This document shows positions 1 through 64,000 of a stretch of DNA of 64,000 nt, one piece after another. The translations under genes and the position numbers were made by a program. Origin of the DNA: Saprospiraceae bacterium. GTDB lineage: Bacteria > Bacteroidota > Bacteroidia > Chitinophagales > Saprospiraceae. The stretch is taken from the NCBI GenBank assembly GCA_016715965.1, contig JADJXG010000001.1, positions 1,527,252 to 1,591,251 of the forward strand. The letters are read 5' to 3'. The notes under the pieces were generated by a model. That model had not been told where the DNA came from. It was given only the letters and a program-made list of their open reading frames with translations, and did not search any database. The number at the start of each line of letters is the position of its first letter. Position 1 is the stretch's first letter.

Positions 1-216
1 AGGGATGTATTGAAAACAAATTTCGGCATGGATCGGACCAATTTTTTTGGATTGGAGGCGAATGTGGTATTTACTTTTAATAAATTTAGTCTTTTCTTTC
101 ACCCAAGTATTATTTTCGCTTCTAAGGTGGATGGTTTTCCAAACCGCGGACTGTACCTTTTTGGAGCCCTGGTGCAGGGTGACGCATTAAGTTTTAAACT
201 GAATAAAAAACAATAA
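1..216 (+). CDS. 3' end of a hypothetical protein, open to the left window edge
   Basis: The frame is open from base 1 to TAA at 214-216. The sequence has a beta-strand-like alternating pattern (GLEANVVFTFNKFSLFF). No recognisable motif. Confidence 0.3.
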   Translation, partial: RDVLKTNFGMDRTNFFGLEANVVFTFNKFSLFFHPSIIFASKVDGFPNRGLYLFGALVQGDALSFKLNKKQ

Positions 217-218
217 TT

Positions 219-797
219 ATGAAAAGTTTCATTTTAGTCCTTTTAATGACAATTATTTTGTCTTTCAAGCCCACCACCGATTCTGCAAATTTTGCTGAAA
301 GTCTGGATTCGATTTCAACTGAGAAATTGGAAGCCATACTTTTGAAAAGAAAAATGGAAAATTTGGTAGATATGAAATTGGAATCTCCTGTTGACTTGAG
401 TTATGCAAAAGGCCTGGTAAATAATTATATAATTGCCATGAAGAATAAATACAGTATTGAAAATGCAAACACCATTGAAAGATCGGTTTTGCTCCCATAC
501 AGTGAAATCGATGCGAGTATTAGCTTGCTTAAGTTTTATTATCAATCGACTTATCCAGATGCCAATAAATTTCAATACAGAATATACTTTGGTAAAAACA
601 ATTCAGTAAATCAAGAATCCTTTCCTACCGGTCATACTGCCATCGTGCGATTGTGCTATGACAGTATCAACATTCCAGATCTTATATCAATCCCTCAAAG
701 TAGTAATACCATCAGAACCATATTTAATGTAGGAAATATATGTCCTCCCAATTGTCCTGGTGTTTTAGCGACACAGGATGACATGTATCATCAGTAA
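219..797 (+). CDS. hypothetical secreted protein
   Basis: ATG ORF of 192 aa with an N-terminal hydrophobic signal-like segment (MKSFILVLLMTIILSF) and a Cys-containing C-terminus (CPPNCPG). No catalytic motif recognised. Confidence 0.5.
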   Translation: MKSFILVLLMTIILSFKPTTDSANFAESLDSISTEKLEAILLKRKMENLVDMKLESPVDLSYAKGLVNNYIIAMKNKYSIENANTIERSVLLPYSEIDASISLLKFYYQSTYPDANKFQYRIYFGKNNSVNQESFPTGHTAIVRLCYDSINIPDLISIPQSSNTIRTIFNVGNICPPNCPGVLATQDDMYHQ

Positions 798-845
798 TGT
801 TTCTTCATGCTGGTTTATTAATACCAAGGAATCATTGTCGTTGCT

Positions 846-1424
846 TTGCTGTTCTCCTTTGGCAGAAAAGCAAGGTTCGATCCGGCCTATTTTAATTACT
901 TTCTTTGGTATATTGTAATTTTTGAAATTTTTCTTGCCAATTTATCAAACTATTTATTTGGCTCTAATGTCATCATTTACAATTTCTTTGTGGTAGGCTG
1001 TATTGGATATTATGCGTTTGTTTATAACCATGTTTTAGCAAAAAATCAAATGGTCATTCCTATTCTCATCCTTTATATAATTTTGGTTATTTTTGAGAAT
1101 ATGGGTATATCAGGTTTTTATAAATTTAATCATATCAGTTATACTTTTGGAATGGTTTTTATAGGTATTCTCGCGATGATGTATCTTAAACATTTAGTGG
1201 ATAATGGAGCGCATCAATTTAGCCAGAGCCCAATGTTTTATTTAAGTTTTGGAATTTTATTTTTTTATACCGCTTGTTTTACCATCTTGTTATTGAATCC
1301 TCTGATCATGAAAATAGACATTGGTTTATCCAAAGAAATCTATGTATTGGTAAAAGTCGGAAACATTATTTTAAGTTTGTCCTATTTACAAATAGCTTAT
1401 TTGAATTGGAAAACAGAGAATTGA
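846..1424 (+). CDS. polytopic membrane module, probably the N-terminal sensor part of the downstream histidine kinase, split by a frameshift
   Basis: 192-aa ORF made almost entirely of hydrophobic helices. It ends at TGA 1422-1424 immediately before a TM helix plus kinase core encoded in another frame. Confidence 0.55.
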   Translation: MLFSFGRKARFDPAYFNYFLWYIVIFEIFLANLSNYLFGSNVIIYNFFVVGCIGYYAFVYNHVLAKNQMVIPILILYIILVIFENMGISGFYKFNHISYTFGMVFIGILAMMYLKHLVDNGAHQFSQSPMFYLSFGILFFYTACFTILLLNPLIMKIDIGLSKEIYVLVKVGNIILSLSYLQIAYLNWKTEN

Positions 1425-1453
1425 TTTTATATATTGTTATCATTTCATTCATA

Positions 1454-2209
1454 ATGCCATTGGTATTGAGTGGCATCTTGGTTTGGTTTTTTATGATTGC
1501 TCAGAAACGAAGACACCATGCAGAGTTATTGCAAAGAGAAATTCAAATCCAACAACAGAAAATGATGATTGAGAGGATCCAACTCATCGAGCAAGAGCGG
1601 GCCAGAATTGCCTCCGACATGCACGACGACCTTGGTTCAGGTCTTACCAACATCCGTTATTTATCAGACAGGGCCATTGAATCAGATGATCCGCTGGAAG
1701 ATAAAATATATCTGAAAAGAATTGGTGATTACAGCAGTCAACTGGTTCGCAACATGAGTGAACTGATTTGGGCTATGAATTCAAATCTGGACAGCTTGGC
1801 CAATTTATGCGCGTATGTCAGAAGGTACGCCTATGAATACCTGGACCCATTCAAACTCAAATTGGTCTTTGAATGCCCTGATTTTCAGAATGAAGTCCAT
1901 CTCAGTACAATTAAAAGAAGAAATTTATTTCTTGTTGTAAAAGAATTCCTGCACAATGTTGTTAAGCACGCGCATGCTTCTGAAGTGATGATGAAAATTG
2001 AATGTATTGATCATTCTTTCAGATTGACCTTATCGGATAACGGTCGCGGATTTAATGAAGTTCAAGCTTCGGGATCAGGTAACGGATTGAACAATATCAG
2101 AAAGAGATTGGAACAGATTGGGGCACAATGTAATTTATCGTCTTCCGATCAAGGAACTCAGTTGAGCATACTTCTGTTATTGGTTGAAGATCAAGATTCC
2201 GGGGCTTAG
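1454..2209 (+). CDS. sensor histidine kinase core (HisKA_3 + HATPase_c)
   Basis: H-box ERARIASDMHDDLGSGL (HisKA_3 type), N-box EFLHNVVKHA, G-boxes DNGRGF and GNGLNN. The ORF is open from 1274; the first ATG after the frame break is at 1454, at the TM helix MPLVLSGILVWFF. Confidence 0.8.
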   Translation: MPLVLSGILVWFFMIAQKRRHHAELLQREIQIQQQKMMIERIQLIEQERARIASDMHDDLGSGLTNIRYLSDRAIESDDPLEDKIYLKRIGDYSSQLVRNMSELIWAMNSNLDSLANLCAYVRRYAYEYLDPFKLKLVFECPDFQNEVHLSTIKRRNLFLVVKEFLHNVVKHAHASEVMMKIECIDHSFRLTLSDNGRGFNEVQASGSGNGLNNIRKRLEQIGAQCNLSSSDQGTQLSILLLLVEDQDSGA

Positions 2210-2311
2210 CTTAAAATATCCAATAAAACATGGCAATTCATATATTTTATCTTTGCTCTCTTAAAAACCTGAGCTTTGTCGATACAAGGAATGAATTTAT
2301 TTTCAAACTAA

Positions 2312-2953
2312 ATGGTACGTGATATGAGAGTAGCGATTCTGGAGGATATTAAGGAAATTGCAGAACGACTCCAACAGTTGTTTGGATCACAAAAAGATAT
2401 GGAATGCCGGCAATTGTACCACAATGCTGAGGAAGCCATGCAGTTTCTTCCGGCAAATCCGGTAGATATTATGATCGTGGACATTGGGTTGCCCAATAAA
2501 TCAGGTATAGAAGCGATCATGTATCTGAGCGAACTCTGTCCGGGTACTCAATTTTGTATGTTTACTGTGTATGAGGACGATGAGAAAATATTTCTATCGC
2601 TACAGGCTGGTGCAAGAGGATATATTTTAAAATCTTCTCCACCGGATAAAATCATTGAGGCTGTAAGAGAATTGTACGCAGGCGGTTCACCCATGAGCCC
2701 CAGCATTGCCAGAAAAGTGTTGAACTTTTTCAACAAAATTCCCATCGTTTCTAATCAAAATCTCGCCGGACTTTCATCCAGAGAGAATGAGCTTCTCGTG
2801 CATTTAGCCAAAGGATTGTATTATAAGGAGATTGCAGATCTGCTGGGTATCACCACCGGTACAGTCAAGCAACACATTCACAAAATTTACGAAAAACTTC
2901 AGGTATCCAACCGAACAGAGGCGATTAATAAAATTAACCATCCTCTGAAGTAG
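2312..2953 (+). CDS. NarL/FixJ-family response regulator (REC + LuxR-type HTH)
   Basis: The receiver domain has the phospho-acceptor context IMIVDIGLP and a conserved Lys in YILKS. The C-terminal HTH reads LSSRENELLVHLAKGLYYKEIADLLGITTGTVKQHIHKIYEKL. An alternative ATG lies at 2324. Confidence 0.9.
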   Translation: MVRDMRVAILEDIKEIAERLQQLFGSQKDMECRQLYHNAEEAMQFLPANPVDIMIVDIGLPNKSGIEAIMYLSELCPGTQFCMFTVYEDDEKIFLSLQAGARGYILKSSPPDKIIEAVRELYAGGSPMSPSIARKVLNFFNKIPIVSNQNLAGLSSRENELLVHLAKGLYYKEIADLLGITTGTVKQHIHKIYEKLQVSNRTEAINKINHPLK

Positions 2954-3053
2954 ATACTAGTTAAAGGTATCTGATGATATAACTTTGGTTATATTCCTGC
3001 GTTTAGAGGCCCATCTATTTTTGTGGAATTATTTAACCATTAAATCCATAAAA

Positions 3054-6000
3054 ATGATGAAATTAAAAAAATTACGACTATTGATTGTGCTTGGCTTCTG
3101 CGTAACCATCGCATTTGCGCAAACAGGCAATCCACCCAACGAAAAGTGGTACAGACATCTCCGAGGAGACATACACAATGTGGTTAACGATGTAATTCCG
3201 GCTCAGGATGGGGGATATTTTGTAATTGGAAGTACAAGATCAACAAAGGATGACTTTAATTTTTGTTATTCATGTAGCTACAAAAGAAATCAGGCTTATG
3301 TTATAAAGCTGGATCATCAGGGCAAGCCGTTATGGAAAAAGATTTTACTGCCACCAAATAATCAACTAAATGCATACGATAGTTATGTAAACCATGGCAT
3401 AGAGGTTAATGATGGGATAGTTCTTGGAGGGTATTTGAGAAATGGGCTTAATCTGAGCAATCAATTTCATTTAGTAAAAATCAATAAAAACACAGGAGAT
3501 GAAATTTGGGCCAGAAGAGTTGGAGATATCTGGCCAATAGATTTTAATGGGTATAACCCCATTAGGTTTATCAGCACCCAAGAAGGGTTTCTGGTTTGGG
3601 CTCAGAGCAGTATAAATACTAGGCACACAGTTCTTGTTAGATTAAGCCATGAGGGAACTGAAATTGCTAGAAGGACAATGGAAGATTTTCGTTTGGAAGC
3701 CTCGTGCGTAGTTCATTTAAACAATGATGAAACACCAAGTATTGGAAGTACCTCAGGCAATGTTATAAAACCAACCGCGGAATATCCCATACAAAAGACA
3801 GCTGATAATAATTATATTCTACTCGGATATAAAATCAACGAGAACGTTATTGACGAATGTAATTGTTATGATTCCGACCTTAGGCTGATGAAGATTAGTC
3901 CTAATTTATCAACAGTCTGGGACCGAAGCTATGGAGGCAATTCACAGGATTCCTGGAGAGATATGGTAGTCCATCCGAATGGTGAAATTGTGATATTGGG
4001 CCGTAGCTGCACGGAAGGGACCATACCCTATGGACCTGCCAATGTCAATAGTGAAAGTTGGCTGCTCAAGCTTAACTCTTTGGGAAATTTTTTAGCCGTT
4101 CAAAGTTTTGAGCAAGGAAATCCCTTTATCGGTTTTAGAGCGTTTGGTTTAGAACTCACCTGTGACAATAAATTAGCACTGTCAGGTGTTAGTTACCAGG
4201 GATTTGTCAACTATCCGGGAATTCAGAAATTGGATTGGGATTTAAAAACACCTATTTGGACGGTAAATTACCCAAATCTTGTCTTTACTGATGAATTTCC
4301 TTTTCATGATGTTGTCAGGGACTATTCTGGAAACTTAATCTGTTATGGAAATCAAAATAGATGGGAGACTATTGATATTGTGATTTGGGCACTACAGAGC
4401 GAATGTTCCTCATCCGGAAAATGCCAGAATGCTATTCCGATTCAGTGTAGTCAGACTTTAAGCGGAACGACCATCGGTAAAACATCTGAATTTGGTAGAA
4501 CAGACTATAGTTGTTTAGCAACAAATTCATTGTTCGATGGAGCTGACCAGGTCTATGTTTTGGATAAAAATTCAGGAAGCGGATCATTGCAAATCAGTCT
4601 GGTGGCCAATACCGACCTGGACATTTTTCTTTTCGATCGGTGCGATGCCACAGGATTGAATTGCATTGGCAAAAGTACCGAACCACGCAGACCATCCGGA
4701 GGCAATGCCGAACTCATCAGATTTGACAATTTACCAGATGGAAGATATTACATCGCAGTGGATGGATTCCGTCCCAGCGAAAATGGTCCATTTGAGTTGA
4801 CAGTTACATGTGGTAACCTGAGTTGCGTCAATGCAAGAAGTTTAAACTGCAACACACCAGTCACCGAGACAAACTCCGATGGGGTCAACAATGTCAGCAC
4901 TTATTGTGGACTGACAAATACCAAAGGTACACTCAACGGATTTGCAGGTCGCGGCAAGGAAAAAGTATACAGCTTTAATATTGATGCAACACAGATGGTA
5001 AGAATAGATTTGACTGGTATGTCTCAAGGTAGTGATTTCGATATCTACCTTTTATCAGAATGCAACCCGGACAAATGCGTATCATCCAGTTTTAATGCCG
5101 GTACGACGAATGAATTGATCAATGTGACCTTAAATCCAGGCTTGTATTATGTGGTAGTAGAATCTTATTATGATCGTGTGGGTAGCTATACCCTAAGGGT
5201 GAATTGCACGACCGGAGGGGGAAGTATCCCAAGACCTCGTATCGTAATGCCCACCAACCTATCGGTTGAATCGGGTGAAGATGTGAGTTTTCCGATAACT
5301 GCTTCGAATTTTACCAATATGGCCGCGATGGAGTTTTCACTCAAAGCAGATGATCCTAATATTTTAAATATTTTGGGTATTGAGGGAAAGGCGATTACTC
5401 CGGCTTTCAATTTAACCTCTGCATCAAACATTGGAATCAGCTGGTTTTCTCAAAATCAACCCACTGTGACTGTTCCGGATGGTCAGGTTTTGTTTAATGT
5501 ATTATTAAAAATAAAGGCTGCATCCGGCAAAACAGATATATCCATTACCGATGTTCCAACCGTACCGTATGCTCTAGCCAGCAGAAACGGAAGTCTTCAA
5601 ACAGTTCCGTTGGATATTGGTAAGGGTTCTGTGGTAATCAATGAAAATTTCATTCAATTATGTGGTGGAATAAGTAGAATAGACAATGTGCCGGTTTCGG
5701 ATGTCAACTTAATTGTATCTGGATCCAAAGCAGTCAATGGTTACAATCAGAATAATGGAAATTATTGCTTTACGAGTCTGCCCAAAGGAGGAAATTTTAC
5801 AATTACGCCCGTGAAAAATACACATCTTAGAAATGGAATCAATGGCAGAGATCTTTATTTGATTCAAAGACACATATTGGGTGAGAGGTTACCAGGACCT
5901 TACAGGATCATAGCAGCGGATTATGATGGTAACAATGCAATAAACGGCAGAGATCTTTACCTGACACAGCGTTTGATATTGGGAGATTCGCTGATTCCTC

Positions 6001-6890
6001 CGGTTTCTTCCTGGCGATTTATAAGAAAGAACCAAATATTTTCAGACATTTCAAATCCTTTCATGGATCAACTTCAAACAAATATTACACTCAACAATGT
6101 TGGTCAAGCTCAGGTGGGACTGGATTTCATAGCCATGAAGGTTGGCGATGTTGATTATTCTGCGACTTTGCAGGAATCTGTTCTGAAAGTTCGGGGAGCT
6201 GCTCCGCTTCAATTAAGTCTATCAAAACATACCGCGATGCAAAATTCAGAGGTGGAAGTTAAATTAATGGTAAAAGGTTTTGACAACATAACTTCATTGG
6301 ACTATACCTTACAATGGGATACGACAGTTATTCGCTTTTTGAGATTTGAACCACCGGCAGTCAATTCCTTGGGTTTAAGTGCTGGAAACTTTGAATCCAC
6401 AACAAGCCCTGGGAAAATTGTGTCAACATGGTTCGACAATGGGACCGGTAAGTCTGTTTCAGATGGATCAGTCATTGCAAAATTTATATTCAGGGTTGTA
6501 GGACAGGTTGGGAGGAACAGCCCAATTCAGTTTGTCAATAGCCCGGTACCTCTTCAGGCTTATACCCGATCAGGTTTGGTGCAATCGGATACAATCACCG
6601 GCCGTGTGACAGTATCAACCATTAATTCTGTTGGCGAAGAGACCGATCTGAATTTTAATGTTTATCCAAATCCAGTGAATGATCAACTTTTAATTGAGAA
6701 CTTATCCAATACCGTCGGCGCTCAATTTTATTTGTATGATGCCTTTGGCAAAGAAGTTACTCATATTCAGTTATCCACAAATGGCAATTTGATAAATACT
6801 GAAGATTTGAAAAGTGGTATTTATTTTTATCGGATTATGATTAAAGATAAATATCTGGTCAATGCTGGTAAACTCATAAAAAATGAATAA
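3054..6890 (+). CDS. large multidomain T9SS-secreted protein (propeller-like repeats, 2 PPC-like domains, 2 cohesin-like modules, a dockerin-like duplicated segment, T9SS C-terminal domain)
   Basis: Signal peptide MMKLKKLRLLIVLGFCVTIAFAQ starts at ATG 3054. Two Cys-framed PPC-like units lie at about 4420-5210. Cohesin-like segments lie at about 5237-5640 and 6200-6600. A duplicated NGRDLYL(I/T)QR(H/L)ILG segment lies at 5831-5988. The C-terminus is YPNPVNDQLLIENL...SGIYFYRI. Confidence 0.8.
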   Translation: MMKLKKLRLLIVLGFCVTIAFAQTGNPPNEKWYRHLRGDIHNVVNDVIPAQDGGYFVIGSTRSTKDDFNFCYSCSYKRNQAYVIKLDHQGKPLWKKILLPPNNQLNAYDSYVNHGIEVNDGIVLGGYLRNGLNLSNQFHLVKINKNTGDEIWARRVGDIWPIDFNGYNPIRFISTQEGFLVWAQSSINTRHTVLVRLSHEGTEIARRTMEDFRLEASCVVHLNNDETPSIGSTSGNVIKPTAEYPIQKTADNNYILLGYKINENVIDECNCYDSDLRLMKISPNLSTVWDRSYGGNSQDSWRDMVVHPNGEIVILGRSCTEGTIPYGPANVNSESWLLKLNSLGNFLAVQSFEQGNPFIGFRAFGLELTCDNKLALSGVSYQGFVNYPGIQKLDWDLKTPIWTVNYPNLVFTDEFPFHDVVRDYSGNLICYGNQNRWETIDIVIWALQSECSSSGKCQNAIPIQCSQTLSGTTIGKTSEFGRTDYSCLATNSLFDGADQVYVLDKNSGSGSLQISLVANTDLDIFLFDRCDATGLNCIGKSTEPRRPSGGNAELIRFDNLPDGRYYIAVDGFRPSENGPFELTVTCGNLSCVNARSLNCNTPVTETNSDGVNNVSTYCGLTNTKGTLNGFAGRGKEKVYSFNIDATQMVRIDLTGMSQGSDFDIYLLSECNPDKCVSSSFNAGTTNELINVTLNPGLYYVVVESYYDRVGSYTLRVNCTTGGGSIPRPRIVMPTNLSVESGEDVSFPITASNFTNMAAMEFSLKADDPNILNILGIEGKAITPAFNLTSASNIGISWFSQNQPTVTVPDGQVLFNVLLKIKAASGKTDISITDVPTVPYALASRNGSLQTVPLDIGKGSVVINENFIQLCGGISRIDNVPVSDVNLIVSGSKAVNGYNQNNGNYCFTSLPKGGNFTITPVKNTHLRNGINGRDLYLIQRHILGERLPGPYRIIAADYDGNNAINGRDLYLTQRLILGDSLIPPVSSWRFIRKNQIFSDISNPFMDQLQTNITLNNVGQAQVGLDFIAMKVGDVDYSATLQESVLKVRGAAPLQLSLSKHTAMQNSEVEVKLMVKGFDNITSLDYTLQWDTTVIRFLRFEPPAVNSLGLSAGNFESTTSPGKIVSTWFDNGTGKSVSDGSVIAKFIFRVVGQVGRNSPIQFVNSPVPLQAYTRSGLVQSDTITGRVTVSTINSVGEETDLNFNVYPNPVNDQLLIENLSNTVGAQFYLYDAFGKEVTHIQLSTNGNLINTEDLKSGIYFYRIMIKDKYLVNAGKLIKNE

Positions 6891-6934
6891 AAGAGCTATT
6901 TAAGGTTTTACTACTAAAAGTTCTATGTACATTG

Positions 6935-6980
6935 TTTATCCTGTGCTTTATGAATATCTTTTCATAAAGTGCAGGATAAA
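6935..6980 (+). terminator. candidate hairpin terminator downstream of the large T9SS gene
   Basis: tttatcctgtgctttatgaa / tatctt / ttcataaagtgcaggataaa forms a 20-bp stem with two G-U pairs. The following T tract (tatttta) is weak. Confidence 0.4.
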
Positions 6981-7359
6981 TATTTTAACAATTGAGTACG
7001 GCACCAATTTGCTGCTAAGCGTACGAACATAATCCCATTTAAATGCCCTTATATTCTAAAAATAAATCCCAAATTTCGATCCTTATTTCACATTGAGTTT
7101 GACAGCTCGTAAATCCTCCGATCCAAATACTTCTGGAATGGTCTTCTGCAAAATCAAAAACAAAAATGATGGGCAAGTCCTTTTGGATAGAATGCAACTA
7201 TGTGTATTTCTTTTCTTGAAATTTTATCAATCCTCAGTACCCGACTTCCGCTAATTGTCGTCTGATGATTCGCTGATAGGATGGATGATGTCATTGCCTA
7301 TATCTGACTTGGCATGATAAATAACCATTTCATTTTTTGAAACCAGTCCCATACTGGTT

Positions 7360-8181
7360 TTAAGGCAAATCCAGTTTTTGGAGCCGGACCAATTCTCCAT
7401 AAAAAAACTGAGTCGTTTTCTCAAAGTGCTCTGAATAATCCGTAACCAAAAACTCATTTTGTTTGGGCGATACGTTCAAAGAGAGTAGTTTTTCCTTGGT
7501 CAGAATGGATTTTAATTTTTCTGCTACCACCAGAGCAGAATCAATGACTTTTATTTTGAATTGATAGAACGCTTCGATTTCCTTTTTGATCAAAGGATAG
7601 TGGGTGCAGGCGAGCACCAGTGCATCAATATTTTTCAAAACAGGATCGGAAAGATATTCTTCGAGTACGACATGGCTGATGTTGTTGTTGTAAAATCCTT
7701 CCTCAATCATTGGAGCCAGTAAGGGAGTGGACAAAGCACAAAATTTCAGTCCTGGTTTTCTTCTCGACAATTTTTCCTGATATACACCAGAACCAATGGT
7801 GGTCTTTGTGGCGATAATTCCTGGGTGTAGTATGTCATTTGAGGCCACCAGAAACTCCACCATGGGATCGATGACATTGATCACGGGAATTTTACCTTTT
7901 AAAGCATCTCTCAAATATTCATAAGCTGCGGCAGAAGCTGTATTGCATGCGATGACAAGAGCTTTGCAATTTCTCTGATCTACCAGATATTCCGCAAGGC
8001 GGATGGAATACTGCCGGATGAGCTGAATGGATTTATCTCCATAGGGCATGTGAGCTGTATCGCCTACATAGATGAAATGTTCTTGGGGAAGAATTTGGTG
8101 AATGGCCTGAGCTACGGTCAATCCACCGATTCCGGAATCAAAGATCCCAATGGGTCTGCTATCTCCTAGATTAGATTCCAA
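7360..8181 (-). CDS. murI: glutamate racemase
   Basis: GIFDSGIGGLTV N-terminal motif and both catalytic Cys motifs (VIACNTASA, LACTHYPL). Apparent TTG start overlaps the ompH stop. Confidence 0.9.
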   Translation of the reverse strand: MESNLGDSRPIGIFDSGIGGLTVAQAIHQILPQEHFIYVGDTAHMPYGDKSIQLIRQYSIRLAEYLVDQRNCKALVIACNTASAAAYEYLRDALKGKIPVINVIDPMVEFLVASNDILHPGIIATKTTIGSGVYQEKLSRRKPGLKFCALSTPLLAPMIEEGFYNNNISHVVLEEYLSDPVLKNIDALVLACTHYPLIKKEIEAFYQFKIKVIDSALVVAEKLKSILTKEKLLSLNVSPKQNEFLVTDYSEHFEKTTQFFYGELVRLQKLDLP

Positions 8182-8683
8182 GTTTGGTTTTCACCAATTT
8201 TGTAACATCCATCGACTCTTCTGCGAAAAGTAAAATTCCCGAGCTGGAATCAAAAATATAGGTGAATTGATTTTCTTTGGCAACCTGTTTAATGATCTCA
8301 TTTATTTTGTCCAGAATAGGTTGCAATACTTCCTGCCTTTTGGCCATTAGTTGTTTTTGCATTTCCTGCTCGTATTCTCCTAATTTTGCTTCTTCCAGTT
8401 TCAGCATCTTGGCTTCTTCTTCGAGCGCTTTGGGAGATATTTCTCCGCTCTGCTCACGTCTTTGGAGATCTCTGTATTTACCTTCCAATTCCTGTACCAT
8501 TTGCTGACCCTTTTTCTCCAGTTGAGATTGAAATGCCTGCAGGTTGGCATCTGCTTGTTTCACTTCCGGTATTTCTGATAGCAAAGCCTGGCTATTGACA
8601 TATCCAAATTTCTGAGTCTGCGCATCCAAACCGATCAAAGAGCAGATCAATGAGAAAGCTAAAGTTAATATGTTGATTTTCAT
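8171..8683 (-). CDS. ompH: OmpH/Skp-family periplasmic chaperone (copy 1)
   Basis: Signal peptide MKINILTLAFSLICSLIGLDAQ starts at ATG 8683, followed by a K/E/Q-rich coiled-coil body typical of OmpH. The longer six-frame ORF (to 8947) overlaps the upstream gene and was trimmed. Confidence 0.8.
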   Translation of the reverse strand: MKINILTLAFSLICSLIGLDAQTQKFGYVNSQALLSEIPEVKQADANLQAFQSQLEKKGQQMVQELEGKYRDLQRREQSGEISPKALEEEAKMLKLEEAKLGEYEQEMQKQLMAKRQEVLQPILDKINEIIKQVAKENQFTYIFDSSSGILLFAEESMDVTKLVKTKLGI

Positions 8684-8738
8684 ACTATTGAAATTAAAAG
8701 GCTGCAAAGATATTTTAAATTTATAAAATAAAACCGGT

Positions 8739-9263
8739 TTATTTGGACAAACCTTTGAGCTTCTTGATGATGTCCTCTGTTTTGTCCAGCTCCTTGTTGT
8801 AGTAGATAATGCCGGCCGTGCCGCTGGTATCAAAAATGGCATCAAGGGACCTGGCCAGTGCATAATCCTGAATGGCTGCATATACCTTGTCCTGAATGGG
8901 TCTGACCAGGTCTTGTCTCTTTTTAAAAAGCTCGCCGTCCTCGCCAAATTTGTCTTTCTGAAGTTTTCTGGCGTCTTTTTCCCGATTCATTATCTCCTCT
9001 TCCTTGAGTTTTCTTTGCTCATCTGTCAGAAGGACCTGTTCTGCCTGGTATTTATTGTACAAAGCTTTAATTTTATCATACTCTACCGCAATTTCTTGTT
9101 TCCAGACTGCTGCCACCCGATCCAGTTCGTCTTGTGCTTTTTTATAATCATCCAGGTTTTCGAGCACCTGATTGACATCCACAAGGGCAAATTTTTGTGC
9201 CTGAGCGGTAAGTCCCAGAGCCAACATTAAAAGAGAGGAGAAGAGCAATTTAAATTTATTCAT
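8739..9263 (-). CDS. ompH: OmpH/Skp-family periplasmic chaperone (copy 2)
   Basis: Signal peptide MNKFKLLFSSLLMLALGLTAQAQ followed by a coiled-coil K/E-rich body. Tandem with copy 1. Confidence 0.8.
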   Translation of the reverse strand: MNKFKLLFSSLLMLALGLTAQAQKFALVDVNQVLENLDDYKKAQDELDRVAAVWKQEIAVEYDKIKALYNKYQAEQVLLTDEQRKLKEEEIMNREKDARKLQKDKFGEDGELFKKRQDLVRPIQDKVYAAIQDYALARSLDAIFDTSGTAGIIYYNKELDKTEDIIKKLKGLSK

Positions 9264-9423
9264 GGTTTTAATTTTGAGAATTATGGATTAGACAAGCGGT
9301 GATCAGATAAGTTTCTTAAACGAATGTTAAAACATCTTAGTACCGCTGTTTCACATTTTTGTATTGTTTGAATAAAAACGATCGAGGGAAATTAAAAAGA
9401 AGACTGTCCGAAGTCAATATCCA

Positions 9424-9939
9424 CTATCGGGCTTTTTTATAGACTGGAACGGTTGAGCAGGGTTCTCCGTACATGATACTATTGGCAAAGGGGATGAGTT
9501 TGGAAGTGACCAACAGATAGGCGGAAGCAGGGACTTCCAGATCGCTGCAGCCCTTGATAACCACTTTTGCAGATTCGTATTGACTCCAATCTTCTTGGTT
9601 GATATTTTCACCAATGACTTGCCGGGTGACTTCTGCCGGGTTCCCAAATCTCAGAGCGATCTCTTTTTCTGCGGCGTGTTTGGCTATCAACATATAGGCC
9701 CATGTCGGCACGATGGCATCGTTTGAGCACCAAACAGCCAACATTTTGTTTTCGTATTGATTCCAATCCAATTCTTTCAAAGCCTGTCTGAAATCAGCTT
9801 CTTTTAATATCCACTCTTTAAACAGAAATGGTTTGAGGTCAAAAGACACGATGGGTTTTTGAGGAAGGTATGGTTCGAGCTTTATGGTGACCAGTTTGCT
9901 GTTGCTCACCCGGTTGACCAAGGTCGTTTCATTGCTCAT
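9424..9939 (-). CDS. conserved hypothetical protein (DUF2480-like)
   Basis: The sequence MSNETTLVNRVSNSKLVTIKLE...WCSNDAIVPTWAYML resembles the Bacteroidota DUF2480 family from memory. Start chosen at ATG 9939, overlapping the scpB stop. Confidence 0.5.
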   Translation of the reverse strand: MSNETTLVNRVSNSKLVTIKLEPYLPQKPIVSFDLKPFLFKEWILKEADFRQALKELDWNQYENKMLAVWCSNDAIVPTWAYMLIAKHAAEKEIALRFGNPAEVTRQVIGENINQEDWSQYESAKVVIKGCSDLEVPASAYLLVTSKLIPFANSIMYGEPCSTVPVYKKAR

Positions 9940-10555
9940 CTTCGGATTTTTCATTATCCAACACCGGAGCGAGCTCGATGGTTTCCTCGATGGGCGGTGC
10001 TTCTCCGATTTCCTGATCAGGTGGAGCAAAATCTTTGAGTTTGGGAAGATCGGACAGACTTTTTAATCCAAAATATTCCATAAACCTTAAACTAGTGCCC
10101 AGAAGAATGGGTTTTCCGGGTCCTTCGCTTCTTCCTTTAATTTCGATTAGTTCTTTTTCGAGCAATTTTTGGATCGAATGATCGCTGTTGACACCGCGTA
10201 TTTGCTCTACTTCAGATTTCGAAATGGGTTGTTTGTAAGCAATGATGGCCAGTGACTCCATGGCAGCCCGAGATAGCTTTTTCCGATTATTGATCTTAAT
10301 GTAGTCGGCTATCAGAGGAAAGTAATCGGGTTTGGACAAGAATTGAAAACCATCGGCGATTTCTTTGAGCTCAATGCCAAATTCTGGTGATTCGTATCTC
10401 TGGCGGATAGCCTCCAGAGCCTCATCGATAAGCTCTATATGAATGCTCAGGCCCTGGTTGTTTTCAAGGCAATATTTAATGTCTTCTTTGAGAATGGCTT
10501 GTGGCGCCGCAAAGATGAGACTTTCTATAGCAGGTATGTATTGGCTTGATTCCAT
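9929..10555 (-). CDS. scpB: segregation and condensation protein B
   Basis: N-terminal IESLIFAAPQAI motif, two winged-helix-like halves (SRAAMESLAIIAYKQPISKSEVEQIRGV), acidic C-terminal tail. Confidence 0.75.
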   Translation of the reverse strand: MESSQYIPAIESLIFAAPQAILKEDIKYCLENNQGLSIHIELIDEALEAIRQRYESPEFGIELKEIADGFQFLSKPDYFPLIADYIKINNRKKLSRAAMESLAIIAYKQPISKSEVEQIRGVNSDHSIQKLLEKELIEIKGRSEGPGKPILLGTSLRFMEYFGLKSLSDLPKLKDFAPPDQEIGEAPPIEETIELAPVLDNEKSEDEQ

Positions 10556-10625
10556 GGTGCAAAGTTAGAAAACAGTCAGAGAGTAGGAGTCAGAGGATGA
10601 AATAAAATAGAAAATGGATTCTTTA

Positions 10626-10667
10626 TTTAAAAAGACAGGGCACCACCCCGAGCGGGGCAGCACCCTG
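10626..10667 (-). terminator. strong intrinsic terminator on the minus strand
   Basis: The minus strand reads CAGGGUGCUGCCCC-GCUC-GGGGUGGUGCCCUG followed by UCUUUUU. This gives a 14-bp stem (4 G-U pairs) and a tetraloop. It lies about 150 nt downstream of the tadA stop. Confidence 0.7.
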
Positions 10668-10819
10668 CATAACCCCAAAAAACCAAGTGAAAACTAATAT
10701 CTTTAATGCTTATGGAAAATTTCAATCAAGGAGTTACAATAACAAGAACACAAATATGGTGATTTTGATTTTAGCCGGGCAGAAAAAACCTTTGTTTTAT
10801 GTTAAATTATTAACCTGCT

Positions 10820-11275
10820 TTATTTTTTGATCCCTCTTTTATCCTTAAAAAACTTCTTTAGCAGGAGACCTGCCTCCTCAGAGCATAAGCCAAATTCGAC
10901 CTGAGTCTTGGGATGGAGCAGATCTTTACCATAACGCATAAATCCAAGTTTTTCGTCTTCTGCCCCATACACCAGACGACCGAGTTGAGACCAACGAAGA
11001 GCTCCTGCACACATCACACAGGGTTCGAGGGTGACAAATAGACTGCAATTTTTTAAATACTTGCTTCCCAAAAATTCAGAACCGGATGTGATGGCCAACA
11101 TTTCAGCATGCGCGGTCACATCGTGCAATAACTCCGTTTGATTGTGAGATTTAGCCAATATTTTGTTTTGGTGCACAAGGACGGCTCCGATCGGTATTTC
11201 ACCCGCCAATTGGGCTTTTCTGGCCTCAGCCAGTGCCATTTTCATAAAATATTCATCGTTGAAAACTGATAGCAA
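10820..11275 (-). CDS. tadA: tRNA-specific adenosine deaminase
   Basis: Cytidine/adenosine deaminase zinc motifs HAEMLAI and PCVMCAGAL. Size 151 aa. TTG start, with an alternative ATG at 11245. Confidence 0.9.
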   Translation of the reverse strand: MLSVFNDEYFMKMALAEARKAQLAGEIPIGAVLVHQNKILAKSHNQTELLHDVTAHAEMLAITSGSEFLGSKYLKNCSLFVTLEPCVMCAGALRWSQLGRLVYGAEDEKLGFMRYGKDLLHPKTQVEFGLCSEEAGLLLKKFFKDKRGIKK

Positions 11276-11312
11276 AATGATAAAAATTTAATGGATTAGA
11301 GGCGTAAAGATA

Positions 11313-11320
11313 TATCTTTG
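11313..11320 (+). promoter_or_regulatory. Bacteroidota-type -7 box TATCTTTG (TAnnTTTG)
   Basis: Exact match to TAnnTTTG only 3 nt upstream of the guaB ATG at 11324. Confidence 0.3.
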
Positions 11321-11323
11321 CAG

Positions 11324-12805
11324 ATGGAAACAAACTTCTTCGCAGCACAATTTCCGGGTCAGGAAGCTCTGACCTTTGATGATGTTTTACTGGTTCCTTC
11401 CTATTCCGAGGTATTGCCCAGAGAAACGGACATTAGCACCCGGTTGACCACTGATATCAGGATTCACGTACCCATCGTTTCAGCCGCTATGGACACCGTT
11501 ACCGAAAGAGACCTGGCCATCGCAATGGCCCGGATGGGAGGAATTGGCATGATCCACAAGAACATGAGCATCGAACATCAGGCTTCTGAAGTCCGCAGCG
11601 TGAAACGCTCTGAAAGCGGTATGATCATCGATCCCGTAACCCTTAAAGCGGATGCAAAGGTAAAGGAAGCACTTGCCCTGATGGAGCAACACAGCATTGG
11701 CGGTATTCCGGTGATCGATGAATCCAGCAAACTGGTGGGCATTCTCACCAACCGCGATTTAAGGTTTGAGGCGCATCCCAACCGACCGATTTCTGAAATT
11801 ATGACACGGGAAAATCTGATCACTGCACCGGTTGGAACCAATCTGACCAAAGCAAAATCCATTCTCCAGAAATACAAGATCGAAAAATTGCCCGTGGTCA
11901 AGAAAGATGGAACCCTCATGGGTTTGATTACCTACAAGGATATTATGAAGTTGGAGAATTTTCCAAATTCGTGCAAGGACAATTTAGGTCGTTTGGTGGT
12001 TGGAGCAGCAGTGGGCATTGCCTCCGATACGATAGAAAGGGTGGAGGCACTCGTAGCTGTAGATGTCGATGTGATTTGTGTGGATACAGCCCATGGACAC
12101 AGCAAGGGAGTACTTGATATGATCAAGTCCCTCCGAAAAAAATTCAAACATCTGCAGATCGTCGGAGGCAACGTCGCCACTGGAGAAGGCGCTTTGGCTT
12201 TGGCTCAAGCAGGTGTCAATGGGGTCAAGGTGGGAGTCGGACCCGGTAGCATTTGTACCACCCGTGTGGTGGCGGGGGTCGGTGTTCCACAGCTGACCGC
12301 GATCGCATTGGCGGCACACGCATTGAAGAAAAAAGGAATCCCCATTATTGGCGATGGAGGAATTAGATATACCGGTGACATACCCAAGGCCCTCGCGGCA
12401 GGAGCAAGCACCATCATGGCGGGATCGCTTTTTGCAGGGACCGAGGAAGCACCGGGTGAAACCATCATTTTTGAAGGAAGAAAATTTAAAGTGTACCGTG
12501 GTATGGGTTCCATTGGCGCCATGCAGCAAGGATCCAAAGACCGTTATTTTCAGGATGTGGAAGACGACATCAAAAAACTGGTGCCGGAAGGCATCGAAGG
12601 AAGACTTCCATTCAAAGGAAAAGTCTCAGAAGTCATGGTTCAGTATATTGGTGGATTGAAGGCCAGCATGGGATATGTGGGAGCAGCCACCATTACTGAT
12701 TTACAAAATGCAAAAATGGTACGCATCACCAATAGCGGTATCACTGAATCCCATCCCCACAATATCACCATCACCAAGGAGTCCCCGAATTATAGCAGGA
12801 GGTAA
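11324..12805 (+). CDS. guaB: IMP dehydrogenase
   Basis: [11 protein letters not shown] motif, tandem CBS pair, catalytic loop [11 protein letters not shown], and GGIRYTGD. About 493 aa. Confidence 0.95.
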
Positions 12806-12820
12806 GGGTGTGATACAACG

Positions 12821-13403
12821 ATGGAAAAATATAAATATAAATATAGGATTCCATCTGCCCGATTAACAAATTCGGATTACGGTTCTGCTGCATTGTATTT
12901 TATGACCATCTGTACCCATAATCGTCATTACTATTTCGGTGATATTTTGGATGGAAAAATGCAATTATCAGAAATCGGTAATATCGTTGAAATCGAATGA
13001 TTGAAAACATTTGATATACGTCAGGATATGAATTTAACCAAAGGCCATTATATTGTGATGCCAAACCATTTTCATGCCATCGTAGTCATTGGTAAAATCC
13101 ATATAATACGAAACATGATTCCGATCGTAGAGACACCATGCATGATGTCTATGCGATAAATACCAATTCCAACAATCCCCCAAAAACAGATTTGGTCCCC
13201 AATCAAAAAATTTGGCTTCGATGATTCGTGGATTTAAATCGGCTGTAACCATTACTACCCACTAAATCAATCCTCAATTTCAGTGGCAATCAGGTTTCCG
13301 CGAAAATATAATTCGCAATGAAGATTCATATCATCGCATTTCAAATTACATCATTTATAACACATCCAATTGGATAGAGAATAAATTTTGTGATGATAGA
13401 TAG
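12821..13403 (+). pseudogene. decayed IS200/RayT-like (Y1, HUH) transposase gene
   Basis: Translation reads MEKYKYKYRIPSARLTNSDYGSAALYFMTICTHNR...EIE*LKTFDIRQDMNLTKGHYIVMPNHFHAIVVIG (HUH motif), then ...DKYQFQQSPKNRFGPQSKNLASMIRGFKSAVTITTH*INPQFQWQSGFRENIIRNEDSYHRISNYIIYN. There is an in-frame TGA at 12998-13000, a +1 frame change near 13152-13159, and an in-frame TAA at 13263-13265. Confidence 0.7.
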
Positions 13404-13555
13404 AATTAATTAGCATCCAGATTTGTATAAAACTATTTCGCAATATCTTTCGAATGAGAATCTTACATTTTGAGTACTACTGATCATATTGCTTAAAATG
13501 TAATAAATACCACAATACTTTGTCCTCTTTTCTTTCACCAATCATTAGATTGTAT

Positions 13556-13563
13556 TATATTTG
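13556..13563 (+). promoter_or_regulatory. -7 box TATATTTG
   Basis: TAnnTTTG match 63 nt upstream of ATG 13626. Confidence 0.3.
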
Positions 13564-13625
13564 TATAGATATTCACTTCAAATGTGGATAAAGATCAATT
13601 ATTTATTTACAAAAAATCGAATGTG

Positions 13626-14855
13626 ATGAAAGAGAAACTATTTTGTGCAATACTTATTTTAATCGGGCAATTTGCGGTAGCCCAGGATTATTGGGAGTGG
13701 GTGGATTCACCTCCCATTGGTTTGGTCAATTCCTTCGTACTGGATAAGGATGGACGTATGTATCAAGCGGTTTGTGACAGGATATACTATTCTGATGACC
13801 ATGGCTCAAGCTGGGAACCTACCCAATTTTATTTTGACAATTGTTTTCCTTCCACATTGGCCATCAACAAAGATGGATTTCTTTTTGCGAGTACCATTTC
13901 AGAGGGCATCTACCGATCTGCAGATCGAGGCCAAACCTGGAAGCATCTGACCAATGGCTTGCCGGCTTGCTGCATCCAATCGATTGCATTTAATTCTGCA
14001 GGTCATATTTTTGTGGGGTCAAGAACCATGGGAATTTATATCTCTAAAGACAAAGGAGAGAGTTGGACAGAATTTAATGCAGGATTACTTCATTTAGGTG
14101 TAAGTGTGATTAGAATTAACGATAAGGATCATATTTTTGCCGGTACGGATCAAGGTATAGTATATAGATTTACGCAGCAGGGTTCCAAATGGTTTAATAT
14201 AAACAGAGGCTTGAAGGGCGACAAGATTAATGATTTGGCCATTAATTCCAAAGGTCATCTCTTTCTTGGAACCAATAAAGGTGAATTGTATCGGTCTACC
14301 AATAATGGTGACCAGTGGACCCAATGTCTGAACAATTCTGCTTTCAAAACATCTTCGATTCGGTCAATTGTCATCAACCGTTTTGATGATATTTATATTG
14401 GGAGCCCCCATGGTGTATTGCGCAGCACCGACAATGCCCAAAATTGGACTTGGTTTAATCAAGGGTTGACCAATACCTATGTGTGCAAATTGGGCATCAA
14501 TGCAAGAGATCAGATTTTAGCAGGAATTGAAATCGGAGTATTCAGGACCAACTCGTTGGTGAGTTCAACCAAAGAATTGTCAACATTGTATCCAAAGAAT
14601 TTTGTTGAACAAAATTCTCCCAACCCGTTCAGCTCAACTACCCAAATTCCTATTTATTTGATGCGTGGTGATCGAATGACGGTAGATATTTTAGATGAAT
14701 TTGGAAGAACCATAGACAACTTAAGGAATGAACCAATGGTGCAGGGTAGACAAATGATTGAATGGAATGCAGAATCTCACCCTCCGGGAATTTACTATTG
14801 CAGAGTAAGAGCAGCTGACTTTATACAAACGATTAAATTGATTGTGGTGAAATAA
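13626..14855 (+). CDS. BNR/Asp-box repeat beta-propeller protein with T9SS C-terminal sorting domain
   Basis: Signal peptide MKEKLFCAILILIGQFAVAQ. Five Asp-boxes (SDDHGSSW, SADRGQTW, SKDKGESW, STNNGDQW, STDNAQNW). C-terminus NSPNPFSSTTQIPIYL...PGIYYCRV. Confidence 0.8.
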   Translation: MKEKLFCAILILIGQFAVAQDYWEWVDSPPIGLVNSFVLDKDGRMYQAVCDRIYYSDDHGSSWEPTQFYFDNCFPSTLAINKDGFLFASTISEGIYRSADRGQTWKHLTNGLPACCIQSIAFNSAGHIFVGSRTMGIYISKDKGESWTEFNAGLLHLGVSVIRINDKDHIFAGTDQGIVYRFTQQGSKWFNINRGLKGDKINDLAINSKGHLFLGTNKGELYRSTNNGDQWTQCLNNSAFKTSSIRSIVINRFDDIYIGSPHGVLRSTDNAQNWTWFNQGLTNTYVCKLGINARDQILAGIEIGVFRTNSLVSSTKELSTLYPKNFVEQNSPNPFSSTTQIPIYLMRGDRMTVDILDEFGRTIDNLRNEPMVQGRQMIEWNAESHPPGIYYCRVRAADFIQTIKLIVVK

Positions 14856-15359
14856 TTTATTTTAATGCTGAACTTTGGATGTTTTGGTTCAGAACATTTT
14901 TTGAGCGATATCAAGGATTTAATTCAAATGGGAGGAGACTTGTTTTTATGATTCACAAGAATCAGCTTGGATATTGGAAAAGTCTCGTGGATTAAATCAA
15001 ATACGTCAAATAAATGATTATTGTCAGGGCAGTTTACTGGTTATTCTCACGAAGGTCTCGAATTTTAATATCAAAGTCAATGCCATGCAATAATGATTTT
15101 GTTGAAGGATTGCTTAGGTGGGGTTACAGTTGGAATAAAAGCACGAAGGACACTTTTTTCTATGCCCCCCTATAATGCAAACAAATCCTGCCTTGGCTTA
15201 AGATAAGCTTTCTTTTATGTGGTTATATTCACTTAAATTCATGATTCATTTGTTTCTTTGTCCTCGCAATGAATCAACTGTCTTCTGATCTTCGAGTTTG
15301 TCATACCATCAAGGCGGTTCATTCATTCAATTTTAAAATCAATTGATTCAACCACGATT

Positions 15360-18300
15360 ATGAAAAATATTTTTCTTCTTATTGCTCTGATGGCCATCAG
15401 CGCTCAAACTCGTGCACAGCAAGAAGCTTTATGGCTTCGGTATCCTTCCATTTCTCCGGATGGAAAAACCATATTGTTTAGTTATCAGGGAGACCTTTAC
15501 AGTGTTTCATCAGAAGGCGGTGTCGCTACTCCACTGACCGTACACGAGGCATACGATTTTATGCCGGTTTGGTCACATGATGGACGTCAGATCGCTTTTG
15601 CCAGCGACCGCTATGGGAATTTTGATGTATTTGTGATGCCAGCCACCGGAGGCTCAGCCCAACGCCTGACTTATCATTCGGCCGGTGAATTTCCCAGTGA
15701 TTTTTCGAGCAACGATCAAGAAGTAATCTACAGTTCCAGCCAACTGGATGCAGCTTCTCATCAACAGTTTCCCTCGGGAATTCTTCCGGAACTATACCGC
15801 ATCTCCGTAGCTGGGGGAATGCCTCGTTTGTTGCTGACGACGACCGCGGAAGCTGCCAAATTCAATCGCGATGGATCTCTGCTGGTCTTTCACGATCGGA
15901 AGGGCTATGAGGATGAATTTAGAAAGCATCATACCAGTAGTGTGGCCAGGGATATTTGGAAATATGAAGTGAAGTCCGGTAAATACACCCGTCTTAGCAA
16001 ATTTGAAGGAGAGGACCGACATCCTGTAATTGCTCCGGATCAACAAAATTGCTATTTTCTGAGTGAGCGAAGTGGCAGTTTTAATATTTGGAAAATGAGA
16101 TTGGATGGAAGCAATCCAATACAGCTCAGTTTCTTTCAACGGCATCCTGTTCGGTCCTTGAGCATAAGCAATGAAGGTATCTTGTGCTTCAGTCAGGATG
16201 GAATGTTGTACACCATGAAGGAAGGTAGTGAAGCAAAAAAAATCACCGTTAAAATTTTAAACGACAAGCGTTATAATCCTTCAAAAACCATTTCGGTGGG
16301 CAATGGAATTTCAGAAATGACGCTGTCTCCCAATGGGAAAGAAGTGGCCTATGTCCATAGAGGTGAGGTTTTCGTTTCTTCTGTCAAGGAGGGCCACACA
16401 AAAAGAATCACCAACACTCCGGAACAAGAGAGATCGGTCAGTTTCAGTCCTGATGGTCGAAGCATTCTCTATGCCGGCGAACGCAATGGTAGTTGGAATA
16501 TTTATCAAAGTACCCTGGCACGACAAGAAGAAAAGTTTTTTTTCAATTCAACCGTTCTGAAAGAGATTGCATTAATTGCGACTGATGCTGAAGAATTTCA
16601 ACCGGCCTATTCTCCGGATGGAAAGGAAGTTGCCTATTGGGAAGAGCGCACGACATTGCGCGTGTTCAACCTATCCAGTAAAGCAACCCGAACAGTTTTA
16701 CCGGGAGATCGCAATTACAGTTATGCAGACGGAGATCAACATTTTCGTTGGTCACCTGACAGCAAATGGTTACTGGCAGAATTTCTTCAGCCCAATCAGT
16801 GGATTGGCCAGGCAGGTCTCGTAGATGCCGCAGGAGGTAAAGAACCAATCAACCTTACAAAAAGCGGATACAGCAATTTTCAGCCCAAATGGATGATGGA
16901 TGGGAAAATGATGCTGTGGTTTAGCGATCGGGATGGAATGAAAAATGACGCCAGCTGGGGAGGTCAGGCAGATGTCTATGGAATGTTTTTTACACAGGAG
17001 GCCTACGACCGATTTATCTTGAGCAAAGAGGAATATGAAATTTTGAAGGAGGAAGAAAAAGAGAAAAACAAGGAGAAAGAAAAAGAAAGCAATCCAGCAG
17101 AGGACAAGTCCAGAAATAAATCCGAAACGGAAACAAAAGAGAAAAAAGAGGAACAAAAAAAGATAGAGCCTCTGAAATTTGAATTGGATGGGATTGAAGA
17201 CCGGAAACAAAGACTGACCATACATTCTTCCCTGCTGGGTGATGCCATCCTTTCCAAAGATGGTGAAAAGATGTTTTATTTGGCCAGGTTTGAAAAAGGC
17301 TTTGACCTTTGGCAGACAGAATTGCGCACAAAAGAAACCAAGATTCTCCTGAAGTTGGCAGCTGATGGAGCCGGTTCTTTAACGCTTGATAAAGAAGGCA
17401 AATTCATTTATCTCTTGACCGATGGAAAAATGATCAAGGTCGAGGTGGAAAGCGGAAAGCAGGAAAGCATCGGAATAAAAGGTGAAATGACCCTCAACGA
17501 AGATGTGGAGCGTTCCTATTTGTTTGAACACGCGTGGAGACAGGCCAAGAAAAAATTCTATGTAAAAGATTTGCATGGGGTGGATTGGGAAGGATACAAA
17601 AAAGATTACAGCCGTTTTCTGCCCTACATCAACAACAATTTTGACTTTGCAGAAATGATGAGCGAGCTATTGGGAGAATTAAATGCCTCGCATACAGGAG
17701 CTCGTTTTCGTCCGTCCGTTCCCCTGGGTGATCAAACGGCATCATTGGGATTATTTTATGATCAGACTTATACCGGCAATGGTCTGCGAATTCAGGAAGT
17801 GATGGCCAAAAGTCCGGTCATCCAAAACGGATCTAAAATAAGAGCCGGAGTGATTATTGAAAAGATAGATGCCAATACAATTACAACGGAGACCAATTAC
17901 CACAGCCTGCTCAATCGCAAAACCGGCAAACCCACCCTTTTGTCACTTTACGATCCTGACAGCAAAACCCGCTGGGAGGAGGTGGTCAAACCCATTGGAC
18001 TCGGAGAAGAGGGAGAGTTGCGCTACAAACGATGGGTAGAACGTTGCAGGCGCATCGTGGACAGTCTGAGTGGAGGCCGCATTGGTTATGTCCACGTTCG
18101 CGGAATGAATGATCAGAGTTACCGCACCGTGTATGAGGAAGCTCTTGGAAAAAATGCCGGAAAAGATGCGCTGGTGGTGGACACCCGTTTCAACGGAGGA
18201 GGATGGCTACACGACGATCTGGCTACTTTTTTGAATGGCAAAACCTATATGACCTTTATGCCCCGTGACCAAAACATCGGCAATGAACCTCAATTCAAGT

Positions 18301-18629
18301 GGCGAAAACCAAGCGCAGTAGTGATGAGCGAAGGCAATTACTCGGATGCCCACATGTTTCCATATACTTATCGCGCGCTGGGGATTGGTAAGTTGATTGG
18401 TATGCCAGTTCCGGGTACCGGTACCGCTGTGTGGTGGGAAGGACTTCAAAACGGAGTGGTCTTTGGAATACCGCAGGTGGGAATGGTGGATACCAATGGC
18501 AAATACCTCGAGAATCAACAGTTGGAGCCGGATTTGCTGGTACCCAATGATCCCGACGAGTTGAGCCGCGGTCGCGATCAGCAATTGGAAGCGGCAGTAG
18601 AAGAGCTTAAAAAACAAATTGGAAAGTGA
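15360..18629 (+). CDS. tricorn-like protease (TolB-like propellers + PDZ + S41-type C-terminal peptidase)
   Basis: The N-terminus LRYPSISPDGKTILFSYQGDLYSV...WSHDGRQIAFASDRYGNFDVF is typical of tricorn homologues. Length is about 1089 aa. The C-terminal peptidase region reads VVDTRFNGGGW...SEGNYSDAHMF. Confidence 0.8.
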   Translation: MKNIFLLIALMAISAQTRAQQEALWLRYPSISPDGKTILFSYQGDLYSVSSEGGVATPLTVHEAYDFMPVWSHDGRQIAFASDRYGNFDVFVMPATGGSAQRLTYHSAGEFPSDFSSNDQEVIYSSSQLDAASHQQFPSGILPELYRISVAGGMPRLLLTTTAEAAKFNRDGSLLVFHDRKGYEDEFRKHHTSSVARDIWKYEVKSGKYTRLSKFEGEDRHPVIAPDQQNCYFLSERSGSFNIWKMRLDGSNPIQLSFFQRHPVRSLSISNEGILCFSQDGMLYTMKEGSEAKKITVKILNDKRYNPSKTISVGNGISEMTLSPNGKEVAYVHRGEVFVSSVKEGHTKRITNTPEQERSVSFSPDGRSILYAGERNGSWNIYQSTLARQEEKFFFNSTVLKEIALIATDAEEFQPAYSPDGKEVAYWEERTTLRVFNLSSKATRTVLPGDRNYSYADGDQHFRWSPDSKWLLAEFLQPNQWIGQAGLVDAAGGKEPINLTKSGYSNFQPKWMMDGKMMLWFSDRDGMKNDASWGGQADVYGMFFTQEAYDRFILSKEEYEILKEEEKEKNKEKEKESNPAEDKSRNKSETETKEKKEEQKKIEPLKFELDGIEDRKQRLTIHSSLLGDAILSKDGEKMFYLARFEKGFDLWQTELRTKETKILLKLAADGAGSLTLDKEGKFIYLLTDGKMIKVEVESGKQESIGIKGEMTLNEDVERSYLFEHAWRQAKKKFYVKDLHGVDWEGYKKDYSRFLPYINNNFDFAEMMSELLGELNASHTGARFRPSVPLGDQTASLGLFYDQTYTGNGLRIQEVMAKSPVIQNGSKIRAGVIIEKIDANTITTETNYHSLLNRKTGKPTLLSLYDPDSKTRWEEVVKPIGLGEEGELRYKRWVERCRRIVDSLSGGRIGYVHVRGMNDQSYRTVYEEALGKNAGKDALVVDTRFNGGGWLHDDLATFLNGKTYMTFMPRDQNIGNEPQFKWRKPSAVVMSEGNYSDAHMFPYTYRALGIGKLIGMPVPGTGTAVWWEGLQNGVVFGIPQVGMVDTNGKYLENQQLEPDLLVPNDPDELSRGRDQQLEAAVEELKKQIGK
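17021..17170 (+). repeat. K/E-rich low-complexity coding tract inside the tricorn-like gene
   Basis: Purine-rich aag/gaa/aaa runs encode KEEYEILKEEEKEKNKEKEKESNPAEDKSRNKSETETKEKKEEQKK. Confidence 0.8.
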
Positions 18630-18984
18630 TTCGCAGGGTCCAAAGCACTCCAAAATCGCTATGATAAAATATCTAATCAAACACTAAAACCATTTTGGAA
18701 TATAATGGGATTCTTGAAGAACCTCCTTTGGATCGCTTATACGAACGCAACAACAACAAAGAAGAAATGAAACAGCCAATATGGAAGAATTAATATCTCC
18801 AAAATACCAAATAAAATAAGCTGATATTTTTTTTTGAGCTGCTGACTTTCTTCATTAGAAAATCGCATGTTGTAGGATAGATTTGTTTTAAACACTCCTG
18901 TACAAATTTCGGTCCAGTGGAGCCACCATATTTGAATCCAAGTGGCTTGCATTTGAACATTATCAGCTTATCTTAATTCTGTGT

Positions 18985-19677
18985 TTATAAATTCTCCATA
19001 ATTCCACGGTACTCCCTTCCGATGGGAATAGAAATTCCATTTATTTCAACTTGTTCTGATGTGTATGATTCAACTTTGGTCGTTGAGATGATAAAGGAAC
19101 GGTGTATTCTCTTAAAAAGTTTTTCAGGAAGCAGGCTTTCCATTTCATGGGTACTCAACTTTGACGTAAATTGATTTTTGATCGTCACAATCTTGATATA
19201 CTCCCTTTGACTCTCAATGTATAAAATATCGGAATAGAGAATTTTCACTTTTTTCTTTTGAACATTCAGAAAAATGTAGTCTTTCCTGGTAGGTGCATCA
19301 TCAGTCTCTGAACCATCTTGGCGAGTGATCTTTACCTTATTGACGGCGACCAAAAAGCGTTCGAATGAAAAGGGTTTGAGAAGATAGTCTGTCACATTCA
19401 GATCATAACTCTGCAAGGCATATTGATGATAGGCGGTTGTAAAAATAACAGCCGGCGGGTGAACCAGGGTTTTCAGGAAATCTATTCCCTTTAGTTTTGG
19501 CAGATGTAAATCAAGGAAAATGAGATCAGTTTTATTTTCACGCAGAAATTCAATAGCCAGCAGTGCATTTCGGAAACTTCCTTCTAGTTCCAAAAATGGT
19601 ACCTGTCCTATATATTCGATGAGTACTTTCATGGCCAAGGGTTCGTCCTCAATCACAATGCACTTGATATTAGACAT
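18985..19677 (-). CDS. LytTR-family response regulator
   Basis: REC domain (IVIEDEP, LIFLDLHLP, LLKPF) plus a C-terminal LytTR DNA-binding domain (ILYIESQREYIKIVT...RIHRSFII). Confidence 0.9.
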   Translation of the reverse strand: MSNIKCIVIEDEPLAMKVLIEYIGQVPFLELEGSFRNALLAIEFLRENKTDLIFLDLHLPKLKGIDFLKTLVHPPAVIFTTAYHQYALQSYDLNVTDYLLKPFSFERFLVAVNKVKITRQDGSETDDAPTRKDYIFLNVQKKKVKILYSDILYIESQREYIKIVTIKNQFTSKLSTHEMESLLPEKLFKRIHRSFIISTTKVESYTSEQVEINGISIPIGREYRGIMENL

Positions 19678-20749
19678 GGCTTGTCAAATTAATTTTTAAT
19701 GTAACTACAAAGACGGAGTCAACGGAATGGAAGCTCAAGTCGTAATCAGTATAAAGCAGTTGAAGTTGCTTTTTGACATTCGTAAGTCCAATGTTTTCCT
19801 TCATCATCTTTTCTTCTCCGGAATATTCGTTTGAATTTTTTACCTTGAAGCACAATTGATTGTTTTGAACAGAGAGATGGATATCCACAAAGGGCAAATG
19901 ACTGGATTCAGAGACACCATGCTTGAATGCGTTTTCGACCAGGGGTATCAACATGAGAGGCGGCAGTTTCTGTTCCTTATCATCTATGTCATATACAAAA
20001 TTTACTTTGAGAGAATCATCATACCTCAGTTTTTCAAGGGCAATATAATCGTTGACAATGGCTATTTCTTGCTCCAGGCTGATAAACTTTTCACTGGTTT
20101 CATACAGCATGAATCTCAATATGGAAGACAATCTCAAAATAGATTCCTGAGTCTGGTCTGATTTCTCAATGGCCAACGAATATATATTATTCAATGTATT
20201 GAATAAAAAATGAGGATTTGTTTGGGACTTGAGGTAATTCAATTCTGCTTCTTTTTTTTCAAGCAAGAGTTGTTGGGTGACTTGTTTAAGTCTGTAATTA
20301 TCGTATAAAAGTTTAGACAGACCAAAGAAAATAAAGGAGCTGAATCCGCCCTGAGCTTGAAACAAAACATCTTCCATCATTCTTTGATACGCGGTGTCTG
20401 GAACGATGCTTACATGCCTTAAAATGGTATAAATCTGACATTGGACTCCCAGTACTTTCCAGCCATACAATCCAAATGAAAGGAGTATAAAGTGTAAGCC
20501 TGTGAAAAGGATCCCGGCCAGAAAGTTGACATAGATCATTTTTCTCTTCTTTATGATATAGGGTACGCTCCATTCAAAGAAAAGCAAATGGACCCCCGTA
20601 ATAAAGACTGCTCTCCATACCTCATTCAATACTTGTGGAACAAAGGTTTCTTCATGTGTCATGAATGCAGAAAAAATCCATAACAAAAGCCAGGCAAGCC
20701 CTGACCACAAATAAAATTGATATCGATTGAAGGCCGAAGAAAATTTCAT
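19670..20749 (-). CDS. LytS/YehU-type sensor histidine kinase
   Basis: N-terminal TM helices and the His_kinase (PF06580-type) motif SQTNPHFLFNTLNNIYSL, followed by an HATPase region (LIPLVENAFKHG). Overlaps the regulator gene by 8 nt. ATG at 20749 preferred over TTG at 20767. Confidence 0.85.
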   Translation of the reverse strand: MKFSSAFNRYQFYLWSGLAWLLLWIFSAFMTHEETFVPQVLNEVWRAVFITGVHLLFFEWSVPYIIKKRKMIYVNFLAGILFTGLHFILLSFGLYGWKVLGVQCQIYTILRHVSIVPDTAYQRMMEDVLFQAQGGFSSFIFFGLSKLLYDNYRLKQVTQQLLLEKKEAELNYLKSQTNPHFLFNTLNNIYSLAIEKSDQTQESILRLSSILRFMLYETSEKFISLEQEIAIVNDYIALEKLRYDDSLKVNFVYDIDDKEQKLPPLMLIPLVENAFKHGVSESSHLPFVDIHLSVQNNQLCFKVKNSNEYSGEEKMMKENIGLTNVKKQLQLLYTDYDLSFHSVDSVFVVTLKINLTSHV

Positions 20750-20816
20750 ACCTGTTTTTAAGGGCAAAGTTCAGCAATTGTTTTTACATCTGCTCTCTCA
20801 CGATACAAGATCTTTG

Positions 20817-20848
20817 TGTCGTTTGTAGACCATTTCTTGTTGTTTGTT
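20817..20848. promoter_or_regulatory. imperfect direct repeat with 21-bp period (candidate LytTR binding site)
   Basis: tgtcgtttgta (20817-20827) and tgttgtttgtt (20838-20848) match at 9 of 11 positions, 21 bp start to start. They lie in the divergent intergenic region between the LytS/LytTR operon and the serine-hydrolase operon. Confidence 0.35.
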
Positions 20849-20948
20849 GACGCAGCGCTTATTAACAGATTACATTGGTATAACATTGCACCGTATTGTA
20901 TCAGCTTATTGAATTTTTTTCAGTTTAAACTCAAATAGATTTATATAC

Positions 20949-22616
20949 ATGAAACAGTTCCTTCTATCCGCATTCATTCTCATCTTTGGATCTTGCTTCC
21001 AGGTAGCTTTTGGTCAGGACAAGGTAGTAGATCTTCCCATGGATCAATTTGACAAAATCTTGTCGGAGCATTTCAAACCAAATGAAACAGGTGCTACTGT
21101 TTTGGTTTCAAAAAAAGGACAGGTTATCTATCATAAGGCTTTCGGTATGGCGAATCTTGAATTAAATGTGCCCATGCATACAGATCATGTATTCTGGTTG
21201 GCTTCCATTGGTAAGCAGTTTACTGCGGTCGCCATCCTCCAATTGATCGAAAAGGGAAAATTAGAACTGCACGACGAAATCACCAGATTTATTCCTGATT
21301 ATCCTACGCAGGGAAATAGAATCACCATTGAACATTTGCTCACCCATACCTCTGGCATTCATAATTATTCAGGAATCAAAGACCCGGAAAAGAAATTGGC
21401 GGTTGATTGTAAACCGGAGGAGGTCATAGATTTCTTCAAGAACCTGCCAATGCGATTTGCACCGGGAACAAAATGGGAATACAGCAATTCTGGATACTTT
21501 TTACTGGGTTACATTATTGAAAAAATTTCCGGTAAAAAATATGCAGAATACCTGGATGAAAATATTTTTAAGCCATTGGGAATGGCGAATACCCATTTTG
21601 CCAATAACAAAAGAATTATTAATAACCGTGTGGGTGCTTATAGTATGGGAAACCAAGGTTATGAAAACTCGAGATATTTAAATGAGACGATTATTTTCTC
21701 TGCCGGAGCAATCCAAACCACGGTTTCAGATTTTTTTAAATGGCATGAGGCAGTTCATTCTTACAAATTGGTCAGGAAAGAAACCATGGACAAAGCTTTC
21801 AACCGATATAAATTGTCGGATGGGCAAGAAGTGGACTATGGCTATGGTTGGCGTCTTGGATACTTGTACGATCGTCCAAGCATTTGGCACGGCGGGATGA
21901 TCGAAGGTTATGGAACCATGGAACTCCATTTGCCAAAGGATGATGTATTTATTGTGATCTTAACAAATTGTGATTGTACTTATCCCAAGGATATTGTCAG
22001 GAGATTGGCCGCATTGACCATCGGAAAGCCCTACCAATATGAGGAAATCATCATTGATAAAAAAGTGTTGTCTCATTATTCAGGACTTTATGAAAATCAA
22101 ATGGGTCGCCAACATCTGATTACAGTCATTGAAAATCAACTCTATTTTCATTCCGGCAGAGGACCCAAATTCCAATTAAAGCCCTATCAAATAGACAAGT
22201 TTTATTTCGCAGATGATTTAATGGAAACCATTGAATTTGATAGAAATCATCAGGGAGAAATAGTCTCATTCACTCTCCAGAAACTCACTGGAAACGAATC
22301 ATTCCTTAAAACAAATAAACCGATTCCGGATGAAAACGGAATCAAGCTGGAAGAGAAGATTTTAGCAAGTTATGAGGGTGATTATGAAATTCCATCGGCT
22401 TTCACTTTTAAGGTTGTCCGGGATGAATCGCGAATCTTTATAAAAGTAGTCGGACAAGACCCGTTTGAAATTTATGCTCAGACAGAAAACAAGTTTTTTG
22501 CCAAGGTGGAAGATGCTCAATTTGAATTTATGAAAGACAGTGCGGGGAAAATTACAAAAGTAATCCTGAACCAGGGAGGAAGACAAATTGAAGCGATCAA
22601 ATTAAATGAACAATAG
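20949..22616 (+). CDS. secreted serine hydrolase of the class C beta-lactamase / PBP family
   Basis: Signal peptide, SxxK motif (ASIGKQFTA) and YxN motif (YSNSGY), plus a C-terminal extension of about 200 aa. Confidence 0.8.
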   Translation: MKQFLLSAFILIFGSCFQVAFGQDKVVDLPMDQFDKILSEHFKPNETGATVLVSKKGQVIYHKAFGMANLELNVPMHTDHVFWLASIGKQFTAVAILQLIEKGKLELHDEITRFIPDYPTQGNRITIEHLLTHTSGIHNYSGIKDPEKKLAVDCKPEEVIDFFKNLPMRFAPGTKWEYSNSGYFLLGYIIEKISGKKYAEYLDENIFKPLGMANTHFANNKRIINNRVGAYSMGNQGYENSRYLNETIIFSAGAIQTTVSDFFKWHEAVHSYKLVRKETMDKAFNRYKLSDGQEVDYGYGWRLGYLYDRPSIWHGGMIEGYGTMELHLPKDDVFIVILTNCDCTYPKDIVRRLAALTIGKPYQYEEIIIDKKVLSHYSGLYENQMGRQHLITVIENQLYFHSGRGPKFQLKPYQIDKFYFADDLMETIEFDRNHQGEIVSFTLQKLTGNESFLKTNKPIPDENGIKLEEKILASYEGDYEIPSAFTFKVVRDESRIFIKVVGQDPFEIYAQTENKFFAKVEDAQFEFMKDSAGKITKVILNQGGRQIEAIKLNEQ

Positions 22617-22644
22617 AAATTTTATAAAGCTGTAATCATAAAAA

Positions 22645-23046
22645 ATGAATGACATATCTATCTTCAGACTTTATCTATTGAGAGCGGTCTACCTTTTTGT
22701 AGCAGTGGGACTGGGCTTTACAATATGGCCTACCATCATTGGACACACATCCATTCTGCCTTTATGGCGTGGTGTTGGATGTAGCATGCTCGCTGCTGTA
22801 TCCATTCTTGCATTAATTGGAATCCGTTATCCTTTGGCCATGTTACCCATTCTTTTCTTCGAACTCATTTGGAAATCTGTCTGGCTTATCGCCATTGCGC
22901 TGCCACTTTGGACTTCAGGACAAATGGATCAGATAAATTTGAATACGACCTATGATTGTTTGACAGGAGTCATTTTTCTTTTTGTCATTCCCTGGAAATA
23001 TGTTTGGTTTCAATATGTAATTAAGAATGGGGACCCCTGGCGTTAA
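22645..23046 (+). CDS. small integral membrane protein (4 predicted TM helices)
   Basis: 133-aa hydrophobic ORF 28 nt after the hydrolase gene on the same strand. Confidence 0.55.
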   Translation: MNDISIFRLYLLRAVYLFVAVGLGFTIWPTIIGHTSILPLWRGVGCSMLAAVSILALIGIRYPLAMLPILFFELIWKSVWLIAIALPLWTSGQMDQINLNTTYDCLTGVIFLFVIPWKYVWFQYVIKNGDPWR

Positions 23047-23066
23047 AATTTTTTAAATCCACTTCT

Positions 23067-23780
23067 ATGAACGCAAATGAACTAAAGAAAACAGCGAGGT
23101 TGACTGGAATCTTCTATCTCCTTTGGATATTTACTGCATTTTATAGTCTTGTATATGTACAATCAAAAACTTATGTCAAAGGAGATGCTGCGGCCACCGC
23201 TGCCAATTTTCTGGCGAACGAATTCATATACCGAACAGGGATCGTCAATGGCTTAATTGGTAGCATCCTTTGGATTTTTATCGTTTTGTTATTGTATCGC
23301 ATGTTTGTGCAAGTTCACAAAGCGCAGGCTCTTTTGATGGTGGTATTGGTATTGGTCCAAATTCCGGTCTTTTTTATCATGAATGCCCTGGATCTGACCT
23401 CACTCATGCTTTTTAAAGGTGAAATATTAAAAACATTTGAACTTTACCAACGACAAGATCTGTCCATGTTTATCATAAAAATAAACGACTACATTTCTAT
23501 TGCGCTTGAAATGTTTTGGGGTCTATGGCTTTTCCCGTTTGGATATCTGGTGTATCAATCAGGATTTATCCCAAGAATATTGGGTACATTTTTGATACTT
23601 AATGGAATAGCCTATGTCATTCATTGTTTGACCCATTTAATTTTTCCAATTTATCAGGATTTTGTTTTTAAATTATCGACTCCCATTTGGACTCTGGGAG
23701 AAGTTTCAATCATGTTATGGCTAGTAGTCAAAGGGGCTAACATTCATCAGAAAGATCTGTTGGAAGAAAACAAAATTTAA
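23067..23780 (+). CDS. DUF4386-like membrane protein
   Basis: The pattern ARLTGIFYLLWIFTAFYS...KGDAAATAANFLANEFIYRTGIV matches the DUF4386 N-terminal pattern from memory. Multiple TM helices. Confidence 0.55.
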   Translation: MNANELKKTARLTGIFYLLWIFTAFYSLVYVQSKTYVKGDAAATAANFLANEFIYRTGIVNGLIGSILWIFIVLLLYRMFVQVHKAQALLMVVLVLVQIPVFFIMNALDLTSLMLFKGEILKTFELYQRQDLSMFIIKINDYISIALEMFWGLWLFPFGYLVYQSGFIPRILGTFLILNGIAYVIHCLTHLIFPIYQDFVFKLSTPIWTLGEVSIMLWLVVKGANIHQKDLLEENKI

Positions 23781-24008
23781 TTTTACCCTTTGCAAACAAC
23801 ATATCTTTGGACCAGTCCTGTAAAAACAAATGTGGTAATACAGTAAAAATTTGATCCAACGGAAATGAAAGATTATTCTCTACATTGTATAATTGCTTAG
23901 AATGGCAAAAGGCACTTGAGAAATATACAAATTCCTTTGACTGAACAATTTGTCAAAAATGATCATTATCTATGTGAATTTTTAGCTTAAATTTATTTTT
24001 TCGTTCAT

Positions 24009-24608
24009 TTGTTATCATCTCTTGGAAACCATTTCCATAATAGTTTTAGCCATCTAAAATTCCCTTCAATCTTGGAAATTTTGAGTAGAATAGAATTCCA
24101 AAAACTTAGTCTCAAGGATCTTGATGAACTGCGGGAAATCAGCATAAAGACTTTCTATGAGTCCTTTGCCATGGGCAATACTGAGGAAAATATGAGGAAG
24201 TATTTAACTGAGGCTTTTTCTTTAGAACAGTTAAGTGCAGAACTTACGGATGAAAATGTTGAGTTTTACTTTGCAAGCATTCATCAAGAGCGAATAGGAT
24301 ATATAAAACTAAATCATGGTCTGGCACAAACCGAGATGAAGGAAGACAATGCTCTTGAGATCGAACGCATTTATGTTTTACGCAATTATCAAGGCCAAAA
24401 AGTAGGGCAAGCCCTTTATGAAAAGGCACTTCATATAGCAAGACAACATAAGCTTGACTATATATGGCTGGGCGTTTGGGAAAAAAATACAGCTGCCATC
24501 AGGTTTTATGAAAGAATTGGTTTTGTTGAATTTGACCGGCATATTTTCAAATTGGGCGATGAAGATCAAACAGATATCATGTTGAAAGTAAGAGTAGAGC
24601 ACAGCTGA
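24009..24608 (+). CDS. GNAT-family N-acetyltransferase
   Basis: Acetyl-CoA binding motif RNYQGQKVGQALYEKAL followed by WLGVWEKNTAAIRFYERIGF. The start is uncertain: there is no ATG before the conserved core, and TTG candidates lie at 24009 and 24081. Confidence 0.75.
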   Translation: MLSSLGNHFHNSFSHLKFPSILEILSRIEFQKLSLKDLDELREISIKTFYESFAMGNTEENMRKYLTEAFSLEQLSAELTDENVEFYFASIHQERIGYIKLNHGLAQTEMKEDNALEIERIYVLRNYQGQKVGQALYEKALHIARQHKLDYIWLGVWEKNTAAIRFYERIGFVEFDRHIFKLGDEDQTDIMLKVRVEHS

Positions 24609-24633
24609 GAGATACTTAATTTAATATAACTGT

Positions 24634-24684
24634 AGAAAAAAATTAGCCGGGACTTCAACTCCGATCAGAGTCAGGGTCCCGGCT
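24634..24684 (-). terminator. candidate terminator for the minus-strand propeller gene
   Basis: agccgggac...gtcccggct forms a 9-bp stem with a large loop. On the minus strand it is followed by aatttttttc. Lies between convergent genes. Confidence 0.45.
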
Positions 24685-24710
24685 ACAGGATAGAAGATAG
24701 GTTATTGAAA

Positions 24711-25590
24711 TCAATGAACCAGGATGCTTCTAGTGTATGTTTTATTTTCTGACAGAACTTTTAAATGGTAAGCTCCTGAAGGAAGCTGGCTTACATCTAA
24801 TTGATTTGTATTCGAAAAATCAGATAGATTTTTAGAAAGAATTAATCTACCCTGGGCATCATACCATTGATATTCTTTGATTTTACCTTGGTCTAACAAT
24901 TCCATAAAGATGAAATCTGATCCCTGGCATCGGATATTCTGCAGAAACAATCTGAGTGCTGGGGTCAATTTTAAATAAGCCATGAGTTGTGCCTACAAGG
25001 AGTGATATGGTCTTGCTGTAATGGATTTTATGTAGGAGCAATGTGCCATGTGACCCATCTTTCATTTTGTCCAGAGAAATTGAATTGAACTCAATTTTAA
25101 TATGGGCCTGCTTGTTTTTTGTCGCAGCAATTAATAGGTCCTTATTTGGCAACAGCTTGATTACTTCATTCTGTCCACAAAACCAAATCGTTCCGTCTTC
25201 CAGCTCCACAAGCTTACATAGGAAGGAATAATGCTCTTCTATATTCACATGAAAGAATTGATCGCTCCCAACATCCAAAATATCCAAACCATTTTCATGT
25301 TCTACCCAAATCCAGCCACGACTATCTTCGAATAATTGACGAATTTCGCCACCACCCACTGCAAATGGATTAAACGGATCCGGTGAAAATATCTTAAATC
25401 GGGAGCCATCGTACCGGTTGAGTCCGTCTTTGGTGGCAATCCAGATAAATCCATCTTTGCTTTGGATCATATCAAAGATCATCTCTTGGGAGAGTCCGTC
25501 ATTGACCGTCAATCGGGATATGACAGGCACTGATTGCCCGGCCAGCTGTTGTGCAAGAAGAAATAAAATGAAGCACCGTAAAATGGACAT
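24711..25590 (-). pseudogene. two-component-regulator-propeller (Reg_prop) repeat protein with T9SS C-terminal domain, interrupted by a 1-nt frameshift
   Basis: ORF 24883-25590 has a signal peptide and DGFIWIATKDGLNRYDG repeats, and runs into ...SAEYPMPG. ORF 24711-24983 in another frame continues SDFIFMELLDQGKIKEYQWYDAQGRLILSK...SGAYHLKV (T9SS CTD). Removing one C from the ccc run at 24922-24924 joins them as YPMPGSDFIFMEL. Confidence 0.65.
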
Positions 25591-25667
25591 TATATGGACT
25601 TGAAAAAAGCTGGTGTAAATATTAGTTTTTAACTTTATAAAAATTTAACAATCTAAAAAGTCGATCA

Positions 25668-26846
25668 CTAATAAATGATTAGCTTTTCTATTGAGCTTCT
25701 CTTATTGGAGCTTAGCTTAACGAAGTAAACTCCTTTAGGAAGATCGGATACATCAATATCAGAGTTAGCTGATTGATTTAAGCTTTGAGTTAAAGTTATA
25801 CCTTGCTCATTCAGAATTTCGATGTGGTATATTTCTGTGCCGGAAATAGTCAGTTTATTTTGTGTCGGGTTGGGATAGAAGATGATTGTCTCATCTGAAT
25901 CAGGGTTATTTGCATCGGTTGATTGGACAGCTTCATAGAGTCTGACAGATTGGAGGGTCCCTAATACAAGGTCTTTATCGCCATCGTTGTCAATATCTGC
26001 AAAAACCGGTGCTACAGAGGTTGGCCCTGTAATATCTCTAAAGGGGTTATCTATGCCGGTTTTTTTTGTAAATTTGGCAGCTTGCTTCGAGCCGGTGTTT
26101 TCAAAATACAGGAGTTCCGGTGATGACAGGTCATGTCCTATGACTGCGTCGGTTAACCCATCTTCATTGACATCGTGAAATGCAATTTTGGATCTCGCAC
26201 TCAATCCTGCTGTAGCTATAGGATTCTCCGCTTCATTTCTTGTAAATTTTGGTTCATTCCTAGTGCCTGTATTTTCATAAAACAGAATGTTACCATCCGC
26301 ATCGGTAATAAACACATCCATGTCCATATCTCCGTCAAAATCCATGAAGGCAGGATAGGTACAGATTCCTTCTGTCAGGACCTGATCCAGGGGATTCATG
26401 GCATCAGTGACCCAAACAAAATCCGGGTTCATGGCATTGCCATCGTTTCTGAAGTATCGGATGATATTGACCCACACTCCGGAAAACATATCCATATCTC
26501 CATCACCGTCAATGTCTACGAAACTCGGAGCGCAACATCCGGAGTTATTTCTATAATTAACGAGAGGATTGTCAGAACCCGTTTGTTGGGTGTAGGCCGG
26601 ATTGGATCGGGTTCCTGTATTTCTGTAGAACAGCATTTCATTTGAAGCATATTGCCCTACGAACAGATCAAAATCACCGTCCGCATCAATATCTACCAAA
26701 GCCGGTGAAGCGTAGTTAAACAAGCTAACCGGTGCAAATGGATTGATCGTTGCTAATTTGTAATCATATTGCGCATCAGTTCCGTCGGGAATTGCAAGAA
26801 GAAGGCAACTAATGGCCAAAATTGATTTAATTTCAGATTTTACCAT
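25668..26846 (-). CDS. FG-GAP/VCBS-repeat protein with T9SS C-terminal domain
   Basis: Signal peptide MVKSEIKSILAISCLLLAIP starts at ATG 26846. Repeated Ca-binding-like motifs VDIDADGDFD, VDIDGDGDMD, MDFDGDMDMD and ADIDNDGDKD are present. The C-terminus reads IFYPNPTQNKLTISG...KGVYFVKL. Confidence 0.8.
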   Translation of the reverse strand: MVKSEIKSILAISCLLLAIPDGTDAQYDYKLATINPFAPVSLFNYASPALVDIDADGDFDLFVGQYASNEMLFYRNTGTRSNPAYTQQTGSDNPLVNYRNNSGCCAPSFVDIDGDGDMDMFSGVWVNIIRYFRNDGNAMNPDFVWVTDAMNPLDQVLTEGICTYPAFMDFDGDMDMDVFITDADGNILFYENTGTRNEPKFTRNEAENPIATAGLSARSKIAFHDVNEDGLTDAVIGHDLSSPELLYFENTGSKQAAKFTKKTGIDNPFRDITGPTSVAPVFADIDNDGDKDLVLGTLQSVRLYEAVQSTDANNPDSDETIIFYPNPTQNKLTISGTEIYHIEILNEQGITLTQSLNQSANSDIDVSDLPKGVYFVKLSSNKRSSIEKLIIY

Positions 26847-26863
26847 GATTTTTTCATTTGAAG

Positions 26864-26871
26864 CAAAAATA
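26864..26871 (-). promoter_or_regulatory. -7 box TATTTTTG
   Basis: The plus strand reads caaaaata. It lies 18 nt upstream of ATG 26846. Confidence 0.4.
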
Positions 26872-27973
26872 GGCATTTTTAGGGCATGGTTTCGATTAAA
26901 TTTGAGGCGGTGGCAAGCTATTGTATTTGCAGCTGTTTTTGGCTTATCGATCGATTTTGGGGGGATAAAGCAAATTTTCAATTCCGAAAGACCCAATTCA
27001 ATATGAAATTGGGAAGACTGGTTTCTATTCAGGAAGAACAAATACAAATCAAAATACAATAAAACTCCCTCCCGTGTGAAAAGCCATATATATTTCAAAA
27101 GTCAGTCTTGCATGAATCATTGCATCTATACCATTCCTGTACAGTATCAGAATAAGCATAGACTTGAGTGATTCAAATTATCATTAATCGGACGAATCAA
27201 AATGATTTGACGAGGATTTAAATGTAATTCCAGGAATATGCATTTGCTGAATTGGTCTTTTGTTTCAAAATATATCTACTGAGTCTGTGTTATTAATTTC
27301 AAAGAGGGATTTATGTTGAAGACCAAGATAACGATAATGTGAAATTAACCAAGATGAAGAAACCCCCAATCTCTTCTACTAGGACATTCTTGTACTCTAA
27401 TAAGATTCATTTAGTATTAATTTATTGAATCTAATATTCTATTTGTATCATATATTGAGATTGGTATTTGCTATGATTTTTCTAGTAAAAACATTCGTTC
27501 CGGAAAACGATTATAAGGATAGATAGGGTAGAAAGGGTTTATGGTGCAGAATAGACGGATTAAATATGGTATGATTTCAGATGAATGAATCGGCACTCGA
27601 TTTGAGTTAATTGCTTTTCAGTTTGGGTAAATAATGGATTTGGAATAGATAGTATTTCACCCTGATCAGCAAATGGAGTCGCGATTAAAAATTGGGTATT
27701 TGAATGATCTGCCGGATACATGCTTGATGTAAAATCTATAAGGGAATTAAACCACAAGTGATTCAATGTTCTGCTGAACATGTGAAAGTTTATATTCCTC
27801 TTTTTCTGTGACACTAGTTTTTTTTATCAAAAAAAAAATAATGCAATCCCATCGATTAAATCATAACAAATCAAAATTCATGCTTTTTTCTTATTTGAGG
27901 AAATTGACTGGAGTAGGTATATCTTTGATTATCACAACCAAATATTGCATCTAGAGATAAATCAATGGATTCA

Positions 27974-28969
27974 TTATCTTTGAAAAGCCTCAATTTGTTT
28001 TCTGGTAATGTTAATCTTGTAGTGAAGATGGTTAAAAAATACGCTGGTCATGTGCCCACTTCCTTTTCCAAGGAGGAATGAATTTTCTTCTATAGTTTGA
28101 TACCATTTATTGGAATACTCGAGAAATTCTACGTCTCTTGAAATAATAAAGTTGGGATGATCAAAGGCAATGTAAATGGACGAAAGATTTTTGGTTTGCA
28201 CCAAGACGTGGTTGGAAGTATGTAGTATTTTGTTCTCATACAAATGAAAATTGGAAACCAATCCTTCTTGTTTAGAATTCGTCATTGCCATTTCCTTGAT
28301 TCTTTGCAAAGTCGATTCCAGATCAACGAGTAAACCCATTGCAATATCTTTGTCAAGGTCTCCTGCTTCAAAATAAAATCTAATTTGTTCTAAAGTTATA
28401 TCAATTACATTGGTGTTCCAGTATTCAAATGTATTGAGATTGGCATATTTGTCCCATATTGTTTTAATCTTAGAGATCAGATCCGGAGGAAATCCATTTG
28501 AATCAAAAGGGGCACGAATATACTGTTCTACCTTCCAAACAGTTTTCGCAAAAACATAAAACATGAAAAGTGCCAGATTGGGATAAAGAAAGTAGTAAAA
28601 TATCGGTAATTCTCTGGTTGCATAAAAAACCTTAGCTTCTTTTTCCTGATCCAGTCCACTCAAATTGATTGAAAGTCTGGTCAGGTATTCCTCTATATTT
28701 CTAATTGGATAAACGATATTAGGCACAGAAAACAACTTTAATTTTCCAAGATTGCCAAATAAGTCATTGGTGTCAATGGAGTAATGTTTGATCAGGAATA
28801 GCATTTCATCAACCGTATAAAAATGATCAGCCCTGTTTTTCTTATAAATAGCAGTAATACTGCAATTTAACAATTCGGCCAATTCATTCACCCACCTTTT
28901 CTTGTCCTTAATATTTTCTTTTAACAAATCGTGAAACCGGTTCTTGATTTCCTGATTAAAATTATTCAT
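27974..28969 (-). CDS. putative HTH transcriptional regulator (331 aa, N-terminal HTH plus uncharacterised C-terminal domain)
   Basis: N-terminal helix-turn-helix-like segment WVNELAELLNCSITAIYKKNRADHFYTVDEM. The rest has no motif I recognise. Divergently transcribed from the secreted-protein cluster. Confidence 0.55.
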   Translation of the reverse strand: MNNFNQEIKNRFHDLLKENIKDKKRWVNELAELLNCSITAIYKKNRADHFYTVDEMLFLIKHYSIDTNDLFGNLGKLKLFSVPNIVYPIRNIEEYLTRLSINLSGLDQEKEAKVFYATRELPIFYYFLYPNLALFMFYVFAKTVWKVEQYIRAPFDSNGFPPDLISKIKTIWDKYANLNTFEYWNTNVIDITLEQIRFYFEAGDLDKDIAMGLLVDLESTLQRIKEMAMTNSKQEGLVSNFHLYENKILHTSNHVLVQTKNLSSIYIAFDHPNFIISRDVEFLEYSNKWYQTIEENSFLLGKGSGHMTSVFFNHLHYKINITRKQIEAFQR

Positions 28970-29017
28970 ATTGTATAAATTTATAAGTTTTTATGGTTTA
29001 AAAATATCAATTTTAGC

Positions 29018-29025
29018 CAAAGATA
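29018..29025 (-). promoter_or_regulatory. -7 box TATCTTTG for the HTH regulator gene
   Basis: The plus strand reads caaagata. It lies 49 nt upstream of ATG 28969. Confidence 0.4.
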
Positions 29026-29123
29026 AGTAATTAGTTACTATTATTTTAAAATTTTGTACAAAAAGTTTAAAAAACTAGTTTAAATCTGTCCAACAAATCC
29101 AACACATGACATTCAGAGGCAAG

Positions 29124-29131
29124 TACTTTTG
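29124..29131 (+). promoter_or_regulatory. -7 box TACTTTTG for the secreted-protein cluster
   Basis: TAnnTTTG match 40 nt upstream of ATG 29171 and 82 nt upstream of ATG 29213. Confidence 0.35.
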
Positions 29132-29212
29132 TTCTGATAATTTTATTGTTCACTTTTAACACCTAATTTTATGTTACACTATTCCCACATTTTTAAGTAT
29201 TGGCAAAATTTA

Positions 29213-30319
29213 ATGCCTTTAAGAGCTTTTAAAATATGCCTTTTGATCCTTGTTGTATTTTTTGATCATTCAGTTGTCCAAACACAAGATTTGGATCCTG
29301 TTAAAAAAATTAGTTATGATCAGCTTGAGACCGTTTCATTTGCGATTTCCAGTGATTTAAGCCTGGAGACTCTTCACCCATCCGACATTCTAATGGCACG
29401 TAGTGAAGTAACTAAAAAAAGCAAAATCATCACGGTAGATCAGTCTGGTAAATTAAGAACGGAAACAATTTCGTTGTATAGCAATGGTCAAGAAAAGAGC
29501 CAATTTACAAGACCTTATCGAACCGTTCTGGATGATCAAGGAGTTAAATTTTATAATGCTGAGAATGTCCTTTATTTTCAAGAGCAACATTCAGAAGGTG
29601 AAGAAATTCCAACTTTTGAATTAACGGAAGATTTTATGGATCATTTTGGCTATCATCCCACCTTGCAAAAGCCAAATCAAGATGAGCTATATGCACTGAT
29701 TAATTCTGGTTTTTCAATTGATTTTGATGGACAGAGTATTCTGACCTTAGTTGATTCTAATTTCCGCGCAGTTTTTGATTTTATCAAGCAATCCACTTTG
29801 GAGGAATTTTATAAAAATGGTGTATTGCACCATAGCATATATACCCAGTTTTCTCCAGAATTGGAAAATGGTATGACTGTTAAAGTCTTGACTATTGATA
29901 AGTCTTACCTCTCCCTAAGAAATGGAGGATTAATGGAAAAAACCACTCAGACTGAATTTAATAATTATGAAATAGACAACCAATCAGTTTATCAAATAGA
30001 GAATTTTAACGATTTAAACACGAGATCCAATAGTTCTCAGTCGAGAATAACAATAAATCAATTTGACAACAAGGTATTTACAAAACAAGAGTCGGTGGTT
30101 TTATGGCCTAATCCAATGACAGATATCATAAATGTTGAGGTGAATGATTCTGCTGGTAAATTGGAATACAGGATATTAAACTTACAAGGTCAAACCATTG
30201 TCTCAGGTGGATTTCAAAGAAAAATACAAATTAACCTTTCCGACATTTCTAGCGGATCATACATTCTGGAAATTAAAAATGGAACTAATTTTTACTACAA
30301 AAAATTTCAAAAAATCTAA
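29213..30319 (+). CDS. hypothetical T9SS-secreted protein
   Basis: Signal peptide MPLRAFKICLLILVVFF (the ORF is open from ATG 29171). The C-terminal T9SS domain reads VVLWPNPMTDIINVEV...SGSYILEIKNG. The body has no recognisable motif. Confidence 0.7.
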   Translation: MPLRAFKICLLILVVFFDHSVVQTQDLDPVKKISYDQLETVSFAISSDLSLETLHPSDILMARSEVTKKSKIITVDQSGKLRTETISLYSNGQEKSQFTRPYRTVLDDQGVKFYNAENVLYFQEQHSEGEEIPTFELTEDFMDHFGYHPTLQKPNQDELYALINSGFSIDFDGQSILTLVDSNFRAVFDFIKQSTLEEFYKNGVLHHSIYTQFSPELENGMTVKVLTIDKSYLSLRNGGLMEKTTQTEFNNYEIDNQSVYQIENFNDLNTRSNSSQSRITINQFDNKVFTKQESVVLWPNPMTDIINVEVNDSAGKLEYRILNLQGQTIVSGGFQRKIQINLSDISSGSYILEIKNGTNFYYKKFQKI

Positions 30320-30349
30320 CATTGTTTAACTAACTAGAAAAATTACATC

Positions 30350-31918
30350 ATGAAAAAATTAAACTTCACTATATTGTACCTTATTATGTTTTATCTTGGC
30401 AATGTCATGGCTCAGGAAATTCAAGGTCAAAATAACCAACCAGGTGGTGCAGCAGGATTTAATCAAGTGATTGGATTAGGCGGACCTTCAATAGAAGCTA
30501 ATTATGTACCAACACAGGTCGATAATCCACCAGTATCACCTGCTCCGGATGAAGGGCTAAGAAACATTTTTTGGGTGCACGGACTAAATGGTGACATTGG
30601 TTCTTGGGCAAGAGCTGCTACTGCATCTGAATTTAATGTAGCACCTGACTTTTCGGCGAGAAAAGTAATTTCTAATTCGAATTTCACCTATACCCAGTCT
30701 TCTGGTTTGTTAGATGCATCTGCACAGGTTGGTACCTGGATTAGAGGCACCAAGGATAATCATCCCGACAGAGACTTTATCATTGCACATAGTCAAGGAG
30801 GAATCGTCAGCCGTGGATTGTTGCATTTAAATTTTTGCACCACGCCTAAAACCAAACCAAATTTTGGAGGTTTGGTCACATTTTGTAGTTCACACCAAGG
30901 AGCACTTTTATTGAATAATGTAGCAGAATTTGAAAAATTGGCTATAAAAATGTGTACTGAGATGAATGACGGTCCAATACTCGAAGGATTATTAGATTTC
31001 AAAATTTTTGGTTTACCTCTTCCCTGGAGACTGGGAAAGAAAGTATTGGTAACCGTGGATAGCCTTTGTGAAGATTTTACCAAAACCATTTTCCCATTAG
31101 TATTAAACAAAGAAACACCAAACATTACCAAAGATTATGAAGTTGGGGCACCATTGTTAAAAAAGATGAACGATTGTCTGGACGGAAATCGAGAACTTGA
31201 AGTTTTTCCTAAAGTTGCATTTTATGGTGTTGAACCAAAAGAACACCTTATGCTTAGAACTGTTCTTTATTTTGCGAAATCTTCTCAAGTACCAGATTAT
31301 TTTCAAGCCAAAGATGATGATGAACTTATTTCTGATTTTGATACAACATATTCAAAATATCGAAGAAAATATGAAACTTATGCAAATAACTATAATATTG
31401 CTTATGATCACTATAATAAACTTGAGTGTTATAAAAAATGGAAAATTCTACCACCACCTTGTCATCAGCTAAAGAAGGACGTTGAAAAGTATAAAATTCT
31501 CAAGGAAGCTTACTTAAAAGGAGTGAATTTTTTAGATCAAATGGATGATCAGTATAAATTAATTATTGGAGCTTTGGAAATCAAAAAAATCACAAAACAT
31601 TTCTGTGTTTGTGAGAACCGTTTGACTGGTAGGGTTGAACGGTATGAAGTCAGCGATCCTACTTTATGTAATAGAAAGACCAGACCAGAAATAGAATGTT
31701 ATCCTTTAGATCAGATTGAGTATTTAAGAATAGAAAAAGATTCTGACGGGGTCGTGTTGGCAGAATCTGCAGCCAATTTACCGGGTGCTACTTATGCTCC
31801 TCAAGAAATGAAAAATTCCTCTCATATGCAGGCAAGAAATGATGAGGAATTGAAAAAGGGCTTAATAAGGTTGTATGAGGGAGGAACCGATCCATTTTTT
31901 AGAACTCGTGCGAAATAG
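30350..31918 (+). CDS. secreted alpha/beta-hydrolase, lipase/esterase-like, with a large Cys-rich insertion
   Basis: Signal peptide MKKLNFTILYLIMFYLGNVMAQ, oxyanion-type IFWVHGLNGD, and nucleophile elbow IIAHSQGG (Ser codon 30791-30793). Candidate Asp is in KDSDGVVLA and candidate His in NSSHMQ, near the C-terminus. There are 11 Cys between the core strands. Confidence 0.7.
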   Translation: MKKLNFTILYLIMFYLGNVMAQEIQGQNNQPGGAAGFNQVIGLGGPSIEANYVPTQVDNPPVSPAPDEGLRNIFWVHGLNGDIGSWARAATASEFNVAPDFSARKVISNSNFTYTQSSGLLDASAQVGTWIRGTKDNHPDRDFIIAHSQGGIVSRGLLHLNFCTTPKTKPNFGGLVTFCSSHQGALLLNNVAEFEKLAIKMCTEMNDGPILEGLLDFKIFGLPLPWRLGKKVLVTVDSLCEDFTKTIFPLVLNKETPNITKDYEVGAPLLKKMNDCLDGNRELEVFPKVAFYGVEPKEHLMLRTVLYFAKSSQVPDYFQAKDDDELISDFDTTYSKYRRKYETYANNYNIAYDHYNKLECYKKWKILPPPCHQLKKDVEKYKILKEAYLKGVNFLDQMDDQYKLIIGALEIKKITKHFCVCENRLTGRVERYEVSDPTLCNRKTRPEIECYPLDQIEYLRIEKDSDGVVLAESAANLPGATYAPQEMKNSSHMQARNDEELKKGLIRLYEGGTDPFFRTRAK

Positions 31919-31932
31919 ATTAATTTACCAAT

Positions 31933-31958
31933 GGAGGCAATTATTTGCCTCCTTTTAA
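31933..31958 (+). terminator. intrinsic terminator directly after the lipase-like gene
   Basis: ggaggcaa-ttat-ttgcctcc followed by ttttaatt. The 8-bp stem is perfect and the tract ends 13 nt before the next ATG. Confidence 0.7.
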
Positions 31959-31970
31959 TTAAATAACAAA

Positions 31971-33242
31971 ATGAAACAATTTACTTTAATGCTTGGATTA
32001 TTTTTTTACATACTCATACATTTGGCGTGTGAGCCACACGATATGCCTTGCATAAATCCACCTTGCGAGCCGATAGACACTACTATGCCAAAACCAATGG
32101 TCGATACCAATATTGTGTGGAAACACAATGCTGACACCAATCGGAATATATGTTCTACTATGAAGCCGGTGTTATTTGGAAACACAGTTTTATTCAGCCG
32201 CAGAACCTCAGGAATCCCGGATGGATTTATGTTTTTTGATAAAAAAACAGGAGAGCTTCTCCATTTATACGAGGATCATATTAGCCCAAATTGGAAATCT
32301 GGATCCACTTATCAATATGAACAATTTTGTGTGGTAACAGATTGGCATGAGGTCTTCCTGTTGGATTTAACAACGAATAGATTGATTAAACGAATCAATC
32401 TCAGAGATTATGGATATGAGGGTTTACCGAGAATCGGTGGACTTGGTGAATGGGTGTATCTTCCTGTTGAAAAAGTAGGACATCCCAAACAGGAATATAC
32501 CAATATCTGGTTGCGCTGGAATATGATGACTTACCAATTGGAAGAGGTGCTCACCATCGTGGATCAAGGCACTTTTGTCGCAGGTTTTGAATCCCTTGCT
32601 TTTTGGTTTAAACCAAATGGAGATACTGTGATGATCTTTCAAAATAGACAATACGATTTTATCAATCGAAATCGACGCATCGATCTTTACGCTTACAATA
32701 TGCGGACCAGAGAATTTGAATGGAAAGTTGACTCATTTACCCGAACAGGTAATACCAGTATCTTCCCAATAATCATTCAAGAGGACCGATTGTATTTTCA
32801 AGGAGGGAATGAGGCATTTTGTTTTAGCTGTGTCGATGGAAGTGTAATTTGGAATCAATATTTTCCCGGTGAAGGTTTTTTTGTTTCAAATGCGATTTTA
32901 GAGGAAGGATTATATGTACTCAAGGGTGAAACAAAAAAAATGTACGCAATCGATCATAAATCTGGAAATATAGCCTGGGTTAATAATGATGCTGGTACAT
33001 CCTCAAGCAACTTGGTATATCACAAAGGTTCTATTTATTATGAGACGGGTCAGGATGGTTTAGGAGTCCTACGAAGGATTAGGGTAAGAGATGGAAAGGT
33101 GGATTGGACCTTGTTTCCAAGCTCCTACAAACAATTTTCACACGCATCCTACGGGCCATCCGGCATTGCAATTGACCATGAGACCGACCTGTTGTATGCC
33201 AATGACCGGGTGTATCATTTGTGTATTAAATTGCCAAAATAA
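31971..33242 (+). CDS. beta-propeller (PQQ/BamB-like) putative lipoprotein, paralog A
   Basis: Signal sequence ends in ...IHLAC followed by EPHD. The repeat pattern resembles PQQ-like propellers (LYFQGGNEAFCFSCVDGSVIW, MYAIDHKSGNIAW, DGKVDW). About two thirds of residues are identical to the next gene. Confidence 0.65.
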   Translation: MKQFTLMLGLFFYILIHLACEPHDMPCINPPCEPIDTTMPKPMVDTNIVWKHNADTNRNICSTMKPVLFGNTVLFSRRTSGIPDGFMFFDKKTGELLHLYEDHISPNWKSGSTYQYEQFCVVTDWHEVFLLDLTTNRLIKRINLRDYGYEGLPRIGGLGEWVYLPVEKVGHPKQEYTNIWLRWNMMTYQLEEVLTIVDQGTFVAGFESLAFWFKPNGDTVMIFQNRQYDFINRNRRIDLYAYNMRTREFEWKVDSFTRTGNTSIFPIIIQEDRLYFQGGNEAFCFSCVDGSVIWNQYFPGEGFFVSNAILEEGLYVLKGETKKMYAIDHKSGNIAWVNNDAGTSSSNLVYHKGSIYYETGQDGLGVLRRIRVRDGKVDWTLFPSSYKQFSHASYGPSGIAIDHETDLLYANDRVYHLCIKLPK

Positions 33243-33304
33243 ACCCTGTTTTTATGATTCAAGAACTACCTAAAACTATTTGAATTATTTTTAACACTAA
33301 GATT

Positions 33305-34573
33305 ATGAAAACAATTAAATTGATTTGCTTATTCTGTCTTTTAAATGGATTTATGAGTTGTGAACCCAGTGATCTGATCACAATTATTTTAGATCAACAC
33401 CCTCAGGATACCACATTTACTGCGTCAGTTATAGACAGCAATATTGTTTGGAAGTACAATCCGGGTTTAAACCGCAATATATTCTCTTCCATGAATCCAG
33501 TACTGTATGGCAATACCGTATTGTTTAGCCGCAGGACTTCGGGATTACAGGATGGGTTAATGTTTTTTGACAAAAAGACAGGAGTGCTTCTGAATTTATT
33601 TGAAAATCATACGAGTAATGAATGGTTATCTGGAGAGAGCTATCAATACCAGCATTATTGTGTACTGACTGACTGGTACGAAGTATTTTTATTGGACATG
33701 GAAAACAAAAAAATACAAAGAAGATTCAACCTAAAAAATTTTGGATATGAAGCCCGTCCCAGGATTTCAGGATTTGGAGAATGGATATACATTTCTGTAG
33801 GCCATAATGGCCATCCAAGGAAAAATTATACAAACACATGGTTGCGATGGAACCTGACCACAGACCAAATGGAAGAGATCTTGTCTATAGAAGATCCAGG
33901 AACTTTCGAAGCAAGTTTTGAATCACTGGCTTTTTGGTTAAAGCCAAATGGAGATACCGTAATGATCTTTCAAAACCGACAATATGATTTTATTAATAAA
34001 AATCGGCGTATCGATCTATATGCTTTTAATATAAGGACTAAGGAATTTGAATGGAAATTGGACTCTATTACCAAAACTGGCAATTCCACTATTTTTCCAA
34101 TTCTCATACAAGATGATCGTTTGTATTTTCAAGGTGTAAATGACGTCTATTGTTATAGTTGCTATGATGGGAGTTTAATTTGGGAACGGTATTTTCCGGA
34201 AGTAGGAATTTCTAATGCAAACGCCTTACTGGAGGAAGGAAATTATATACTTCAAGCCGGAGAGAATAAAATGATTGGGATAAATTCTTTGAATGGGAAA
34301 ATTAACTGGACTAATCATTCTGCAGGCTATTCACTAAGCAATTTAGTATATCACAAAGGATATATTTATTATGAGACAGGTAAGGATGGATTAGGAGTCT
34401 TACGACGGATAAGGGTAAGTGATGGAAAAGTGGATTGGACGCTTTTTCCAAGCGCCTACAAACAGTTAACAAACGCATCCTACGGCACTTCCGGAATAGC
34501 TATTGACCATGAGACCAACCTGCTTTATTCCAATGACCGGGTGTATCATTTGTGTATTAAATTACCTAAATGA
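33305..34573 (+). CDS. beta-propeller (PQQ/BamB-like) putative lipoprotein, paralog B
   Basis: Signal sequence ends in ...GFMSC followed by EPSD. Collinear with paralog A over the whole length, with a near-identical C-terminus (NDRVYHLCIKLPK). Confidence 0.65.
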   Translation: MKTIKLICLFCLLNGFMSCEPSDLITIILDQHPQDTTFTASVIDSNIVWKYNPGLNRNIFSSMNPVLYGNTVLFSRRTSGLQDGLMFFDKKTGVLLNLFENHTSNEWLSGESYQYQHYCVLTDWYEVFLLDMENKKIQRRFNLKNFGYEARPRISGFGEWIYISVGHNGHPRKNYTNTWLRWNLTTDQMEEILSIEDPGTFEASFESLAFWLKPNGDTVMIFQNRQYDFINKNRRIDLYAFNIRTKEFEWKLDSITKTGNSTIFPILIQDDRLYFQGVNDVYCYSCYDGSLIWERYFPEVGISNANALLEEGNYILQAGENKMIGINSLNGKINWTNHSAGYSLSNLVYHKGYIYYETGKDGLGVLRRIRVSDGKVDWTLFPSAYKQLTNASYGTSGIAIDHETNLLYSNDRVYHLCIKLPK

Positions 34574-34817
34574 ACTAAGTCAGGGATGCAATGCTTTAAC
34601 AAGATTGATTCTATATTCAAGCAACACTAAATAAGCGAACACCAATTTATTACTAGCAAAAGATTTTATTACCTGATTAATTCAGCAAAATGCGACCTGC
34701 AGTAAGTGCTATTAAATTGTATGTCGTAAGCTTTACGAATGTATACATTCTTACTTTTTGGACCAATTTCACAATGCTTTAAAAAATATTTATTAATTCA
34801 CTTAAACACCAACAATT

Positions 34818-35510
34818 ATGAAAGACCTTATTAAATTTTCTTTCGTCATTATTTCATTAATCATCACCTCCAACCTATTCTCACAAAATTTGGGAGTGAG
34901 AATTGGGATGAATTTATCAAACATGTATTTAGCGGATATAACGCATCTATATAGTAAAGATTTTAAATTAAATCCGGGAATTCATTTAGGTTTAACTGGC
35001 AATTTGCCACTCAACAGAATATTTTCACTTGAAACAGCTTTGCTGTTTTCAAAAAAAGGTTTTATAAGTGAAGGTCAAGAAGACTATTTAGGAACATTAG
35101 CCGAGATTAAAGGTACTACAAATCTCTTCTACCTTGATATTCCATTAAATCTAAAAGCTGCATTTAGTATGAAAGCAAGTAAAATATATTTTCTATTTGG
35201 GCCCTATATTGGAATTGGTATTTTCGGTGAATCCCGTTATGAAATAAACCAATCAGGCGCAACTAAAACAAGAACTGAATTGGTCTCATGGGGATCTGAT
35301 CCGGAATATGACGATATACGTAGATATGATTTAGGGTTAATTATGGGTGTTGGAATTGAGTTGACTTCTTTTCAGTTTGGAATAAATTATGGATTTGGAT
35401 TAGCCAATATTTCGCCCTATATCGCAGATGAGATTACCATGAATAATTTAGTTTTTGGATTATCACTCGGATATAAGTTTAATCGTATCCGACCAGTAAA
35501 CTACCAGTAA
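34818..35510 (+). CDS. outer-membrane beta-barrel protein (porin-family, OMP_b-brl_2-like)
   Basis: Signal peptide, then alternating-hydrophobic beta-strand pattern with G/Y-rich strands (GVRIGMNLSNM, LGLIMGVGIEL, GINYGFGLANI). Confidence 0.6.
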   Translation: MKDLIKFSFVIISLIITSNLFSQNLGVRIGMNLSNMYLADITHLYSKDFKLNPGIHLGLTGNLPLNRIFSLETALLFSKKGFISEGQEDYLGTLAEIKGTTNLFYLDIPLNLKAAFSMKASKIYFLFGPYIGIGIFGESRYEINQSGATKTRTELVSWGSDPEYDDIRRYDLGLIMGVGIELTSFQFGINYGFGLANISPYIADEITMNNLVFGLSLGYKFNRIRPVNYQ

Positions 35511-35799
35511 TTTAAAATCATAAAGGTCAATAGATTTGCAAAAAATGAAATCTATGAATCTGTGGGAATAATTGCCTCAGAATTGGAAACCAAAGTGAAT
35601 ATAAGCAGTTGCTTGGATGGTTGCGATTGATCAACATTTTTGAGAACAGGTAGCTTCCAGAAAATGGTTAGGACCGGGTTTTGGACTCTTTTATCCTATC
35701 TGTTTCAAAGCTCCAGAACCCTGGATTGCACTAGTTGGCATTTTTCTGAATTGCTTTATTCTAAACTATTCATTGTCTTTAGACCTCATGAACATTTTA

Positions 35800-35837
35800 G
35801 AAAAACAAGCGGCCACTGGATCTCATCCAATGGCCGC
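35800..35837 (-). terminator. intrinsic terminator of the M16 peptidase gene
   Basis: The minus strand reads gcggccattgg-atgagat-ccagtggccgc followed by ttgttttt. 10 of 11 bp pair. It lies 37 nt after the stop at 35874. Confidence 0.65.
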
Positions 35838-35873
35838 AGTATAACTGATTCTGATTAAATGTTTGGTTGAAAC

Positions 35874-38738
35874 TTATGGTTTCTTTAATTTGTTGGCAAA
35901 ATCTCCGCCTTTCACCATGCTGATTTTGTCCAGACTGACGTGCTTTTTAATGGCTTGATTCACCTGATCAACGGTCAGAGTGGAGAGTTTTTTCTCAAAA
36001 TCTTCCGTAAACTGATAAGTCCGACCGATGTGATGCAAATAACTCAAACCGGAAGCAAGTGAATTGTCCTGAGATCTGGTCACCTTGCGGGATTGCAGTA
36101 TTCCTGATTTTGCTTCTTCGAGTTCCTTGTCTGTAAATCCATCTTTCAGCATTTTTTCAATTTCTTCTTTGAAGGCTTGCTCCAGACGATCGCGGTTTTC
36201 CGGTGCATAAATGGCATACACCGTAAAATTACCGGCCCTGTCCAATGATTCTGCATTCAGCTGAGAGCCCACTCCGTAAGAAATACCTTCCTTCTGGCGA
36301 ATTCTGGTGGCCAAGCGGCTGTTTAGAAATCCTCCTCCCAAGATATAGTTGGCCATTACCAGCGCAGGATATTCCGGATCATCGTCCCGCACCGCTATAT
36401 TACAACCCGCCAAAAACATGGCATTGGCCTTGTCCGGCGTTTCGATGTTGAGGTCTTTTTTAGGAGCATCGTTGTATTTGGCCGTGATTCGCGCATAAGG
36501 CTTGCTGCTTTTCCATTTTCCAAAATCTTTCACCAACTGGGATTTTATCGCGTTTTCATCAAAATCACCTACAATGGCTACAGAGGCATTGGTGGAACCA
36601 TAAAATTCTTTGTGAAAACTCCTCAGCTCGTCAATTTTCAGATTTTTAACAGCCTCCATTTCTTCTTCCAGACTCATGGTATATCGGATGTCACCTTTGG
36701 GGTAAGGACTGAGGTGTTTGGTGTACGCCAATCTCACCAGAGATTGGGGATCTGATTTTTGCTCTTCCAGGTTGGCGAGATCCTCGTTTCTGAGTTCTTC
36801 AAATTCCTTTTCTGAAAATGCAGGGTTTTTCAACATGTCGTTGACCATGCTGAGCACCTGGGAAAGATTGTCTTTGGTGGTCTGCACAGAGGCTGTGACC
36901 TGACCGCGGGATTCATAAAAATTGACCCTGGCTTTGAGTTTGTCCAGCTCGTCCTTGATTTGTTGCCTGCTCATGGTTTTTGTGCCGCGATCCAGCATCG
37001 CAGCTGTATAATTGGCGATAACAGCTTTGTTTTTTAAACTATTTTCGTCACCCATGTACAAGGTCATGGTAGCATTGACCATATTGCCTTTGGTGGATTT
37101 TGGCAACAGTGCCCATTTGATGGAATTGCTTTCCTGTCCTCTTTTGGTGCGCTTTTCAATGTTCATGGGAGATGGGTCAAAATCCTCACCCTGGGCTTTC
37201 GGGGGATCTCCTTTGTAACCCTTGAGCAGAGCAGCAATATCCGGGGCAGAAGGAATTTCCGAACGGTCTGGTTTTTCTTCCGGAATAAACAATCCCACGG
37301 TTCTGTTGCTTGGTTTGAGATAGGTGTGCGCGACCCTTTGCACATCTTCCTGGGTAACTTTGCGGATATGGTCCCTGTAAAGGAAGGTCAATCTCCAATC
37401 ACCCATCCCGATGTATTCGCTTAACCTCCTTCCAAGGGCTTCGGTGTTGTTGAAAAGCAAATCAAAATCTTTTAATTTTTTGGTGATGGATCTTTCCACT
37501 TCTTCTTTGGTGGCCGGATTGGATTTCATTCCATCCAGGGTTTGAATCAGGGTGTTTTTGGCGTCTTCAAGATCGTTTTCTTTCCTCACCTGAGCGTTGA
37601 AATAAGCAAAACCGGGTTCTTTCAAAGTGGCGCACCATCCCCAAATGCTGGAAGCTTTTTTGGTTTCCACCAGGGCTTTGTATAGTCTGCCCGAAGGCTC
37701 TGACGTCAAAATATCGGTGAGGACATCAAATGCAGCTGCATCGGGATGTGCACCGGGAGGAATGTGATACATACAAGCCACCGCCTGGACATCTCCCACT
37801 CTTTTTAAGGTGACCAATCTTTCTCCATCCTGGACGGGTTCTTCGGTATAGGTAGGGATCAATTCTCTTTCGGGTTTGGGTATCTTCCCGAAATATTCTG
37901 TCACCAAATCCACCACTTTTTTCTCATCGATTTTACCAGCGACCACCAATACGGCATTATCGGGCTGATAGTATTTGCGGTAGAAAGCCTGGAGTCTGTC
38001 GATCGGCACATTTTCAATGTCTGCTCTGGCTCCAATGGTGGTGTTGCCATAATTGTGCCATAGATAGGCAGTTGACATCACCCTTTTCATCAAGACGCCG
38101 GTTGGACTGTTTTCTCCGGACTCATATTCATTTCTCACCACAGACATTTCGCTGTCCAGGTCTTTTTTGGCAATAAAAGAATTGACCATGCGATCGGCTT
38201 CGAGGTCAAGCGCCCAGCGAAGATTTTCTTCGGTGGCCGAGAATGTCTCAAAATAATTGGTTCTGTCATACCAGGTGGTTCCATTCGGTCTGGCACCATG
38301 GCTCGAAAGTTCGGATGGGATGTCTGGATGTCTGGGGGTTCCTTTAAACACCAAATGTTCCAAAAGATGCGCCATTCCTGTCTCGCCATATCCCTCATGT
38401 CTGGATCCTACCAGATAGGTAATGTTGACAGTGATGGTTTGTTTGGAATTGTCCGGAAAGACCAAAAAGCGAAGTCCGTTGGGGAGCTTGTATTCTGTAA
38501 TTCCTTCCACCGAGGTGACTTTTTCAGCTTTTGGATCTGAGTTTTGGGCATTGGTGGTGGAAAGGGTTTGGGCACTGGCCTGGTTCATATTGTTGTCCTG
38601 TTGGTTGGTGGTTTTTGCCGAAGTGGCGGCTCCGACAATTTTAGGTTTTTTTGGGTTAAATCCCTGGGCCTGCAGTGTATGAAAGCAGACACCGGTTGAG
38701 ATTAACAAGAAAAGAATGGATTTGATCATATTTTGCAT
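35874..38738 (-). CDS. M16-family (pitrilysin/insulinase-like) zinc peptidase, double-length
   Basis: Signal peptide, inverted zinc motif HLLEH in GMAHLLEHLVFKG. 954 aa, consistent with fused active and inactive M16 halves. Confidence 0.9.
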   Translation of the reverse strand: MQNMIKSILFLLISTGVCFHTLQAQGFNPKKPKIVGAATSAKTTNQQDNNMNQASAQTLSTTNAQNSDPKAEKVTSVEGITEYKLPNGLRFLVFPDNSKQTITVNITYLVGSRHEGYGETGMAHLLEHLVFKGTPRHPDIPSELSSHGARPNGTTWYDRTNYFETFSATEENLRWALDLEADRMVNSFIAKKDLDSEMSVVRNEYESGENSPTGVLMKRVMSTAYLWHNYGNTTIGARADIENVPIDRLQAFYRKYYQPDNAVLVVAGKIDEKKVVDLVTEYFGKIPKPERELIPTYTEEPVQDGERLVTLKRVGDVQAVACMYHIPPGAHPDAAAFDVLTDILTSEPSGRLYKALVETKKASSIWGWCATLKEPGFAYFNAQVRKENDLEDAKNTLIQTLDGMKSNPATKEEVERSITKKLKDFDLLFNNTEALGRRLSEYIGMGDWRLTFLYRDHIRKVTQEDVQRVAHTYLKPSNRTVGLFIPEEKPDRSEIPSAPDIAALLKGYKGDPPKAQGEDFDPSPMNIEKRTKRGQESNSIKWALLPKSTKGNMVNATMTLYMGDENSLKNKAVIANYTAAMLDRGTKTMSRQQIKDELDKLKARVNFYESRGQVTASVQTTKDNLSQVLSMVNDMLKNPAFSEKEFEELRNEDLANLEEQKSDPQSLVRLAYTKHLSPYPKGDIRYTMSLEEEMEAVKNLKIDELRSFHKEFYGSTNASVAIVGDFDENAIKSQLVKDFGKWKSSKPYARITAKYNDAPKKDLNIETPDKANAMFLAGCNIAVRDDDPEYPALVMANYILGGGFLNSRLATRIRQKEGISYGVGSQLNAESLDRAGNFTVYAIYAPENRDRLEQAFKEEIEKMLKDGFTDKELEEAKSGILQSRKVTRSQDNSLASGLSYLHHIGRTYQFTEDFEKKLSTLTVDQVNQAIKKHVSLDKISMVKGGDFANKLKKP

Positions 38739-38893
38739 TTTTAGTGATTAGACGTATGTGTTTCCAAGCATTAACGTACCAACTACGAAAGTGTTCGTAA
38801 TTGAAGAAAAATATTTTGTCAATTTAGGACATAATTGATCGGCTTAAGTTTAAGATGCTCTTCCATTTGGCTGGATCTAATGATAAAAATTAT

Positions 38894-39970
38894 CTATTCA
38901 ATATCACCCTGTCTCAGTTTTTCCATGTTCTCGGCGACCCTCAGGGCCTCAATGATATCATCCAACTGGCCGTTCATAATTTCGCTTAAGTTGTACAATG
39001 TCAGATTGATGCGATGATCAGTCACCCTGTTTTGAGGATAGTTGTAAGTTCGGATTTTGTCCGAGCGATCGCCGGAACCCACCAATGATTTGCGCTGGGC
39101 TGCAATGCTGGACTGGTGGGCCTGAAGGGATTGTTCCTTTATTTTCTGGATCAATCTCCCAAATGCAATTTCACGGTTTTTGTGCTGGGATCTGCTCTCG
39201 GTGCTTTCGGAGACTACCCCGGTGGGTAGATGGGTAAATCTTACCCCTGATTCCGTTTTATTGACATGTTGACCTCCGGCGCCACTTGATCGAAAGGTGT
39301 CAACCCTTAAGTCAGCTTTGTTGATGTCCATATCTTCCAATTCCATTTTTGGGAGGACCACTACAGTGGCTGCACTGGTGTGCACCCTTCCGGAAGCTTC
39401 TGTATCCGGTACCCTTTGGACCCTGTGAGCACCAGATTCGAATTTGAGTTTGGCATATACATCGACTCCCGATACATCAAGGACAATCTTACTGTATCCT
39501 CCAACTGTACCTTCTGTTTCTGAAAGCACTTCCCATTTAAATCCCTGCAAATCAAAAAAACGGGTGTACATTCTCAATAGATCCCCTGCAAAAAGGCTTG
39601 CCTCGTTACCACCCGTACCGGAGCGGATTTCAAAAATGACGTCCTTGCTGTCTTCAGGATCTTTGGGTACCAATTTAATTTTAAGGTCTGCTTCCAACCT
39701 TTTCAATTCTGAATCAGCAAGCTCAAGCTCTTCTCTTGCAAAATCTGCCATTTCTGCATCAGCTCCTTCCAGCATTTCTCTGGCATCTTGCCGGAGTTTT
39801 AAATTTTTAAGGTATTCCAGATACAAACGGACGATTTCTTCGAGATCCTTGTATTCTTTGCTGGTTTTTGAATATTCGCCAATGTTGGATACAACCTCCG
39901 GATCAGAAAGCCGCTCTTCCAAAGTCTTGTACCGTTCGTGGATGGATTCTAATTTTTGAAGCAATTGCAT
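38894..39970 (-). CDS. prfA: peptide chain release factor 1
   Basis: GGQ motif (SSGAGGQHVNKTESGVR) and an RF1-type PxT tripeptide context (RVQRVPDTEASGRVHTSA). 358 aa. Confidence 0.9.
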   Translation of the reverse strand: MQLLQKLESIHERYKTLEERLSDPEVVSNIGEYSKTSKEYKDLEEIVRLYLEYLKNLKLRQDAREMLEGADAEMADFAREELELADSELKRLEADLKIKLVPKDPEDSKDVIFEIRSGTGGNEASLFAGDLLRMYTRFFDLQGFKWEVLSETEGTVGGYSKIVLDVSGVDVYAKLKFESGAHRVQRVPDTEASGRVHTSAATVVVLPKMELEDMDINKADLRVDTFRSSGAGGQHVNKTESGVRFTHLPTGVVSESTESRSQHKNREIAFGRLIQKIKEQSLQAHQSSIAAQRKSLVGSGDRSDKIRTYNYPQNRVTDHRINLTLYNLSEIMNGQLDDIIEALRVAENMEKLRQGDIE

Positions 39971-39991
39971 ACATTATTGGCTAACAGGGGG

Positions 39992-39999
39992 CAAAAATA
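39992..39999 (-). promoter_or_regulatory. -7 box TATTTTTG upstream of prfA
   Basis: The plus strand reads caaaaata, 22 nt upstream of ATG 39970. A second match (caaagtta) lies at 40007-40014. Confidence 0.4.
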
Positions 40000-40075
40000 G
40001 CTTTTGCAAAGTTATTGCGATTATATTTTATTTGCAGTGATATCAATGATTTCAATGATCTTTGATCTTTCCAAT

Positions 40076-41314
40076 ATGAATTATTTTGAGATCATAAAAT
40101 TAGCATTTTCCAACCTCAAAGCCAATTTGATGAGGACGATTCTCACCATGGTAATTATTGCACTTGGCATCACTGCCTTGGTTGGAATTCTAACTTCGAT
40201 TGACGGAATTTTGTATGCCATGAATAAAAATTTTAGTTCGTTGGGTGCAAATTCCTTTTCCATCGAAAAGAAAGACAAAGGCTTTAAGATGCGCCAAAGG
40301 GGAATGAAAAAACTGGAAGCTCCGGTGATTAGTTATGAACAGTCGAAGAGATTTAAAAAAGCGTTTTCTGAGAAAGCCATGGTATCCATCAGTTATGCTG
40401 CGGGAAGCAGCGCATTGATTAAATACCTTGAAAACAAAACAAACCCGACCATTCAAATAAGGGGAGTGGATGATAACTATGCCACCATCAACGGACTCGA
40501 ATTGACAGAGGGCCGTTTTTTTTCGGCATCAGAGCAAGAGTATGGTTTGAGAAAAGCAGTATTGGGATCCGATTTGGTAAAAACTCTTTTTGATGGAAAG
40601 GAATCAAATGCTTTATCAAAAATCATTGCCATCAATGACCAGAAATATGAAGTAGTTGGTGTACTTAAGTCAAAAGGAGCCAGTATGAATGAGGGCGCAG
40701 ATAAGCGAATTTTGATACCATTGGAGCGAAGCAGAATTGACTTTGCAAAAGCAAATCCGGATTTTGATTTATTGGTCTTATCACCTGCTTCAGAATTGAC
40801 TGAAAGTTTGATTTCTGAGGCGATTGGCGAAATGAGAATTATTCGGGGACTTAAGAGTTATGAAGAAAATAATTTTGAAATAAATACCAGTGACGGATTG
40901 ATCAGCTTTCTCAAAGAGAACACCACCAAAATAAGAGCTGCTACAATCGTAATTGCCTTGCTAACACTATTGGGTGCGGCCATTGGATTGATGAACATTA
41001 TGCTCGTTTCAGTCACAGAACGTACGCGTGAAATCGGAATTGCGAAGGCCTTGGGCGCAACGCGAAAAAATATTTTGAATTTATTTATGACGGAAGCCAT
41101 TCTCATTTGTCAAATTGGAGGCATCGCCGGAATTTTAATAGGAATACCCATCGGTAATTTTGTCACCCTGTTGATGGGTGGAGATTTTTTGATTCCATGG
41201 GCATGGATTCTATTGGGATTTGTTGTTTGTACTTTTGTAGGATTATTTTCCGGACTCTACCCGGCACAAAAAGCTTCCAAACTTGATCCGGTTGAATCTT
41301 TGAGGTTTGAATAA
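40076..41314 (+). CDS. ABC transporter permease, MacB/FtsX family
   Basis: N-terminal TM helix after IKLAFSNLKANLMRT, a periplasmic domain of about 230 aa, and a C-terminal FtsX module (TERTREIGIAKALGATR). No adjacent ATPase gene. Confidence 0.8.
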   Translation: MNYFEIIKLAFSNLKANLMRTILTMVIIALGITALVGILTSIDGILYAMNKNFSSLGANSFSIEKKDKGFKMRQRGMKKLEAPVISYEQSKRFKKAFSEKAMVSISYAAGSSALIKYLENKTNPTIQIRGVDDNYATINGLELTEGRFFSASEQEYGLRKAVLGSDLVKTLFDGKESNALSKIIAINDQKYEVVGVLKSKGASMNEGADKRILIPLERSRIDFAKANPDFDLLVLSPASELTESLISEAIGEMRIIRGLKSYEENNFEINTSDGLISFLKENTTKIRAATIVIALLTLLGAAIGLMNIMLVSVTERTREIGIAKALGATRKNILNLFMTEAILICQIGGIAGILIGIPIGNFVTLLMGGDFLIPWAWILLGFVVCTFVGLFSGLYPAQKASKLDPVESLRFE

Positions 41315-41316
41315 AC

Positions 41317-42549
41317 CTATGTTTTAATCAGGCGAACTGTTTCGATACGGGTGTCGGAGACCAGTTCAAAAATAAAAGTATATCCATCCTGACTTATTTC
41401 CATCCCTTGTTCTGGAATGGCACCCGAGGTCATCACCAAATACCCTGACAAGGTGTGGTATTCTCCCTCCGGCAAATGTAAATGATAGGTATTGTTGAGA
41501 TAATTGATTTCCAATCTGCCTGAAAATACAAACTCAGATTCTGAAATTATTTTTTCTATAAATTCTTCCTTATCATGTTCATCTTCAATTTCTCCAAATA
41601 TTTGCTCAAGGATATCTTCGAGGGTTATGATTCCTGAAGTCCCTCCATATTCGTCCACCACACAGGCGATGGAAAGGCGGAGTTTGTTCATGCGAAGCAT
41701 CAGATCATAGACATTGAGTGTCTCGGGTACAAATGGCATTTCCATGATCATCTCTTTCAGGCTGTCTGATGGCTTGAACAACTGCTGATGGTGTACATAC
41801 CCCAATACATTGTCTATGTCACCATCCGTCACCAAAATTCTGGAAAGCTTTGATTCTGAAAAAAGTTGTATTAGTTCTTGAATGTTTTGGCTTACATCAA
41901 GGTGTACGATTTCATTTCTAGGTACCATACAATTTTTCACCCTAACCTGTTTCAGGTTGAGGGTATTTTTGAAAATGTCAGTATCGATTTCTTCATCGGT
42001 AAGTTTCATAGAACCTTCCATGTAATGTTCCAGATCAAGAATTGAAAAGCGGTATCTGGTGGGAGCAATGGTGGCTTTTGAAAATTTCCGGATCAGGAAA
42101 TTGGAAGCTGAAGTCATAACCAGTGAAGGAATGTAAAGAATCTTGGACAAAAAGCTGAGCGGAAGCGCTGTATATTGGATTAATTCGTTGGCAAACAATC
42201 TAAAAAGTACCTTGGGGAGAAACTCTCCAAAGATTAAAATGATGGTCGTGACCAGAAGGGTATTGGCAATAACCTGCATTCCGGTACTCCATTGTGAGAG
42301 TTCAAGAAAGGGGGTAAGCAGGGTGGTTAAGAGATAGGTTAAACAGACAAGAGCGATGTTGTTTCCCAACAAAATGACCGAAATAAATTTTTCAGGCTTA
42401 TCATAAAATTCAGAAATTATATTGCTGCTGCGATCTCCTTTGTTTTTCTTTACCTCAATACTGAGCTTGTTGGCTGTAAAAAAAGCAATTTCAGCACCGG
42501 AGAAAAAGGCACTGAGAACAAGAAAGAGAATAATCCAAAAAACAAGCAT
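41317..42549 (-). CDS. CNNM/HlyC-CorC family membrane protein (DUF21 + CBS pair + CorC_HlyC), GldE-like
   Basis: N-terminal 4-TM DUF21 region (SAFFSGAEIAFF), a CBS pair, and a C-terminal transporter-associated domain (GYTFIFELVSDTRIETVRL). Confidence 0.8.
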   Translation of the reverse strand: MLVFWIILFLVLSAFFSGAEIAFFTANKLSIEVKKNKGDRSSNIISEFYDKPEKFISVILLGNNIALVCLTYLLTTLLTPFLELSQWSTGMQVIANTLLVTTIILIFGEFLPKVLFRLFANELIQYTALPLSFLSKILYIPSLVMTSASNFLIRKFSKATIAPTRYRFSILDLEHYMEGSMKLTDEEIDTDIFKNTLNLKQVRVKNCMVPRNEIVHLDVSQNIQELIQLFSESKLSRILVTDGDIDNVLGYVHHQQLFKPSDSLKEMIMEMPFVPETLNVYDLMLRMNKLRLSIACVVDEYGGTSGIITLEDILEQIFGEIEDEHDKEEFIEKIISESEFVFSGRLEINYLNNTYHLHLPEGEYHTLSGYLVMTSGAIPEQGMEISQDGYTFIFELVSDTRIETVRLIKT

Positions 42550-42566
42550 CTGTTTGATTGTTGATG

Positions 42567-42574
42567 CAAAGATA
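42567..42574 (-). promoter_or_regulatory. -7 box TATCTTTG
   Basis: The plus strand reads caaagata. It lies 18 nt upstream of ATG 42549. Confidence 0.4.
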
Positions 42575-42725
42575 TTTTATTTGAGGGATTTCGTTTTGTT
42601 GTCTTGAAATGGACCAAGAGCGATTGAAAATGACTAACTTTACGTCTCTTTATAAAAAAATGTAAATTTTTAAAATATATAAAGAGAAAACAGATATATA
42701 AAATACATATAGTCAAGGATATATA

Positions 42726-43757
42726 ATGGGATTGTTCAATTTTTTTATGCAGGAGTTGGCCGTGGATTTAGGTACAGCCAATACACTGATCATGCAGGAT
42801 GGCAAAGTAGTGGTGGATGAACCCTCGATTGTTGCAATTGATAAAAAAACCGGTGAGACCATCGCGGTTGGGAATAAAGCCATGCAAATGCATGAAAAAA
42901 CCCATCGAAACATAGAGACGGTTCGACCTTTAAAAGACGGCGTGATTGCAGATTTTCAGGCGGCTGAGAACATGATTCAGGGAATGATTCAAATGATTGG
43001 CAGCAAGCGCAAGTTTTTTACCCATCTGAGAATGGTCATCTGTATCCCTTCGGGTATTACAGAAGTGGAGAAAAGAGCAGTTTTTGATTCTGCCGATCAC
43101 GTAGATTCCAAGGAGACTTATTTGATTCATGAACCAATGGCCGCGGCCCTTGGAATTGGTCTCGATGTTGAAGAACCTGTTGGCAATATGATCATTGACA
43201 TTGGTGGAGGAACCACCGAAATTGCGGTCATCGCTTTGTCTGGGATCGTCTGTGATCAATCCATCCGGGTGGCAGGTGATGAATTTACAGAGGACATCAT
43301 CGATTATATGAGGCGCGAACACAATCTCCTGATAGGAGAAAGAACCGCAGAAAAAATAAAAATTAATGTTGGATCAGCAATTCAAAACTTAGAGAATCCA
43401 CCTGAACCTTACGCTGTGAATGGAAGAGATCTCATGACGGGTATTCCCAGACAGATTATGATTCGTTATGAGGAGACTGTTGGCGCGCTCGATAAATCCA
43501 TCATGAAAATTGAAGAGGCCATTCTCAAGGCATTGGAAATGACGCCACCTGAATTGGCTTCTGATATTTACAGAACGGGTTTGTACTTAACAGGTGGAGG
43601 TGCTCTTCTAAAAGGACTGGACAAACGATTGAGCATGAAAACACATTTGCCCGTAATTGTTGCAGATGATCCGTTGAGGGCAGTGGTAAGAGGTACAGGG
43701 ATTGCACTCAACAATACGGATAGATTTTCTTTTCTGATTGATCGTAAAAGTTTGTAA
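42726..43757 (+). CDS. mreB: rod-shape-determining protein MreB
   Basis: Actin-like ASKHA motifs (AVDLGTANTLI, IIDIGGGTTEIAV, LTGGGALLKGLD). 343 aa. Confidence 0.95.
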   Translation: MGLFNFFMQELAVDLGTANTLIMQDGKVVVDEPSIVAIDKKTGETIAVGNKAMQMHEKTHRNIETVRPLKDGVIADFQAAENMIQGMIQMIGSKRKFFTHLRMVICIPSGITEVEKRAVFDSADHVDSKETYLIHEPMAAALGIGLDVEEPVGNMIIDIGGGTTEIAVIALSGIVCDQSIRVAGDEFTEDIIDYMRREHNLLIGERTAEKIKINVGSAIQNLENPPEPYAVNGRDLMTGIPRQIMIRYEETVGALDKSIMKIEEAILKALEMTPPELASDIYRTGLYLTGGGALLKGLDKRLSMKTHLPVIVADDPLRAVVRGTGIALNNTDRFSFLIDRKSL

Positions 43758-43819
43758 TCGTTTAGATTGTCAGGATCATCCAATCCATTTGACCAAAACA
43801 CGCTTAGTCAATAGATGTT

Positions 43820-44668
43820 ATGTTGGAAGCTTTTAAAACGGTAGTTAGGAACGGCTCCTTCATTTTGTTTTTAATATTGCAGCTTTTGTGTTTTTTCTGG
43901 GTCGTCAAATACAACCAAAAACAATCTCAGATTTTTTTTTATTCTTTACAAGTGGCAGCCCAAGCCACAAATGCCAGGGTAAAGGACATTGTTTCCTATT
44001 TTTCACTTAAGGATAAAATGAAAGAGCTCAAAGAGGAAAACGCCAATCTTTTGAAAGACCTAAAAAATATTCAGGAATTTTTAAAAAAAGATAGTTTGGC
44101 GCAGCATTTTAAAGACAGTTCTGTTTTGAAGCAAAATAATCATTTTAATATTATTTCTGCTGCCGTAGTGAATAATTCTATTTCTCGAAAAAACAATTAC
44201 CTGACCATTGATAAAGGAAGTTTGGATGGTGTAAATCCTGGAATGGGCGTGATATCATCAAAAGGAGTGGCAGGCATTGTGATGGACACGGGTATTCATT
44301 ATTCGATCGTTATGTCGCTTTTGCATTCTAATTCAAGGTTGAGTGCCAAGCTCAAGAGAAGTGGTTTTTTTGGGACCTTGGTATGGAGAGATTTTGATCC
44401 ACGTTATGTCTATCTGGAAGAGATCCAAAAATATGCCGATGTTCAGGTAGGTGATACTGTTGTGACCAGCGGTCATTCTATCATTTTTCCGGAAGGCATC
44501 CCGATTGGTGATGTTATTTTATTTGGAGTAGAACCAGGTGCCTTTACCTACACCATGAAAGTTCGTTTGTTTCAATCATTTTCATCCCTTAAATCGGTCT
44601 ATCTGATCGATCACAAATACAATAAAGAAAAGCAGTCTCTTGAAAAAAGAAGAATAGAAGATGAATAA
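43820..44668 (+). CDS. mreC: rod-shape-determining protein MreC
   Basis: N-terminal TM helix, coiled coil (KELKEENANLLKDL), and beta-rich domains with GMGVISSKGVAGIV and VVTSGHSIIFPEGIPIG. Located after mreB. Confidence 0.85.
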   Translation: MLEAFKTVVRNGSFILFLILQLLCFFWVVKYNQKQSQIFFYSLQVAAQATNARVKDIVSYFSLKDKMKELKEENANLLKDLKNIQEFLKKDSLAQHFKDSSVLKQNNHFNIISAAVVNNSISRKNNYLTIDKGSLDGVNPGMGVISSKGVAGIVMDTGIHYSIVMSLLHSNSRLSAKLKRSGFFGTLVWRDFDPRYVYLEEIQKYADVQVGDTVVTSGHSIIFPEGIPIGDVILFGVEPGAFTYTMKVRLFQSFSSLKSVYLIDHKYNKEKQSLEKRRIEDE

Positions 44669-45182
44669 AGAGATAAGAGCCAATGTGATCAGAATAGTGC
44701 TGTTTGTTTTGTTGCAGGTGCTATTGTTAAAGGACATACAAATCATGACTGGTTCTGTACAATACCTTTATTTGATGGTATATCCCTTATCCATCATCAT
44801 GCTACCACTTGCGATGCCTCAATTCTTTTTATTGCTTACCGCATTTGGACTTGGCTTCTTTGTTGATCTTTTTTATCAGTCGGTTGGGGTGCATGCATCT
44901 GCCTGTCTTTGGTTGGCGGCGGCAAGACCTTTCATTCTGAGATACCTGGAACCAAAATCTGGATACTCCACGGGATTAATATTGAGTGGAGGAAGTCTTG
45001 GTATTTTTTGGTTCTTGCAATACATTTCCATCTGCCTTCTTGTCTTTTTCTTTTCTTATTTTTGTATGGAGATGTTTTCATTTGTGTATCTGGGTACGAT
45101 TCTGATCAAAACAATCGTGAGTTTGTTTGTATCTGGAATGATTATTTTTTTGATACAAATTATCTGGAATCCTAAATACTAA
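44661..45182 (+). CDS. mreD: rod-shape-determining protein MreD (by position and topology)
   Basis: 173-aa polytopic membrane protein. Overlaps mreC by 8 nt and precedes mrdA. Confidence 0.65.
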   Translation: MNKEIRANVIRIVLFVLLQVLLLKDIQIMTGSVQYLYLMVYPLSIIMLPLAMPQFFLLLTAFGLGFFVDLFYQSVGVHASACLWLAAARPFILRYLEPKSGYSTGLILSGGSLGIFWFLQYISICLLVFFFSYFCMEMFSFVYLGTILIKTIVSLFVSGMIIFLIQIIWNPKY

Positions 45183-45183
45183 A

Positions 45184-47034
45184 TTGGTGATTGGAGAAGA
45201 TAAAAAATGGAGGATTCTGGTAGCTCAATTTAGTATTCTGCTGGCATTTATTGTATGCGGAGTTACATTGGCAAAATTACAGCTACTCGACCCCTATTAT
45301 TCCAACAAGGCAAATGCCACCACCCTCACTCAGAAAACCATCTATCCGGCAAGAGGATTATTTTATGACCGATATGGAAAATTATTGGTGATCAATTATC
45401 CTGCTTATGATATTATGGTAACCCATAGGGATGTTCCTCCAAATTTTGATACTACCTCGTTCTGCCAATTGCTGGGTATTTCTACGGAAGATTTCATTCA
45501 GGGACTAGATAAAGATTGGAAGTCCGGTAAGTATAGCAAATCAGTTCCATTTGTATTCCTCAAAAATGTGGAAAGTCGTGTTTATCAAAAATTTCAGGAG
45601 AATCTTTATCGCTTCCCCGGATTTACGGGTGTATTAAGGGCTATTAGAGAATATACAGAACCCAATGGGGCCCATTATTTGGGTTACATGGGTGAAGTAA
45701 GCAGACAGATACTAAATGAAGAGGGGACAGATTACAGACCGGGAGATTATCTGGGGGTGACTGGTTTGGAAAAACAGTATGAAGCATTTTTAAAAGGCAC
45801 AAAGGGTGTCAATTTTGTGATCCGGGATAAATTAGGAAGAGAAGTGGGTTCTTTTGAAAATGGTCGGTTGGACAGGAAGGCCGTTTCCGGAAGCGATCTC
45901 ATTTTAAGCATAGATCTTGAGTTGCAAAAATATGGCGAGAAACTGATGCAGGACAAATTGGGTAGTATTGTCGCGATAGAACCATCCACAGGAGAAATCC
46001 TTTGTCTCGTGTCTTCACCAAACTATGATCCTAATTTACTTAATTTTAATAAATACCGGGGCAGGAATTACGCTTATTTATTATCAGACACTCTCAAACC
46101 CTTGTTTGACAGGTCCGCCTCTGCAGTTTATCCTCCAGGCTCCATCTTCAAACCCATTTTGGCTTTGGCGGCAATGCAGGAGAAAGTTTTAAATGAAAAT
46201 AGCTATCATGCTTGTAGTGGTGCATATTACTATAAAACGGTGTCCTACGGTTGTCACCGGCATCCTGCACCAAGAAATCTAAGTATTGCATTGCAGCATT
46301 CCTGTAATTCTTATTTTATTCAGACTTTTAGAGATCTGATAGAAATTAATGGATTTTCCAAACCCAATGAAGGACTGGATTTATTGGTGAAATATTTGGG
46401 ATACTTTGGTTTGGGAAAACCCTTGTTGTCAGATGTGACCACTGAAAACGGAGGCTTTATTCCAACATCTGATTTTTATTCCAGAATGTACAAAACAGAC
46501 CGTTGGAGATCCACCTACATTATTTCTGTGGGAATTGGTCAGGGGGAGTTGCAATTGTCCACCATGCAGATGGCTAATCTCGCAGTTATCTTGGCCAATA
46601 GAGGATTTTATTTCACCCCTCACTTAATTAAAGGATTTAAAGATTCTGATCATCAGATACCGATTGAATTCAGAACAGAGAAAAGGGTACCGATTGATCG
46701 AAAATATTTCAAGCCTGTAGTGGAGGGAATGGAGATGTGCGTGCGGGCTGGCACAGCCACTAAAGCGTTTGAAAAAAATCTTTCGATTTGTGGTAAGACA
46801 GGCACTTCCCAAAATCCACATGGTGATGACCATAGCGTATTCTTTGCATTTTCTCCGAAAGATCATCCAAAAATTGCCATTGCTGTCTATGTGGAAAACG
46901 CAGGTTGGGGTGGCGAGGTGGCTGCACCTATTGCCTCTTTGATGATTGAAAAATACCTGACTGATAGCATCGCCAGGAAAGATCTTGAAGAAAAAATGAT
47001 TAAAAAGGATTTAATTCACAAGAATAAAACATGA
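45184..47034 (+). CDS. mrdA: penicillin-binding protein 2 (elongasome transpeptidase)
   Basis: N-terminal TM helix, PBP dimerisation region, SxxK (GSIFKP), SxN (HSCNSY) and KTG (GKTGTSQ). Non-ATG start (TTG 45184 or GTG 45187). Confidence 0.9.
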   Translation: MVIGEDKKWRILVAQFSILLAFIVCGVTLAKLQLLDPYYSNKANATTLTQKTIYPARGLFYDRYGKLLVINYPAYDIMVTHRDVPPNFDTTSFCQLLGISTEDFIQGLDKDWKSGKYSKSVPFVFLKNVESRVYQKFQENLYRFPGFTGVLRAIREYTEPNGAHYLGYMGEVSRQILNEEGTDYRPGDYLGVTGLEKQYEAFLKGTKGVNFVIRDKLGREVGSFENGRLDRKAVSGSDLILSIDLELQKYGEKLMQDKLGSIVAIEPSTGEILCLVSSPNYDPNLLNFNKYRGRNYAYLLSDTLKPLFDRSASAVYPPGSIFKPILALAAMQEKVLNENSYHACSGAYYYKTVSYGCHRHPAPRNLSIALQHSCNSYFIQTFRDLIEINGFSKPNEGLDLLVKYLGYFGLGKPLLSDVTTENGGFIPTSDFYSRMYKTDRWRSTYIISVGIGQGELQLSTMQMANLAVILANRGFYFTPHLIKGFKDSDHQIPIEFRTEKRVPIDRKYFKPVVEGMEMCVRAGTATKAFEKNLSICGKTGTSQNPHGDDHSVFFAFSPKDHPKIAIAVYVENAGWGGEVAAPIASLMIEKYLTDSIARKDLEEKMIKKDLIHKNKT

Positions 47035-47531
47035 TCATCTCAGCCATCGTAGCAATGAACAAAGATCGCATCATTGGTCTCAATGGTCAAATACCCTGGT
47101 ATCTTCCGGCAGATTTAAAATATTTTAAAAAAATGACTTTGGGACAGCACGTGCTGATGGGCAGAATTTGCTATGAAAGCATTGGCAAACCATTGCCGAA
47201 AAGAGCCAATATAATTATCAGCTCCAATCCATACTTTGTTGTTTCCGGATGTTATACCTGTCATTCGATTGAAGAAGGAATTACTTTGGCATTGGAACAG
47301 GGAGCCACTGAATTGTTTATCATCGGAGGTGGAGTCATCTATCAGCATACAGCCCATCTTTGGAACAGAATCTATCTGACGCTTGTAGATTATCAGGGAG
47401 AAGGAGATGTTTTTTTTCCGCAGATTGACTGGAAAGAATACAAATTGGTTTCTGAGCAAATGGGTGCAATAGATTCTAAAAATTCACTGGGCCATTCTTT
47501 TCAGCAGTTTGACCGAATTCGGTATGAATGA
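47031..47531 (+). CDS. folA: dihydrofolate reductase
   Basis: IIGLNGQIPWYLPADLKYFKKMTLGQHVLMGRICYESIG matches the DHFR signature. 166 aa. Overlaps mrdA by 4 nt. Confidence 0.9.
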   Translation: MIISAIVAMNKDRIIGLNGQIPWYLPADLKYFKKMTLGQHVLMGRICYESIGKPLPKRANIIISSNPYFVVSGCYTCHSIEEGITLALEQGATELFIIGGGVIYQHTAHLWNRIYLTLVDYQGEGDVFFPQIDWKEYKLVSEQMGAIDSKNSLGHSFQQFDRIRYE

Positions 47532-48798
47532 GGCATTGATCAGTTTTATTTGGACGAGTAAGAAACTACTGGCTAAGTCATTGTTCTCGACCTCAGGAAA
47601 AAAATTGAGAATCATTCACCCCGGAACAAAAAACCACAATCAAGGTCCTGATTTCTTGTTTGCCAAAATAGAAGTGGACCATATTTTATGGGTTGGACAA
47701 ATTGAGATTCATGTTAAAAGCTCTGATTGGTTTAAGCACAATCACCAGGGAGATGCAAATTATCAAAACTTGATTTTACACGTTGTCTGGGAAAACGATC
47801 TATTGCAGGAAGACGCAATGGAAAAGTTTCCAGTATTAGAACTGAAATCTGTAATTTCTGCACAGGATTTTGAAATTTACAATAATTTGATGAAAGAGCC
47901 CCATCCGATTCCCTGTATCAATCTCATTCATCAAGTTTCTTCCCTGGTTTTGACAGATCAGATTGAGAGAGCCTCCGTTGAAAGACTACAAATAAAATCC
48001 AATCAGATAGACGAGGAATTGAGTGAAAATAAATTTGACTGGGACTCCTTGTTTTATCAGAAAATGTGTTACTATATGGTAAGTCCGGTAAATGTAGATG
48101 CCATGAATCAACTCACAAAGCGGGTCAACTTCAGGCATGTTCTGAAACTTTCAAGTGATGCATTGGCTCTTGAAGCATTGATGTTCGCCGTATCTGGATT
48201 ACTACCTTCACACAGTGACCATGAATGGATTCAACAATTGATATCAAAAGGGCAGTTTTTCATTGACAAATTTAATCTATCAGCCATGCAAGCCCATAAT
48301 TGGTATTTTCTAAGAATGAGACCAGCTCATTTTCCAACAATTCGCATCGCCCAGATTGCTTCTTTCTTTCATCAAACGCCCAGACCATTCGAAGAATGGG
48401 TGGACTGTTCTTCGGTTAAAGAAGCCAAAAAACAATTAAGGGTAAAAGCATCAGATTATTGGGACAGCCATTATCAGTTCTCAGATAGGACACACCCTGC
48501 AAGCAAAAAATGGATTGGGACCTCGACGGCAGATTTGATTCTGATCAATGTGATTTGTCCTATGTTGTTTAAATATGGTCAATATTACAGCAAACCAAAG
48601 TTGATTGAGAAATCTTTGAACTGGTTGGAACAATTGAAGCCGGAAAATAATAAGCCCATAAGAGTCTGGTCACAAACAGGATTTAAGACTACAAACGCCA
48701 GACAGAGTCAGGGTGTTTTACATCAACTCAATGGGTATTGTAATCAGAAAAAATGTCTGGAGTGCAAAATTGGATTTAAATTGATGGAAGGATTTTAA
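47524..48798 (+). CDS. DUF2851-family protein
   Basis: N-terminal MNEALISFIWTSKKL...IIHPGTKNHNQGPDFLFAKIEVD...IEIHVKSSDWFKHNH matches my memory of DUF2851. ATG 47524 overlaps the folA stop (ATGAATGA). Confidence 0.6.
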   Translation: MNEALISFIWTSKKLLAKSLFSTSGKKLRIIHPGTKNHNQGPDFLFAKIEVDHILWVGQIEIHVKSSDWFKHNHQGDANYQNLILHVVWENDLLQEDAMEKFPVLELKSVISAQDFEIYNNLMKEPHPIPCINLIHQVSSLVLTDQIERASVERLQIKSNQIDEELSENKFDWDSLFYQKMCYYMVSPVNVDAMNQLTKRVNFRHVLKLSSDALALEALMFAVSGLLPSHSDHEWIQQLISKGQFFIDKFNLSAMQAHNWYFLRMRPAHFPTIRIAQIASFFHQTPRPFEEWVDCSSVKEAKKQLRVKASDYWDSHYQFSDRTHPASKKWIGTSTADLILINVICPMLFKYGQYYSKPKLIEKSLNWLEQLKPENNKPIRVWSQTGFKTTNARQSQGVLHQLNGYCNQKKCLECKIGFKLMEGF

Positions 48799-48827
48799 TT
48801 ATCATATATAAAAATAATTAATATTAT

Positions 48828-48835
48828 TATCTTTG
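48828..48835 (+). promoter_or_regulatory. -7 box TATCTTTG
   Basis: TAnnTTTG match 20 nt upstream of ATG 48856. Confidence 0.45.
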
Positions 48836-48855
48836 TATTTCTAAAAATCAGATTT

Positions 48856-49530
48856 ATGAAGAAAATAATAGGAATAATTTTGGTCGTATGGTCGATCGGC
48901 ATTCAGTTAATTGCACAAAAGTCTCCCTTATGGATAGGATTGGTGCTTGGCCCGCAAAGTACTTGGATTTTTAATCAAGACGATTTTGATCGCGGAGGGG
49001 AGTTGGATTTTACCAGCAGTTTTGGTTTTTCATCTGGTGTAGAGTTGGGTTATCAGATAAAAGGAAAATCTTCACTTCTCAGCGGTGTGATTTATTCAAC
49101 TCAGGGACAAAATTATATCACAAAGAATAATCCAAACGCCGATTTCAAAACCAATCTAAGCTATTTGAAAATTCCGCTGCTTTATCAATGGAATTCTTCC
49201 GGTAGTAGCAGATGGAAATTTTTATTGCAAACAGGATTTCAACTCTCTCTCTTGTTAAGTGCAGAAAGCAGCCGATTGGATAAATTTGGTATTTATAGTC
49301 CGGTTACCAATGACGTGAAAAAAGATTACTCTTCTTCTGTCATTGATTTTGTTTTTGGCATTGGATTGCAATATCAATGGAATAAGATTTCCATCGCTGC
49401 ATTAATAAGACCGGATTATTCATTAAACGACATTGAAAAAACAGGAATAAAACCCTCGAGTAGACCACAATCGCAAAATTTTACCGTTGGCCTTCCTCAA
49501 TTGGTATTTAGATACTACTTTGCACCATAA
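48856..49530 (+). CDS. outer-membrane beta-barrel protein (porin-family)
   Basis: Signal peptide MKKIIGIILVVWSIGIQLIAQ followed by alternating beta-strand patterns (FSSGVELGYQI, FVFGIGLQYQW). Similar in type to 34818-35510. Confidence 0.6.
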   Translation: MKKIIGIILVVWSIGIQLIAQKSPLWIGLVLGPQSTWIFNQDDFDRGGELDFTSSFGFSSGVELGYQIKGKSSLLSGVIYSTQGQNYITKNNPNADFKTNLSYLKIPLLYQWNSSGSSRWKFLLQTGFQLSLLLSAESSRLDKFGIYSPVTNDVKKDYSSSVIDFVFGIGLQYQWNKISIAALIRPDYSLNDIEKTGIKPSSRPQSQNFTVGLPQLVFRYYFAP

Positions 49531-49542
49531 GGATTCATTATT

Positions 49543-50598
49543 TTGAATACACTGTTTAGAATATTATTAGCGCCTCTTTCTTTGATCTATGGAATTGTGG
49601 TAGGCATCTATCAAGGCTTGTACCTTTCAGGTGTTCTGAGGTCAGTCCGCTTCAACCTACCGGTAATATCCATTGGTAATTTGACCGTAGGTGGAACCGG
49701 CAAGTCCCCTCACGCAGAATATCTGATCCGATTACTTTCTGATTATTTTCCCGTAGCTTTGATCAGTAGAGGATATTTGAGGAAAACACGAGGTCACCGG
49801 GAGCTGACATTGAACTCTTCTGTTGAAGAAGTGGGTGATGAGCCCCTTCAAATCAAGTTAAAGTTTCCTGAACTTCCGGTAGCAGTCAATGAAAATCGTG
49901 CTTTTGGAATTCCGCTGCTGCTCAAGAACCATCCAGAAGTACAAACCATCATCATGGATGATGGTTTTCAACATTTGCAGGTAAGGCCGGGATTAAATAT
50001 TCTATTGACTGAGTTCAATCATTTGTATTCAAAAGATTTTCTATTGCCGGCAGGTAGATTGAGGGAATGGCGGTATGGCGCATCGAGAGCGGATGCAATT
50101 GTGGTCACGAAATGCCCGGAGAAAATGGATCAAAAGCTGAAAGACGAAATCGCTGAAGAGCTCAAACTATCGCCTCAACAAAAATTATTTTTTAGTAGGA
50201 TTAAATATGGACAACCTTATAATATATTCAAACAGGATGAAGAGTTTGTCCTTAACCATGGAATAGAAGTCATTTTGATATCAGCCATCGCCCAGAGCGA
50301 ACATCTGATCAATTATTTAAATGCTTCTGCTGCAACTGTAAGGGAATTTAAATATGAAGATCATCATTTTTTTACAGAAGCTGAGCTCATGCAGGCCATT
50401 CAAGAGTACAAAAAGATTTCACATTATAACAAGATATTATTGACGACCGAGAAGGATGCCGTAAGGATCAGAAAATTCAATTCTTTGCTTTTGGAAAATG
50501 ATGTTAGAATATTTGCCATCCCCATTGAGATTGAATTTTTTGAGAAAGAGCATTTTGATACTTTTATCAAAGATTATCTTTTAAATTTTAAAGCCTGA
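49543..50598 (+). CDS. lpxK: tetraacyldisaccharide 4'-kinase
   Basis: P-loop GNLTVGGTGKSPH after an N-terminal hydrophobic helix, and the DDGFQH motif. TTG start. Confidence 0.9.
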   Translation: MNTLFRILLAPLSLIYGIVVGIYQGLYLSGVLRSVRFNLPVISIGNLTVGGTGKSPHAEYLIRLLSDYFPVALISRGYLRKTRGHRELTLNSSVEEVGDEPLQIKLKFPELPVAVNENRAFGIPLLLKNHPEVQTIIMDDGFQHLQVRPGLNILLTEFNHLYSKDFLLPAGRLREWRYGASRADAIVVTKCPEKMDQKLKDEIAEELKLSPQQKLFFSRIKYGQPYNIFKQDEEFVLNHGIEVILISAIAQSEHLINYLNASAATVREFKYEDHHFFTEAELMQAIQEYKKISHYNKILLTTEKDAVRIRKFNSLLLENDVRIFAIPIEIEFFEKEHFDTFIKDYLLNFKA

Positions 50599-52284
50599 GT
50601 GAAATTATTAAAATTTCTTTTATTTCTTTTGAGCGCAGAGTATTTGCATTCGCAGGCTGTTTTTCATTTGAAATTAAGCGAAGAGCAAAATGAGTTGGAC
50701 CGAAGAGAAATTTTGGGTCATAGATTGTTTAGCATTCATCGCGATCTGCCGGATCAGGGTTTGAATAAACTGGCCCTGGACCTGAGAAAGTTTGATGATT
50801 CAACCTCAAGCGAAGTTATACCTACAATTGATATTCTGGGAGAATATCCGGAATATATTTATTACCAAGACAATCATTTTTTAAATGGTTTTGGAGGAAA
50901 TTCAAGAAAGAGTTTATTGTCCTCCCTATTCAGAGACAAACATTTTCTGTCTTCATTTGGCAAGGATGGTTACATCACATTGGATCCGTTGTTGGAAGTA
51001 AAAATGGGATTGGGAAATAATTCGATCAGCAGAATTCCATTTATCAATCGACGTGGAATTCGTATGACAGCAGGGATCGGACGAAAACTTCATATTTATA
51101 CCCAACTGGTGGAAACACAAATTGGAACCTTAAATCATCTGGAAGAATATGTAAATCTCAATGGAAATTTCCCGGGTGCTTCCTTCCTTAAAGATTACAG
51201 CCCTTCATTCATTAAAAATGCAAAGGCATACGATTTTCTGGTGGCTCAGGGCGCAATCCGATACGAGTTCAATGATTTTCTTTCTTTTACTTTTGGTCAA
51301 GGAAAGCATTCCTTCGGCGAAGGGTTGAGAAGTCTGTTTTTATCTGATTTTGCCGCCCCGCGGTTTTATCTGCAGATGAATGCCAATATGGGTCCCGTCA
51401 ATTACCAAAGTCTGTTTTATGAATTGGTGGGTGAATCAAGGTACCAAAATGGCGTCGATCGATTGCTGAGAAAAAAATACATGGTTTCCCATTATCTGAG
51501 TTTAAATCTCACTGATCGTTGGAGCCTTGGGTTTTTTGAATCTGTTGTGTTCAACAGGTCCAACGAATTTGAATTGCAATATCTGAATCCGGTTATTTTC
51601 TACCGCTCCATAGAACAAGCCATTGGAAGTCCGGATAACGCACTGCTTGGAATGAAAAGCTCTGCACTGGTTTCCGGAAATTTGAAAGCCTATGGTCAGC
51701 TTCTTTTGGATGAATTCATTTTTGGAAAATTATTCTCTTCTCCCCGTGGTTGGTGGGGAAATAAATATGCAGTTCAGCTGGGTTTAAAATGGGTGGATGT
51801 GATGGGATTTAAGCACCTCAACCTTAGAGCGGAATACAACATGGTCCGACCTTTCACCTATTCCTATTCTGATAGCCTGTCCAATTATTCACAGCTTCAT
51901 CAATCACTGGCTCATCCTTTGGGTTCCAACTTTAGAGAGGTCCTGGTCCATTTTATATACCAACCTTCAAAGCATTGGAGTTTTGAATGGATCAACCTCT
52001 ATTATCACAAGGGTTTGGACAATGATCAGGATAATTTTGGTGGAAATATACTTAGGCCCAATCTGATCAGATATTCCGATTACGGTAATCATACAGCGCA
52101 AGGAGTCAGGGAAAAAGTATTCTATTCCACAATGATGGTTTCACGCAGAATACATCATCGCTGCTGGATTGATCTTGACCTGACCGGCAGAAAAAGCAAT
52201 CTATCATCCTCCGGATTTGACTTTTGGTGTCAACTGGGACTTAGATGGAATTTAGAAAGGGAAAGCAGAAATTGGATTTTTTAG
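50599..52284 (+). CDS. hypothetical outer-membrane protein
   Basis: GTG start directly after the lpxK stop. Signal peptide MKLLKFLLFLLSAEYLHSQ. Beta-rich with a C-terminal aromatic residue (...RNWIF). No motif recognised. Confidence 0.55.
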   Translation: MKLLKFLLFLLSAEYLHSQAVFHLKLSEEQNELDRREILGHRLFSIHRDLPDQGLNKLALDLRKFDDSTSSEVIPTIDILGEYPEYIYYQDNHFLNGFGGNSRKSLLSSLFRDKHFLSSFGKDGYITLDPLLEVKMGLGNNSISRIPFINRRGIRMTAGIGRKLHIYTQLVETQIGTLNHLEEYVNLNGNFPGASFLKDYSPSFIKNAKAYDFLVAQGAIRYEFNDFLSFTFGQGKHSFGEGLRSLFLSDFAAPRFYLQMNANMGPVNYQSLFYELVGESRYQNGVDRLLRKKYMVSHYLSLNLTDRWSLGFFESVVFNRSNEFELQYLNPVIFYRSIEQAIGSPDNALLGMKSSALVSGNLKAYGQLLLDEFIFGKLFSSPRGWWGNKYAVQLGLKWVDVMGFKHLNLRAEYNMVRPFTYSYSDSLSNYSQLHQSLAHPLGSNFREVLVHFIYQPSKHWSFEWINLYYHKGLDNDQDNFGGNILRPNLIRYSDYGNHTAQGVREKVFYSTMMVSRRIHHRCWIDLDLTGRKSNLSSSGFDFWCQLGLRWNLERESRNWIF

Positions 52285-52287
52285 AAC

Positions 52288-53607
52288 TTATACGCGTACA
52301 ATGTTTGCACCAATGGCATTGAGTCTTTCGTCAATGCGTTCATATCCCCGATCTATTTGGTGCACGGAATGGATGGTACTTTTTCCATGGGCTGATAATG
52401 CAGCGATGAGAAGTGCGACACCTGCTCTGATATCCGGTGAAGTCATTTCAATGCCCTTTAGTGGAAATTTTCGATTTAAGCCATTGACTGCAGCGCGATG
52501 CGGGTCACACAATATTATTTGCGCTCCCATATCAATCAGCTTATCCACAAAAAACAATCTTGATTCAAACATTTTTTGATGGATTAAAACATTGCCCTTT
52601 GCCTGGATCGCCATGACAAGCAAAACGCTCATCAGATCGGGAGTAAATCCGGGCCAGGGTGAGTCGTAGATGGTCATGATGGACCCATCCATAAAACTTT
52701 GAATTTCATATTCATCCTGAGCAGAAATCAATATGTCATCATTTTCCATTTGCAGATGTACACCCATCCTTTCAAATATAAAAGGTATAATACCAAGCTC
52801 ATTTACAGCTGCATTTTTTATGGTAATATTTGATTGTGTCATGGCTGCCAGACTAATAAAGCTTCCAATTTCAATCATATCTGGCAACAATTGATGTTGG
52901 GTTCCGCCCAATTTTTCTACCCCTGTGATTGTGATCAAATTGGATTTTACGCCTTCTATTTTGGCTCCCATTCTGATGAGCATTTTGCACAACTGCTGGA
53001 TATATGGTTCACAGGCTGCATTGTAAATAGTTGTAGTACCAGATGCCAGTACCGAAGCCATAATAACATTGGCAGTACCTGTTACAGAAATCTCATCCAT
53101 TAAAATATCACAACCCTTCAGATTGTCTGCTTTTATGTGATATTGATTGCTGTTTTCATCGTAGTTAAACTCTGCGCCCAATTTTTGCAAACCAAGAAAA
53201 TGGGTGTCCAGCCGCCTTCTTCCAATTTTATCACCACCCGGTTTTGGCAATACGGCTCTTTTAAATCTCGCCAGCAGTGGGGCAAGAAGCATGACAGATC
53301 CCCTGATTTTTTTGGCTTTGTTTTGAAACTCATCGGTTCCGAAATATTCCAAATCCACCTCATCGGCTTTGAATGAATAAGAATTGGGCCCCAATTTTAC
53401 CACCTTTACACCAAGACCGGCAATCAGATCGATGAGATGGCGGATGTCCAAGATATCCGGGACGTTGCTGAGGACGATTTCTTCAGAGCTCAACAAGGTT
53501 GCGCACAATATTTGTAGGGCCTCATTCTTAGCACCCTGTGGGTAAAGCTTTCCGTGTAAGGGTCTGCCACCTTCGACGATAAAACTATCTCCGGTATTCA
53601 TATTCAA
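52288..53607 (-). CDS. murA: UDP-N-acetylglucosamine 1-carboxyvinyltransferase
   Basis: EPSP-synthase-fold signature (GAKNEALQILCATLL, the PGGDKIGRRRLDTH loop, HQIDRGYE). 439 aa. Confidence 0.95.
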   Translation of the reverse strand: MNMNTGDSFIVEGGRPLHGKLYPQGAKNEALQILCATLLSSEEIVLSNVPDILDIRHLIDLIAGLGVKVVKLGPNSYSFKADEVDLEYFGTDEFQNKAKKIRGSVMLLAPLLARFKRAVLPKPGGDKIGRRRLDTHFLGLQKLGAEFNYDENSNQYHIKADNLKGCDILMDEISVTGTANVIMASVLASGTTTIYNAACEPYIQQLCKMLIRMGAKIEGVKSNLITITGVEKLGGTQHQLLPDMIEIGSFISLAAMTQSNITIKNAAVNELGIIPFIFERMGVHLQMENDDILISAQDEYEIQSFMDGSIMTIYDSPWPGFTPDLMSVLLVMAIQAKGNVLIHQKMFESRLFFVDKLIDMGAQIILCDPHRAAVNGLNRKFPLKGIEMTSPDIRAGVALLIAALSAHGKSTIHSVHQIDRGYERIDERLNAIGANIVRV

Positions 53608-53615
53608 AAATTTAA

Positions 53616-56204
53616 TTAAAGATCAAAATCAATGGTATCTCCGGCTTTGAGCGTTTTATTTTTGGAAGTGGAAGGAGGAACAACATGTTCTACCACCTTC
53701 GTTAATGGAATATCTTCTATCTTATTTCCCAATGCTTTCCATCCTTTGATGTCCACAAATTCAGCAATGGTCAATATCTCTTCGATTTTTTCATTTTTTC
53801 TTTTATAAGCAATCAATACTTCCGGATTTGATTGGGTACTTGCATAATACAATTTGGAATCTTTATGATCAGAAATAAACTGGAATCTCTGATTGGTACT
53901 GCTGGTTTCAATATTAAATCGCTTGGCCATAGACCAGCGTTTTTCCCCTTCAAAGTAAATCGCAGATACTACCAAACCTTCCTTGTATTTTTCAATGGAG
54001 ATCAAATCTTCATACGAAAATCTAAGATTGAGCTCATATTCAACCATCTCATAGGTTCCATTTTTAAAAATGCACAACAAAATATCTCCACGATTGAGCC
54101 CTCCCAGAGATTTTCCGCGACCCTCTGAATTTAATCGACCTGTGCTGCTGTCATACCAGACTTGTTGTGCTCCGATGGTAGATCTTCCTTTTTCTTTAAG
54201 GACAATCTTGCGCACGGGATATTTTGTCACAATATTTCCAAGAGAAGTTCTTCCCTTGATCTCTATCGTTGAAAAATCAAAATCAAAGGATTTAATTTTA
54301 GCCGAACATCCTGGAGTTAATTGTATGGTGACAATTTCTGCTTCTCCTTCCGGATTTACAGAAAAGTACAAAACCTTTGATTTGGCATGACCTTTGGATA
54401 ATTCGTATTCTTTGTCTCTGGTGATGGCAGTTACATTGAATCTCTTGGCCATGGCCCTGCCGGTTTCACCATCAACATAAATCAGATTGTAAGTGGTTCT
54501 TTCATCCGATTTTTTCCAGACATCCACATGAATAATATCTTTCCCAACAAAAGTCTTTTCTGCTATCCTACTGACGACAAATTTTGCATCACTTCTAAAT
54601 ACGATAATGTCGTCAATGTCAGAGCAATCTTTGACAAACTCATCTTTTTTCAAACCGTAGCCAATAAATCCCTCCTGACGATTGACATACAATTTCGAAT
54701 TATTAGCGGCCACCTGTGTTGCCTGAATGGTTTCGAATTCAGTAATTTTTGTCAGTCGCTCACGGCCTTTTCCAAATTTTGTGAGCAGGTTTTCAAAATA
54801 GCTGATGGTATATTCTGTAAGATGAGTAATATGATGATTGACTGATTCCAACTCTTTCTCCAAAGATTTTAGATGTTCCTCTGTCTGGAATTTATTGTAT
54901 TTTGAAATCCGTTTGATTCTGATCTCTGTCAAATGGCTGATGTCGTCAATGGTCACTTCACGATTTAGACGGATTCGTTTATCGGAAATTCCGGCCTTGA
55001 CAGACGGCGTTATAATGTATTTTTTTAAACCAGCATCGATCACTTCAAGGACTTCTTCCCAGCTTTTGCACTCCTCTATGTCTCGATATATTCTGTTTTC
55101 AATAAATATTTTTTCGAGACTGGTAAGATGCCATTTTTCGAGCAGCTCAGATTTCTTTATCTGTAATTCCTTTCCCAGCAAGGATCTGCTGTTTTCAGTA
55201 GAAATTTTTAGAATGTCCTGAACTGAAAGGAACATGGGTTTATCATCTACGATTACGCAAGCATTTGGAGAAATCGAAACCTCACATTGTGTAAAAGCAT
55301 ATAATGCATCAATGGTTACTTCAGGTGAAATTCCAGGCTGAAGCTCTATCCTGATTTCAACGTCTTTAGCAGTGTTGTCCGATACTTGTTTAATTTTAAT
55401 TTTACCTTTTTCAGATGCCTTGACAATAGATTCTATCAAGGATGTTGTGGTAATCGAGAAAGGCAGTTCCCTAATCACCAGGTTTTTTTTGTCCTCGACT
55501 TCGATCTTAGCTCTGATTTTTACTTTTCCACCTCTTTGACCCTGTTGATATTCTGATACATCGATCGATCCACCTGTTTCAAAATCAGGATATATTTTCA
55601 CCTTATTTCCTTTCAATAGCTGAATGGAAGCTTTGATGAGTTCTATAAAATTGTGGGGCAAAATTTTTGTAGCCAATCCCACCGCAATTCCTTCAACTCC
55701 CTGGGCCAAAAGCAGAGGAAATTTCATCGGCAGTGTTTCAGGTTCTCTGTTTCTGCCGTCATAAGAAAGTTGCCAAACTGTTGTCTGAGGATTAAAGGCT
55801 ACCTCCAGCGCAAATTTCGATAATCGGGCTTCAATATACCTGGGAGCGGCAGCAGAATCTCCGGTTCGGGCATCACCCCAGTTTCCCTGAGTTTCTATCA
55901 TGAGATTTTTTTGACCCAAATTGACCAATGCATCACCAATTGCTGCATCTCCATGTGGGTGGTATTGCATGGTATGACCAATGAGGTTGGCTACTTTGTG
56001 AAAGCGTCCATCCTCCTTTTCAAACATACTGTGCAAGATTCTTCTTTGTACGGGTTTTAGTCCGTCTTCAATGGCCGGCACGGCCCTCTCGAGGATGACG
56101 TAGGAGGCATAATCCAAAAAATAATTCTGATACATCCCGTCAAGGGTTAGTATATGCCCCTGATCTTCAGGATCATCCGTATCAAATAACAGTTTCTTAT
56201 CCAT
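53616..56204 (-). CDS. parC: DNA topoisomerase IV subunit A
   Basis: GyrA/ParC N-terminal domain with DGLKPVQRRILH and the active-site Tyr in AAPRYIEARL. The N-terminus (YQNYFLDYASYVILERAVPAIEDG) resembles Bacteroidota ParC rather than GyrA. Confidence 0.8.
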   Translation of the reverse strand: MDKKLLFDTDDPEDQGHILTLDGMYQNYFLDYASYVILERAVPAIEDGLKPVQRRILHSMFEKEDGRFHKVANLIGHTMQYHPHGDAAIGDALVNLGQKNLMIETQGNWGDARTGDSAAAPRYIEARLSKFALEVAFNPQTTVWQLSYDGRNREPETLPMKFPLLLAQGVEGIAVGLATKILPHNFIELIKASIQLLKGNKVKIYPDFETGGSIDVSEYQQGQRGGKVKIRAKIEVEDKKNLVIRELPFSITTTSLIESIVKASEKGKIKIKQVSDNTAKDVEIRIELQPGISPEVTIDALYAFTQCEVSISPNACVIVDDKPMFLSVQDILKISTENSRSLLGKELQIKKSELLEKWHLTSLEKIFIENRIYRDIEECKSWEEVLEVIDAGLKKYIITPSVKAGISDKRIRLNREVTIDDISHLTEIRIKRISKYNKFQTEEHLKSLEKELESVNHHITHLTEYTISYFENLLTKFGKGRERLTKITEFETIQATQVAANNSKLYVNRQEGFIGYGLKKDEFVKDCSDIDDIIVFRSDAKFVVSRIAEKTFVGKDIIHVDVWKKSDERTTYNLIYVDGETGRAMAKRFNVTAITRDKEYELSKGHAKSKVLYFSVNPEGEAEIVTIQLTPGCSAKIKSFDFDFSTIEIKGRTSLGNIVTKYPVRKIVLKEKGRSTIGAQQVWYDSSTGRLNSEGRGKSLGGLNRGDILLCIFKNGTYEMVEYELNLRFSYEDLISIEKYKEGLVVSAIYFEGEKRWSMAKRFNIETSSTNQRFQFISDHKDSKLYYASTQSNPEVLIAYKRKNEKIEEILTIAEFVDIKGWKALGNKIEDIPLTKVVEHVVPPSTSKNKTLKAGDTIDFDL

Positions 56205-56222
56205 GAGTTATAGGATTGGCCA

Positions 56223-56230
56223 CAAAGTTA
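56223..56230 (-). promoter_or_regulatory. -7 box TAACTTTG upstream of parC
   Basis: The plus strand reads caaagtta. It lies 19 nt upstream of ATG 56204. Confidence 0.4.
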
Positions 56231-56359
56231 AAGGATTTAAACATATTATAAAATATATTTATATGTCTTGACTGATTGGATGGTTAAATTAGATTTAAAG
56301 TGATTGGAAGACTTAACCTTGCTTAAAACAACAGGGTCCAATGGTTAAATTTTAAAATT

Positions 56360-56671
56360 ATGAAAAAAGTTATTTTGATTTCAGGTCTTTTAATGTTTGG
56401 TATTGCAAACATCCTCAACGCACAGGAATCCAGGGATGCAATGGCTTATGAAAGACAAAAGGCAGGTCGGGATTATGAAAGGGGCAGATTTTCCAAAGCT
56501 GAGATTAGAGAGATGAAAAGAGATCATCGGAAGCTCAGAGCCTACAAACGAGCAGCCAAAGCGGATGGTTATATCTCAAGAAGAGAAGCCAATCAGTTAA
56601 GAAAAATGGAGAACAGAATTTATCACAAACAACGCTTTGCTAGCAAAAAGAGACACAGAAGCTGTTTATAA
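56360..56671 (+). CDS. small secreted, highly basic hypothetical protein
   Basis: Signal peptide MKKVILISGLLMFGIANILNAQ, then a K/R/E-rich helical region of 80 aa. A clear terminator follows. Confidence 0.55.
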   Translation: MKKVILISGLLMFGIANILNAQESRDAMAYERQKAGRDYERGRFSKAEIREMKRDHRKLRAYKRAAKADGYISRREANQLRKMENRIYHKQRFASKKRHRSCL

Positions 56672-56729
56672 TAGCCTTCATTGTGATTATTAAGAAAAAT
56701 GGCAATCAATAAATCATTTTGTCATTTGG

Positions 56730-56775
56730 AATGGGTGATGGAGTTTATGATTTCTCCAAAACCCATTTTTTTTTC
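56730..56775 (+). terminator. intrinsic terminator
   Basis: aatgggt-gat-ggag...ctcc-aaa-acccatt forms an interrupted stem, followed by a T8 run (56767-56774). Confidence 0.65.
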
Positions 56776-56922
56776 TCTAGCTTTGGTTTTGTTATGTAAT
56801 AGCCAATCTTCAATATTGTGTTTAAGCTCACACAATTGCTAAAGTACGAAAATGCAATTCGGAATTTTGATTCGTTCACCCAAATTACAGGGTAGAAAAG
56901 AAAATTCTTTTAACAACGATTG

Positions 56923-58368
56923 CTAAAAATTTTCTTCAATATTTCTTTTTTTTGATTCTCTATAACTCACATTATTGTCCGATCTGAATTCAATCCATTT
57001 TTTACATTGTGACGAACCACATTTGCATTCAAAAGCTTCTGATTCATTGTTCAAAAACTCTGAATAATCCAAAGTAAGTTCTTCCCCTTTGGAAATTTCT
57101 TTGCTTGCGATGACATTCAGTCCGGAATATAAGGTATTGGGATCGCAACTATGATTCTGAGGTGCCCATTCGGTGGGGTTTATGTCCCAAAGACAATAGA
57201 CTTCCTTACTGAGTGGATATGCATATTGTCTAAAAATTAATTTTTCTTTTTCATTCCAGTTGTTATCCACATGGCTTTTGGTAACTATTCTCTGGGCTCT
57301 TTCTTCGCCTTTGAAAATAACATCTCCTTTGCGAAATGACTTTAGTGCATATATACCAAATCCAGAAATGGCATTACCTCTCATTTCATAGCATTTCTTT
57401 TTTGATTGATGGCGTTGGATTCCTTCTTCGACGATGGCTTTCAAAAATTGATCTTGACCAAAACCACTGATCTTCAAAATATGATCAGCAGAACCCTCAA
57501 ATCCATCGGGGTAGAAAACCGAACAAGTAAAATTAACTTCCAAAAAATATATTTCACCTTTTGGGTTAAGCCTAAAATCCATCCTGGCATATCCTACCCC
57601 ACTGAATGCTTCAAATATTTTACAGGCAGCTTGTTTTAAACGTTTGGTCAGATCTATGTCAGAACAAGCCTGGTTGGCATCTGAATGCAATTCCGAAGTT
57701 TTAAGGGCATAAGTTTTAAAAGAATATCCACTTGGAAATTTATACTCTATTGGGTGGAGGCTCATACATTTTTCAGGACCATTTGGGGTTGAAATCACCA
57801 ATACTGTAAATTCTCTCCCTTCAATAAATTCCTCCACCAGAAGTTTCGGATATTCTTTTAGCAAATCCATCGCCTTGCTGTAAAGTTGATCTTTGGTTTT
57901 GACCAACGAATTCTGGTCAATCCCCAACGAATCTCCGGCTTTAATTGGTTTGACAAAAAGAGGGAATTTAAGGGCATCGATATTTGGATTTTCGACAGAA
58001 TCCAAATCGAGAATGGTATAAGCAGGAGTTTGGATACCTTCGCAATAGGCAATGTATTTCATGAGATCTTTTGGAGGATCGTACAATTCAAGGTTTGGTC
58101 CGGTGTATGGAAGGTTCAATTGTTCGAGCGAATAAATCACATCAATGGAAGGTATGTCCCATTCCAGATATCCCTCACACAGATTGACATAGATGTCAAA
58201 ATTTTGTAAGGATAGATTCCTAAGCTGTTTGTACACAGAAAGCTTGTTGAGAAACTCATGATGGAAACTGGCTTCAGGCCACCACTTGGAAAGATCCCTT
58301 GGTGGATCATAGTGTCTGTAGTCTAAAACAGATTGACCATAATCAGCTTGTAAAATACAAATTTTCAT
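56923..58368 (-). CDS. fusion protein: D-Ala-D-Ala-ligase-like ATP-grasp domain + C-terminal SET/post-SET methyltransferase domain
   Basis: ATP-grasp core: FPLFVKPIKAGDSLGI, EEFIEGREFTVLV, GYARMDFRLNPKGEIYFLEVNF. SET region (aa about 325-460, nt 56989-57396): GFGIYALKSFRKGDVI, NHSCDPN (57136-57156), GEELTLDY, and post-SET CKCGSSQC. Confidence 0.8.
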   Translation of the reverse strand: MKICILQADYGQSVLDYRHYDPPRDLSKWWPEASFHHEFLNKLSVYKQLRNLSLQNFDIYVNLCEGYLEWDIPSIDVIYSLEQLNLPYTGPNLELYDPPKDLMKYIAYCEGIQTPAYTILDLDSVENPNIDALKFPLFVKPIKAGDSLGIDQNSLVKTKDQLYSKAMDLLKEYPKLLVEEFIEGREFTVLVISTPNGPEKCMSLHPIEYKFPSGYSFKTYALKTSELHSDANQACSDIDLTKRLKQAACKIFEAFSGVGYARMDFRLNPKGEIYFLEVNFTCSVFYPDGFEGSADHILKISGFGQDQFLKAIVEEGIQRHQSKKKCYEMRGNAISGFGIYALKSFRKGDVIFKGEERAQRIVTKSHVDNNWNEKEKLIFRQYAYPLSKEVYCLWDINPTEWAPQNHSCDPNTLYSGLNVIASKEISKGEELTLDYSEFLNNESEAFECKCGSSQCKKWIEFRSDNNVSYRESKKRNIEENF

Positions 58369-59462
58369 TGGGTTCTTCTTCTTAATGCGTCTTCAATGAT
58401 TTCCAAAATCATTTGAGAAAAAGTATGTCCGCTGAATCTAAGGATAGCGCCGATGCTCGTAAAATTTTCATCCTCACTTAATCCGCACTGAGCGTTGGCT
58501 TCCAACACATACAACTCACCGGTTTTTTCTTTTTGTCGAATATCAATTCTGGTGTAGCCAGTACCTTTCAAACAATGGTAAACATCCAAGCTGAGTTTAT
58601 GGAGTGGATCGATCATTGCTGATTCGCAAGCAGAATAATTAAACAGAAATTCTCCTCCCTCTAATTCATCTTCTTCTTCATAAGTTTCCCACAATCTGTC
58701 AAATGATAAAATTCTTTCTGTGGCGGGGATATTTTGGCTAAACAATCTTTCGACCGGAGGATAGATTTTCAAGAACTTTGGTTGGTGAGCGGATCCTGTC
58801 AACAGGGTGGTAAATTCGCGTCCATCGATAAACTCCTCTGCTAAAAATCCATCAATGTCGAGTTTCCATCCCTTGTACCCGTTTTTCAATGATTCATAAA
58901 CTTTCAACGCATCTTCGACTGTGTAAACCACATTCTTTATTCCCAAACCCATGCTTCCTCCGGATACAGCAGGCTTGATAATCAAGGGTGCATTGAGCTT
59001 ATAAAAAATTTCCTGAAATTGGTCTTGATGACCCGTCAAAATCTCCCATCTGGGAGTTTTAATCCCTGAAAGATCAAATAACTTTTTCATGGGAATTTTG
59101 GAAGTGGTAATCTCATAGAAGAATTCTCCGGCTCCAGTATAAACCATACCCATTTGCTCCATTTCCTGCACAAATTTTAAACCAGGAGCTCCATTCACTT
59201 CATCTCCATCGCAAAGGTTTATGATTAATGGATTTTTGGGCAGAGACTCTTGCTTTATTAATTCCAATTGTTCTATGTAATTGGATTGGGTAATGTATCT
59301 CCATTTCCAATCCAAACCCAATTCCATAAAACACTTTTTGTATTCAGCATGACTTTGCTCAAAATCATAATAGTATTCCAAATAGTCATCATGATGAGGT
59401 ATAGAAGGAACAAGTACCCAGATCAAATATTCTTGTCTAATTTCAGCTATCGAGGTATTCAC
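58365..59462 (-). CDS. D-Ala-D-Ala-ligase-like ATP-grasp ligase
   Basis: PLIIKPAVSGGSMGLGI, EEFIDGREFTTLL, GYTRIDIRQKEKTGELYVLEANAQCG. The start is uncertain: GTG 59462 or TTG 59426. The six-frame ORF extends to 59636 but overlaps the SET gene. The stop overlaps the next ATG (ATGA). Confidence 0.75.
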   Translation of the reverse strand: MNTSIAEIRQEYLIWVLVPSIPHHDDYLEYYYDFEQSHAEYKKCFMELGLDWKWRYITQSNYIEQLELIKQESLPKNPLIINLCDGDEVNGAPGLKFVQEMEQMGMVYTGAGEFFYEITTSKIPMKKLFDLSGIKTPRWEILTGHQDQFQEIFYKLNAPLIIKPAVSGGSMGLGIKNVVYTVEDALKVYESLKNGYKGWKLDIDGFLAEEFIDGREFTTLLTGSAHQPKFLKIYPPVERLFSQNIPATERILSFDRLWETYEEEDELEGGEFLFNYSACESAMIDPLHKLSLDVYHCLKGTGYTRIDIRQKEKTGELYVLEANAQCGLSEDENFTSIGAILRFSGHTFSQMILEIIEDALRRRTQ

Positions 59463-59955
59463 TTTTTTTCCTGAGGATATGATTACTGATTTTGTATCGA
59501 AGCAATTTTGATAGATCAATGCTATAAGCACCTTTGATAGATTGAAAACAATCTGCCGAATGGCAAAAACAATCAAACGCCTGATCCATCTTCCATTCGG
59601 TGGACGGATAAAAATAACAAAGTTGTTCTCCTGCATTAATATCAGTCAGGGCAATCAATTGGAAACTGTCAGGATCTGGGAAACAATTGGGAGAACAGGA
59701 ATGGTTAAGGTATTGAAGAAATTCTGGTTGAAGTTCAATGTGTTGCTGGTCGTTGATTTGGATGGTGAGATAAGTAGGAGAATCCAAAATCACCGAAGCA
59801 CCGAATTTTTGGAGTACCTCCCCTTCTTTACAAAATCGCTTTGCAAACAATCCTTTTTGTTGATTGCTGGGGTTGATTCTTAGTTCTATGCTTTTGTTAC
59901 ATTGTGTTAAAGGAACCCATTCTCTGGGATTCACTTCAACGATTGGATCAGGCAT
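59443..59955 (-). CDS. stand-alone SET-domain protein with post-SET Cys motif
   Basis: 170 aa with KGLFAKRFCKEGEVL, NHSCSPN, GEQLCYFY and CFCHSADC. ATG at 59955. Confidence 0.75.
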   Translation of the reverse strand: MPDPIVEVNPREWVPLTQCNKSIELRINPSNQQKGLFAKRFCKEGEVLQKFGASVILDSPTYLTIQINDQQHIELQPEFLQYLNHSCSPNCFPDPDSFQLIALTDINAGEQLCYFYPSTEWKMDQAFDCFCHSADCFQSIKGAYSIDLSKLLRYKISNHILRKKSEYLDS

Positions 59956-60130
59956 CCGTTTTTTTTTGTAAAGATGATATTATTCCTTAATATGGATCAA
60001 TAATTATCACCCAAACTTTATTCTTATCAATGAAGGATTTTTATGTCATTGATAACCAGAATATTTAATCTGCTCTTCAGCTTGAACATTTCACCTGAAG
60101 GAGCTTAACTTTAGTTATTCTAAGCTTGGA

Positions 60131-61150
60131 TTATTTCAGGCCCAACAAAAACCCAATGGTAAAATTGGCATCCCAATCAAAGATAAAATTTTTGCAGCCG
60201 GTTTCATCTGCTATCGCTTTGTAAATATTGATACCAGCCTTTTGCTTTTCTCCGCTCGTAGAATATTCCGAAGGAGATTTAAGTACAGTGTACCTTTCTT
60301 TGCCATTTCGCACTTGTTTGGCCAATTCAAAAGGAATTCCGCCAATGATAAAACAATAATCTCTATGACTGACCGGGACTTGTCCCACAACTTTGGAAAC
60401 ATCGGAGGCAACCTGGCTATCTGATAGTCCTTTTTGAAAATATTTGGATCCATGGGATTCCAATGCGGTCATCTTACCAGCTAACTTAAAGGCAATTTTG
60501 GTATTGCCGGAGCCCATGTCCACCATAAATGCTTTGTCTTCAAAACTACTTGGCAAGGCACATTGGAAACCATAGGTTCCTTCCTGGGCGGGTGTTACTT
60601 CATTGACATAATAACCTATCTCCTTTAATCCTTTGGCTATTCTCACCACCTTTTCTTCGTTTTTCGCACCGGAACTCACTACAAAGTGTATGTCCTTGCC
60701 GGCCACCCCATAATCAAGCATTCCCCGGATATAATTTTTCAGACCGCTGCGAATATCGTCATCTGTAACCATTTTTTCATGCACTAAACTGGATCCAAAC
60801 TCTGCTTTTTCCAATTTCCATCTTTTCTGATCATCAATCAAAACAATAAAGGAGTTAAATCCTGCAGCACCAAGTTCAACAACACCCCTGAGTTTTCCAT
60901 TTACAGGAACCGGGGCCGTGTAGTTAAAAGAAGTGCTTGTGGCAGTGCCTGACGCCTGTTCTGTACCATTTGGATTGCTATTCTCGGCGCTTGCTTCTGT
61001 ATTCGGACTTTCAGTACCGGATGGTGCATTAGAATTGGATTGAACTCCAAATTTTTCCTGAAGCGTCGGTTCATATTTCTTATAGACAAAAAACAAACCA
61101 CCCAAGATGATGGCAATGATCAGGATTTTTGAAAAAGCAGTTAGTTTCAT
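60131..61150 (-). CDS. membrane-anchored ASKHA-fold phosphatase-like protein (Ppx/GppA- or NTPDase-like)
   Basis: N-terminal TM helix (MKLTAFSKILIIAIILGGLFFVY), a low-complexity S/T/N/P linker, and ASKHA phosphate motifs VVELGAAGFNSF and MVDMGSGNTKIAF. Confidence 0.5.
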   Translation of the reverse strand: MKLTAFSKILIIAIILGGLFFVYKKYEPTLQEKFGVQSNSNAPSGTESPNTEASAENSNPNGTEQASGTATSTSFNYTAPVPVNGKLRGVVELGAAGFNSFIVLIDDQKRWKLEKAEFGSSLVHEKMVTDDDIRSGLKNYIRGMLDYGVAGKDIHFVVSSGAKNEEKVVRIAKGLKEIGYYVNEVTPAQEGTYGFQCALPSSFEDKAFMVDMGSGNTKIAFKLAGKMTALESHGSKYFQKGLSDSQVASDVSKVVGQVPVSHRDYCFIIGGIPFELAKQVRNGKERYTVLKSPSEYSTSGEKQKAGINIYKAIADETGCKNFIFDWDANFTIGFLLGLK

Positions 61151-61298
61151 ATTAACAAGTTTTGTGTGTTTGGCAGAAGAATTGAACAAATATCCATGCG
61201 AAAATACAACTGGTCGCCAAATTGATGAAAGAATTGTTTGTTATTTAAGGTTAAGAATCTGTAAATCAATAAGATTTATTTAGACCTAAATGGCGTAA

Positions 61299-61331
61299 AT
61301 TAAAAAAGGCCGGAGTAATACTCCAGCCTTT
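61299..61331 (-). terminator. intrinsic terminator of the PDZ/T9SS gene
   Basis: The minus strand reads aaaggctggagt-att-actccggccttt followed by ttttaa. This gives a 12-bp stem with one G-U pair. It lies about 80 nt after the stop at 61410. Confidence 0.7.
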
Positions 61332-61409
61332 GATTTGCTACAAATCCCTGCTAAACCTATAATGCGATATTGGATTAGTTTTTGAGGCATTATTTGGGCA
61401 AAACCCCAC

Positions 61410-62492
61410 TCATTCGATGATGATTTTTTCCTGCAATACCTTTTCACCCTGGGTAATTTTGAGTACAACTGTTCCCTTGGCGTGTTCAATGTTAATTTCC
61501 TTTTCGTAGTTTCCATTAAAGTCATTTACTTTCTCGGAGTATATTTCTTTACCTGAGAGATCCACCACAGAGACATGGATGGGTGATTTAGAACCAGAAT
61601 AAGAAATTTTTAAAAGCCCCTGACTTGGGTTGGGTGATCCTGAAAGATACCTGATTTCAAGATTTTCTGAGGACTCCTGTTGAGAGGATTCATTTTTCTG
61701 TTTCCACTCCATTTCGAGTTCCTGCTTCAGCTCTTTTGCCTTCTCTTTCAATTTAATGGCTTCTTCTTTAAGCTCTTTTGCGCCCTCTCTCATCTGTTGC
61801 TTGAATTCTTCAGAATCAAAATGAAAATTTTTAAAGCCAGCCGGTTTGCACATTTCAGGAGTGCAGGCGCCAAGCGTTACATTGGTTTTTTCTGTTTCAC
61901 CATTGCGCAGATAACTGACTTTGATTTTGTCATTAATTTTTAATCCGGATAGGGCTCCTATCGCGGACTCAACATCGGTAATTTTGGTGTTGTTGATTTT
62001 TAAGATAATATCACCTTCCTTCAATCCGGCGGCACTGGCACCACTGCCTTCAAAAATGCGTTCAATGGCAGCACCATTGGCGCCACCTGCATTTCTTAAG
62101 ACGACTCCCATCACAGCCTTGTCTGGAGGACATTCAGCACCTGCCTTGGCACAGCATTTGCCTTTGGATTTGGCACAACAAGCTGATTTGCCTTCATTCT
62201 TGAAAACAATGACTTTATCATCCCCGTCAATGACCATGTTTTGATTTTCTCCATTTTTCCGGACGATGACCTTTACATCACCATCCGCCCCAGCTTCTTT
62301 CAATTCCGCTTCCACCATTTTTTGAATCTCCTCATCTGTCATGTTGTTTTGGTCTCCTCTGGAGATTTTTTTCACAATGATTTTCTTCTCCGTTTTTTCA
62401 GCGTTTTGATCTTTCGAATCGGAGGAATTGTTTTGTGCTTGCAAGGTCAATATGCTGCACATCATTATTAATGCAAAAAAACTTTTTTTCAT
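61410..62492 (-). CDS. secreted PDZ-domain protein with Cys-rich motif and T9SS C-terminal domain
   Basis: Signal peptide. CCAKSKGKCCAKAGAEC lies at about 62128-62190. PDZ region: GVVLRNAGG...GLKEGDIILKINNTKI...ETEKTNVTLG. There is a K/E coiled region. The C-terminus reads SPNPSQGLLKISY...GTVVLKITQG. Confidence 0.75.
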   Translation of the reverse strand: MKKSFFALIMMCSILTLQAQNNSSDSKDQNAEKTEKKIIVKKISRGDQNNMTDEEIQKMVEAELKEAGADGDVKVIVRKNGENQNMVIDGDDKVIVFKNEGKSACCAKSKGKCCAKAGAECPPDKAVMGVVLRNAGGANGAAIERIFEGSGASAAGLKEGDIILKINNTKITDVESAIGALSGLKINDKIKVSYLRNGETEKTNVTLGACTPEMCKPAGFKNFHFDSEEFKQQMREGAKELKEEAIKLKEKAKELKQELEMEWKQKNESSQQESSENLEIRYLSGSPNPSQGLLKISYSGSKSPIHVSVVDLSGKEIYSEKVNDFNGNYEKEINIEHAKGTVVLKITQGEKVLQEKIIIE

Positions 62493-62516
62493 TTGAGTAT
62501 AATTTATAAGTTAACT

Positions 62517-64000
62517 TTAATTGATTACAGAGCCATCGGTATTATAAAGTCCATGATTGGGAATGGAATTTCGGATATTTTTTAATTCCTCAAGTAGCAT
62601 CAACTTGTTTCTATTTTCTTTGCTTCTTCTAAATGCCTCAGATTCTGATATCACCCTTAAATTTCTTAAGTTTGATTGCAAGGCCTCTTCCGTGATAAGC
62701 TGTATCCATTTTTTTAAGTCTGTTCTCTGATCAATAAGCATTGGTTCGAGATATTCGCTTTTAATGGTCATGGCGTATTGATTAAAACGGATTGTTTTTA
62801 AAGAATCTTTAAACGCAATGGGTTTTTCTTGAGCTTTTAATGGATTGTATTCGTTGATTGGAATTTGGAGGTTTGGATTGGGTAAATCCTTTGACTCCAA
62901 ATGAAGAACTATTTCTGTGCGATCTCTTTGGTCAATCTCATTTATATTTTTTGTTGGTTTGGCTTTTATCTTACTTTTTACTTTTTTTCTTTTTATCACA
63001 TCACTTTTAAGAGATTCACCAGAATTATCGGCGCACTCGACTGAAGAAAAGCCCAACAAATGATTGGTTTGAGTCTGTAGGAAATGAGCAGTAAACTTTT
63101 GTGAATCCATAAATACAGAAACCATTGCTAGAAAAGCACTGAGAAATATAAATCCCGGAATTTTATAAGAATAGTCCATTGGTACCGGTAATCTCAACAA
63201 ATTTTTAACTCTTTTGAGAAGTTGATTCTTCTCTGTGGCAAAAGCAACAATGCGATGATGATTGTTAAGCGAAGGATCTTCTCCAAGCTTCAGGATCAAT
63301 GAGGCATAGGCATGTAGATCTGGTAAAAAGCTGACCGCTTGTTCGTCTGCACAAAGCTCACGGTGAAATTTAACTTTCGAACTTAAGTATTGAACACCCG
63401 GATTAAAGAAAAATACCAGATCGCAAAAGTGACAGATCAGATTAAAAACATGATCACCGGCTTTAAGATGGGACAATTCATGTGCTAGAATACACTCAGC
63501 CTCCTGATACGAAAGTTTGTTGACCCAGCAAGTGGGGACAACCACCATTGGTTTGAGTACACCATAGACAAAGGCAGACTGAACTTTGTTGGAATGCAAG
63601 AAAATAATTTTGACTGGAATCGCCATTTTTGATTTCAAGCTTTCAAAAATTTGGTACCAGTGTTCCGGAAAATGATGACCCCCATTGTTTTTAATTTCAG
63701 AGATATATCGATAGGATCTAATGTACCTCATTCCGAAATAGGCAAAACCGATCAGCCAGATTCCAAATGCCAATACACCAAAATTGGAATTTGAGAAATC
63801 CCCGGAAATGGCAATGAAAGGTAAAATGTTCAGGATTTCTAAATATTCCAGAACAAATGATGCAGACACGCAAAAAACAAAAAAGACCAACACGCTCTTG
63901 TAAAGTGCATTTCTTGCGTGATTGCTTTGGATTAATTTTGATTTTTCAATCAGCATAATCACGCCAGTGAGAAATCCGGCTATCCACAAGGAATGAAGCA
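62517..64000 (-). CDS. BlaR1-like M56-family membrane metalloprotease/signal transducer (5' end at or beyond window edge)
   Basis: TM helices and zinc motif HELSH in ILAHELSHLKAGDH (63468-63482). The frame is open to base 64000. The C-terminal 200 aa lack any PBP/SxxK sensor motif. Confidence 0.75.
   Translation of the reverse strand, partial: LHSLWIAGFLTGVIMLIEKSKLIQSNHARNALYKSVLVFFVFCVSASFVLEYLEILNILPFIAISGDFSNSNFGVLAFGIWLIGFAYFGMRYIRSYRYISEIKNNGGHHFPEHWYQIFESLKSKMAIPVKIIFLHSNKVQSAFVYGVLKPMVVVPTCWVNKLSYQEAECILAHELSHLKAGDHVFNLICHFCDLVFFFNPGVQYLSSKVKFHRELCADEQAVSFLPDLHAYASLILKLGEDPSLNNHHRIVAFATEKNQLLKRVKNLLRLPVPMDYSYKIPGFIFLSAFLAMVSVFMDSQKFTAHFLQTQTNHLLGFSSVECADNSGESLKSDVIKRKKVKSKIKAKPTKNINEIDQRDRTEIVLHLESKDLPNPNLQIPINEYNPLKAQEKPIAFKDSLKTIRFNQYAMTIKSEYLEPMLIDQRTDLKKWIQLITEEALQSNLRNLRVISESEAFRRSKENRNKLMLLEELKNIRNSIPNHGLYNTDGSVIN

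What the first reader, a model, noticed from the sequence alone, without database searches (positions are those of the whole stretch)
56923..59955. Operon of a SET protein, an ATP-grasp ligase and an ATP-grasp::SET fusion: candidate undescribed ligation-plus-methylation system
Three co-oriented, overlapping genes on the minus strand encode (1) a 170-aa stand-alone SET domain, (2) a Ddl-like ATP-grasp amide ligase, and (3) a second Ddl-like ATP-grasp fused to a second SET domain. Both SET domains carry the full motif set of eukaryotic lysine methyltransferases. Those motifs are GxG-like KGLFA/GFGIYA, NHSC(S/D)PN, ELxxDY-like GEQLCYFY/GEELTLDY, and post-SET CxCxxxxC. SET domains are uncommon in free-living bacteria. 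ATP-grasp enzymes of the Ddl/RimK/L-amino-acid-ligase type make peptide or isopeptide bonds. Two of each in one translationally coupled unit implies a dedicated pathway. It may build and methylate a small peptide or metabolite, or add and methylate amino-acid tails on a protein target. No substrate gene, transporter or regulator is obvious in the operon. I know of no characterised bacterial system with this composition, but I cannot check the literature here.
Basis: partly seen in the sequence, partly recalled or inferred. Interest (0 to 1): 0.88.

Follow-up and report, generated by a model that had tools for sequence, protein, structure and literature searches.

The report
Conserved ligase-plus-SET methyltransferase operon, function unknown
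Three tightly packed genes encode two D-Ala-D-Ala-ligase-like enzymes and two different SET methyltransferases that travel together in hundreds of bacterial species and are fused into one protein in other bacteria, an amoeba and a green alga; they probably build and methylate a small amino-acid-derived compound that nobody has yet identified.

Summary
Window 56923-59955 (minus strand) carries three packed genes:
- a 170-aa SET protein;
- a Ddl-like ATP-grasp (true start probably GTG 59462, 365 aa);
- a 481-aa ATP-grasp::SET fusion.

Pfam supports every domain, and the ATP/Mg residues are intact in both ligases.

The gene order is conserved in Chitinophagaceae and Saprospiraceae species genomes. 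The second ligase is adjacent in 76/76 loci with room, and the small SET is present in 70/74. The four modules are also fused in many combinations elsewhere, including one chain with all four, an amoeba gene with an intron, and a Mesostigma protein.

The main correction concerns the stand-alone SET. Its closest characterised relative is not a histone lysine methyltransferase but BurB, a SET enzyme that S-methylates free methionine. The fused SET is more canonical.

The only recurrent neighbours are ABC-exporter components. No precursor peptide, riboswitch or defence-system match was found, and no paper in the searchable library describes the system.

Best reading (about 0.45): a pathway that makes a methylated, probably cationic, amide-linked small molecule that is often exported. 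The main rival is protein tagging plus lysine methylation. This is a new variant of known enzyme kinds and needs experiments.

The parts
60012..60020 (-). Possible Bacteroidota -7 promoter element (TAAAGTTTG, matching TAnnTTTG), 56 nt upstream of the SET170 ATG, inside the 175-nt gap after the upstream gene
   Evidence: Read directly from the sequence. The sigma-70 scan also marks 60030..60003. That TAnnTTTG is the Bacteroidota consensus is my own knowledge. Weak evidence, not tested.
59443..59955 (-). SET170: stand-alone 170-aa SET methyltransferase of the BurB-like subfamily. Motifs: NHSCSPN, catalytic-position Tyr116, PSTEWKMDQAFDCFCHSADC.
   Evidence: Pfam SET E 5.8e-11. The family profile hits BurB (PDB 9l4t) at E 1.1e-20. 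AF2 pLDDT is 93.2. Foldseek top hits are BurB at E 2e-10 and TM 0.65-0.70. BLASTP to BurB gives 43% identity over 80 aa, E 9e-18.
58365..59462 (-). AG2: Ddl-superfamily ATP-grasp ligase, 365 aa from GTG 59462. The ORF extension to ATG 59636 is probably not translated.
   Evidence: Pfam Dala_Dala_lig_C E 9.5e-12. Best PDB matches are Ddl enzymes at E 3.5e-17. K122, K163, E209, E216, R305, D307, E321 and N323 are invariant in 52 homologues. The start is inferred from homologues.
57394..58368 (-). ATP-grasp (Ddl-like) half of the fusion protein, residues 1-325, with all three ATP-grasp subdomains
   Evidence: Pfam Dala_Dala_lig_C E 8.3e-23. AF2 pLDDT 88.7, pTM 0.82. Foldseek top 50 are all Ddl or D-Ala:D-lactate/D-Ser ligases, E about 1e-19, TM (target-normalised) 0.7-0.8. 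The ATP/Mg residues of E. coli DdlB are kept; the D-Ala triad is not.
56923..57393 (-). SET half of the fusion protein, residues 326-481, plus the stop codon. Canonical SET with GFGIYA, NHSCDPN, ELTLDY (Tyr435), a post-SET C448/C450/C455 cluster with C408, and a C-terminal helix.
   Evidence: Pfam SET E 4.8e-11. The profile matches KMT2A/MLL SET domains at E about 2e-11 over residues 327-459. Invariant residues come from 118 homologues.

Best explanation
The operon encodes a dedicated pathway that joins amino-acid-type building blocks by amide bonds and methylates them. The result would be a small, probably cationic (quaternary-ammonium or sulfonium) peptide-like metabolite.

**Shown here**
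- Both ATP-grasp proteins belong to the D-Ala-D-Ala-ligase superfamily.
- Both keep every ATP/Mg/acyl-phosphate residue.
- Both have replaced the D-Ala-specific residues.
- The small SET protein is a BurB-type enzyme.
- The fused SET is a canonical lysine-methyltransferase-type domain with a complete SAM site, catalytic-position tyrosine and zinc post-SET.
- The four modules are linked by conserved synteny and by repeated gene fusion.
- ABC-exporter components are the only recurrent neighbours.

**Inferred**
- Each ligase activates a carboxylate as an acyl-phosphate and couples it to an amine.
- The BurB-like SET methylates a free amino acid, or the free amino-acid end of the product, on S or N.
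- The SET fused to the ligase methylates a lysine-like alkylamine of that ligase's substrate or product. Fusion would keep the two steps together.
- In many lineages the product is exported.

The identity of the building blocks is not known.
For: **Ligases resemble small-molecule enzymes**
- Domain assignments and intact catalytic residues.
- The closest solved relatives of both ligases are small-molecule ligases (Ddl, VanA, weakly BacD), not protein-tagging ATP-grasps.
- The RimK family model scores 18.6 bits against a cut-off of 143.

**SET170 resembles a free-amino-acid methyltransferase**
- It is nearest to BurB, which acts on free L-Met (PMC12542666).

**The modules belong together**
- Synteny: 76/76 and 70/74 loci, with tiny gaps.
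- Fusions found: AG2+AG-SET (P0004, P0046); AG-SET+BurB-like SET in 8 of 150 cluster representatives; BurB-like SET+AG; and AG-SET-SET-AG in one chain (P0348).

**Export link**
- A PF13748 transmembrane-domain protein lies downstream in 51/77 Chitinophagaceae loci, and inside the operon in L037.
- An ABC ATPase lies inside the cassette in L059 and L067.
- Full ABC exporters lie next to divergent relatives in 14 loci.

**Amine or sulfonium hint**
- Pyruvoyl AdoMet-decarboxylase-family genes are adjacent in two unrelated contexts.

**Exclusions**
- No conserved small ORF that could encode a precursor peptide.
Against: - No product is known, and nothing in the sequence fixes the substrates.
- The fused SET looks like an ordinary protein lysine methyltransferase (MLL-type, E about 2e-11).
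- The fusion protein is unusually conserved: 73% mean column identity in 118 homologues, about 59% identity across families. That would also fit a conserved macromolecular target.
- No other biosynthetic genes accompany the Bacteroidota cassette.
- Many divergent relatives have the AG-SET gene alone.
- One relative fuses this ligase type to a clostripain-family peptidase (P0468), which hints at peptide or protein substrates.
- The AdoMet_dc link rests on two contexts only and is absent from the Bacteroidota loci.
- The ABC link is absent from this window.
Confidence: 0.45

Rival explanations
1. Protein-tagging system. The ligases add one or more amino acids to a conserved cellular protein (at the C-terminus or on Glu/Asp side chains, as RimK and tubulin-tyrosine-ligase-type enzymes do). 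The SET domains methylate lysines of that target or of the added residues.
For: - The fused SET is a canonical KMT-type domain with post-SET zinc cysteines.
- Sequence conservation is very high, and the genomic surroundings are housekeeping genes with no biosynthetic cluster.
- AG-SET occurs as a lone gene in many bacteria and in eukaryotes.
- A relative is fused to a C11 peptidase.
- Eukaryotic TTLL12 also combines SET-like and ATP-grasp (TTL) domains (PMC3520985).
Against: - Both ligases are Ddl-clade, with the full N-terminal domain of small-molecule ligases. RimK models score far below threshold and no TTL model was hit.
- SET170 is closest to an enzyme that acts on a free amino acid.
- Recurrent ABC exporters are hard to explain for an intracellular protein tag.
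- No candidate target gene is conserved next to the cassette.
Confidence: 0.25
2. Sulfonium sub-case of the main reading. SET170 is a true methionine S-methyltransferase like BurB. The ligases build an S-methylmethionine-containing (or decarboxylated, DMSP-amine-containing) conjugate.
For: - BurB is the nearest characterised relative by sequence and by fold.
- The motif Y-x-[ST]-T-E...M-x-Q-x-F-x-C-x-C is shared.
- AdoMet_dc-family decarboxylases act on a sulfonium amino acid. They lie next to the system in L091 and inside the L093 operon.
Against: - Identity to BurB is only about 30% overall (43% over 80 residues).
- Several BurB SAM-contact side chains are not kept (H72->L63, R133->D124, H138->F130, by the alignment).
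- BurB binds Met through main-chain atoms, so specificity cannot be read from the sequence (PMC12542666).
- None of the downstream enzymes that follow BurB in Burkholderia was seen next to the cassette in the window or in the 80 Bacteroidota loci. This comes from gene clustering and Pfam of the commonest neighbours, not from a direct search with BurI/BurD/BurE sequences.
- Carriers are mostly freshwater, soil and sludge taxa, not known sulfonium producers.
Confidence: 0.15
3. Cell-envelope modification. The Ddl-like ligases add amino acids to a peptidoglycan stem, a lipid or a surface polymer. The SETs methylate its free amines, and the membrane ABC component flips or exports the intermediate.
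For: - Ddl-superfamily ligases.
- murA lies 3.3 kb downstream in the window.
- A membrane PF13748 protein lies in or next to the operon in Chitinophagaceae.
Against: - The murA and parC neighbours are not conserved in other carriers.
- The system occurs in an amoeba and a green alga, which lack peptidoglycan.
- None of the three proteins has a signal peptide or membrane segment evident in the translations.
Confidence: 0.08
4. Ribosomal peptide (RiPP) maturation, or an anti-phage defence system, or a chance adjacency of inactive domains.
For: ATP-grasp enzymes do mature some ribosomal peptides (own knowledge). ABC exporters are common in such clusters.
Against: - No conserved small ORF lies within 2-2.5 kb in 80 loci.
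- There are no PADLOC matches.
- Catalytic residues are invariant, and synteny and fusions are pervasive.
Confidence: 0.04

Closest known systems
BurB (Burkholderia thailandensis) and its homologue MSMT (Streptomyces mobaraensis): SET-domain L-methionine S-methyltransferases (PDB 9l4t, 9l4v; PMC12542666, PMC7496086)
   Same: - Stand-alone SET protein of about 170 aa.
- Best sequence match (profile E 1e-20) and best structural match (Foldseek E 2e-10) of SET170.
- The aromatic Tyr124 equivalent (Tyr116) is kept.
- Shared STE...M.Q.F.C.C tail and post-SET cysteines.
   Different: - Only about 30% identity overall.
- Several SAM-contact side chains differ.
- The genomic partners are ATP-grasp ligases, not the decarboxylase, aminotransferase and dehydrogenase that follow BurB.
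- The substrate is untested.
D-alanine-D-alanine ligase / VanA family, and more distantly L-amino-acid ligases such as BacD
   Same: - Same three-subdomain ATP-grasp fold.
- Same ATP, Mg and acyl-phosphate residues: K97, K144, E180, E187, K215, R255, D257, E270 and N272 of E. coli DdlB all have equivalents.
   Different: - Scores are far below the NCBIfam Ddl cut-offs (84-94 bits against 243-246).
- The D-Ala-binding triad is not kept: Ser150 becomes Asp146 in AG-SET and Gly in AG2, and Tyr216 has no counterpart.
- The family has its own signature, NFTCSVFY..G.EGSAD.
- One copy is fused to a SET domain.
Ngg, the fused acetyltransferase/ATP-grasp enzyme that makes the osmolyte dipeptide N-acetylglutaminylglutamine amide (own knowledge, not checked here)
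   Same: A dipeptide-forming ATP-grasp ligase fused to the enzyme that decorates the product. It makes a small modified peptide outside ribosomal and NRPS routes.
   Different: The tailoring domain there is a GNAT acetyltransferase, not a SET methyltransferase. The ATP-grasp clade is different. There is no sequence relationship beyond the superfamily.
TTLL12 (eukaryotic protein with SET-like and tubulin-tyrosine-ligase-like domains; PMC3520985)
   Same: It is the only described protein I found in the literature that combines a SET-type and an ATP-grasp-type domain in one chain.
   Different: - The domain order is reversed (SET-like, then TTL).
- The ATP-grasp is of the TTL clade, not the Ddl clade.
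- Per the abstract, TTLL12 catalyses neither histone methylation nor tubulin tyrosination, whereas here all catalytic residues are conserved.
RimK / LysX-type protein-modifying ATP-grasp ligases
   Same: ATP-grasp amide ligation. This is the model for the protein-tagging rival.
   Different: The RimK family model scores 18.6 bits against a cut-off of 143. All structural neighbours are Ddl enzymes, not RimK.

Membership tests
SET-domain (class V) SAM-dependent methyltransferases | Match to Pfam SET (PF00856) above the gathering score | tested here: met
   43.2 and 43.4 bits against 22.4
SET-domain (class V) SAM-dependent methyltransferases | NHSxxPN SAM-binding motif, Tyr at the catalytic position of the ELxF/YDY motif, and post-SET Cys cluster | tested here: met
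   SET170 has NHSCSPN, Y116 and C129/C131/C136 with C87. The fusion has NHSCDPN, Y435 and C448/C450/C455 with C408. These residues are invariant in 87 and 118 homologues.
SET-domain (class V) SAM-dependent methyltransferases | SET fold | tested here: met
   SET170 model has pLDDT 93 and all top Foldseek hits are SET domains. The fused SET profile hits KMT2A-D SET structures at E about 1e-11.
SET-domain (class V) SAM-dependent methyltransferases | Methyl transfer from SAM | not testable with these tools
   Needs an enzyme assay
BurB/MSMT methionine S-methyltransferases | Closer in sequence and structure to BurB than to lysine methyltransferases | tested here: met
   Profile E 1.1e-20 against 3e-9 or weaker for histone methyltransferases. 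Foldseek E 2e-10 against 1e-6. BLASTP 43% over 80 aa.
BurB/MSMT methionine S-methyltransferases | Conservation of the BurB side chains that contact SAM (R42, H72, H93, R133, H138) | tested here: not met
   By the alignment, H93 is kept as H85. H72 becomes L63, R133 becomes D124 and H138 becomes F130. The R42 loop is not alignable with confidence.
BurB/MSMT methionine S-methyltransferases | Genomic association with the downstream DMSP enzymes (SMM decarboxylase, aminotransferase, dehydrogenase) | tested here: not met
   No such conserved neighbour appears in the window or in the 80 Bacteroidota loci, by gene clustering plus Pfam of the commonest neighbours; there was no direct search with BurI/BurD/BurE. 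Only an unrelated pyruvoyl AdoMet_dc-family gene lies nearby, in two divergent contexts.
BurB/MSMT methionine S-methyltransferases | L-Met to S-methylmethionine activity | not testable with these tools
   Needs an assay. I therefore do not file SET170 as a BurB orthologue, only as BurB-like.
D-alanine-D-alanine ligase (Ddl) proper | Score above the NCBIfam/TIGRFAM Ddl cut-offs | tested here: not met
   Best scores are 83.9 bits (AG2) and 94.1 bits (AG-SET) against cut-offs of 243-246.
D-alanine-D-alanine ligase (Ddl) proper | D-Ala-binding residues (Glu15-Ser150-Tyr216 triad of E. coli DdlB) | tested here: not met
   Ser150 becomes Asp146, and Tyr216 falls in a gap of the family profile.
ATP-grasp superfamily, Ddl-like clade | ATP-grasp fold with conserved ATP-binding lysines, hinge glutamates and the Mg-binding E-x-N | tested here: met
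RimK / TTL protein-tagging ATP-grasps | Match to the RimK or TTL family models | tested here: not met
   RimK_fam scores 18.6 bits against 143.4. No TTL hit in Pfam.
RiPP (graspetide-type) ATP-grasp systems | Adjacent conserved precursor-peptide gene | tested here: not met
   No small ORF is conserved in more than 7 of 80 loci. Those few look like conserved non-coding DNA or tRNA translations.
Known anti-phage defence systems | Match to a PADLOC model | tested here: not met
   0 families for all three proteins

The most novel reading that the evidence does not exclude
A four-module enzyme set (two Ddl-type ligases, one BurB-type SET and one lysine-methyltransferase-type SET) forms a previously unrecognised and very widespread route to an exported sulfonium- or quaternary-ammonium-bearing pseudopeptide made from methionine and/or a basic amino acid. 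It would be shared by most Chitinophagaceae and Saprospiraceae, by scattered other bacteria, and by some amoebae and streptophyte algae. This would be the first pathway in which SET-domain enzymes work as small-molecule tailoring enzymes together with ATP-grasp ligases. It would also greatly widen the known range of BurB-type enzymes, which current reviews describe as confined to Burkholderia.
Probability: 0.3. Interest if true: 0.82.

Novelty: new variant of a known kind. Interest (0 to 1): 0.7.

Why it matters
- **New role for SET domains.** They are textbook chromatin enzymes. BurB (function 2020, structure 2025) showed that one can methylate a free amino acid. Here a BurB-like SET and a canonical SET are hard-wired to amide ligases in more than 500 species genomes, and fused to them across bacteria and eukaryotes. 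That points to an unknown and evidently important metabolite or modification.
- **Ecological reach.** The carriers are abundant freshwater, soil and activated-sludge Bacteroidota.
- **Payoff if a small molecule.** The result would be a new compound class and a new biosynthetic logic: ligase plus SET.
- **Payoff if a sulfonium.** It would touch the sulfur-cycle literature.
- **Payoff if a protein tag.** It would be a bacterial counterpart of tubulin/histone-type 'ligate and methylate' codes.
- **Testable now.** Cultured carriers exist, so the question can be addressed directly.

Tried and rejected
1. **One model of both ligases plus SET.** I tried to fold the natural AG2+AG-SET fusion P0004. 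MAFFT aligned the AG2 homologues onto the paralogous second ATP-grasp (22-27% identity). That alignment was unusable, so I folded the window's AG-SET and SET170 instead. AG2 has no model.
2. **Active-site geometry.** I could not measure the distance or orientation between the ligase and SET active sites, nor inspect the pockets.
3. **Riboswitch or leader upstream.** Rfam found nothing credible; the two hits are far below gathering scores.
4. **Defence system.** No PADLOC hits.
5. **Precursor peptide.** No conserved small ORF.
6. **Polyamine or sulfonium link through AdoMet_dc.** It is real in two divergent contexts. It is absent from the window, from the 80 Bacteroidota loci and from the 80 metagenome loci, so I keep it only as a hint.
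7. **The PF13748 membrane gene.** It has no homologue anywhere in this 64-kb window.
8. **Literature.** Six searches found no description of a bacterial SET/ATP-grasp system. Two Aravind-group surveys might mention the association (Iyer et al. 2009, Mol Biosyst, on amidoligases; Aravind et al. 2011, on protein methylation). Neither is held in the library, so a prior purely computational mention cannot be excluded.
9. **Pfam on all 150 cluster representatives at once.** I replaced it with local HMMs of the four modules.


Full report
**1. What is in the window**

Three minus-strand ORFs fill 56923-59955.
- SET170 runs 59955..59443 (170 aa).
- A Ddl-like ATP-grasp, here AG2, follows it.
- A 481-aa ATP-grasp::SET fusion, here AG-SET, runs 58368..56923.

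Pfam supports all domains. SET scores E 5.8e-11 and 4.8e-11. Dala_Dala_lig_C scores E 9.5e-12 and 8.3e-23. NCBIfam gives only far sub-threshold Ddl hits (84-94 bits against cut-offs of 243-246) and nothing for SET170.

The mechanical ORF for AG2 starts at ATG 59636, deep inside the SET gene. Homologues align only from the IWVLVPS strand onwards. The nearest full-length homologue, P0122 (365 aa), begins with V exactly where the window has GTG 59462. I take 59462..58365 as the gene.
- It overlaps the SET170 stop by 20 nt.
- Its stop overlaps the AG-SET start (ATGA).
- A public gene call of 320 aa (P0121) is truncated at the other extreme.

A 175-nt gap separates the cassette from the upstream gene. 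It contains TAAAGTTTG (60020..60012), which matches the Bacteroidota TAnnTTTG promoter element (that consensus is my own knowledge). G+C content is the same as in the flanks. The window is from a Saprospiraceae MAG (P0001 and P0241 are 100% identical; 3.68-Mb contig).

**2. More than chance**

Almost all are Chitinophagaceae, Saprospiraceae and unclassified Bacteroidota. They include the cultured Lacibacter luteus, L. cauensis and Ferruginibacter paludis.

In the 80 best loci:
- AG2 lies directly upstream of AG-SET in 76 of 76 loci with room.
- SET170 is present in 70 of 74 loci with room.
- The order is SET170, AG2, AG-SET in all but one.
- Median gaps are 9 nt and 38 nt, and six loci have the same 4-nt overlap.

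Flanking genes of the window (the 352-aa upstream protein, parC, murA) are shared only with other Saprospiraceae. The three genes are therefore the conserved unit. Median identity to the window falls from 59% (AG-SET) to 50% (AG2) to 45% (SET170).

**3. Fusions tie the four modules together**

An all-against-all HMMER search of 1.84 billion cluster representatives gave 221 clusters at E below 1e-30. I classified the best 150 with local HMMs of the four modules:

| Architecture | Count |
|---|---|
| AG-SET | 60, plus 9 with split hits |
| AG-SET followed by a SET170-type domain | 8 |
| SET170-type followed by AG | 2 |
| AG2 followed by AG | 1 |
| AG-SET, SET170-type, then an AG2-like ligase (P0348, 953 aa) | 1 |
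| Four SET170-type repeats followed by AG-SET (Mesostigma viride, 1415 aa) | 1 |

The sequences show the diagnostic FFYPSTEW.M...FDC.CG tail of SET170 at the C-terminus of P0338 and P0335. In Bacteroidota, P0004 and P0046 fuse AG2 to AG-SET. A Streptomyces genome has AG-SET followed by an overlapping 157-aa SET170-type gene and no AG2.

The 501-aa AG-SET of Vermamoeba vermiformis lies on 650-kb contigs among BTB, Kelch and COPII genes. A gap between the ligase and SET parts reads as an intron. Many divergent bacterial relatives carry AG-SET alone on their contig. AG-SET is thus the core, and AG2 and the small SET are lineage-specific additions.

**4. What the parts are**

*Ligases.* AG-SET folds with confidence (pLDDT 88.7, pTM 0.82). 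The 50 best PDB matches of the model are all Ddl or D-Ala:D-lactate/D-Ser ligases (E about 1e-19, target-normalised TM 0.7-0.8). Profile searches say the same for both ligases, with BacD and PurD only marginal for AG2.

Against E. coli DdlB the ATP, Mg and acyl-phosphate residues are kept:

| E. coli DdlB | AG-SET |
|---|---|
| K97 | K100 |
| K144 | K140 |
| hinge glutamates | E179/E180 |
| E187 | E186 |
| K215 | K223 |
| R255 | R262 |
| D257 | D264 |
| E270 | E277 |
| N272 | N279 |

These residues are invariant in 118 homologues. The equivalents in AG2 are invariant in 52. The D-Ala triad is not kept: Ser150 becomes Asp146 and Tyr216 has no counterpart. Both proteins therefore look like active amide ligases with a substrate other than D-Ala.

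*SET domains.* The fused SET is canonical. Its profile matches KMT2A-D SET domains at about 2e-11 over residues 327-459.

SET170 is different. Its family profile hits BurB (PDB 9l4t/9l4v) at E 1.1e-20, and the next hits (histone methyltransferases) start at 3e-9. Its model (pLDDT 93.2) has BurB as its three top Foldseek hits (E 2e-10 to 1e-9, TM 0.65-0.70), against about 1e-6 for histone enzymes. By BLASTP it is closer to BurB (43% over 80 aa, E 9e-18) than to the SET of its own operon partner (34% over 58 aa, E 9e-8).

BurB is a 172-aa stand-alone SET enzyme. It S-methylates free L-methionine to S-methylmethionine and holds the amino acid by main-chain hydrogen bonds in a pocket that SAM binding closes (PMC12542666). 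A 2026 review calls it known only from B. thailandensis (PMC13360808).

Several BurB SAM-contact side chains are not kept in SET170. I therefore call it BurB-like, not a BurB orthologue.

**5. Neighbourhood clues**

In Chitinophagaceae a PF13748 (ABC_membrane_3) transmembrane protein lies about 100 nt downstream on the same strand in 51 of 77 loci. In L037 it sits between AG-SET and a relocated SET170. In L059 and L067 an ABC ATPase gene lies between AG2 and AG-SET.

I fetched 80 metagenome loci of the divergent P0338-type relatives. The only recurrent neighbour there is a full ABC exporter (ABC_membrane plus ABC_tran, some with a cNMP-binding domain). It appears in 14 loci, out of roughly 40-46 with at least 1.5 kb of flank, on either side and either strand.

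Two unrelated contexts place a pyruvoyl AdoMet-decarboxylase-family gene next to the system:
- L091 has it adjacent on the opposite strand.
- L093 has an operon of AG-SET, an AlaDh/PNT-type dehydrogenase, a BurB-like SET, AdoMet_dc and DUF3326, preceded by an ABC exporter.

This link does not recur in the other 160 loci. I found no riboswitch, no conserved small ORF and no defence-system match. The window itself has none of these accessory genes.

**6. Most likely mechanism**

I favour a small-molecule pathway (confidence about 0.45). Section 4 shows that both ligases are competent and Ddl-like. The remaining steps are inferred:
- The two ligases form one or two amide bonds between amino-acid-type units.
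- The BurB-like SET methylates a free amino acid or the free end of the product.
- The SET fused to the ligase methylates a lysine-like amine of that ligase's substrate or product.
- The product is often exported.

Arguments for this reading:
- The ligases fall in the Ddl clade, not the RimK/TTL clade.
- SET170 has BurB affinity.
- Exporters recur as neighbours.
- There is no precursor or target gene.

Arguments against:
- The fused SET is of the KMT type.
- Sequence conservation is very high.
- AG-SET occurs as a lone gene in many bacteria and in eukaryotes.
- One relative fuses this ligase to a C11 peptidase (P0468).

These last points keep a protein 'ligate and methylate' system alive as the main rival (about 0.25). 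A sulfonium version, with SET170 as a true Met S-methyltransferase, is a sub-case (about 0.15). Cell-envelope modification is unlikely given the eukaryotic members.

**7. Comparison with known systems, and novelty**

The closest characterised relatives are BurB/MSMT for SET170 and Ddl/VanA for the ligases. The closest analogies in logic are the following:
- Ngg, a fused tailoring enzyme and ATP-grasp that makes a modified dipeptide (own knowledge).
- TTLL12, with SET-like and TTL domains, reported inactive for histone methylation and tubulin tyrosination (PMC3520985).

The system is a member of none of these. The membership table gives the tests.

Six literature searches found no description of it. 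NCBI names the proteins only generically. Two Aravind-group surveys that might mention the association could not be read.

I rate it a new variant of known kinds: standard chemistries in an uncharacterised, widely conserved combination. Interest is 0.7. The finding is real, broad, cross-kingdom and directly testable in cultured strains. Its product is unknown, and a prior in-silico mention cannot be ruled out.

Noticed in passing
window 58365-59636 (minus): The middle gene's start is ambiguous in public gene calls. The longest ORF (423 aa, ATG 59636) runs 194 nt into the SET gene. One public call (P0121) is only 320 aa. Homologues support GTG 59462 (365 aa).
   Followed up: yes
L003-L079 (e.g. 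L036:9520-10449); L037:9622-10560: A PF13748 (ABC_membrane_3) membrane protein of about 300 aa, with no ATPase domain, follows the cassette in 51/77 Chitinophagaceae loci. In L037 it sits between AG-SET and SET170. It has no homologue in the 64-kb window.
   Followed up: partly
L093:8001-12572 and L091:8001-10848: In divergent relatives, AdoMet-decarboxylase-family genes (one a tandem double domain of 266 aa) lie next to the system. In L093 an AlaDh/PNT-like dehydrogenase and a DUF3326 protein do too. This may be a variant pathway with a decarboxylation step.
   Followed up: partly
L084/L085 (JGI 3300061462, contigs of about 650 kb): An amoebozoan-type eukaryotic genome (BTB, Kelch, COPII and reticulon genes) carries AG-SET split by an apparent intron. 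It matches a Vermamoeba vermiformis transcript. A Mesostigma viride protein of 1415 aa has four SET170-type repeats before AG-SET.
   Followed up: partly
L036 (labelled Brevundimonas vancanneytii MAG) and L070 (labelled Gemmatimonadota MAG): Contigs binned to non-Bacteroidota MAGs carry a cassette 57-59% identical to the window. In L036 it has the typical Chitinophagaceae gene order. L036 is probably mis-binned. L070 has high-G+C-looking flanks and could be a real transfer.
   Followed up: no
window 60131-61189 (minus): The upstream 352-aa protein has an N-terminal membrane segment, a low-complexity S/N/T-rich linker and a weak Ppx/GppA-type match (E 0.0025, below cut-off). It is conserved at 63-65% identity directly upstream of the cassette in the two other Saprospiraceae loci only.
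   Followed up: partly
window 56360-56671 (plus): A convergent 103-aa ORF with a signal-peptide-like start and a very basic, repetitive K/R-rich body (weak DUF533 match). It is not found in any related locus.
   Followed up: no
window 62517-63989 (minus): A 490-aa membrane protein with an HELSHLKAGDH zinc-peptidase motif. My reading from memory is a BlaR1/M56-like sensor peptidase; I did not run it against Pfam.
   Followed up: no
L031:6068-6136, L040:6139-6207, L050:1956-2024, L052, L055, L076: A short stretch about 1.9 kb upstream of the fusion gene is conserved at the DNA level in 7 Chitinophagaceae loci. It shows up as similar spurious small ORFs on both strands and may be a non-coding RNA or regulatory element.
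   Followed up: no
P0468 (824 aa): A relative of the AG-SET ligase domain (40% identity over residues 59-324) is fused to a clostripain-family (C11) peptidase instead of a SET domain.
   Followed up: no

Follow-up and report, generated by a model that had tools for sequence, protein, structure and literature searches.

The final gene of a three-gene operon in the window, meaning here the whole stretch of 64,000 nucleotides of Saprospiraceae DNA that was analysed, encodes a single polypeptide in which a Ddl-like ATP-grasp ligase precedes a SET/post-SET domain. The two other genes encode a separate Ddl-like ligase and a stand-alone SET protein whose closest solved relative, by sequence profile and by predicted structure, is BurB (or MSMT), a SET-domain S-methyltransferase of free L-methionine (PMC12542666). 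It can be proposed, with a probability of about 0.5, that these three genes form a small-molecule pathway leading to a methylated, amino-acid-derived product, in which the fusion protein would act as a bifunctional enzyme. Because the operon is conserved and one of its members resembles a free-methionine methyltransferase, a small methylated compound appears likelier than the modification of a protein.

Organization and distribution of the operon

The operon and its presumed promoter region comprise the following features:

59956..60130, minus strand: intergenic region of 175 bp, presumed promoter region upstream of the operon (sequence)
59443..59955, minus strand: first gene, BurB-type SET methyltransferase of 170 aa, stand-alone (Pfam, profile, AlphaFold2, Foldseek)
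58365..59462, minus strand: middle gene, stand-alone Ddl-like ATP-grasp ligase of ~365 aa (sequence, Pfam, NCBIfam)
56923..58368, minus strand: fusion gene, 481 aa, Ddl-like ATP-grasp ligase and SET/post-SET (ORF, Pfam, AlphaFold2)

In the window, these genes overlap; they are tightly packed and translationally coupled. The probable start of the middle gene, a GTG at 59462, overlaps the end of the upstream SET gene, and its stop codon overlaps the ATG of the fusion gene (ATGA at 58365-58368). The gene order (stand-alone SET, ATP-grasp, ATP-grasp-SET) persists, amid variable flanks, in 72 of 81 loci, and homologs of the middle gene (363-389 aa) occupy the same position in 76 loci. Moreover, the partners can be fused to one another: the middle ligase and the fusion protein are joined as one protein in P0004 and P0046, and in tri-domain proteins of Acidobacteriota a BurB-like SET domain is added to the fusion protein. 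The functional coupling of the two activities, which a sequence-only reading of this DNA had argued from the physical fusion, is thus strengthened by the retention of the fusion across phyla, by the translationally coupled operon and by the additional fusions of its partners.

The same reading had described the fusion as one polypeptide and not a gene-calling artefact, and both points hold. The ORF 56923..58368 contains a single stop, at its end, and is uninterrupted between the two domains, each of which passes its Pfam cut-off. An equal single-ORF architecture is found in all of the best 120 homologs (120/120) and in 80 independent genome loci. A database protein from a Saprospiraceae MAG (P0001) is 100% identical to the fusion protein, for which AlphaFold2 gives a confident two-domain model (mean pLDDT 90.0, pTM 0.86).

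Using a tight family alignment with a conserved stretch (A2), close relatives of the fusion were found in the genomes of at least 582 species, mostly Chitinophagales; the family comprises 221 clusters at 50% identity. The idea that this domain pairing is rare, with eukaryotic TTLL12 as its sole known parallel, must therefore be abandoned, since thousands of bacterial proteins have ATP-grasp and SET domains. NCBI already names the family generically, as "SET domain-containing protein-lysine N-methyltransferase", a label that derives from the generic SET domain. No paper on the family was found: literature searches on ATP-grasp with SET, SET with Ddl, SET in biosynthetic gene clusters, and S-methylmethionine with ATP-grasp returned the TTLL12 work and unrelated papers only.

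Promoter and terminator scans gave no result above chance, a sigma-70-like match upstream of the operon (60030-60003) being no better than chance, and the TAnnTTTG motif of Bacteroidota was not found upstream of the operon. No Rfam family was detected in the window, and none of the three operon proteins matched a PADLOC anti-phage model.

The module has no recurrent neighbours other than ABC exporters, which accompany it in two phyla. In 50 of 78 Chitinophagales loci, the module is followed after 50-200 bp by an ABC_membrane_3 gene; this gene is absent from the whole window and from other Saprospiraceae loci. Full ABC exporters adjoin ~11 of ~45 Acidobacteriota-type loci, counts that are approximate because naive ORF calling is noisy in high-GC metagenome contigs. 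Other neighbours are sporadic. JmjC-like genes are directly adjacent to it in two loci; one locus holds a FemAB-type aminoacyl-transferase gene and an additional SET gene; FemAB-like and LicD genes are found near some loci; and the window itself contains an EPSP-synthase/MurA-family gene and LpxK. Neither the ABC_membrane_3 gene nor the JmjC-like gene nor the exporters next to the module could be assigned to a specific NCBIfam family.

The catalytic domains and their nearest relatives

The fusion protein can be divided as follows:

57394..58368, minus strand: ATP-grasp half, residues 1-325, entire Ddl fold (Pfam, NCBIfam, PDB profile, Foldseek)
56989..57393, minus strand: SET and post-SET half, residues 326-460 (Pfam SET, PDB profiles, invariant columns)
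57136-57156, minus strand: NHSCDPN, residues 405-411 (sequence)
57064-57081, minus strand: ELTLDY, residues 430-435, with the predicted catalytic Tyr435 (sequence)
57004-57027, minus strand: CKCGSSQC, residues 448-455 (sequence)
56926..56988, minus strand: C-terminal tail, residues 461-481, predicted helical (sequence, AlphaFold2, family alignment)

In sequence and predicted fold, the ATP-grasp half is nearest to Ddl, VanA and VanG, that is, to small-molecule ligases. Pfam detects Dala_Dala_lig_C (PF07478) at residues 128-279 (E 8.3e-23; 81.4 bits for a cut-off of 24), a PDB profile search matches DdlB (1.1e-22), and the top 50 Foldseek matches are all Ddl, VanA or VanG. The ATP-grasp fold had been considered complete, and it is: the N-terminal half of the AlphaFold2 model can be superposed on entire Ddl chains, with target-normalised TM-scores reaching 0.81 over 330-380 aligned columns. 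The predicted nucleotide and Mg2+ residues are conserved (K140, E179/E180, E186, R262, D264, R266, E277, N279), and cover the Lys of VKP, the EExI hinge and the R-x-D and E-x-N motifs. Among 57 sequences from Bacteroidota and Acidobacteriota, no variation is seen at K140, E179, E186, R262, D264, R266 and E277; N279 reaches 90% conservation or more. The conserved residues include the equivalents of K144, E180, E187, R255, D257, E270 and N272 of E. coli DdlB. The middle gene product is 27% identical to this half of the fusion.

It should, however, be noted that the resemblance to Ddl has limits. The best NCBIfam match, TIGR01205, reaches 94.1 bits for a true Ddl (EC 6.3.2.4) cut-off of 245.65. 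Pfam finds no Dala_Dala_lig_N (PF01820) in the fusion protein, Ddl profile alignments start only at residue 47-81, and the Glu15 motif of DdlB, which carries the D-Ala1-binding Glu, cannot be made out. Compared with Ddl, the fusion has a longer loop after the N279 motif and an attached SET domain. These differences in score, N-terminal region, loop and domain fusion lead us to call the enzyme a Ddl-like ligase and not a Ddl. As for protein-directed ligases, the TTL family (PF03133) is absent among the ATP-grasp families matched at E <= 0.01 in Pfam, and no RimK or TTL family is over threshold, the sole rimK_fam match being the middle gene (18.6 bits for a cut-off of 143).

The C-terminal region scores as SET in profile searches: Pfam SET (PF00856) matches residues 336-435 (E 4.8e-11; 43.4 bits for a cut-off of 22.4). 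Its motifs lie exactly at the coordinates first assigned to them. A GFG motif and a predicted Zn-binding cluster (C408, C448, C450, C455) are also found. In the same 57 sequences, H406, C408, Y435, C448, C450 and C455 are invariant, as are the aromatic residues Y382, W394, W401, F438 and F446; conservation of N405 is 90% or higher. Judging from these invariant catalytic residues and from the confident model, both halves of the fusion look catalytically competent. The C-terminal tail had been described as basic; residues 459-481 carry five K/R and five D/E, hence a net neutral charge, and the family shows no conservation of a tail.

The two SET domains of the window resemble different enzymes. 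Across the entire SET domain of the fusion, the best alignment is with KMT2D/KMT2A (7.7e-9 with the single sequence and 2e-14 with the family profile). BurB leads the SET-type matches of the fusion-family profile (5.9e-16) over the C-terminal half only, from NHSC to post-SET. The stand-alone SET, suggested earlier for a joint phylogeny with the fusion SET, shares with it 34% identity over 58 residues, and the two are not close paralogues. The simple regexes written for the motifs of each SET type failed on 22 fusion motifs and are therefore relied on only qualitatively.

The stand-alone SET protein (Pfam SET, E 5.8e-11; AlphaFold2 pLDDT 93) shows the family motifs T(L/V)Q, NHSC, FYPSTEW and CxC...C, and a homolog search started from it retrieves only its own Bacteroidota family, under generic names. 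Its match to BurB is nearly full length and stronger with the family profile (5.8e-21) than with the single sequence (1.7e-12); the next-best match of the profile, and the best histone methyltransferase, is KMT2A (2.4e-9). With the predicted structure, BurB occupies Foldseek ranks 1-3 (TM 0.65-0.70; structures PDB 9l4t and 9l4v). BurB residues Tyr124 and His93 correspond to Y116 and H85, both invariant in the stand-alone SET family. Other positions differ: two SAM contacts of BurB, His72 and His138, become Leu63 and Phe130, and Ser88, which can be mutated to Ala in BurB with more than 60% of the activity retained (PMC12542666), becomes Leu80. Likeness to BurB does not prove a small-molecule substrate for the stand-alone SET enzyme. 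Moreover, the argument drawn from BurB holds for the operon of the window and not for the whole family, because in many non-Chitinophagales loci the two-domain gene has no BurB-like SET in its vicinity.

Proposed pathway and competing explanations

In the small-molecule pathway proposed here, and in the reaction order that we infer, the ATP-grasp half would use ATP and Mg2+ to activate a carboxylate of the substrate as an acyl phosphate, which would then be coupled to an amine in a Ddl-like manner. With SAM as donor, the SET half would add at least one methyl group to a nucleophile (N or S) of the same substrate or of the product. The fusion and the fixed packing of the domains would favour hand-over of the intermediate. 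The product could be, for example, a di- or tripeptide-like compound bearing a methylated ammonium or sulfonium group, and the neighbouring ABC-type exporter probably exports it in many lineages. Against a small-molecule product stand the KMT2-type best full-length matches of the fusion SET, the BurB positions replaced in the stand-alone SET family, the loci of the wider family that have no BurB-like SET, and the link with exporters, which is partial and does not extend to the window.

Protein-directed ATP-grasp enzymes exist in the RimK and TTL families, and the fusion could likewise add amino acids to the C-terminus or to a side chain of a protein encoded elsewhere, of which the SET half would methylate a lysine. 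In favour of this, the fusion SET displays every canonical lysine-methyltransferase motif, with KMT2A-D as best full-length matches, and housekeeping genes flank the operon in the window. The domain pairing of TTLL12 may be taken as a precedent. A role in protein-tail modification, found conceivable by the sequence-only reading, is nevertheless unlikely, as the ligase is of the Ddl, small-molecule type, the SET partner in the operon is of the BurB type, the recurrent neighbours are exporters, and the basic tail does not exist. In addition, no conserved candidate for a substrate protein adjoins the module in ~160 loci. Still less probable is the tailoring of a ribosomal or pre-formed peptide, which the ligases would extend, the SET enzymes methylate and the ABC exporter secrete. 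PGM1 is an ATP-grasp ligase that adds residues to a peptide in pheganomycin, and the adjoining exporters resemble peptide or bacteriocin exporters, yet they stay below every family cut-off and have no C39 peptidase domain. The FemAB-type enzyme with its extra SET and the abutting JmjC-like genes would fit this scheme; however, neither a small ORF nor a precursor peptide gene is conserved beside the module in 81 Chitinophagales loci, and the tri-domain gene can stand alone.

Finally, Ddl being the nearest family, the ligases could be Ddl paralogues making a variant dipeptide destined for peptidoglycan or for some other polymer of the envelope, and methylated afterwards by the SET enzymes. The FemAB-like and LicD genes near some loci, and the EPSP-synthase/MurA-family and LpxK genes of the window, would agree with this, but envelope genes are not conserved as neighbours across loci. 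Moreover, the score of the fusion is far below every Ddl family cut-off and the N-terminal substrate motif of Ddl is not recognisable. Such a cell-wall role is thus the most improbable of these explanations, and both it and RiPP tailoring rank low.

Returning to the small-molecule pathway, it is tempting to go further and imagine that the module produces an undescribed class of "onium" peptide metabolites, for example di- or tripeptides with S-methylmethionine or an N-trimethylated residue. This extension is doubtful. Such metabolites would be assembled with neither NRPS nor ribosome, by Ddl-like ligases and SET methyltransferases, and would often be exported; their producers would be hundreds of Chitinophagales and Acidobacteriota species of soil, freshwater and wastewater. 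If this were true, SET would be a fold that bacteria use repeatedly to tailor small molecules, and methylated sulfur or nitrogen compounds would possibly have a new origin in these habitats.

More generally, SET domains are almost always read as protein (histone) lysine methyltransferases, as automatic annotation does here. At least several hundred species couple SET to Ddl-like ligases, and the operon of the window adds a BurB-type enzyme. Should the product be a small molecule, the annotation of thousands of proteins would be misleading, the known chemistry of the bacterial SET fold would broaden, and a new metabolite could be expected from Bacteroidota and Acidobacteriota that abound in the environment. 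The module consists of only three genes and has cultured carriers (Lacibacter luteus, L. cauensis and Ferruginibacter paludis), which puts the question within direct experimental reach.

Comparison with known systems

The abstract of the TTLL12 paper reports no histone-methylation activity for TTLL12. This protein and the bacterial fusion both carry SET-type and ATP-grasp-type domains on one polypeptide, a parallel that proves superficial. In TTLL12, a SET-like domain is N-terminal and the ATP-grasp domain belongs to the TTL family (PF03133), whereas in the fusion a Ddl-type domain precedes the SET domain and both halves keep catalytic residues. Because of the Ddl type, the lack of a TTL match and the reversed domain order, the fusion is considered independent of TTLL12.

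With KMT2/MLL-type protein lysine methyltransferases, the SET half shares GxG, NHSC, ELxxDY and the post-SET CxCxxxxC. Unlike them, it has no chromatin-related domains or partners, belongs to a cytoplasmic bacterial protein and is attached to a ligase, in a genomic context that suggests no protein substrate. With the Ddl family (Ddl, VanA, VanG; PF07478), the fusion shares the whole three-subdomain ATP-grasp fold. The stand-alone SET has the T-x-Q strand of BurB, NHSC, the equivalent of Tyr124 with the S-T-E segment that follows it, and the post-SET cysteines. Its identity to BurB is just ~26-40%, and its operon partners are ATP-grasp ligases instead of enzymes of the DMSP pathway, no BurI, BurD or BurE-type gene being present in the window.

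A last comparison concerns the synthesis of N-acetylglutaminylglutamine amide, where Ngg is a bifunctional GNAT and ATP-grasp enzyme. As proposed for the fusion, Ngg combines an amine-modifying domain and an ATP-grasp dipeptide ligase on one polypeptide to yield a small modified dipeptide. Its modifying domain is an acetyltransferase instead of a SET methyltransferase, and the two systems are likened by their logic.

The ATP-grasp-SET protein

The reading frame at 56923-58368 (-) encodes 481 residues without an internal stop, as the sequence-only reading had stated. Its product is 100% identical to P0001, a database protein from a Saprospiraceae MAG contig of 3.68 Mb. The C-terminal region does score as a SET domain, and the three motifs previously quoted for it lie exactly where they had been placed.

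Domains and motifs of the fusion protein
Residues 128-279: ATP-grasp domain, Ddl-type (PF07478), 81.4 bits against a Pfam cut-off of 24
Residues 336-435: SET domain (PF00856), 43.4 bits against a Pfam cut-off of 22.4
nt 57136-57156 (-): NHSCDPN motif of the SET half
nt 57064-57081 (-): ELTLDY motif of the SET half
nt 57004-57027 (-): CKCGSSQC motif of the SET half

An AlphaFold2 model built with an alignment of 57 homologs is confident over the whole length (mean pLDDT 90.0), and its pTM of 0.86 implies that the two predicted domains are packed in a defined way. The ATP-grasp fold is complete, as had been claimed, because whole D-Ala-D-Ala ligase chains superpose on the N-terminal half of the model in Foldseek (target-normalised TM-score up to 0.81, 330-380 columns aligned). 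The C-terminal tail had been described as basic; this label is wrong, since its 5 K/R are balanced by 5 D/E, and the family does not conserve the tail.

Residue conservation was assessed in 57 sequences from two phyla. Within the ATP-grasp half, K140, E179, E186, K223, R262, D264, R266 and E277 are invariant, and N279 is conserved in at least 90%. From alignments with Ddl structures and established knowledge of Ddl, we take these to be the counterparts of the DdlB residues involved with nucleotide, Mg2+ and acyl phosphate. The SET half has G336, E355, Y382, W394, W401, H406, C408, Y435, F438, F446, C448, C450 and C455 invariant, among them the NHSC histidine that binds SAM, the tyrosine of the active site, all four Zn ligands of the post-SET module and several aromatics. 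A true Ddl was considered and rejected (best NCBIfam Ddl score 94 bits, cut-off 245.65); no Ddl N-terminal domain was recognised in the protein by Pfam.

Both Pfam domains are present in 120 of the 120 best homologs, which confirms that the fusion is no gene-calling artefact. Many homologs are named "SET domain-containing protein-lysine N-methyltransferase" (NCBI) or "D-alanine-D-alanine ligase" (JGI). When 1.84 billion representatives were searched exhaustively with HMMER, 221 clusters (50% identity) matched at E <= 1e-30; many of these align from residue 1 to about 460, although their identity is only 30-50%. TTLL12 was the only similar pairing named in the sequence-only reading; the bacterial fusion is not rare, as close relatives occur in at least 582 genomes when each GTDB species is represented by one genome. 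The best 80 of these are nearly all Chitinophagales (Chitinophagaceae, Saprospiraceae), including the cultured genera Lacibacter, Ferruginibacter and Sediminibacterium. A remoter branch comprises Acidobacteriota (Terriglobia, Bryobacteraceae, Blastocatellia) and one "Deltaproteobacteria" MAG. Chitinophagales-type operons (57-59% identity to the window protein) were also seen on contigs labelled Brevundimonas vancanneytii and Gemmatimonadota (loci L036 and L071), MAG contigs that are probably mis-binned. Literature searches on a bacterial ATP-grasp-SET fusion found no paper describing it. The architecture is already visible in databases, yet unstudied.

A three-gene operon and fusions among its partners

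Two further genes precede the fusion gene.

Operon partners of the fusion gene
59443-59955 (-): stand-alone SET gene, 170 aa, first of the operon, upstream of the middle gene
58365 to about 59462 (-): middle gene, second Ddl-like ATP-grasp, directly upstream of the fusion gene

The start of the fusion gene overlaps the stop of the middle gene (ATGA, 58365-58368), and the probable GTG start of the middle gene overlaps the end of the SET gene. If read as its longest frame (58365-59636 (-), 423 aa, from the ATG at 59636), the middle gene reaches too far, into the SET gene but out of frame with it. Its homologs have 363-389 aa; with GTG at 59462 as the start, the protein has 365 aa and the two genes overlap by 20 nt, much as at L002 and L003, which are Saprospiraceae loci. 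The start of this gene may be wrongly placed by gene callers.

The order SET, ATP-grasp, ATP-grasp-SET is found in 72 of 81 loci. Seven further loci do not show the SET gene, which is probably cut off at contig ends. The flanks differ among the 81 loci; in the window they are housekeeping or unrelated genes. Two neighbours of the operon in the window could not be annotated, and neither is conserved beside it in other genomes. In the protein of 103 aa (56360-56671 (+)), a hydrophobic N-terminus is followed by a body that is rich in Arg/Lys and very basic. The protein of 352 aa (60131-61189 (-)) has an N-terminal segment that is hydrophobic and a stretch of low complexity; its only match, to Ppx/GppA, is weak and below threshold. 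Elsewhere, at window 36000-40000, GC is raised (0.44-0.46) and the AT skew is strongly negative; Rfam found no RNA genes there, and the region looks ordinary.

Genes in the raised-GC region
35874-38738 (-): M16 peptidase pair-domain protein
38894-39970 (-): class-1 peptide chain release factor

In other genomes, the partners are joined in single proteins. P0004 (838 aa) and P0046 (831 aa) unite a middle-ligase homolog (48% identity) with a fusion-protein homolog (60%). In Acidobacteriota, proteins of 630-670 aa continue ATP-grasp-SET with a second SET, the counterpart of the stand-alone SET of the window (31-35% identity over 130-145 residues, E 1e-27 to 1e-30). P0138 (953 aa) is ATP-grasp-SET-ATP-grasp, and P0148 (1415 aa) has four SET domains, SAF matches and one ATP-grasp. 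At the level of sequence, these gene fusions tie the parts of the operon together. One 9.5-Mb genome carries a two-domain gene directly after a tri-domain gene (ATP-grasp-SET-SET), and the "Deltaproteobacteria" MAG has the tri-domain gene alone. Outside Chitinophagales, many loci have the two-domain gene without a nearby BurB-like SET; the invariant core is therefore ATP-grasp-SET, with lineage-specific partners in the other two enzymes. Separately, P0258 (824 aa) joins an ATP-grasp to a clostripain-type C11 peptidase.

Two kinds of SET domain

Judged by their sequences, the two SET domains of the operon are different kinds, with only 34% identity over 58 residues. That of the fusion protein aligns over its full length with KMT2-type enzymes (7.7e-9 with the single sequence, 2e-14 with a profile); for its C-terminal half, the family profile puts BurB slightly ahead of KMT2-type (5.9e-16). 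The stand-alone SET matches BurB at 1.7e-12 as a single sequence (next match 1.6e-5) and, with a 31-sequence profile, at 5.8e-21 over nearly the full domain (against 2.4e-9). The top three Foldseek matches of its AlphaFold2 model (pLDDT 93) are BurB structures (TM 0.65-0.70), followed by SETD2 at 5e-7. By sequence, profile and predicted structure it is clearly a BurB-type domain.

BurB, a SET enzyme of Burkholderia thailandensis, S-methylates free L-methionine to S-methylmethionine and grips the amino acid mostly via main-chain contacts (PMC12542666). The stand-alone family has equivalents of Thr73, Gln75, His93, Tyr124 and the S-T-E segment following Tyr124, but His72, Ser88 and His138 are replaced. 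Since BurB residues are partly kept and partly replaced, the protein is regarded as a BurB-type enzyme for which methionine may or may not be the substrate.

Exporters and the proposed pathway

The recurrent neighbours of the module are exporters only. A gene for an ABC_membrane_3 protein (PF13748, 5.9e-46, about 309 aa) follows on the same strand after 50-200 bp in 50 of the 78 Chitinophagales loci with enough flank for this count, directly after the fusion gene in the examples L001:9521-10411 and L063:11579-12508. The protein is a stand-alone exporter membrane domain without ATPase domain and matches no specific NCBIfam family; neither the window nor the Saprospiraceae loci have it. At loci of the Acidobacteriota type, the module can be adjoined by a full ABC half-transporter, which often carries a cyclic-nucleotide-binding domain. 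This was the case at all 4 of 4 further genome loci and, among all usable loci, at about 11 of about 45; NCBIfam classes the transporter as a generic MsbA/HlyB-like exporter. Other genes were occasionally observed beside tri-domain genes. A JmjC/Cupin_8-type gene abuts the tri-domain gene at the Acidobacteriota-type loci L087:6101-7000 and L116:4961-6004; its product may work on the module's own product as a hydroxylase or demethylase. The cluster at L099:8174-12299 encodes a 347-aa transferase of the FemAB/Acetyltransf_6 type, a 714-aa ABC exporter and an extra SET protein of 200 aa.

It can be proposed, with a probability of about one half, that the operon encodes a small-molecule pathway. 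The Ddl-like ligases would couple amino-acid-type substrates and the SET domains would methylate nitrogen or sulfur. Of these reactions, the fusion protein would carry out one of each kind on a shared intermediate, and the product would frequently be exported.

Protein modification, the role suggested by the sequence-only reading, is rather unlikely. That interpretation is partly supported: the conserved fusion, the operon and the gene fusions among its partners support a functional coupling of the two activities. The parallel with TTLL12 is superficial, as TTLL12 belongs to a different ATP-grasp family, has its domains in reversed order and is reported to lack histone-methylation activity. 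No conserved gene for a substrate protein or precursor peptide was found beside the module in the loci examined, and tailoring of a pre-formed peptide appears improbable. A cell-wall variant pathway is more doubtful still.

The context added here (operon, partner gene fusions, BurB link and exporter association) makes the architecture a testable three-gene problem. For the small-molecule pathway, an analogy may be offered by Ngg, where an acetyltransferase is fused to an ATP-grasp dipeptide ligase and an osmolyte dipeptide is produced.
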